Shown: positions 1-10,502 of the stretch, one piece after another | How positions within the stretch are numbered: the first letter of the stretch is position 1 | Layout: every line of letters starts with the position of its first letter | Virus record (IMG/VR): IMGVR_UViG_3300007533_000518 | Location: 1-10,502 of that record | Direction: 5' to 3' (one strand) | DNA: 10,502 nucleotides | Translations under genes and position numbers: made by a program | The notes under the pieces: model-generated | Databases searched by the model: none | Told to the model about the DNA's origin: nothing | Seen by the model: the letters and a program-made list of their open reading frames with translations, nothing else

Positions 1-2601
1 AGACCACATATCATAAGCATCTTGGAAGCTACCTAAGTAGAACTGCTTTCCGCCTATATTTATCTTGATACCCAGATTCTTACCACCAAGGAATGGTATC
101 TTCTCTGGAACTACTACATCCCTGGTTATAAAGGGAATCTTCCCACCTTTGAATACAGCAGTAGTTCCAGTTTGAGGGTCTATGAAGGCTTGTGTTAATC
201 TAACTTGCCCTTTCTCAAACATTGTAAGTTCATAAGGAGCATTAGATAATCCTCTAAATAGTCTATTAGTTTCTGCTACTCCACTATAAGCCTTAGGATA
301 CATAGCCTCAGCTCCACCTAGAAAACTTCTCATCTGATTTTCAAGGTAATTGTAAGGCCCAAGGTTAGCGAAGAGCAGCTGCTGCTTTGCTATAGGATTA
401 ACAATTCTTCGCTCAAGAGCCACTAGCTGAGATGAGTATAAGATTCTATCAGCTACCCTGCTATGCCAAGATGCTGCTCTACCAGCTTGCTGCATATATC
501 TAGTGAGTGGACTATGAAGGTTAGCATACCTAGTGGATTCTAACCTATTATATATATTCTTCACAACACCATCAAAAGTATCAGCTCTTACAGATTCTAT
601 AGCCTTCTTGCCTATAGTGTCCTTAAGCTTGATAAGTTTAGATGCCAGATTAGTAACAGATTGTTCAGTAGCCTCCTGACCCAGCTCAGCTATAATCTTA
701 CCAGCAGTTATTCTCTCACCTTGACCACTAAAAGTATCTAGGACTAGTGAGTTTAGTCTAGCCATTCTACTAGTATCAAATACTATATCTGGAGCTATAT
801 CCTTCAGCAATTTAGATAATGCTATATCATCTAGATAGCTAAACTCTAACAAATCAGCTCCTGCTCTTACCCAAGGATTATTGCCTTCCATAGGAGTTTT
901 CAGTACTGCTCTAACAGATGCTTCAACAGTGTCCATAGCATCCTTACCAGTTAGACCCTTACCAAGAACATTCTTAGCATCTCGGAATGTTCTACCAACA
1001 ACTGCATAGAAATCCATTACACTCTGCTTAGCGAAGTTTCTGCCCATCTGCGTAAATGTTCTAGGAATAGTATATCCAGCACCAGTTAACCAAAATGCGC
1101 TCTTAATAGGAGCAGCTACTACTTGCACACCAGCTTTGAAGAGAGCATCAGCACCAGCACAGTATCCTTGCTCAAATGCTACCATAAGAGTGCCAATTCT
1201 AGAACCTGCCCATTTAAGTCCTCTAGGCAGAGCAACCGTAGCTAGCTTTCTTCCTACTGCTGTTACTCCTCCCCATCCTATCCACATAAGAGGGTCATAA
1301 GCAGAGTCAAGTACCATCTTCTTCCACCAAGGAGCATCCCACTCATTAAAGGCTTTAGCATATGCAGACCAGTCAGTTTCACCTTGGCTCTTATAGAACT
1401 CAAAGTGTTTGGTTAGTTCTTTATCAGCATCATCCTCAAAGGCAGCAAATAATCCTGCACCAGAGATTGCACCTACCAATGCTCCTATACCAGCACCAAT
1501 AGCTGTTCCTATACCTGGGATTATAGAGCCAATAGTTCCACCAGCAGCAGCCCCTAGTGCTACGCCATGAGTAGCTCCAGCAGCAGGAGCAGGCAGATTC
1601 ATAATGAGAGCTGCTGAAATAGGTCTACTAATCTTATCCCACCACTTCTGCATCAGCTCTACAGTGGCCATCATAGGCTGAGTAACTATTAGCTTAGCCC
1701 AATCCAGAGGAGCTAGCTCAGGAGTCTCAGCCAGGATAGTCCCAGCCTTTATCAGATTCATCTTAGCAGATTCTAAAGCCCAATCTGTAGCCCTCTGTGA
1801 TAGCCAATCTCGCTGGGACTGAAGCTCCTCATCAGATATTTCCATTTCGCTAAGCAAGCTTCTTACATCTTCATCTGTCATTCCCTCAGGAAGCTCAGCA
1901 ACACCAAAAGCGAAGGATTTAGCTATCTCATCTACAGTGAGATGATGAACTCCCCTTAGCTCCAGCTTAGGAGATGTAAGGACTTCATTGAGTATCTTAG
2001 ACTGAGCATCAAGAACATCTCCCTCATAGCCCTCAGGCAGAACATTTCTCAGTGGCTCTAGTTTACTAAATGTAGCAGATAGCCATGCTCTCTCACCATC
2101 ATTAAGCTCGATTCCTGGAGCTATTAGGCTCAGTACATCATCTACAGTATTAGTCTCATAGAACGGGTCAGAAATGTATAGAGGGAGAGTCTGCATTACC
2201 TCCATCTTCCATCTTATAGACTGCATATTTCTAGATGCAGCATCAAACTCAGCCTGAGCCTCAGCAGTTACAGCTTCCTTAATTTCCTGCCTTTTTCCTG
2301 AAGGCATTAAAGCCTCTATTATATAAGCAATAGGACTCATCTTTAATCCAAATCTGAGGAAGCCTTCGGGAACTATAGATGCTAATAGAGGCTGATTAAG
2401 TTTAGTTTCAGCAGTTTGTAGTCTAGCAAAAGCCTTCTGGTAGCCCAATCCGAATTGCTCAAACTCCTTAGCGAAGCCAGCATAGTACTCTGGAGTTTCT
2501 GTAGGAGCAGGAAGGATAGGAGCCTCTCCACTAGTGTCTGTTACTAGTGATTCTCCTATTTCTCTAGAAGTCAACTTATGCGCACCTTTTATTTCTGGCA
2601 T
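1..2601 (-). CDS. Large (>867 aa, 3'-truncated) probable internal virion/DNA-ejection protein with a glycine-zipper membrane segment
   Basis: Not in the ORF track because it runs off the edge. The ATG at 2601 is 1 nt past the portal stop. By manual translation the frame is open to position 1 (MPEIKGAHKLTSREIGESLV...GSFQDAYDMWS). It contains the GxxxG run GVALGAAAGGTIGSIIPGIGTAIGAGIGALVGAISGAGLFAA (about 1441-1570). Function is inferred from size and position. Confidence 0.8.
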   Translation of the reverse strand, partial: MPEIKGAHKLTSREIGESLVTDTSGEAPILPAPTETPEYYAGFAKEFEQFGLGYQKAFARLQTAETKLNQPLLASIVPEGFLRFGLKMSPIAYIIEALMPSGKRQEIKEAVTAEAQAEFDAASRNMQSIRWKMEVMQTLPLYISDPFYETNTVDDVLSLIAPGIELNDGERAWLSATFSKLEPLRNVLPEGYEGDVLDAQSKILNEVLTSPKLELRGVHHLTVDEIAKSFAFGVAELPEGMTDEDVRSLLSEMEISDEELQSQRDWLSQRATDWALESAKMNLIKAGTILAETPELAPLDWAKLIVTQPMMATVELMQKWWDKISRPISAALIMNLPAPAAGATHGVALGAAAGGTIGSIIPGIGTAIGAGIGALVGAISGAGLFAAFEDDADKELTKHFEFYKSQGETDWSAYAKAFNEWDAPWWKKMVLDSAYDPLMWIGWGGVTAVGRKLATVALPRGLKWAGSRIGTLMVAFEQGYCAGADALFKAGVQVVAAPIKSAFWLTGAGYTIPRTFTQMGRNFAKQSVMDFYAVVGRTFRDAKNVLGKGLTGKDAMDTVEASVRAVLKTPMEGNNPWVRAGADLLEFSYLDDIALSKLLKDIAPDIVFDTSRMARLNSLVLDTFSGQGERITAGKIIAELGQEATEQSVTNLASKLIKLKDTIGKKAIESVRADTFDGVVKNIYNRLESTRYANLHSPLTRYMQQAGRAASWHSRVADRILYSSQLVALERRIVNPIAKQQLLFANLGPYNYLENQMRSFLGGAEAMYPKAYSGVAETNRLFRGLSNAPYELTMFEKGQVRLTQAFIDPQTGTTAVFKGGKIPFITRDVVVPEKIPFLGGKNLGIKINIGGKQFYLGSFQDAYDMWS

Positions 2602-2602
2602 A

Positions 2603-4372
2603 TTATCCTTCTATCTCACCAGCTGACAGTTGTCTTCCAGCAGGAGTTCTTGGAGTTGCTTCGGGTCTTCCCATACCAGCAACCTTAGTAGTAGGCTGCT
2701 CAGGAGCCATAGCCCCTGCTAACTGCTGTAGAGCCATATCCGCCATCATCTCATATAGATTAGCAGCTTCCATATCCTTAGCCTTATCTCTCAGATACGC
2801 TGCTTGTTCTCTATAGTACTGAATCAGAGCTATCATACTATTACTAGGATGTGCCTCGGCCTGGTCAGCTCTTCTTTGTGCTCTCTCCTGTAGCGGGTCT
2901 CCAATATCAGGAAATAACTTTCTAGATACATAGCTATAACTCAACGCAAACTCTGGGTCTAGCATATGAGCAGTAGTAGCCCTTTGGATTAGGTCTCCAG
3001 GTATCTCTATCTCATACTCAGCAGATACTACGCTATAGTCTGGAAGCTTATCAGGATATTTCCAGCCATAAGGTTTGATACCTCTATCTCTTATATCTGC
3101 TAAATCATCATTGTCTATATCAGATAGTGCATCTATTATAGCCTGATGAAAAGGCTTCATTACTTGATTTGCTGAGGCAGCTATCTGGCTCATAACATAA
3201 GCAGTTATCTGTCCAGCTACAGCTCCATGCATAGCCCAACTAACTCCTCCTCTTTGCATCATAGCTTCTAGGTCAAGCTGGGTACTTCTCAATTCTAATG
3301 GTATAGGAGGAGTAGCCAAAAAGTCTACAGAATCATCAGGCCCTCCTCTGAATATAGCCCCACGCTTAAATACATCCTCAGGCTTTACTATAGCATGACC
3401 ACTTCTACTACGCTCAAAGATTCTAGGTTGAGCAGTATCACGCAGAAGTTGTAGTGAGAATGTCCACCATCTATTCCAGGTCTTATAGATATTCTCATTA
3501 GTAGCTATAATAGACTGACCCAGCTCAGCCTTCCATCTATCTCCAGCCACTTTCTGAGTCTGTAGCTTTATTGTAGATGAGTATGTTGGTAGGTAGCCTT
3601 CTGTCAAAGTTCCCATATCAGGCAGACCACCTACAGGAGATATATAAATAGGAATCTTCTTAAATCTTGTAGGCTCAAACTTTACCAGACTATCGCCTAT
3701 GACTATAGCGTTCCATGCTATAGCAGTAAAGGGAAAATTGTCTGCTATCTCCATCCACCAATAGTCGTAAACTACTACATTGCGGCCTACAGTAGCCTGC
3801 CATTGAGGATAGGGACTAGATAATTTCCAGTCATTACGCTTAGCCAGATTAACAGCTTGTTTAGCTGTAGTAGCGTAAATATGAGCTACTTCATCTAATC
3901 CTAGCATATTATCCCACATAGGAAAAACCTCAGCAGGATTAAGAGGCTCCTTATAAGTTCTACTACCATCATCAGAGTTCATGCTGAGCATAGCATACCA
4001 TCCAGTAGCAAGCATGAAGCCTATGAAGGTTCTCAATATGCCTCGCCTAGGATTTGACCTACGAAATGTATTATCAGCATCCTTCCAACTGATATTAAAG
4101 TACCTATTAACCTGAGATACTGCACTTGCTACATTAAGGTCAGACATATCATAGTCTCTGACTCTATGAGGTATCTTGGTATCTAGAAGATGTAGTGTAA
4201 GATTATATAGTGCTCTGGGGTCATTACCCACAAAGGATTCCATCTTCTCCTGCTTAAGCTCGTCTATCATCTCTATAAGTCTATACCACCGCTTCATAGC
4301 CTCATTGCGAGGATTCCAGAAGGTCTTAAGCTCATTACAACGAGATACCACTTCATTTACATTTTGTTTCAT
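2603..4372 (-). CDS. Probable portal (head-tail connector) protein, 589 aa
   Basis: Size, position downstream of the large terminase, helical N-terminus (FWNPRNEAMKRWYRLI), and a low-complexity Q/A/P-rich C-terminal tail typical of portals. The start overlaps the upstream stop (ATGA). Confidence 0.7.
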   Translation of the reverse strand: MKQNVNEVVSRCNELKTFWNPRNEAMKRWYRLIEMIDELKQEKMESFVGNDPRALYNLTLHLLDTKIPHRVRDYDMSDLNVASAVSQVNRYFNISWKDADNTFRRSNPRRGILRTFIGFMLATGWYAMLSMNSDDGSRTYKEPLNPAEVFPMWDNMLGLDEVAHIYATTAKQAVNLAKRNDWKLSSPYPQWQATVGRNVVVYDYWWMEIADNFPFTAIAWNAIVIGDSLVKFEPTRFKKIPIYISPVGGLPDMGTLTEGYLPTYSSTIKLQTQKVAGDRWKAELGQSIIATNENIYKTWNRWWTFSLQLLRDTAQPRIFERSRSGHAIVKPEDVFKRGAIFRGGPDDSVDFLATPPIPLELRSTQLDLEAMMQRGGVSWAMHGAVAGQITAYVMSQIAASANQVMKPFHQAIIDALSDIDNDDLADIRDRGIKPYGWKYPDKLPDYSVVSAEYEIEIPGDLIQRATTAHMLDPEFALSYSYVSRKLFPDIGDPLQERAQRRADQAEAHPSNSMIALIQYYREQAAYLRDKAKDMEAANLYEMMADMALQQLAGAMAPEQPTTKVAGMGRPEATPRTPAGRQLSAGEIEG

Positions 4373-4632
4373 ACTATTACTCCAAGTACTAATGATACTG
4401 CTCCTGCTACAGAGAATATAAAGGTAGCAAATCCTACTACTGTTCCAGCAGAGTAGTAGTGATGCTCCTTCCTAATACTCTCAACAAGCTTATCTGTTGG
4501 TTCATACCTGCTCTGCCAAGGACAGTAACCATCAGCTATTCCCTCTATAAGAGCATGAACCTCATTAGGAGTGCTTAAGAACTCAGGAAGCTTAAGTCCA
4601 CCTAGAAACGCCTTAATACTAGAAAACTTCAT
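4369..4632 (-). CDS. Small protein (87 aa) with a C-terminal transmembrane helix
   Basis: Start re-called to the ATG at 4632 (MKFSSIKAF), which overlaps the protease TGA (ATGA). The C-terminus AGTVVGFATFIFSVAGAVSLVLGVIV is hydrophobic. The stop overlaps the portal ATG. Confidence 0.7.
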   Translation of the reverse strand: MKFSSIKAFLGGLKLPEFLSTPNEVHALIEGIADGYCPWQSRYEPTDKLVESIRKEHHYYSAGTVVGFATFIFSVAGAVSLVLGVIV

Positions 4633-5195
4633 ATTATTACTACTGCTCCTTCTAGCACATAGAATGGGAGGTCTTTGTCCTCCCAGTACCATATCTGGTC
4701 ATTCTGTGGCTCTAGTAGCATAATGTCCCTATTTGGAAAAACAGCCAAGTTGTAAGCATGACCAGCTTGATAATCTAGTACTACTCCAACCTGATTTATA
4801 CCATACTGGTCAGCATGAGCCTTAAAGCTAATAGCAAAGTTACCGCACATAAAGGACTTACGATACTCAAACTGGTCAACCCAATCCCAAGCTACAAACT
4901 TTATAAATCCTTCTTTGTTAGTTAGCCTAAACTCAGGGCCTAGGGGCAGACGGATAACATTAGCTTTGAAGTCAGCTAGTACAGTCTGAACCCACTCAGT
5001 GTCCTTCTCCACAACATACTCAAGCTCTGGTGGAGGAGGATGAGATAGCAAGCTCTCTAAGTATTCAACTCTGATATTAGCGTCATTCAAATCACCTGCT
5101 AGAGTATCTTTCTCTGTATAACACTTAGCAAGCTCACGATTACAGTTCTCGCTACATCCTAGAAAGCTGCATATGAATCCTTTTAATCCTTCCAT
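4629..5195 (-). CDS. Papain/transglutaminase-like cysteine protease (MOA agglutinin C-terminal-like domain), 188 aa
   Basis: Start re-called to the ATG at 5195, with AAGGAGA 7 nt upstream. Motifs FMCGNFA, GHAYN and LLEPQND give a Cys117-His146-Glu162 triad matching the DCDDFA/HAFN/IEPQTD pattern. The N-terminal part is Cys-rich and coiled-coil-like, followed by a HPPPP linker. Confidence 0.65.
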   Translation of the reverse strand: MEGLKGFICSFLGCSENCNRELAKCYTEKDTLAGDLNDANIRVEYLESLLSHPPPPELEYVVEKDTEWVQTVLADFKANVIRLPLGPEFRLTNKEGFIKFVAWDWVDQFEYRKSFMCGNFAISFKAHADQYGINQVGVVLDYQAGHAYNLAVFPNRDIMLLEPQNDQIWYWEDKDLPFYVLEGAVVII

Positions 5196-5211
5196 ACTTC
5201 TATCTCCTTTC

Positions 5212-6894
5212 CTACCATTCATCAGGCCATCCAGCCGAGCCTGCATAACCTCTCTGTACTGACTGAGCATTTCTGCATACTATAGCAATAGCACCAGCGT
5301 CGTGATGGTCATCTGCACCTACTACAAGGATTCCACTCTTGCTCATAGGATTTCTACGGATATTCTTACACTGGCTCCAGAATCGTATGTCCTGACAGTC
5401 TATATGTTCAAGGTGTCTACTAACCTCAGTAACCATATAAGGCTTAGTGGATAGATTAGTCTGCCAGCCTATTGCTTTTACAAGCTTACCAGTTCTTACA
5501 TCCTCCCTATAGTATAGGTCAGGATAATCTCTAAGATGACTAACTATATCTAGATTATCTTCTGGAGCTATTACCGCATTATTGTAGTAATGTGCTACTT
5601 CCTTCATCAGCAGAGCCATTTCCCACTCATCATAAAAGCCTGCTAGTGTAGCACAATGCTGCATAACTGGAGGAATTTCCTTATCATCCTTACTTTTATA
5701 GCCCTCAAGAAAGTGCCATACATGACCTACTGACTCAGACGTTTTCCCTTTGCCTGGGTCTATAGATACTATATAACCTAAACTATCTTCTCTGTCACAC
5801 CAGATATCTAATGTAGCAGATATAGTATCTTTAGTTCTTGAGTCAGTAGCTACTATATTCTTCTGGCTTTTAGCGGGTATGCAGTAGTGTATCTTATCAA
5901 CTATAACATCAGAGCTGTAAGCTTGGTCTCCTGCTACCAGAAAGCAATTCTCATCATCCTCAGGAAATTCCTGCTCAAATAGAAGAACAGTATCGCCACT
6001 TCTTCTAAGGCTAGCTATCTCAGCTTTCTTATACCTTCTCCATCTAAGCTTAGCCATAGCATCCTGTTCAGACATATCATAGATGTCCATGAGAACCTGC
6101 ATTAACAGTACTTCATCTGACTGGATATTAGATAGTGGGTCTTTATTGTCTTCATCTAGGCAGAATGGGTCTTCAGCATACATAATATACTCTGGTTGAA
6201 TATACCAAGGATAGAAGTGGTGCCTATAGACTGATTTGGCTACAGAAGTTCCTTCCTTAGCTGCTCTATACATCTCACAGAAATCATTATCTTCTCCATT
6301 AGGAGTAGATAATACTCTTATTTTAGTTCCAGGCTTAGCAGGAACTCTCTGAGCAGCTGATGCAAACACCAATTCATGCGTTCCTTCAAACCAGAATCCG
6401 TACTCATCTAGTAGTAGATTATGTATTGGCTCTCCCCTACCAATAGTATAGCTCCTAGAGCTAAAAATATACATGATAGAGTAGAATGGATGCTTAGTAT
6501 CCTTAGTTACCCATGTTAACTCCTCAGCGCTTTTATGCTCAAGCTTAGGAATAGTAGGAATCCTTCTTTCCAGAAACTGATGAAACCGCTTGGCTTTGAT
6601 GATAAGACGCTTAGCATTGGTCTCATCATAGCTAATAATAACTGATACAGTTCCACTAAGAGTTATATTATCAAGATAGAAATCAGCTAGATGAAGGGAT
6701 GTTGCCCCTACAGATGCTGGCTTAACATAGATATCTCTAAATGTAGAAGTCTGAAGCATATCTAGCTGAATAGGATTAAGGATGAACGGAACTAATCTTC
6801 GTTCCTTATCCTCTATCTGGAGTAAGGACTCCATAGTGAGCCGTCTATCTGAGAATAAAGCTTCAGCAGCTTCATCCTGCGATATAGTCTGCAT
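5212..6894 (-). CDS. terL: Terminase large subunit, 560 aa
   Basis: Adenine-binding LNPIQ motif, deviant Walker A (VKPASVGATS), Walker B (NLLLDEY), coupling motif (LSTPNG), FEQEFP motif, and RNase H-like nuclease acidic residues (IVSIDPG ... DDHHDA). AGGAG RBS upstream. Confidence 0.9.
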   Translation of the reverse strand: MQTISQDEAAEALFSDRRLTMESLLQIEDKERRLVPFILNPIQLDMLQTSTFRDIYVKPASVGATSLHLADFYLDNITLSGTVSVIISYDETNAKRLIIKAKRFHQFLERRIPTIPKLEHKSAEELTWVTKDTKHPFYSIMYIFSSRSYTIGRGEPIHNLLLDEYGFWFEGTHELVFASAAQRVPAKPGTKIRVLSTPNGEDNDFCEMYRAAKEGTSVAKSVYRHHFYPWYIQPEYIMYAEDPFCLDEDNKDPLSNIQSDEVLLMQVLMDIYDMSEQDAMAKLRWRRYKKAEIASLRRSGDTVLLFEQEFPEDDENCFLVAGDQAYSSDVIVDKIHYCIPAKSQKNIVATDSRTKDTISATLDIWCDREDSLGYIVSIDPGKGKTSESVGHVWHFLEGYKSKDDKEIPPVMQHCATLAGFYDEWEMALLMKEVAHYYNNAVIAPEDNLDIVSHLRDYPDLYYREDVRTGKLVKAIGWQTNLSTKPYMVTEVSRHLEHIDCQDIRFWSQCKNIRRNPMSKSGILVVGADDHHDAGAIAIVCRNAQSVQRGYAGSAGWPDEW

Positions 6895-6906
6895 ATAAGC
6901 TCCTAC

Positions 6907-7011
6907 TTACCTTTTCTGAGGTTTCCCTATAGGCCCTTTACCTCCTCCTCTTCCTAGTCCTATTCCTGCTCCCTTACTCCTAATTCTACTTCCAGGACAT
7001 CTTCTAGCCAT
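6907..7011 (-). CDS. 34-aa basic Gly/Arg/Lys-rich microprotein (MARRCPGSRIRSKGAGIGLGRGGGKGPIGKPQKR)
   Basis: Below the ORF-track cutoff. GGAGGAG lies just upstream of the ATG at 7011 and the TAA is at 6907-6909. It fills the gap between the holin-like gene (8-nt overlap) and the terL RBS. Confidence 0.7.
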   Translation of the reverse strand: MARRCPGSRIRSKGAGIGLGRGGGKGPIGKPQKR

Positions 7012-7273
7012 GACTCCTCCCATTCATTCTTTGTAAAGTTGTTACTAACTCTTGCAAAGCCTTAGTATTCTCCTCTCTAGTATTCTGCTCGCTCTCAATC
7101 ATACCTGCCAACTGTTTCCTATCTTCCCTAAGTCTATTCTCATGCCCAGAGCATATATCCGCTATCCTTCTTTCACTAGATTCTCTATCTCTCCTATACA
7201 TCAGAAAGATTATGCCAGCTAGGATAGCTACAGCTCCCCCATTGGCTAGTGCTTCGATGATAGCTTGCTCCAT
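7004..7273 (-). CDS. BhlA/UviB-like holin candidate, 89 aa
   Basis: A single N-terminal TM segment (IIEALANGGAVAILAGIIFLMY) is followed by a basic stop-transfer (RRDRESSERR) and a coiled-coil tail, which is the BhlA/UviB architecture. TAATG coupling to the upstream gene. Confidence 0.55.
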   Translation of the reverse strand: MEQAIIEALANGGAVAILAGIIFLMYRRDRESSERRIADICSGHENRLREDRKQLAGMIESEQNTREENTKALQELVTTLQRMNGRSHG

Positions 7274-7455
7274 TATCTTTTTCTTAGCTTAAGTGTCACT
7301 GGAGTTCTAGAAGCAGGCTTGCTAGTACTCTGCCTCTTTCTAGTCTCCCTGCCTACACTTCTAGGTTCTTTCCTTCCAATACGACTAGCTTGAGCTCTTC
7401 TGATATTTCGTCTAGATGCTTGAGCCTGCTTAGCTGTCCTTGCTCTTCTCACCAT
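7273..7455 (-). CDS. 60-aa Arg-rich basic protein, probably nucleic-acid binding
   Basis: Very high Arg/Lys content, two AQASR units, and a stop overlapping the next ATG (TAATG). Confidence 0.65.
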   Translation of the reverse strand: MVRRARTAKQAQASRRNIRRAQASRIGRKEPRSVGRETRKRQSTSKPASRTPVTLKLRKR

Positions 7456-7990
7456 CGGAAGTTACTCTTATCCTATCAGTCCTAGTTATCTCAACACTCC
7501 TAAGCTTATCCTGATTATTGGTTATAAACTCAGAAAAGTTCCACCCATCACTGCTAATACCTCTCATAGCCTGCTCAAGGATTTGTAGCTGTTGAGGTGT
7601 GTATGCAGTACGGAGTTTTAGGAGATATTCATGCTCCTGTCTAGTCATTATCTCCTCTTCTATAGATTTCCTGAGGATTCTATAATCTTTCTCAAGAACT
7701 AGCTTGAAGTTGCGAAAGAAGTCTAGCTCTATATATTCCTTGCTGAGCTCCTTCCTTATTTCGGGTATCCTTAGTTCAAGCTGGCTAAATGCAGTATCCC
7801 TACGTTGCTCATCTAGCCAGGTCATATCTAGACCCAGCATATATAGAGCTTCTTCGATAGTAATTCCACATGCTAGATAGCCAAAGTATTTAGCTCTATT
7901 ATCATCTCTACGCCAGGGAAGGAGAGTCTGAGCTATAGCAACTTCAGATGGAGTATCTGAGTTAGGAGGCACAGTGGTAGGTTCTATCAT
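7430..7990 (-). CDS. Probable terminase small subunit (HTH-type), 186 aa
   Basis: First gene of the packaging operon. The HTH-like segment YFGYLACGITIEEALYMLGLDMTWLDEQRRDTAF is followed by long helices. Start re-called to the ATG at 7990 because 8008 lies inside the promoter spacer. Confidence 0.6.
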   Translation of the reverse strand: MIEPTTVPPNSDTPSEVAIAQTLLPWRRDDNRAKYFGYLACGITIEEALYMLGLDMTWLDEQRRDTAFSQLELRIPEIRKELSKEYIELDFFRNFKLVLEKDYRILRKSIEEEIMTRQEHEYLLKLRTAYTPQQLQILEQAMRGISSDGWNFSEFITNNQDKLRSVEITRTDRIRVTSDGEKSKDS

Positions 7991-7998
7991 ATCAGTAT

Positions 7999-8027
7999 AG
8001 TATAACATTGTGTACTAGTGTTGTCAA
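7999..8027 (-). promoter_or_regulatory. Sigma70/sigmaA-type promoter P1 (packaging/structural operon)
   Basis: TTGACA (8027-8022), 17 bp, TATACT (8004-7999), with an extended -10 TG (TGT-TATACT). Confidence 0.8.
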
Positions 8028-8074
8028 GGATACAAATACATATTATTATTTATTGTCATTAGTGAATAAGATGG

Positions 8075-8103
8075 TTGACAACTATATCCTGATATGATAT
8101 AAT
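8075..8103 (+). promoter_or_regulatory. Perfect-consensus sigma70/sigmaA promoter P2 (zinc-finger arm)
   Basis: TTGACA (8075-8080), 17 bp, TATAAT (8098-8103), with an extended -10 TG. An AT-rich UP-like tract lies at 8031-8055. Confidence 0.88.
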
Positions 8104-8109
8104 ATGGTT

Positions 8110-8304
8110 ATGAAGTGTGAGATATGTGGAAGAAGTAATCTAACTGCTAGAGAGCTAGCAGTACATAGAAAGCTTTTCCATAATGAACAGCCTCAGCAGA
8201 TTAGTCCTATGTCTGCTAAGGTATGTCCTGACTGTGGAGCTGCACTAGTTCTTCAGGAAGGTTGTGAGTATTGTAGCATATGTGGATACAGTAAATGTGG
8301 ATAA
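8110..8304 (+). CDS. 64-aa double zinc-binding protein: C2H2 finger plus NrdJ-like C-terminal zinc ribbon
   Basis: C-x2-C-x12-H-x4-H (CEIC...ELAVHRKLFH), then CPDCGAALVLQEGCEYCSICGYSKCG. The ATG at 8104 abuts the -10 box, so the ATG at 8110 is the likelier, leaderless start. Confidence 0.8.
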   Translation: MKCEICGRSNLTARELAVHRKLFHNEQPQQISPMSAKVCPDCGAALVLQEGCEYCSICGYSKCG

Positions 8305-8369
8305 GATGATAAGTATAAAAGAAATATAATTATAATTCCGTATCAGATAGAACTAGGAACATTGAGCAA

Positions 8370-8552
8370 ATGTTAGCTAAGTTAATATGCAAGTTATTCA
8401 AGCATAGATGGCTCTTTGAAATAGGAGTAATAGACCCGCCCAGTAAGAGCATCTGTCATATACCTAGTAGTGAAATTAAACTCATATTCTGTACTAGGTG
8501 TGGAAAGATTATATATGATAGAGAGGAGATACTAAAATTGACATCTGGCTAA
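8370..8552 (+). CDS. DUF1660-like small phage zinc-binding protein, 60 aa
   Basis: KLICKLFKHRW ... CTRCG matches the recalled family pattern KLxCKLFGHKW...CxRC. Confidence 0.6.
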   Translation: MLAKLICKLFKHRWLFEIGVIDPPSKSICHIPSSEIKLIFCTRCGKIIYDREEILKLTSG

Positions 8553-9007
8553 CTGTCTGTCGTAAAACTGTTCCTAAGTGTGCTTACTGCGGAGAACCTA
8601 TACACTTGGGGGAGATAATGGTAGCTGGCAGGATATGGAAGACTAGAGATGGAAAGGTAAGGAGATTTGTAAAGAACTTAAGATGGCACGGACAGAAGAT
8701 AGTAAACCCAGAAGAGCCTCCAATATGCTGCTGGCTAGAAGCAGGTCTAGAGTATCTACGAACTCACCCAAAAGAAGAGACAAGAGGAAGAAAGCAGCTT
8801 CAGCTAACAAAAGCACAAAAAATAGAAAGGTCAAAGATATCAAGACAAAGGGCAAGGTTAGTCCAAAAACTAAAGACACTAATGGAAGTTCCCCTAGCAA
8901 ATCAGGAGCAAAAGGATATAAACGATATAATAAAGATAGGAAGCCAGATAGAACAGTTGAAAGAGAGGATAATACCACTAGGAGGACTGCCTCCGAACTG
9001 GGAATAG
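8537..9007 (+). CDS. Zinc-finger plus basic coiled-coil protein, about 156 aa (probable ATT start)
   Basis: The frame is open from 8522. Extending upstream of the TTG at 8606 adds DIWLTVCRKTVPKCAYCGEPIH, which supplies a CxxC to pair with the later WH...CCW. GAGGAG (8523-8528) is 8 nt before the ATT at 8537. Confidence 0.65.
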   Translation: MDIWLTVCRKTVPKCAYCGEPIHLGEIMVAGRIWKTRDGKVRRFVKNLRWHGQKIVNPEEPPICCWLEAGLEYLRTHPKEETRGRKQLQLTKAQKIERSKISRQRARLVQKLKTLMEVPLANQEQKDINDIIKIGSQIEQLKERIIPLGGLPPNWE

Positions 9008-9351
9008 AATGGATAGGAGATTATTGCCCAGACAATAAACCCCATAACTTAATATGTATATATGAGTTGCATGGCGGAAGCTTATTTAGGTGTAGTAATT
9101 GTAGAAAGTATATATGGCTTCCTACATTTATTAAGGATGCTGCTAAGCTCGATAGTCTCATTGACAGCTATGGAACTACTACTGGGTATTGCAAGTATCT
9201 TGATACTAATAGAAGTGCTAAGATGCTAGTAGCTAAGCTGCAAGACCTATGGTATGCTAGAGCTAAGATTAAGGATGATAGGAAGTTTACTAAATTGGTA
9301 GTTAGAACTATGGAAGACAGCGAGTATGATAGGAGGAACAATGGCACTTAA
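8998..9351 (+). CDS. Small zinc-ribbon protein, about 117 aa (start uncertain, CTG candidate)
   Basis: The protein-like part of ORF 8683..9351 begins at GIEWIGDYCPDNKPH...FRCSNCRKY (C-x5-H...CxxC). GGAGG is at 8981-8985, with in-frame CTG at 8998 or ATA at 9004. Confidence 0.55.
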   Translation: MGIEWIGDYCPDNKPHNLICIYELHGGSLFRCSNCRKYIWLPTFIKDAAKLDSLIDSYGTTTGYCKYLDTNRSAKMLVAKLQDLWYARAKIKDDRKFTKLVVRTMEDSEYDRRNNGT

Positions 9352-9799
9352 AGAAACCGTTACTAAGGAAGAAGTACTAAAATTTGGAAGCGTAGCAAAG
9401 ACTCTAGTGGCAAGACATAACGTAACTTCACCTATGAGACTAGTTATTATAGCTTCTACCGAGAATCCAGATAGCAGCCATACTGTTCTATTTGATTTTG
9501 AGGAGGAGCCTGCTCAGGAATTAGCACCGAAGCAACCTCGCAGGCCAGTCCCTATACCACCTGAGCCAAGAATAGCAGTAGTAAAAATCCCTAGAGGTGT
9601 AAATGCTAAGGCTCTGGAAGGATTCATCAATCAGCTTGCCAATACTATAAAAGGCCAGGTGTTTGTTGTACCTATAAACTTTGAAGTGCTGCTGGGCAAT
9701 ACTGCTAAAGAAGAGGTGGAGAAGATACATAACCAGATACACAAGATGCTTGATATAAATCCAGAATCAGATGAGCCACCAGGGATAGCTGGTAAGTAG
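9341..9799 (+). CDS. Hypothetical phage protein, 152 aa
   Basis: AGGAGGA (9331-9337) favours the ATG at 9341 (MALKETV) over 9326. Two apparent domains are joined by a Pro-rich linker. Confidence 0.75.
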   Translation: MALKETVTKEEVLKFGSVAKTLVARHNVTSPMRLVIIASTENPDSSHTVLFDFEEEPAQELAPKQPRRPVPIPPEPRIAVVKIPRGVNAKALEGFINQLANTIKGQVFVVPINFEVLLGNTAKEEVEKIHNQIHKMLDINPESDEPPGIAGK

Positions 9800-9969
9800 C
9801 AATTTTACAAATCCAAATTCTGCGAAGAGACATAGTTATAAAGTATCCTCACCAAAGTTGCCTGACCGTATGGGTGGTGTTCTTTCATTTAGGACATAAC
9901 CATATGGGAGCAATATCCTTAGGAATAAATCATACAAGAACAGGCTTATCAAAACATACCGAGCAAGGC

Positions 9970-9981
9970 GAACATATGTTC
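9970..9981. promoter_or_regulatory. LexA-type SOS box 1 (GAACATATGTTC)
   Basis: Perfect GAAC-N4-GTTC palindrome ending 2 bp before the -35 of P3. Confidence 0.75.
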
Positions 9982-9983
9982 TA

Positions 9984-10012
9984 TTGACAAACGGTTCTCG
10001 ATATGGTATGAT
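9984..10012 (+). promoter_or_regulatory. Sigma70/sigmaA promoter P3
   Basis: TTGACA (9984-9989), 17 bp, TATGAT (10007-10012), with an extended -10 TG. The RBS AAGGAGGT follows at 10019-10026. Confidence 0.85.
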
Positions 10013-10031
10013 ATACCAAAGGAGGTGTGCC

Positions 10032-10205
10032 ATGACAGGGCAGGAACTAAATACCGAGTGGTGTCGCCGAATGGACATCACAACTAAAAGCATGATACAA
10101 TGCCGAGAACAGGGTGCTGTATCACAAGAGTACCTCGATGGGTTCATTGAGGCAGTTAAAACGAGCATGAACCTATTGGAGGCAATCCTCACCGAGCAGC
10201 AATAG
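10032..10205 (+). CDS. 57-aa hypothetical protein, putatively SOS-regulated
   Basis: AAGGAGGT lies 5 nt before the ATG at 10032 (MTGQELNTEW...). The track start at 9984 is the TTG of the -35 box and is not credible. Confidence 0.75.
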   Translation: MTGQELNTEWCRRMDITTKSMIQCREQGAVSQEYLDGFIEAVKTSMNLLEAILTEQQ

Positions 10206-10213
10206 GATGATTA

Positions 10214-10238
10214 GAACATATGTTCCGAGCAAAGGTTC
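10214..10238. promoter_or_regulatory. LexA-type SOS box 2 (GAACATATGTTC, 10214-10225) with an adjacent degenerate box (GAGCAAAGGTTC, 10227-10238)
   Basis: The 12-mer is identical to box 1, intergenic, and upstream of P4. Confidence 0.7.
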
Positions 10239-10272
10239 TGTTAATTTCCTAGAACATTATGTCAACTATCCC

Positions 10273-10301
10273 TTGACAACTCAAACCGAGTATGGTACAA
10301 T
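10273..10301 (+). promoter_or_regulatory. Sigma70/sigmaA promoter P4
   Basis: TTGACA (10273-10278), 17 bp, TACAAT (10296-10301), with an extended -10 TG. Confidence 0.85.
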
Positions 10302-10309
10302 CTGATTAC

Positions 10310-10379
10310 ATGATGGAATCACAGACCATCATTGGTACTGGTAAAGTGGCAACAGTACCGGCACCTTAACAATTAAATA
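10310..10379 (+). promoter_or_regulatory. Structured 5' leader: two hairpins followed by a boxA-like antitermination element
   Basis: Stem ATGATGG/CCATCAT (10310-10332), stem GGTACTG/CAGTACC (10334-10359), then GCACCTTAACAATTAAATA (10361-10379), which resembles boxA GCTCTTTAACAA. Confidence 0.55.
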
Positions 10380-10396
10380 AAGAAACGGGAGGTACA

Positions 10397-10502
10397 ATGG
10401 CAAACGGAAAACAGAAGCAAGCACAAGCCGAACCACAGGATTCAGTTGCACAGGAGACAGTCACTGAGGAACAGCCATCACAAGAGCAACTCAAATCCCA
10501 AC
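10397..10502 (+). CDS. 5' end of a hypothetical protein with a Q/E-rich N-terminus (truncated)
   Basis: GGGAGGT RBS, then the ATG at 10397. MANGKQKQAQAEPQDSVAQETVTEEQPSQEQLKSQ is open to the window edge. Confidence 0.75.
   Translation, partial: MANGKQKQAQAEPQDSVAQETVTEEQPSQEQLKSQ

What the first reader, a model, noticed from the sequence alone, without database searches (positions are those of the whole stretch)
4369..5195. Cysteine protease plus membrane protein between terminase and portal: candidate protease-based lysis module
Seen: a 188-aa protein with a Cys117-His146-Glu162 triad and an N-terminal Cys-rich/coiled-coil stalk, translationally coupled to an 87-aa C-terminally anchored membrane protein. 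A BhlA-like holin candidate is in the same operon and there is no recognisable muralytic endolysin in the window. Known: transglutaminase-like Cys proteases act as lysins in methanogen viruses (PeiW/PeiP), and usual prohead proteases are serine-type (HK97/S49) and lie after the portal. Inference: this may be a holin plus protease lysis system attacking a proteinaceous S-layer or peptide cross-links, for example in a peptidoglycan-poor host such as Dehalococcoidia. Alternatively it is a new kind of head-maturation or cross-linking enzyme.
Basis: partly seen in the sequence, partly recalled or inferred. Interest (0 to 1): 0.75.

Follow-up and report, generated by a model that had tools for sequence, protein, structure and literature searches.

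The report
Phage cysteine protease with membrane partner
An uncultivated bacteriophage carries a mushroom-lectin-type (MOA-like) cysteine protease gene coupled to a small membrane-protein gene, a pair that travels with holin-like genes in related phages and is probably a new kind of host-lysis enzyme, though this is not proven.

Summary
On the minus strand a 188-aa gene (4632-5195) overlaps by ATGA an 87-aa gene (4372-4632) whose product has a C-terminal membrane helix. Cys117, His146 and Glu162 are invariant in 54 relatives and kept in 137 of 141 diverse representatives. The family profile and an AlphaFold model of the domain match only the papain-like protease domains of the mushroom lectins MOA and PSL1a, with the triads aligned. 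The family has about 1,600 clusters, almost all small and unannotated.

All 16 distinct close relatives keep the protease and membrane-protein pair. In 14 of them a small multi-pass, holin-shaped gene lies directly upstream. The cassette sits at different genome positions, so the terminase/portal location is incidental. One relative fuses the domain to an Amidase_2 lysin domain next to a holin-like gene. Two nearly complete related genomes have no recognisable endolysin.

Consensus sigma-70 promoters and bacterial-type replication genes point to a bacterial host. No similarity to PeiW/PeiP was found, and the BhlA likeness is weak.

Best reading (about 0.5): a lysis cassette built on a new enzyme type. 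Substrate and the partner's role are unknown.

The parts
4629..5195 (-). 188-aa MOA-type papain-like cysteine peptidase gene (CDS 4632-5195, stop 4629-4631)
   Evidence: ORF and sequence. 53 homologues. About 1,635 cluster representatives match the family profile. The profile matches MOA entry 2iho at E 2.9e-5.
5049..5195 (-). N-terminal region, residues 1-49: four Cys (9, 14, 18, 25) and a long helix (16-49), followed by a Pro-rich linker
   Evidence: AlphaFold model, block-mean pLDDT 79-97 over residues 11-50. The region is absent from the 155-159-aa homologues. It is a separate 58-63-aa ORF in L022, L023 and the L030 group.
4632..5033 (-). Catalytic domain, residues 55-188
   Evidence: Domain model with pLDDT 88.3 and pTM 0.85. 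Foldseek against PDB: PSL1a and MOA at E about 1e-5, TM 0.71-0.75. Foldseek against BFVD: a Pyrobaculum filamentous virus 1 protein at E 8e-12, TM 0.88.
4845..4847 (-). Codon of catalytic Cys117
   Evidence: Aligned with MOA Cys215 (PMC8244254). Cys in 146 of 150 representatives. Intein-like inserts sit exactly before this Cys in four relatives.
4758..4760 (-). Codon of His146
   Evidence: Aligned with MOA His257. His in 143 of 150 representatives.
4710..4712 (-). Codon of Glu162, in the invariant Glu-Pro-Gln motif
   Evidence: Aligned with MOA Glu274, and Gln164 with MOA Gln276 (PMC8244254). Glu in 140 of 150 representatives.
5204..5209 (-). Shine-Dalgarno site AAGGAG, 8 nt upstream of the protease ATG
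   Evidence: Read from the sequence.
4369..4632 (-). 87-aa tail-anchored membrane protein gene (CDS 4372-4632), the obligate partner of the protease
   Evidence: A homologue follows the protease in all 16 distinct loci that carry a close protease homologue. No Pfam, PHROG or PDB match.
4372..4452 (-). C-terminal transmembrane segment of the 87-aa protein (residues 61-87)
   Evidence: Hydropathy scan. The segment is conserved in position in 17 homologues.
4629..4632 (-). ATGA overlap joining the protease stop to the start of the 87-aa gene
   Evidence: Read from the sequence.
4369..4372 (-). ATGA overlap joining the stop of the 87-aa gene to the portal start
   Evidence: Read from the sequence.
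7004..7273 (-). 89-aa protein with an N-terminal membrane helix; holin candidate with weak evidence
   Evidence: TM segment at residues 4-27. phrog_2429 at E 1.6e-3. No Pfam Holin_BhlA hit. It stays with the terminase gene in relatives.
7999..8027 (-). Sigma-70-type promoter (TTGACA, 17 nt, TATACT, with an extended -10 TG) at the head of the minus-strand late operon
   Evidence: Promoter scan: 11 of 12 positions match; 40 sites found against 24.6 +/- 5.3 in shuffles.
5212..6894 (-). Large terminase gene (context)
   Evidence: phrog_2 at E 3.5e-13. tblastn hits to annotated terminases at about 25% identity.
2603..4372 (-). 589-aa portal-like gene (context; assigned by position and size only)
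   Evidence: No family hit. A gene of the same size holds the same position in L001, L003 and L010.

Best explanation
The two genes are the enzymatic core of a phage lysis cassette for a bacterial host.

Shown: the 188-aa protein is a soluble cysteine peptidase of the MOA/PSL1a type, a distinctive branch of the papain fold, with catalytic Cys117, His146 and Glu162. In front of the catalytic domain it has a helical, probably dimerising, N-terminal stalk.

Inferred:
- It has no signal sequence, so it accumulates in the cytoplasm late in infection, expressed with the packaging and portal genes from one tightly coupled operon.
- It reaches the envelope when a holin-type membrane protein opens the inner membrane. 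In most relatives the candidate is a conserved two-helix protein encoded directly upstream. In this phage that gene is missing, and the 89-aa protein at 7007-7273 is the only candidate in the window.
- In the envelope it cuts peptide bonds that hold the wall together. The most likely targets are peptidoglycan stem peptides or cross-links. Proteins that tether the wall are a less likely target.
- The 87-aa tail-anchored protein is its dedicated partner. Most likely it holds or regulates the enzyme at the membrane, or acts as part of the hole-forming or timing machinery.

The envelope substrate, the release step and the partner's role are inference.
For: Enzyme identity:
- The family profile hits MOA at E 2.9e-5 with Cys/His/Glu aligned to MOA 215/257/274, Gln164 to Gln276, and Tyr111 at the place of Trp208 (PMC8244254).
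- Foldseek with the domain model returns only PSL1a and MOA as significant PDB hits (TM 0.71-0.75).
- Pfam Agglutinin_C matches 34 of 47 homologues and Lectin_C_term matches 25 of 47.
- The triad is kept in 137 of 141 representatives.
- Intein-like inserts sit precisely before the catalytic Cys in four relatives. Inteins typically target essential active-site motifs.

Cassette:
- The partner gene follows the protease in all 16 distinct loci with a close homologue.
- Directly upstream, 11 loci have a conserved two-helix protein of 49-112 aa with a charged C-terminus, and 3 have an unrelated small multi-pass protein. Replacement by unrelated small membrane proteins is usual for holins.
- The genes usually overlap by a few bases.
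- The cassette lies between terminase and portal, or before the terminase genes, or among tail-like genes, depending on the phage. It therefore behaves as a self-contained module.

Link to the cell wall:
- P0080 joins an Amidase_2 domain (E 1.8e-10) to an intact copy of this domain, and a 63-aa two-helix gene follows it.
- P0142 joins a weak SLT match (E 4e-3) to the domain.
- At least two representatives (P0176, P0183) have an N-terminal hydrophobic anchor.

No competing lysin:
- Two nearly complete related genomes have no Pfam lysin domain on record. One is about 40 kb (L041, L004, L042); the other is about 44 kb with the window's synteny (L001/L002, L045, L048).
- No lysin domain was found in 37 ORFs around the cassette in three further phages, among the 25 of 26 matched families that the tool listed.

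Bacterial host: consensus sigma-70 promoters. PolA, RecA, DnaB, RecT and a sigma-70 factor in relatives.

Precedent from general knowledge: T7 interleaves its holin and spanin genes with its terminase genes. Papain-fold domains (CHAP, NlpC/P60) are common endolysin peptidases.
Against: - There is no experimental evidence for any family member.
- The only characterised relatives (MOA, PSL1a) cut proteins, not peptidoglycan.
- The fold search found no similarity to CHAP or NlpC/P60.
- The amidase fusion is a single cluster seen on two short contigs, and the SLT match is weak.
- The protein has no wall-binding domain.
- The window itself lacks the upstream two-helix gene.
- The partner protein has a conserved polar domain (invariant Glu24, His26, His58, Tyr59, Tyr60). 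That is unlike typical holins, and it has no known analogue in lysis systems.
- These phages are so divergent that even their terminase and portal often escape Pfam. Failure to find a lysin is therefore weak evidence.
- A homologue exists in an archaeal virus whose host has no peptidoglycan, so the family's substrate need not be peptidoglycan.
Confidence: 0.5

Rival explanations
1. It is a membrane-associated host-takeover, exclusion or counter-defence protease. The enzyme is held at the inner face of the membrane by the 87-aa anchor. There it cleaves a host or incoming-phage protein such as a receptor, a transporter or a defence effector. Alternatively the small protein acts as its immunity or inhibitor partner, in the manner of toxin-immunity pairs.
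For: The protease has no export signal. The closest characterised enzymes are true proteases (PMC8244254). A protease gene followed by a translationally coupled small gene is the usual toxin-immunity layout. Fourteen of 47 homologues have weak Pfam hits to Gln_amidase, a papain-fold toxin family. The partner has a conserved polar domain that looks like a binding or metal site rather than a pore former.
Against: It does not explain the holin-shaped gene that is nearly always directly upstream. It does not explain the amidase fusion next to a holin-like gene. It does not explain the lack of any other lysin in two nearly complete genomes. In the window the pair is expressed inside the late structural operon, whereas takeover and exclusion genes are usually early or lysogenic.
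Confidence: 0.2
2. It is a virion-assembly protease. It would process a structural protein, for instance the giant protein of 1,500-2,100 aa encoded after the portal, or a scaffold. It could also be packaged for ejection.
For: In the window and in L001, L003 and L010 the pair sits between the terminase and portal genes, translationally coupled to the portal. No other protease is detectable in these genomes.
Against: In other phages the same cassette lies 3-5 kb before the packaging genes or among tail-like genes. It always travels with small membrane proteins, which have no role in capsid maturation. Known prohead proteases are serine or herpesvirus-type enzymes encoded between the portal and capsid genes. 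No match to them was found.
Confidence: 0.1
3. It is a protease lysin that digests a proteinaceous S-layer or other non-peptidoglycan envelope of a peptidoglycan-poor or archaeal host, analogous to PeiW/PeiP.
For: The relatives are true proteases. The best viral structural match is a protein of Pyrobaculum filamentous virus 1, whose host has only an S-layer. The only two hits in genome collections are contigs binned into archaeal MAGs. No muralytic domain was found anywhere in these phages.
Against: The window has consensus sigma-70 promoters at its operon heads. Relatives carry RecT, PolA, RecA, DnaB and a sigma-70 factor. One relative is fused to a peptidoglycan amidase domain. No sequence or fold similarity to transglutaminase-like PeiW/PeiP-type enzymes was found. 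The MAG hits are phage-like contigs and may simply have been binned with the wrong genome.
Confidence: 0.1

Closest known systems
Protease (dimerisation) domain of the fungal chimerolectins MOA (Marasmius oreades agglutinin) and PSL1a; Pfam Agglutinin_C PF18021 and Lectin_C_term PF18022
   Same: Same variant of the papain fold (TM 0.71-0.75). The Cys-His-Glu triad and the Glu-Pro-Gln motif align residue for residue. An aromatic residue (Tyr111; Trp in 8 of 150 relatives) stands where MOA has Trp208.
   Different: There is no ricin-type lectin domain. A Cys-containing helical stalk stands in its place. Sequence identity is only 16-20%. The acidic residues flanking the catalytic Cys in MOA are not kept in the window protein (Met116, Gly118). 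The phage family has its own invariant Asp141 and Asp166. Dependence on Ca2+/Mn2+ and dimerisation are untested. The setting is viral, with a membrane-protein partner.
Two-component phage lysis cassettes (holin plus endolysin), including endolysins with papain-fold peptidase domains (CHAP, NlpC/P60)
   Same: The gene layout in relatives is a small multi-pass membrane protein followed by a soluble hydrolase, tightly coupled and expressed late. The membrane component is replaced by unrelated small proteins in some phages. One relative combines the domain with an Amidase_2 domain, as CHAP domains often are.
   Different: The catalytic domain is not a known lysin family. There is no wall-binding domain. 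A third, conserved tail-anchored protein has no counterpart in known systems. The window lacks the adjacent holin-like gene. Activity on walls is unproven.
Agglutinin C-terminal domain-containing protein of Pyrobaculum filamentous virus 1 (UniProt A0A140F3M5)
   Same: It is the closest predicted structure among viral proteins (E 8e-12, TM 0.88, 28% identity). It is also a small single-domain viral protein.
   Different: It comes from an enveloped filamentous virus of a hyperthermophilic archaeon. I found no described function for it. Whether it has a membrane partner is unknown.
PeiW/PeiP pseudomurein endoisopeptidases of methanogen proviruses
   Same: They are cysteine-dependent peptidases used by viruses to open a cell wall (PMC10791045).
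   Different: No sequence or fold match was found here. Their hosts are archaeal with pseudomurein, whereas this phage has bacterial promoters.

Membership tests
MOA-type papain-like cysteine peptidase (Pfam Agglutinin_C / Lectin_C_term) | Sequence match to the family model | tested here: inconclusive
   The window protein alone scores 14.4 bits (E 0.053), below the 26.8-bit cut-off. However, 34 of 47 homologues match at E <= 0.01 (best 1.8e-5), and the family profile hits the MOA chain at E 2.9e-5.
MOA-type papain-like cysteine peptidase (Pfam Agglutinin_C / Lectin_C_term) | Catalytic Cys-His dyad with Glu as the third residue, in that order | tested here: met
   Cys117, His146 and Glu162 align with MOA Cys215, His257 and Glu274 (PMC8244254). 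They are invariant in 54 relatives and kept in 137 of 141 representatives.
MOA-type papain-like cysteine peptidase (Pfam Agglutinin_C / Lectin_C_term) | The MOA variant of the papain fold | tested here: met
   Domain model with pLDDT 88 and pTM 0.85. The only PDB hits with E <= 0.001 are PSL1a and MOA, with TM 0.66-0.75.
MOA-type papain-like cysteine peptidase (Pfam Agglutinin_C / Lectin_C_term) | Trp208/Gln276 'swap' residues of the active site | tested here: inconclusive
   Gln164 aligns with Gln276. The Trp208 position holds Tyr111, which is Tyr in 134 and Trp in 8 of 150 representatives.
MOA-type papain-like cysteine peptidase (Pfam Agglutinin_C / Lectin_C_term) | Activation by a binuclear Ca2+/Mn2+ site at a dimer interface | not testable with these tools
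The acidic residues next to the catalytic Cys in MOA are not kept in the window protein.
Fungal chimerolectins (MOA family proper) | N-terminal ricin-B-type lectin domain | tested here: not met
   There is no lectin domain. Residues 1-49 are a Cys-containing helix.
Phage endolysin | A catalytic domain of a recognised cell-wall hydrolase family | tested here: not met
   No Pfam or PHROG lysin family matches. No CHAP or NlpC/P60 structure is among the fold hits.
Phage endolysin | Encoded next to a holin | tested here: inconclusive
   14 of 16 distinct related cassettes have a small multi-pass membrane protein gene directly upstream. None of these matches a known holin family. The window has none adjacent, only a weak candidate 1.8 kb upstream.
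Phage endolysin | Degrades the host wall from within and is needed for lysis | not testable with these tools
   This needs enzymology and genetics.
PeiW/PeiP-type (transglutaminase-like) pseudomurein endoisopeptidase | Sequence or fold similarity to the transglutaminase-like core | tested here: not met
   No such Pfam hit. The only transglutaminase-fold hit is PNGase at E 0.076, TM 0.35.
Prohead (capsid maturation) protease | Serine or herpesvirus-type protease fold, encoded between the portal and capsid genes, with fixed synteny | tested here: not met
   The fold is a Cys peptidase. The cassette position varies between phages.
BhlA/UviB-type holin (for the 89-aa protein at 7007-7273) | Match to the Holin_BhlA model | tested here: not met
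   None of seven homologues has a Pfam hit at E <= 1. There is only phrog_2429 at E 1.6e-3. The topology fits: an N-terminal membrane helix plus a helical tail.

The most novel reading that the evidence does not exclude
MOA-type cysteine proteases may be a previously unrecognised, widespread class of viral egress enzymes. They would be used by viruses of bacteria and of archaea (Pyrobaculum filamentous virus 1) to cut proteinaceous envelope components, such as S-layer proteins or wall-to-membrane tethers, rather than the peptidoglycan glycan or stem peptide. The conserved tail-anchored protein would act as a new kind of membrane-bound activator or timer. A 2024 review states that no S-layer-degrading enzyme has yet been identified in archaeal viruses (PMC10791045).
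Probability: 0.12. Interest if true: 0.85.

Novelty: new variant of a known kind. Interest (0 to 1): 0.58.

Why it matters
If the reading is right, it adds a new catalytic domain to the endolysin repertoire. The domain is the MOA-type papain fold, known so far only from mushroom toxins. It would also add a new, conserved membrane partner.

The family has about 1,600 clusters at 50% identity and no functional annotation. It belongs to phages so divergent that most of their genes match nothing. It would explain how these phages lyse their hosts.

It would also offer a small, single-domain enzyme, probably inhibited by E-64, for enzybiotic work.

The homologue in an archaeal virus raises the question of whether related enzymes open protein envelopes.

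The intein inserts exactly at the catalytic cysteine are independent evidence that this residue is essential.

Tried and rejected
- **Full-length fold search.** The 188-aa model gave no significant PDB hit, because the long N-terminal helix dominated the alignment. A second model of residues 55-188 solved this.
- **Cultured phages.** tblastn of the protease against 50,697 phage records found nothing. The terminase finds only hits of about 25% identity, to podophages of Proteobacteria and to uncultured phages.
- **Lipoprotein idea.** Several homologues have Leu-Leu-Gly-Cys near the N-terminus. I rejected this reading because the preceding segment has only 8-13 residues, contains charged residues, and many homologues lack the motif.
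- **Archaeal host idea.** It was raised by the two MAG hits and the archaeal-virus structure match. I rejected it for this window because of the consensus sigma-70 promoters and the bacterial-type genes in relatives.
- **The 87-aa partner.** No Pfam, PHROG or PDB relative was found, even with a 17-sequence profile. The word-based homology search found only one relative, so I collected homologues from the loci instead.
- **Holin-shaped neighbours.** None matches a PHROG holin family.
- **More domain fusions.** A search with the amidase-fusion protein found only that same cluster, so the fusion is rare.
- **Giant proteins after the portal.** They have no lysin or other Pfam domain.
- **Metal dependence.** I could not assess conservation of the metal site.


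Full report
**What is there.** All genes of the finding lie on the minus strand.
- The 188-aa gene runs from 5195 to 4632. An AAGGAG ribosome-binding site lies 8 nt upstream of its ATG.
- Its TGA stop overlaps the ATG of an 87-aa gene (4632-4372). The stop of that gene overlaps the ATG of the 589-aa portal-like gene.
- Upstream lie the large terminase (5215-6894; phrog_2, E 3.5e-13), an 89-aa membrane protein, a 60-aa very basic protein and a 192-aa protein.
- Downstream of the portal-like gene an ORF of more than 867 aa runs off the window.
- The whole block is one tightly packed late operon. A near-consensus sigma-70 promoter stands at its head, at 8027-7999.
- The window is IMG/VR contig 3300007533_000518.

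**The protease.**
- A word-based search found 53 relatives. A profile search of 1.84 billion cluster representatives found 1,635 at E <= 1e-3. Nearly all are unannotated proteins of 110-240 aa.
- Cys117, Asp141, His146, Tyr148, Asn149, Glu162, Pro163, Gln164 and Asp166 are invariant in 47 relatives. Cys-His-Glu is kept in 137 of the 141 diverse representatives that cover all three positions.
- The window protein alone only grazes Pfam Agglutinin_C (E 0.053). However, 34 of 47 homologues match Agglutinin_C and 25 match Lectin_C_term.
- The family profile hits the crystal-structure sequence of Marasmius oreades agglutinin (MOA) at E 2.9e-5. Cys117, His146 and Glu162 align with the experimentally established Cys215, His257 and Glu274. 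Gln164 aligns with Gln276, and Tyr111 stands at the place of Trp208 (PMC8244254).
- The full-length AlphaFold model shows a long helix at residues 16-49 followed by the domain. It found nothing in the PDB.
- A model of residues 55-188 (pLDDT 88, pTM 0.85) matched only PSL1a and MOA (E about 1e-5, TM 0.71-0.75). The next hit was a PNGase at E 0.076. No CHAP or NlpC/P60 structure appeared.
- Among predicted viral structures the best match is an 'Agglutinin C-terminal domain' protein of Pyrobaculum filamentous virus 1 (E 8e-12, TM 0.88, 28% identity).
- Four relatives carry an insert with LAGLIDADG homing-endonuclease and HTH matches exactly in front of the catalytic Cys, which then serves as the first residue after the insert. 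This is the behaviour of inteins, which settle in indispensable active-site motifs.

**The partner.** The 87-aa protein has one hydrophobic segment at its very C-terminus. Before it lies a conserved polar domain with invariant Glu24, His26, Gly31, His58, Tyr59 and Tyr60. It matches nothing in Pfam, PHROGs or the PDB.

- All 16 distinct loci with a close protease homologue carry a homologue of the partner downstream. It is usually overlapping or adjacent. In two loci one or two small genes are inserted between them.
- In 11 of the 16, a conserved protein of 49-112 aa with two hydrophobic helices and a charged C-terminus is encoded directly upstream, often overlapping the protease start. In 3 more, an unrelated small multi-pass protein takes that place.
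- Only the window and its nearest relative (L010) lack such a neighbour. Both have the 89-aa protein next to the terminase.
- That 89-aa protein stays with the terminase in relatives. It has only a marginal PHROG match to the BhlA-type group and no Pfam Holin_BhlA match.
- The position of the cassette differs between phages. It lies between terminase and portal in the window, L001, L003 and L010. It lies 3-5 kb before the packaging genes in L004. It lies just before the terminase genes in L006, L016, L019 and L023. It lies among tail-like genes in L022 and L024-L027.
- In L022 and L023 the helical N-terminal part is a separate 58-aa ORF. In the more distant L030 group a 63-aa helical ORF overlaps the protease start.
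- More distant homologues (L008, L011, L030-L038) lack a detectable partner.

**Link to the wall.**
- One representative, P0080 (392 aa), joins an Amidase_2 domain (E 1.8e-10) to an intact copy of the domain. A 63-aa two-helix gene follows it.
- P0142 has a weak SLT match in front of the domain.
- The amidase fusion is rare, a single cluster.

**No other lysin.**
- Two nearly complete related genomes have no lysin domain among the Pfam hits on record. One is about 40 kb (L041, L004, L042). The other is about 44 kb with the window's gene order (L001/L002, L045, L048). The hits that are on record are RecT, capsid, PolA, a deaminase, a methylase and similar.
- No lysin domain was found in 37 ORFs around the cassette in three further phages, among the 25 of 26 matched families that the tool listed.
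- The giant proteins after the portal have no Pfam domain at all.
- This is weak negative evidence, since these phages are very divergent.

**Host.**
- The window holds 40 sigma-70-type sites against 24.6 +/- 5.3 in shuffles. These include a 12/12 and an 11/12 match, both with an extended -10 TG, back to back in the divergent intergenic region at about 8000-8100.
- Relatives encode RecT, PolA, RecA, DnaB and a sigma-70 factor.
- The host is therefore bacterial.
- The two genome-collection hits sit on contigs binned into archaeal MAGs. They look like phage sequence, and I treat the labels as doubtful.

**Interpretation.** The best reading is a lysis cassette made of a holin-type membrane protein (in relatives), a soluble MOA-type cysteine peptidase as the wall-opening enzyme, and a dedicated tail-anchored partner.
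- Shown: the enzyme class, the conserved triad, the obligate pairing, the holin-shaped neighbours in relatives, the mobility of the cassette, and the single amidase fusion.
- Inferred: release through a holin, an envelope substrate, and the role of the partner. The partner could be a tether or inhibitor that keeps the enzyme harmless until triggering, or part of the hole-forming or timing device.
- MOA needs Ca2+ or Mn2+ and a dimer to become active (PMC8244254). If that holds here, low cytoplasmic Ca2+ would give a built-in safety switch, and the N-terminal helix could provide the dimer. The acidic residues next to the catalytic Cys in MOA are not kept in the window protein, so this remains speculation.
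- From general knowledge, T7 interleaves lysis genes with packaging genes, so the position in this window is not odd.

**Rivals.** Their evidence is set out in the Rival explanations section. The variable position and the membrane-protein company argue against the assembly role. The promoters and the amidase fusion argue against the archaeal or wall-less host.

**Known or new.** I found no paper that connects this domain with phages or lysis. A 2023 survey of papain-like peptidases reclassifies PF18021 and PF18022 as papain-like without treating viral members (PMC10318531). A 2024 review notes that no S-layer-degrading enzyme is known from archaeal viruses (PMC10791045). The domain is a member of a known fold family. 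Its use in a conserved phage cassette with a new membrane partner is a new variant of a known kind of system.

Noticed in passing
relatives P0073, P0122, P0137, P0167 (no window coordinates; the site corresponds to window codon 4845-4847): Inserts of about 250-360 aa with LAGLIDADG and HTH matches split the protease domain exactly before the catalytic Cys. In P0137 the insert ends in His-Asn. These are intein-like elements that have settled in the active site.
   Followed up: partly
window 7999-8103: Two back-to-back near-perfect sigma-70 promoters with an extended -10 TG lie in the divergent intergenic region: 12/12 on the plus strand at 8075-8103 and 11/12 on the minus strand at 8027-7999. 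The plus-strand -10 hexamer ends one base before the annotated ATG at 8104. That gene may therefore start at the Met codon at 8110 on a leaderless mRNA.
   Followed up: no
window 1-2601 (-): An ORF of more than 867 aa starts right after the portal and runs off the window. It has a glycine-zipper membrane-like segment (residues about 340-400), and that segment alone produces the PHROG 'tape measure' and 'tail lysin' hits. Relatives have proteins of 1,549-2,088 aa at this place with no Pfam domain. It may be an internal or ejection protein.
   Followed up: partly
window 7276-7455 (-): A 60-aa extremely basic protein (about one third Arg/Lys) is encoded next to the 89-aa membrane protein. L001 has a 70-aa counterpart in the opposite order. 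It could be a DNA-binding packaging factor or a cationic membrane-active peptide.
   Followed up: no
L025:1569-1646 (-) and L025:10561-10812, 11412-11669: This relative carries a tRNA with anticodon CTA, which ARAGORN calls tRNA-Pyl. It may be an amber suppressor. The locus also has two copies of the 87-aa partner gene.
   Followed up: no
L006:4008-4268, L026:3758-3997, L043:968-1240: A small soluble protein of about 80-90 aa with a shared motif recurs inside or beside the cassette in three unrelated phages, including next to the amidase fusion. It may be a fourth, optional component.
   Followed up: no
L010 and L011 (genome contigs): The only two hits in the species-genome collection are phage-like contigs binned into archaeal MAGs ('uncultured archaeon' and Candidatus Nitrosopelagicus). 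L010 has the same gene order as the window, which has bacterial promoters, so its bin label is doubtful.
   Followed up: partly
window 4665-4685 (-): A 7-bp GC-rich hairpin lies inside the 3' end of the protease gene, about 35 nt before the coupled start of the partner gene. The terminator scan picked it up. It may be chance, or it may modulate coupling.
   Followed up: no
window 8104-8304 (+): A 66-aa protein with two Cys-x-x-Cys pairs matches the zinc-ribbon tail of phage ribonucleotide reductases (phrog_23565, E 3.4e-7). It stands alone as a small gene.
   Followed up: no
L022:9844-10017 and L023:9820-9993: The helical N-terminal part of the protease is a separate 58-aa ORF that overlaps the start of the 157-158-aa catalytic ORF. 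This could be a split gene, a frameshift site or an assembly error.
   Followed up: no

What the first reader, a model, noticed from the sequence alone, without database searches (positions are those of the whole stretch)
8110..8304. Stand-alone fusion of a classical C2H2 zinc finger to a class II ribonucleotide reductase-like C-terminal tail
Seen: C-x2-C-x12-H-x4-H with Leu three residues before the first His, a Q/P linker, then CPDCGAALVLQEGCEYCSICGYSKCG at the extreme C-terminus. Known: the pattern CPxCG-x2-L-x3-EGC-x2-C-x2-CGYSKC is the conserved end of many B12-dependent NrdJ enzymes, where terminal cysteines are implicated in re-reducing the active site. Classical C2H2 fingers are uncommon in bacteria. 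Inference: as the first gene of the only perfect-consensus promoter here, it could be a trans-acting RNR tail mimic (reductant shuttle, activator or inhibitor) or a redox-sensing regulator.
Basis: partly seen in the sequence, partly recalled or inferred. Interest (0 to 1): 0.7.

Follow-up and report, generated by a model that had tools for sequence, protein, structure and literature searches.

The report
Phage mini-protein copying RNR's redox tail
A 64-residue early phage protein joins a C2H2-type zinc finger to a close copy of the six-cysteine zinc finger that normally ends B12-dependent ribonucleotide reductases; the phages that carry it have no reductase gene, so it may act on the host's supply of DNA precursors.

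Summary
Window 8110-8304 (+) encodes a 64-aa protein with C-x2-C-x12-H-x4-H, a Q/P-rich linker and a C-terminal C-x2-C-x9-C-x2-C-x2-C-x4-C array.

The tail is specifically the cysteine-rich zinc finger of class II ribonucleotide reductase (NrdJ):
- NCBIfam NrdJ model, extreme C-terminus: E=3.6e-9.
- All 33 family members match that model.
- hhalign against NrdJ C-termini: E=2.6e-20.
- Generic zinc-ribbon models reach only E of about 0.005.

The N-terminal half scores as a C2H2 finger against solved structures (E 1e-4 to 1e-6).

The fusion recurs in at least 33 clusters, all on phage-like metagenomic contigs. All four C2H2 ligands and all six tail cysteines are conserved, including the two that form the redox pair in NrdJ.

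The phages carrying it have no RNR or redoxin gene. This was checked in two ~42-kb genomes covered 91-92% and in 0.92 Mb of related loci. The gene is accessory and early, and in the window it is probably leaderless.

Best reading, not proven: a free-standing RNR tail that exchanges disulfides with the host's NrdJ or with its unknown reductant. The main rival is a two-finger nucleic-acid-binding regulator. It is a new architecture of a known module. Its function is untested and the host is unknown.

The parts
8075..8103 (+). Sigma-70-type promoter: TTGACA, 17-nt spacer, TG-extended TATAAT
   Evidence: It is the only 12/12 consensus match in the window. The same arrangement is conserved in L005 and L011.
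8110..8304 (+). CDS of the 64-aa two-zinc-module protein (stop codon 8302-8304). An alternative in-frame ATG at 8104 lies inside or upstream of the likely transcription start.
   Evidence: Homologues start M-K-C. ATG 8110 lies 7 nt after the -10 box, so a leaderless mRNA is inferred.
8116..8181 (+). C2H2-type zinc finger, residues C3-H24
   Evidence: C3, C6 and H19 are invariant and H24 is at least 90% conserved in 33 homologues. The family profile hits SALL3/4, CTCF, Zif268 and Aart fingers at E 1e-6 to 5e-3. Pfam zf-C2H2 is the commonest hit among members. The AF2 model has a helix at residues 13-24.
8182..8223 (+). Q/P-rich flexible linker, residues 25-38
   Evidence: Its length and sequence vary among homologues. 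The AF2 pLDDT is below 50 at residues 32-34.
8224..8301 (+). NrdJ-CRD-type six-cysteine zinc finger, residues C39-G64. By analogy to S. nassauensis NrdJd, the Zn ligands are C39, C42, C55 and C58 and the redox pair is C52/C63.
   Evidence: The cysteine roles come from PMC5704485.
7999..8027 (-). Divergent promoter-like site (11/12) facing the packaging and structural genes
   Evidence: Its -35 box is the reverse complement of the + strand -35 region.

Best explanation
The gene encodes a free-standing copy of the class II RNR redox zinc finger, tethered by a flexible linker to a C2H2 finger.

Proposed mechanism:
1. The protein is made at the very start of infection from a consensus promoter.
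2. It folds around two Zn ions.
3. It uses the C52/C63 cysteine pair, held in place by the C39/C42/C55/C58 zinc site, for thiol-disulfide exchange with the host's B12-dependent RNR. The partner could be the enzyme's active site or its own tail.
4. The C2H2 finger takes the docking role that the TSCPD/IscU-like domain has in NrdJ and NrdJb.

I lean towards it sustaining or capturing host dNTP synthesis for a phage that has its own DNA polymerase but no RNR.

Shown: the architecture, the homology, the conservation, the absence of a phage RNR, and the early accessory position of the gene. Inferred: zinc binding, redox activity, the partner, and the direction of the effect.
For: Tail homology is specific to NrdJ:
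- NF006417 E=3.6e-9, and 33 of 33 members match it.
- hhalign against NrdJ C-termini: 99.3% probability, E=2.6e-20.
- phrog_23565 E=3.4e-7.

All six cysteines are invariant in 33 clusters that are at most about 50% identical. NrdJ-typical non-ligand positions (P, G, E-G, G-aromatic-S-K/R) are kept at the same frequencies as in NrdJ.

In NrdJd all six cysteines are needed for electron delivery, and the tail can serve another subunit (PMC5704485). NrdJb is a natural separate polypeptide that carries this finger and performs the thiol-disulfide exchange (PMC4520616; PMC9669993).

The carrier phages have no RNR or redoxin gene. Elsewhere the gene sits among replication genes: directly upstream of DNA polymerase A in L014, and, for a tail-bearing variant with a different N-terminus, between DNA ligase and an exonuclease in L165.
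Against: No interaction or activity data exist. The host is unknown, so it is not shown that the host uses a CRD-type NrdJ.

A separately expressed CRD did not restore TCEP-dependent activity to CRD-deleted NrdJd at equimolar amounts (PMC5704485).

The protein lacks the TSCPD/IscU-like domain that accompanies the finger in every verified RNR context.

The conserved non-ligand residues could be purely structural for this finger type.

A C2H2 finger more usually points to nucleic-acid binding.
Confidence: 0.3

Rival explanations
1. It is a small nucleic-acid-binding early regulator. The C2H2 finger and the zinc ribbon bind DNA or RNA, for example phage or host promoters or replication intermediates. 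The RNR-like ribbon is then only a captured structural module with no link to RNR.
For: The N-terminal profile matches DNA-binding C2H2 fingers. The tail fold superposes on the TFS4 and Rpb9-type ribbons of the transcription machinery. It is the first gene of an early operon. It neighbours DNA polymerase, ligase and exonuclease genes in other phages.
Against: The median net charge of the family is only +1, with a range of -6 to +4. The two non-ligand cysteines and the NrdJ-specific residues are invariant, which a purely structural ribbon would not need. Sequence scores to transcription-type ribbons are 16-23 bits, against 35-55 bits for NrdJ.
Confidence: 0.25
2. It is a decoy inhibitor of host NrdJ. 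The free tail occupies the active-site cleft, or forms a mixed disulfide with the enzyme's own tail. This blocks re-reduction and shuts down host dNTP synthesis, as yeast Sml1 does by competing with the R1 C-terminus.
For: It rests on the same homology and conservation evidence as the best explanation. A free CRD does not support turnover in vitro (PMC5704485). The Sml1 precedent is cited in that paper's reference list.
Against: The phage has its own DNA polymerase but no RNR, so blocking the only dNTP source looks self-defeating unless host DNA is recycled. No nuclease or dNMP-kinase module was seen.
Confidence: 0.15
3. It is a redox-sensing or thiol-disulfide mini-protein aimed at another partner. 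One candidate is the still-unknown physiological reductant of the NrdJ CRD. Alternatively it is a zinc-thiolate switch that reports the redox state of the cell.
For: The native reductant of the CRD is unknown and is neither thioredoxin nor glutaredoxin (PMC5704485). The six-cysteine array is conserved. Orphan CRD modules with other N-termini occur in phages away from any RNR gene: L019, L020, L024 and L165.
Against: No candidate partner gene co-occurs with it. There is no direct evidence of any kind.
Confidence: 0.15
4. It is a non-functional remnant of a decayed phage nrdJ gene.
For: Only the last 33 residues are RNR-like.
Against: The ORF is intact, has its own promoter and a distinct conserved N-terminal domain, and occurs in at least 33 diverged clusters with every metal ligand invariant. 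It occupies different genomic positions in related phages.
Confidence: 0.03

Closest known systems
C-terminal cysteine-rich zinc finger of class II RNR (CRD of NrdJd, Stackebrandtia nassauensis; PMC5704485)
   Same: It has six cysteines at the extreme C-terminus with the same spacing, apart from x4 instead of x5 in the last gap. It shares the C-P-D/E-C-G...E-G-C..C..C-G-aromatic-S-K/R-C signature and gives highly significant profile matches.
   Different: Only the last ~33 residues are shared. There is no catalytic barrel and no 150-220-aa CRD body (TSCPD/IscU-like). It is fused instead to a C2H2 finger and encoded by phages that have no RNR.
NrdJb, the separate small subunit of split class II RNR (Pseudomonas aeruginosa NrdJa+NrdJb; PMC4520616, PMC9669993)
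   Same: NrdJb is a separate polypeptide ending in this zinc finger. It acts in trans on the catalytic subunit by thiol-disulfide exchange.
   Different: NrdJb has the IscU-like/TSCPD domain, binds NrdJa tightly and is encoded next to nrdJa. The phage protein has none of these features.
Classical C2H2 zinc fingers (Zif268, SALL4, CTCF)
   Same: It shares the C-x2-C-x12-H-x4-H pattern, a hydrophobic residue three positions before the first His, and a predicted helix carrying both His residues. The family profile matches these fingers at E 1e-6 to 5e-3.
   Different: It is a single finger in a phage protein. The window protein is below the Pfam thresholds. The conserved aromatic after the second Cys is replaced by Leu or Met. 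It has an unusual conserved K-Y-F motif between the two histidines.
Sml1-type RNR inhibitors (yeast); a functional analogy only, recalled from the literature cited in PMC5704485
   Same: Sml1 is a small protein that acts at the step where the RNR C-terminal tail regenerates the active site.
   Different: There is no sequence or fold relation. Sml1 is disordered and has no cysteine or zinc finger. The direction of the phage protein's effect is unknown.
Generic zinc ribbons (TFS/TFS4, Rpb9, L37Ae, S27ae)
   Same: The fold is the same: two CxxC knuckles and three short strands, with rmsd about 1 Å over 27 residues to TFS4.
   Different: Sequence scores are only 16-23 bits. These ribbons lack the two extra cysteines and the E-G-C / C-G-Y-S-K-C signature.

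Membership tests
NrdJ CRD zinc finger (class II RNR C-terminal module) | Six conserved cysteines, C-x2-C-x9-C-x2-C-x2-C-x4/5-C, at the extreme C-terminus | tested here: met
   C39, C42, C52, C55, C58 and C63 of 64 residues. They are invariant in the family. The S. nassauensis positions are 920/923/933/936/939/945.
NrdJ CRD zinc finger (class II RNR C-terminal module) | Significant sequence match to the C-terminal end of NrdJ models, better than to generic ribbons | tested here: met
   NF006417 E=3.6e-9 against at least 0.005 for ribbon models. 33 of 33 members match. hhalign E=2.6e-20. phrog_23565 E=3.4e-7.
NrdJ CRD zinc finger (class II RNR C-terminal module) | Part of an RNR polypeptide, preceded by the TSCPD/IscU-like CRD body | tested here: not met
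   There is no Ribonuc_red or TSCPD hit. hhalign aligns only residues 32-64.
NrdJ CRD zinc finger (class II RNR C-terminal module) | Binds one Zn through four cysteines and shuttles electrons through the other two | not testable with these tools
   This needs ICP-MS, thiol trapping and RNR assays.
NrdJb (split class II RNR small subunit) | IscU-like/TSCPD domain followed by the zinc finger | tested here: not met
   There is no TSCPD domain. True NrdJb-like hits do have it.
NrdJb (split class II RNR small subunit) | Encoded beside a tail-less nrdJa catalytic gene | tested here: not met
   Six NrdJ queries hit 0.92 Mb of related phage loci only at this gene's tail. No RNR family was found among 45 ORFs of a 92%-covered genome.
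C2H2 zinc finger (Pfam zf-C2H2 clan) | C-x2-4-C-x12-H-x3-5-H with conserved ligands | tested here: met
   (C3, C6 and H19 invariant; H24 at least 90% conserved).
C2H2 zinc finger (Pfam zf-C2H2 clan) | Score above the curated family threshold | tested here: not met
   The window protein scores 10.2 bits against a 25.2-bit cut-off. Only 7 of 33 members reach E<=0.01. The family profile does reach E 1e-4 to 1e-6 against solved C2H2 fingers.
C2H2 zinc finger (Pfam zf-C2H2 clan) | Beta-beta-alpha fold with both His on the helix | tested here: inconclusive
   The AF2 model has a helix at residues 13-24 that carries H19 and H24, with pLDDT 86-88 in this part, but DSSP assigns no hairpin. Foldseek matches are not significant.
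MqsA-type antitoxin zinc domain | Match to the MqsA N-terminal zinc domain followed by an HTH domain | tested here: not met
   It scores only 16.7 bits against a cut-off of 30, and there is no HTH domain.

The most novel reading that the evidence does not exclude
Phages that lack ribonucleotide reductase carry a 64-residue stand-in for the enzyme's C-terminal redox tail. It plugs into the host's B12-dependent RNR, or into that enzyme's still-unidentified reductant, to take control of dNTP synthesis at the start of infection. This would be the first viral mimic of an RNR tail, and a ready-made bait for finding the missing electron donor of CRD-type class II RNRs.
Probability: 0.35. Interest if true: 0.8.

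Novelty: new variant of a known kind. Interest (0 to 1): 0.6.

Why it matters
The six-cysteine finger is present in about 70% of class II RNRs and is essential for turnover, yet its physiological electron donor is unknown (PMC5704485). It has no solved structure among the PDB sequences searched.

This phage protein is a naturally minimised, soluble-sized version of that module. It is kept under selection outside any RNR, in phages that must rely on host dNTP synthesis. That makes two questions directly testable:
- Can the finger act on RNR in trans without the rest of the CRD?
- What does the finger bind?

If the protein modulates host RNR, it would add a new type of phage host-takeover protein. 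If it does not, it shows that the 'RNR tail' is a mobile redox or zinc module with wider uses.

Tried and rejected
- **Origin of the N-terminal helix.** I tested whether it derives from the last helix of the TSCPD domain, because some tblastn alignments started at residue 11-12. hhalign aligns only residues 32-64, so I rejected this.
- **Weak family hits.** MqsA antitoxin, Lar, topoisomerase, PriA and TFIIB ribbons all fall below threshold. There were no PADLOC hits, no Rfam family and no tRNA in the window.
- **Structure searches.** The PDB and BFVD searches gave only non-significant generic ribbon or C2H2 matches. One BFVD match was a roseophage NrdJ (55% identity over 29 residues).
- **Host inference.** The closest cellular NrdJ tails are scattered over Omnitrophota, Thermoplasmata, Planctomycetia, Gemmatimonadota and Bacillota, so there is no usable host signal. 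Cluster look-ups gave no names. The TerL is at most 25% identical to any cultured phage.
- **Phage RNR or redoxin.** I walked two ~42-kb contigs and found none.
- **MazG neighbour.** An apparent MazG link for the 157-aa neighbour was a single-linkage clustering artefact.
- **'Stand-alone' short hits.** Many short hits in the representative search look like contig-cut or NrdJb-like NrdJ fragments rather than true mini-proteins. I do not count them as family members.
- **Literature.** Searches found no description of a stand-alone CRD or a C2H2-CRD fusion in phages.

Full report
**1. What is in the sequence**

Window 8104-8304 (+) is an open frame. Every homologue begins M-K-C, so the start is ATG 8110 and the product has 64 residues.

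It reads C3-x2-C6-x12-H19-x4-H24, with L16 three residues before H19. A Q/P-rich linker follows (residues 25-38). The protein ends in C39-P-D-C42-G ... E50-G-C52-x2-C55-x2-C58-G-Y-S-K-C63-G64.

In 500 shuffles of the window, the C2H2 pattern appeared 0.014 times per window and the six-cysteine array never appeared.

The promoter at 8075-8103 (TTGACA, 17 nt, TG-extended TATAAT) is the only 12/12 consensus match in the window. Its -10 box ends 7 nt before ATG 8110, and no Shine-Dalgarno sequence lies between them. The closest relatives, L005 and L011, have the same layout with a 6-nt gap. The mRNA is therefore probably leaderless; this is an inference.

No Rfam family or tRNA overlaps the region.

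**2. The tail is the class II RNR zinc finger**

Independent libraries agree:
- NCBIfam NF006417 (vitamin B12-dependent RNR) matches residues 26-64 to the last 39 positions of its 759-position profile, E=3.6e-9. The best generic zinc-finger models reach only E=0.005.
- PHROG 23565 (ribonucleotide reductase) matches its C-terminal end at E=3.4e-7.
- Pfam has no model for this finger and returns only sub-threshold ribbons of about 16 bits.
- tblastn against 50,697 phage records lands on the last codons of annotated class II RNR genes, in crAss-like phages, roseophages, haloviruses, Thermus, Geobacillus and Moorella phages. In an even sample of 60 of the 99 hits, 43 are annotated RNR. Most of the rest are unannotated records or large 'hypothetical' ORFs.
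- A profile search of 1.84 billion proteins found 2,764 hits. All ten larger hits I tested carry the RNR barrel and/or the TSCPD domain.
- In one-genome-per-species cellular genomes, 79 of 79 best tail matches end frames of 730-1,780 aa or frames cut by contig ends. One was checked and is a barrel+TSCPD NrdJ.
- Profile-profile comparison with NrdJ C-termini gives 99.3% probability and E=2.6e-20, over residues 32-64 only.
- The same family profile scores generic ribbons (TFS4, L37Ae, S27ae) at 19-23 bits, against 50-55 bits for NrdJ tails.

**3. What that module does in RNR**

Loderer et al. (PMC5704485) showed the following:
- About 70% of NrdJ sequences end in a 150-220-aa cysteine-rich domain whose last ~30 residues carry six fully conserved cysteines.
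- In S. nassauensis NrdJd these are C920, C923, C933, C936, C939 and C945.
- Four are modelled as Zn ligands, and C933/C945 as the redox pair that re-reduces the active site.
- All six are needed with TCEP, and transfer can occur between subunits.
- The native reductant is neither thioredoxin nor glutaredoxin.
- A separately expressed CRD did not reconstitute the CRD-deleted enzyme.

The window protein has the same spacing except x4 instead of x5 in the last gap. By analogy, C39, C42, C55 and C58 bind Zn and C52/C63 form the redox pair.

In gamma-proteobacteria the CRD is a separate protein, NrdJb. It consists of an IscU-like/TSCPD domain plus the finger, binds NrdJa tightly and carries out the thiol-disulfide exchange (PMC4520616; PMC9669993).

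**4. The N-terminal half is a C2H2-type finger and a separate module**

- The window protein alone is weak on the Pfam C2H2 models (10-13 bits).
- The profile of 33 homologues hits solved eukaryotic C2H2 fingers through positions 2-25: Aart 1e-6, SALL3/4 about 1e-4, CTCF, Zif268.
- zf-C2H2 is the Pfam family matched by most members: 7 of 33 at E<=0.01.
- AlphaFold2 on the family alignment gives mean pLDDT 81, a helix at residues 13-24 carrying both histidines, three short strands in the tail and a disordered linker. The pTM is 0.37, which suggests two independent modules.
- Foldseek gives only non-significant ribbon and C2H2 matches. The tail superposes on the TFS4 ribbon at 1.0 Å over 27 residues.
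- hhalign shows no relation between the N-terminal half and the TSCPD helix that precedes the finger in NrdJ.

**5. The fusion is a conserved phage family**

At least 33 clusters of 56-99 aa share the architecture. Conservation in these clusters:
- C3, C6, H19 and all six tail cysteines are invariant, and H24 is at least 90% conserved.
- The linker varies in length and sequence.
- Non-ligand positions typical of NrdJ tails (P, G, E-G, G-aromatic-S-K/R) are kept at similar frequencies in the family and in NrdJ. The NrdJ set was selected by similarity to the query, so positions 1-8 are biased.

All contexts seen are phage-like. The window itself is IMG/VR contig 3300007533_000518.

In the window and in L003, L005, L011, L012, L013, L030 and L035, the gene lies at or near the head of the early operon. 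That operon diverges from a ~190-aa gene, TerL and the portal gene.

In L014 the gene has a GTG start and sits directly upstream of DNA polymerase A, 8 kb downstream of the AAA_25 gene. In L017 it is 2 kb upstream of the polymerase gene.

Closely related phages, whose AAA_25 gene is 46-73% identical, lack the gene at that locus. It is therefore an accessory gene.

Variants with other N-termini also exist. One example lies between a DNA ligase and a PD-(D/E)XK exonuclease. TSCPD+finger orphans occur in a 205-kb phage contig and beside an integrase.

No cultured phage and none of the best 80 cellular loci carries the C2H2 fusion.

**6. The carrier phages have no RNR**

I walked two contigs of about 42 kb to 91-92% coverage: L013+L043+L132 and L159+L028+L012.

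Six NrdJ proteins used as tblastn queries against 0.92 Mb of loci from this phage group hit only the tail of this small gene, never a catalytic barrel.

A Pfam scan of 45 ORFs of one genome found DNA polymerase A, a DNA methylase, AAA_24, AAA_25, HhH and LAGLIDADG domains. It found no RNR of any class, no thioredoxin or glutaredoxin and no nucleotide-metabolism enzyme.

Any RNR partner must be the host's.

**7. Interpretation**

These points are shown:
- a two-zinc-module mini-protein;
- NrdJ-specific homology of the tail;
- selection on all six cysteines, including the two that a plain zinc ribbon does not need;
- an early, accessory position in the genome;
- RNR-less phages that do have their own DNA polymerase.

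From these I infer that the module keeps the molecular contacts it has in NrdJ, with the RNR active site and/or the unknown reductant. On that reading the protein acts on the host's class II RNR, with the C2H2 finger as the docking or targeting part.

I lean towards support or capture of dNTP synthesis (confidence 0.30) over blockade (0.15).

The strongest rival (0.25) is an early nucleic-acid-binding regulator built from two fingers. The near-neutral charge (median +1) and the conserved extra cysteines weigh against it, but they do not exclude it.

A redox or thiol-disulfide role on another partner remains possible (0.15). A decayed gene remnant is effectively excluded.

Weaknesses of the whole argument:
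- the host is unknown;
- there are no functional data;
- an isolated CRD failed to complement in vitro;
- the TSCPD domain is missing.

**8. Novelty**

The finger and its split form, NrdJb, are known. A 64-aa C2H2-finger fusion encoded by RNR-less phages was not found in the searchable literature. No family library used here models the fusion as a whole; the RNR models match only its tail.

I rate it a new variant of a known kind, with interest 0.6.

Noticed in passing
window 8606-9351 (+): Two overlapping frames both look coding. The TTG-started 133-aa frame 8606-9007 is a real conserved gene: 43% identity, E=3e-35, to a 150-aa protein of L045. The 222-aa ATG ORF 8683-9351 is homologous to relatives only over its residues 108-222. 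Its basic, low-complexity N-terminal half is therefore probably an out-of-frame artefact, and the true second gene starts near 9004 with an unclear start codon.
   Followed up: partly
window 8098-8112; L005 and L011 upstream of the homologous gene: The -10 box ends 7 nt (6 nt in L005 and L011) before the ATG and there is no Shine-Dalgarno sequence, so the first early transcript is probably leaderless. In L003, L012, L016, L017, L030 and L035 the gene instead follows another gene and has a normal AGGAG-type ribosome-binding site.
   Followed up: partly
window 1-2601 (-): A single open frame of at least 867 aa starts at 2601 and runs off the left end of the window. Its counterparts downstream of the portal gene in relatives are 1,378-1,758 aa and have no Pfam or PHROG match.
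   Followed up: partly
window 8370-8552 (+): A 60-aa cysteine-containing protein gives a borderline DUF1660 (prophage protein) match (E=4.7e-4; phrog_2670 E=1.2e-4). A similar C-terminal motif ends the gene upstream of the zinc-finger gene in L012 and L017, so the order of the two small genes is swapped there.
   Followed up: no
L016 3721-6504 (-): One 927-aa ORF carries terminase large-subunit N- and C-domains followed by a lambda-type portal domain. It is either a TerL-portal fusion or a missed stop or frameshift.
   Followed up: no
L019 9674-10147; L024 9845-10180; L020 9920-10147: These are orphan RNR-tail modules in other phage contigs with no adjacent RNR gene. L019 has a 157-aa TSCPD+finger protein beside a papain-like protease and a Gp23-like capsid gene in a 205-kb contig. 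L024 has a 111-aa TSCPD+finger protein next to an integrase. L020 has a 75-aa finger-only protein.
   Followed up: partly
P0006, P0009, P0018 (family members): These three members have C-x2-C-x1-C instead of C-x2-C-x2-C between the fourth and fifth tail cysteines. This one-residue deletion falls inside the presumed zinc knuckle.
   Followed up: no
P0051, P0064, P0094, P0150 (NrdJ proteins found through the tail): All four full-length NrdJ hits carry inteins with LAGLIDADG or HNH homing endonucleases inside the catalytic barrel.
   Followed up: no
window 7999-8103: The two divergent promoters are arranged symmetrically. GTTGTCAA at 8020-8027 is the reverse complement of TTGACAAC at 8075-8082, so the two -35 boxes form an inverted repeat 47 nt apart.
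   Followed up: no

What the first reader, a model, noticed from the sequence alone, without database searches (positions are those of the whole stretch)
9970..10238. Two identical perfect LexA-type boxes bracket a 57-aa orphan gene and precede two strong promoters
Seen: GAACATATGTTC at 9970-9981 abutting the P3 -35, again at 10214-10225 with a tandem degenerate copy at 10227-10238, and a weak site at 9986-9997 in the P3 spacer. Known: GAAC-N4-GTTC is the LexA operator of Firmicutes, Actinobacteria and Chloroflexi. Some temperate phages use host LexA directly or via a small antirepressor or co-repressor (coliphage 186 tum, tectivirus GIL01 gp7). Inference: this is a host-LexA-wired lysis/lysogeny switch, and the 57-aa protein is a candidate antirepressor or LexA modulator.
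Basis: partly seen in the sequence, partly recalled or inferred. Interest (0 to 1): 0.7.

Follow-up and report, generated by a model that had tools for sequence, protein, structure and literature searches.

The report
LexA-type operators in an uncultured phage
Two perfect copies of the DNA site that the bacterial DNA-damage repressor LexA recognises sit at early promoters of an uncultured phage, and the same layout recurs in unrelated phages; this points to control by host LexA, but nothing supports a lysogeny switch or a special role for the 57-residue gene between them.

Summary
GAACATATGTTC occurs exactly twice, at 9970 and 10214 (0.06 expected), next to two near-consensus sigma-70 promoters and around a 57-aa ORF. 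The adjacent degenerate copy (10227) aligns with a perfect box in a relative. The "weak site" at 9986 is at chance level.

The window is a whole IMG/VR contig from an uncultured phage family with genomes of about 43 kb. Thirteen of 16 relatives keep boxes at the same places, with family consensus tAG[A/C]ACAWATGT[T/G]CTA.

The exact 16-mer TAGAACATATGTTCTA lies upstream of recA, Y-family polymerase and S24/LexA-like genes in metagenomic bacterial contigs, so it is a real SOS operator sequence. The composite "box-TA-TTGACA" and arrays of 5 to 12 boxes around a small gene recur in unrelated phages that share no detectable protein with this family. That favours a host factor, most likely LexA.

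No integrase, cI-like repressor or LexA-like gene was found in a complete relative; its gene content (PolA, helicase, nucleotide-metabolism genes) looks virulent. The 57-aa ORF has no homologue anywhere and sits in a slot that carries a different small gene in every relative.

Verdict: LexA-type operators are supported. The lysis/lysogeny switch and the antirepressor role are not.

The parts
9792..9879 (+). Conserved non-coding junction after the variable upstream gene: the stop codon within AAGTAG, a short AATTT..AAATT hairpin, and the block CACCAAAGTTGCCTGACCGTATGG.
   Evidence: Present at the same place in L003, L005, L006, L009, L012, L025, L045 and L023, although the upstream gene differs between them. 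Function unknown.
9968..9983 (.). Box 1: GC-GAACATATGTTC-TA, a LexA-type operator centred at -43.5 of P3.
   Evidence: Exact match. Geometry. The same box-TA-TTGACA composite occurs in L007, L009, L017, L025, L037, L043, L134, L139 and in the unrelated phages L141 and L137.
9984..10012 (+). Promoter P3: TTGACA, 17 bp, extended -10 TG-n-TATGAT.
   Evidence: 11 of 12 matches, TG present; promoter family D1.
10032..10205 (+). 57-aa orphan ORF (AGGAGG at 10020-10025), the cargo of a hypervariable slot.
   Evidence: No homologue. No family hit. Predicted as three helices with pLDDT 86.6 and no fold match. Relatives carry unrelated small genes in this slot.
10212..10227 (.). Box 2: TA-GAACATATGTTC-CG, a LexA-type operator at +200.5 of P3 and -88.5 of P4.
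   Evidence: The position is conserved in L006, L009, L013 and L025.
10227..10238 (.). Tandem degenerate box GAGCAAAGGTTC, offset 13 bp from box 2 and centred at -75.5 of P4.
   Evidence: One core mismatch. Its counterpart is a perfect box in L009 and the better of the two boxes in L025.
10243..10266 (+). P4-proximal conserved element ATTTCC-N-GAACATTATGTCAAC; not a LexA box (two core mismatches).
   Evidence: The core ATTATGTC is conserved in L006, L007, L009, L012, L013 and L025, and also occurs in the unrelated phage L137.
10273..10301 (+). Promoter P4: TTGACA, 17 bp, TG-n-TACAAT.
   Evidence: conserved in relatives.
10310..10359 (+). Structured leader of the P4 transcript: hairpin 1 at 10310-10332 and hairpin 2 at 10334-10359.
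   Evidence: Hairpin 2 has the conserved loop AAGTGGYAAC, and its stems differ between relatives but stay paired. No Rfam match.
10397..10502 (+). Start of the first P4 gene, a conserved 189-aa protein cut off by the contig end.
   Evidence: The full gene is in the identical contig at L002:498-1064. It is present in 15 of 18 relatives surveyed and has 207 representative homologues. No Pfam family or fold match.

Best explanation
The two palindromes are operators of the Gram-positive type of LexA box (GAAC-N4-GTTC; extended form TAGAACATATGTTCTA). They sit in the early region of an uncultured, apparently non-integrating phage with a genome of about 43 kb.

Proposed mechanism (inferred):
- The host LexA dimer binds box 1, whose footprint reaches the -35 of P3, and holds down P3 and its small cargo gene.
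- LexA also binds the box 2 / degenerate tandem pair, which lies downstream of the P3 unit and 75-90 bp upstream of P4. There it limits read-through from P3 or modulates P4. P4 drives a conserved 189-aa protein and, further on, the replication genes.
- RecA-stimulated LexA cleavage during the SOS response, or titration of LexA as phage DNA copies accumulate, lifts this control.

Shown:
- The sites, their geometry and their conservation.
- That the same sequence is an SOS operator in bacteria.
- That unrelated phages share the layout without sharing a detectable protein.

Inferred: that LexA of the unknown host is the binder, and that binding is repressive.

The 57-aa gene is a lineage-specific passenger in a hypervariable slot bracketed by the boxes. 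It is not a conserved part of the circuit.
For: - Two exact boxes against 0.06 expected.
- The 12-mer equals the core of the B. subtilis consensus CGAACATATGTTCG. LexA sites in phage SPbeta have the same aGAAC..GTTCt flanks (PMC8270828).
- Family-wide conservation: 13 of 16 relatives with this region carry class-A boxes. There are 27 distinct GMACAWATGTKC sites in the family loci against 0.9 expected, and 35 of 54 half-sites have a TA flank.
- The exact 16-mer in metagenome contigs is mostly intergenic (about 103 of 120). Among the families found in 142 flanking ORFs are Y-family polymerase (5), RecA (4) and Peptidase_S24 (2), in contigs of GC 0.31-0.74. There the site often lies in the -35/-10 spacer.
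- The same box-TA-TTGACA composite and box arrays occur in unrelated phages: L141 (GC 58%, 12 boxes in 1.6 kb, layout boxes-P3-gene-boxes-P4) and L137/L140 (T4-type terminase, 5 boxes in 120 bp). Similar arrays are in metagenome contigs L242, L247 and L188.
- No protein is shared between these lineages in the regions held (tblastx; phmmer).
- No early gene co-varies with presence of the boxes.
- No HTH repressor was recognised in the early regions of four relatives.
Against: - The host is unknown, so its LexA motif is not established.
- In many relatives one half-site, and in two orthologous sites both, reads GCAC/GTGC instead of GAAC/GTTC, while the centre ATAT and the TA flanks stay conserved. 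This is not the variation seen in the Bacillus and Clostridioides sites looked up here (GAAC kept, second half GTTT).
- Box 1 lies just upstream of the -35 (centre -43.5) rather than in the spacer, where the host SOS promoters found here have it. That is the position from which the GIL01 LexA homologue gp6 activates transcription (PMC6182141).
- Box 2 is too far from P4 (-88.5) for simple occlusion.
- Close relatives L012 and L008 have a different repeat (CATGAATCA) in place of the boxes. Swapping of this kind is typical of phage-encoded specificity.
- Arrays of 12 near-identical sites are unusual for a LexA regulon.
Confidence: 0.55

Rival explanations
1. A phage-encoded DNA-binding protein, not host LexA, reads the boxes. 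It could be a small LexA-DNA-binding-domain-like or other dimeric protein too diverged to recognise. It would give temporal control of the early-to-middle transition, either shutting P3 off or activating from -43.5.
For: - Box centre at -43.5, the same as the GIL01 gp6 site (PMC6182141).
- Systematic GCAC/GTGC variants, with the centre and flanks conserved.
- Tandem pairs at fixed offsets of 13, 14 or 16 bp, and arrays of up to 12.
- L012 and L008 carry a different repeat at the same place.
- A neighbouring promoter has its own distinct palindrome, GTTGCATGATGCAAC, so phage-specific regulators probably exist.
- Many small Zn-ribbon and uncharacterised early proteins remain unassigned.
Against: - No early gene family tracks presence or absence of the boxes.
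- No HTH, wHTH or S24 hit in the early regions.
- Three phage lineages of GC 41%, 48% and 58% share the operator but no detectable protein in the regions held.
- The identical 16-mer is an SOS-gene operator in bacteria.
- P3 and P4 are already near-consensus promoters and should not need an activator.
Confidence: 0.25
2. One reading: a host-LexA-wired lysis/lysogeny switch of the GIL01 or 186 kind, in which the 57-aa protein is an antirepressor or LexA co-factor.
For: - LexA-type boxes at early promoters.
- GIL01 also lacks an integrase and a CI repressor and relies on LexA plus small proteins (PMC4551915, PMC6182141).
- A perfect box followed by an adjacent weak box resembles GIL01 dinBox1/dinBox1b.
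Against: - No lysogeny or plasmid-maintenance gene was recognised among the ORFs of a complete relative that were scanned.
- About 28 family contigs are 40-47 kb and none is embedded in a longer contig.
- P1 and P2, which drive the terminase, portal and capsid genes and the first early genes, have no box, so LexA could not silence the phage.
- The 57-aa ORF is absent from every relative that keeps the boxes and has no homologue or fold match.
Confidence: 0.1
3. The boxes matter mainly at the DNA level. They could be conserved linkers at which small promoter-gene cassettes are exchanged between phages by recombination. As multi-copy arrays they could instead act as a decoy that soaks up LexA (or another protein) once the phage genome replicates.
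For: - The boxes bracket a slot whose content differs in every phage.
- The two copies are identical 14-mers in inverted orientation.
- The same bracketed-cassette layout is found in unrelated phages and metagenome contigs.
- Arrays of 5 to 12 perfect sites lie away from any promoter.
Against: - The strict 2-bp register with the -35 in many phages points to a transcriptional role.
- Relatives without a P3 cassette (L003, L005, L006, L013) still keep boxes.
- A 12-16 bp repeat is short for homologous recombination.
- Nothing here measures titration.
Confidence: 0.1

Closest known systems
Gram-positive-type LexA (DinR) SOS box, or Cheo box: GAAC-N4-GTTC, B. subtilis consensus CGAACATATGTTCG
   Same: Identical 12-bp core with the preferred ATAT centre. 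Inverted-repeat symmetry. Adjoins sigma-A-type promoters. The same 16-mer lies upstream of recA, Y-family polymerase and S24 genes in metagenomic bacteria.
   Different: Flanks are TA rather than CG. The site lies upstream of the -35 rather than within the promoter. Relatives use GCAC/GTGC half-sites. Binding by LexA is untested and the host is unknown.
Tectivirus GIL01 (Bacillus thuringiensis): LexA with gp7 at P1 and P3, and the LexA-homologue gp6 as activator
   Same: A phage with no recognised integrase or CI repressor that carries several LexA boxes at early promoters. A strong box sits next to a weak one. One site is centred at -43.5. Small phage proteins are encoded nearby.
   Different: GIL01 is a 15-kb protein-primed tectivirus with proven lysogeny. 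Its boxes lie downstream of the start site or the -35. Here the genome is about 43 kb and tailed-phage-like, with PolA. No gp7-like or gp6-like protein is conserved, and the structural-gene promoter has no box.
LexA-controlled antirepressors of coliphage 186 (Tum) and the Gifsy/Fels-type prophages
   Same: A small gene directly behind a LexA-boxed promoter.
   Different: Those systems need a CI-type repressor for the antirepressor to act on, and none was found here. The small gene is not conserved, and no similarity to antirepressor families was found.
SOS boxes of Bacillus prophage SPbeta (yolC/yolD, yorB, yopS/yopT)
   Same: Several aGAAC-N4-GTTCt boxes in front of small phage genes of unknown role. 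LexA binds them in vitro, yet LexA is not the lysogeny repressor (PMC8270828).
   Different: SPbeta is an integrated 134-kb prophage with its own repressor system. Its boxes are scattered and do not bracket a variable slot.
KorB operators (OB) of IncP plasmid RK2 (comparison from my own knowledge, not tested)
   Same: A short perfect palindrome present about 12 times, some copies directly upstream of a -35 and others distal.
   Different: KorB is encoded by the plasmid itself and belongs to the ParB family. No ParB-like gene was seen here.

Membership tests
LexA operator of the Gram-positive type (Cheo/SOS box) | Inverted repeat GAAC-N4-GTTC | tested here: met
   Two exact matches and no others in the window.
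LexA operator of the Gram-positive type (Cheo/SOS box) | Agreement with the extended consensus (CGAACATATGTTCG; A/T-rich centre) | tested here: met
   12 of 12 core positions including ATAT; 13 of 14 at box 1 and 12 of 14 at box 2 against the published consensus (PMC8270828).
LexA operator of the Gram-positive type (Cheo/SOS box) | The same sequence serves SOS genes (recA, lexA, dinB/umuC-type) in bacteria | tested here: met
   The exact TAGAACATATGTTCTA lies upstream of 4 recA, 5 Y-family polymerase and 2 S24 genes among the 120 sampled metagenome sites.
LexA operator of the Gram-positive type (Cheo/SOS box) | Position that lets the repressor block RNA polymerase (overlapping -35, spacer, -10 or the start site) | tested here: inconclusive
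   Box 1 ends 2 bp before the -35 (centre -43.5). An 18-20 bp footprint (PMC4551915) would reach only the first bases of the -35. Box 2 is at -88.5 of P4. Host SOS promoters in the same scan have the site in the spacer.
LexA operator of the Gram-positive type (Cheo/SOS box) | Invariance of GAAC/GTTC across orthologous sites | tested here: not met
   In L003, L005, L006, L013, L017 and L025 one half-site is GCAC/GTGC. Two orthologous sites are GCACATATGTGC.
LexA operator of the Gram-positive type (Cheo/SOS box) | Bound by the host's LexA; expression induced by DNA damage | not testable with these tools
   The host is unknown. The only genome-collection hits are two probably mis-binned 'uncultured archaeon' MAG contigs, and no cultured relative exists.
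GIL01-type LexA-dependent lysogeny control | LexA boxes at the promoter of the replication/early genes | tested here: met
   Boxes lie upstream of P3 and P4. The P4 operon leads towards the helicase and PolA genes in the relative L019/L047/L052.
GIL01-type LexA-dependent lysogeny control | Conserved small phage co-factor of LexA (gp7-like) and/or LexA-DBD homologue (gp6-like) | tested here: not met
   The 57-aa ORF is absent from relatives and has no homologue. Its predicted fold is all-helical without a wing and matches nothing. No LexA_DNA_bind or S24 hit among early proteins. Direct comparison with gp6 or gp7 sequences was not done.
GIL01-type LexA-dependent lysogeny control | Temperate life style (stable carriage) | tested here: inconclusive
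   No integrase, partition or repressor gene was recognised. All long contigs are unit-length, 40-47 kb. Absence of evidence only.
LexA-controlled antirepressor (186 Tum type) | A CI-type repressor for the antirepressor to inactivate | tested here: not met
   No HTH_3, cI or S24 family hit in the window or in the early regions of four relatives.
LexA-controlled antirepressor (186 Tum type) | Sequence or fold similarity of the small protein to known antirepressors | tested here: not met
   No Pfam, PHROGs or NCBIfam hit. No PDB fold match.
Lambda-type immunity region (phage repressor with private operators) | Repressor gene next to its operators, and operators specific to one immunity group | tested here: not met
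   No repressor gene is adjacent. The same operator is shared by phage lineages with unrelated terminases and GC contents of 41-58%.

The most novel reading that the evidence does not exclude
A mobile 'LexA box-promoter' cassette is shared among unrelated phages whose gene content looks virulent. Consensus LexA operators, from one up to arrays of twelve, bracket a hypervariable small-gene slot, with one box locked 2 bp from the -35. This would let phages without any lysogeny module read the host's SOS state. Once the phage genome is replicated, the arrays could also soak up LexA and switch on the host SOS regulon.
Probability: 0.25. Interest if true: 0.75.

Novelty: new variant of a known kind. 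Interest (0 to 1): 0.55.

Why it matters
LexA control of phage genes is known for a handful of temperate phages. Three things would be new here if LexA does bind:
- The phages show no recognisable lysogeny genes.
- The geometry is fixed: the box is centred at -43.5 and fused to the -35.
- Boxes bracket a slot of ever-changing small genes, and this layout recurs in phage lineages that share no detectable protein.

It would make SOS sensing a general input for early accessory genes of environmental phages, not only a prophage induction signal. It would also give a sequence-only handle on host range: hosts with a GAAC-N4-GTTC LexA.

All of this is directly testable with standard gel-shift and reporter assays in laboratory Bacillus strains.

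Tried and rejected
- Stop-codon recoding. The window has no listed ORF at 1-2600 while relatives have a 1,900-aa gene there. Rejected: the ORF simply runs off the contig end (867 aa called by JGI).
- Nucleotide search of cultured phages. No match. TerL is at most 25% identical to any cultured phage. The P4 protein and the 57-aa ORF give no hit. A search with box 1 plus the P3 promoter (window 9964-10013) gives only chance hits inside genes.
- Host identification through GTDB genomes. Only two 'uncultured archaeon' MAG contigs matched, one of them a unit-length phage contig. Their bacterial-type promoters and Shine-Dalgarno sites make mis-binning the likelier reading.
- Looking for a phage gene whose presence tracks the boxes. 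None found.
- Looking for any protein shared by the phage lineages that carry the boxes. The only hit is a zinc ribbon resembling the C-terminus of ribonucleotide reductase.
- Function of the conserved P4 protein. Confident model (pLDDT 91), but no Pfam hit, no convincing match to any PDB sequence (best E-value 0.014, to Hsp90), and no PDB or BFVD fold match.
- Fold of the 57-aa ORF. Three helices, no match.
- Rfam on 7900-10502. Nothing.
- RNAalifold on a MAFFT alignment of the P4 leader failed because of indels. Per-sequence folding was used instead.
- Au et al. 2005 (PMC1280312), the source of the B. subtilis LexA site list, is not held. Their sites were taken from the SPbeta review instead.

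Full report
**1. What the window is**

The window is a complete IMG/VR contig (UViG_3300007533_000518, 10,502 bp).

- The minus strand carries a large terminase (5212-6894, PHROG 2), a portal-sized protein (2603-4372) and the start of a very large protein that runs off the contig.
- Two back-to-back consensus promoters sit at about 8027(-) and 8075(+) and split the genome into a leftward packaging/structural arm and a rightward early arm.
- The finding lies in the early arm.
- More than 120 related contigs were fetched. About 28 of them are 40-47 kb, which is evidently unit length.
- No cultured phage is close: there is no nucleotide match, and TerL is at most 25% identical.

**2. The observation**

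GAACATATGTTC occurs at 9970-9981 and 10214-10225 and nowhere else. These are the only GAAC-N4-GTTC matches in the window (0.06 expected).

- Box 1 is followed by TA and then the -35 of P3 (TTGACA, 17 bp, TG-n-TATGAT). Taking the start site 7 nt after the -10, the box is centred at -43.5.
- The 57-aa ORF (10032-10205) has AGGAGG 6 nt upstream of its ATG.
- Box 2 starts 8 nt after the ORF's stop codon. It lies at -88.5 of P4 (TTGACA 10273, TACAAT).
- The copy at 10227-10238 has one core mismatch. That would be unremarkable alone, but the position is box-like in L006, L009, L013 and L025, and is a perfect box in L009.
- The site at 9986-9997 has two mismatches. Such sites are at chance level (35 seen, 38 expected).

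**3. Conservation in the family**

Thirteen of 16 relatives that include this region carry boxes in the corresponding places.

- The family consensus is tAG[A/C]ACAWATGT[T/G]CTA. There are 27 distinct GMACAWATGTKC sites in the family loci against 0.9 expected, and TA flanks 35 of 54 half-sites.
- The composite box-TA-TTGACA is kept even in members whose terminase is only about 40% identical (L037, L043).
- Every site but two keeps at least one GAAC half. In one clade the other half is systematically GCAC/GTGC. A sub-clade adds a second box type, GKACC-N3-GTAC, in 14-bp tandem.
- L012, L008, L022 and L032 have no boxes. L012 and L008 have CATGAATCA repeats there instead.

**4. Is it a LexA box?**

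- The 12-mer is the core of the published B. subtilis consensus CGAACATATGTTCG. LexA sites in prophage SPbeta have the same aGAAC..GTTCt flanks (PMC8270828).
- I scanned the metagenome collection for the exact 16-mer TAGAACATATGTTCTA (120 loci, capped).
  - About 103 of the 120 sites are intergenic, even in contigs of 60-75% GC.
  - Among 142 flanking ORFs, the top two families are Y-family polymerase (5) and RecA (4). Phage holin ties RecA at 4. Further down are Peptidase_S24 (2) and a PHP-domain protein (1).
  - In six cases the site lies in the -35/-10 spacer.
- So this exact sequence, TA flanks included, is a working SOS-gene operator in uncultured bacteria of very different GC content.

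**5. Host factor or phage factor?**

A scan of viral contigs for the composite GMACAWATGTKCTATTGACA returned family members and two unrelated phages.

- L141 (42.4-kb contig, GC 58%, class II ribonucleotide reductase and ThyX) has 12 strict boxes within 1.6 kb. Nearly all read TAGAACATATGTTCTA. The layout is the same as in the window: boxes, box-TA-TTGACA promoter, one small gene, boxes, next promoter.
- L137/L140 (59.8-kb contig, GC 48%, T4-type terminase) has five strict boxes in 120 bp and none in the other 14 kb.
- Metagenome contigs L242, L247, L188, L209 and L214 show further box arrays, and in L247 and L188 boxes flank small genes. L242 and L247 also contain GTGC variants.
- tblastx and all-against-all phmmer find no protein shared between these lineages and the family in the regions held. 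The one exception is a zinc ribbon resembling the C-terminus of ribonucleotide reductase.
- Within the family, no early gene tracks presence of the boxes.
- No HTH, cI, LexA_DNA_bind or S24 domain is recognised in the early regions of four relatives.

A phage-private repressor would be expected to travel with its operators and to differ between lineages. A conserved host protein explains the pattern more simply. This is the main reason I favour LexA.

**6. What argues against LexA**

- The host is unknown. The only genome-collection hits are two 'uncultured archaeon' MAG contigs, probably mis-binned.
- The GCAC/GTGC half-sites are conserved rather than random decay.
- The centre and flanks are as conserved as the GAAC arms.
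- The box sits upstream of the -35. That is where GIL01 gp6, a truncated LexA homologue, activates transcription (PMC6182141), rather than where host SOS promoters have the site.
- Box 2 is too far from P4 to occlude it.
- L012 and L008 have swapped in another repeat.
- Twelve near-identical sites is unlike a normal regulon.

I therefore keep a phage-encoded reader at about 0.25.

**7. Lysogeny**

One complete relative was covered end to end (43.7 kb; loci L053, L019, L047, L052).

- Recognised genes: an AAA_25 helicase, an AAA_24 protein, an RNase H-like protein, a DNA methylase, dCMP deaminase, family A DNA polymerase with exonuclease, MazG and HNH proteins.
- No ORF of integrase size gave an integrase, resolvase, partition or repressor hit.
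- P1 and P2 have no box, so LexA alone could not silence the structural genes.
- No family contig is embedded in a longer contig.

This does not exclude a GIL01-like carrier state, but nothing supports it.

**8. The 57-aa ORF**

- It is found only in the window and in the identical contig L002.
- It has no homologue among 5.8 billion proteins or in cultured phages. JGI did not call it as a gene. It hits no family.
- AlphaFold2 predicts three helices (3-13, 18-26, 32-56; pLDDT 86.6 from a single sequence) with no beta wing and no fold match.
- In relatives, the same slot behind the same promoter holds unrelated proteins of 38-85 aa, several of them zinc ribbons. In L141 the slot holds a 162-aa protein.
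- A co-repressor or antirepressor that the circuit needs would be conserved wherever the boxes are. This one is not. It is best seen as interchangeable cargo, plausibly expressed because of its strong Shine-Dalgarno site and promoter.

**9. What P4 controls**

The first P4 gene is a conserved 189-aa protein. It is cut off in the window and complete at L002:498-1064.

- It is present in 15 of 18 relatives surveyed and has 207 representative homologues.
- The model is confident (pLDDT 91): an acidic tail, a 50-residue helix and a small alpha/beta C-terminal domain.
- It matches no Pfam family and has no PDB or BFVD fold match; the PDB sequence search gave only weak hits (best E-value 0.014, to Hsp90).
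- Its leader carries two hairpins. The second has a conserved loop and covarying stems.

**10. Conclusion**

My estimates:
- Control by host LexA: the most likely mechanism, 0.55.
- A phage-encoded reader of the boxes: 0.25.
- The lysogeny-switch and antirepressor ideas: not supported, 0.1.

The wider pattern is the most interesting part and deserves a bench test. Consensus LexA operators are fused to a -35 and bracket a variable small-gene slot, and this recurs in unrelated phages whose gene content looks virulent.

Noticed in passing
window 8606-9351 (+): Two long ORFs overlap in different frames (8606-9007, 133 aa; 8683-9351, 222 aa), and both give tblastn hits in about 24 relatives. In relatives the first ORF has an extra N-terminal CxxC segment. 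Moving from the first frame into the second needs a -1 shift near 8995-9007. Frameshift, overprinting or an internal start was not resolved.
   Followed up: partly
window 10310-10359 (+): The P4 transcript leader has two hairpins. The second (GGTACTG-loop-CAGTACC) has the conserved loop AAGTGGYAAC, and its stem sequences differ between relatives but stay paired. It is followed by a conserved TTTAACAA. No Rfam family matches. It could be a protein-binding or processing site.
   Followed up: partly
window 9792-9879: Conserved non-coding junction after a gene that varies between relatives: stop codon within AAGTAG, a short hairpin, and the block CACCAAAGTTGCCTGACCGTATGG. Function unknown.
   Followed up: partly
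L002:326-416 (minus strand; about 550-640 bp beyond the window end): The next rightward promoter has its own operator-like palindrome GTTGCATGATGCAAC, plus a half-site ATGCAACAG next to the -35. It is conserved in relatives, which suggests a second, different regulator in the early arm.
   Followed up: no
window 8104-8304 (+): The first early gene encodes a 66-aa protein with a C-x2-C-x12-H-x4-H finger pattern, followed by a zinc ribbon resembling the C-terminus of B12-dependent ribonucleotide reductase. It is conserved in 11 of 18 relatives surveyed.
   Followed up: partly
window 7999-8103: Back-to-back consensus promoters with extended -10 elements drive the packaging/structural arm and the early arm. 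The spacer between them is strongly conserved in relatives (for example AATAATCGTATG). It contains no LexA-type box.
   Followed up: no
L017, L023, L029, L034, L045 (for example L034:6660-6780): A sub-clade has a second palindrome type, G[G/T]ACC-N3-GTAC, in 14-bp tandem directly after the GAAC box and before the -35. From memory, it resembles the cyanobacterial type of LexA box.
   Followed up: no
L012:5550-5800 and L008:1-180: These close relatives lack the boxes and carry six or more direct repeats of CATGAATCA / ATGATTCA at the same place.
   Followed up: no
L005:1230-1330, L006:3540-3580, L013:6270-6350: Direct repeats of a half-site-like motif (ATGAGAACAAT, spaced about 15-16 bp) lie between the two groups of boxes in relatives that have no P3 cassette. 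The window has only one such copy (about 9949-9956).
   Followed up: no
L141:9281-10895: An unrelated 42-kb phage contig of GC 58% has 12 near-identical TAGAACATATGTTCTA sites and many copies of a second repeat, CGGGCAGGGTA. These surround a 162-aa gene whose sequence looks kinase-like by eye (DxHxxN ... DLG), with no Pfam support.
   Followed up: partly
L044 and L045 (GTDB genome contigs): Two MAGs labelled 'uncultured archaeon' contain contigs of this phage family, one of them a 43.8-kb unit-length contig. The phage has bacterial sigma-70 promoters and Shine-Dalgarno sites, so this is probably a binning artefact.
   Followed up: no
window 10243-10266; L137:8085-8111; L134, L139, L043, L045: A second short element, ACATTATGTC(A)AC / TTATGTAAAG, lies next to the boxes in the family and in the unrelated phage L137, often in two copies. 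Its binder is unknown.
   Followed up: no
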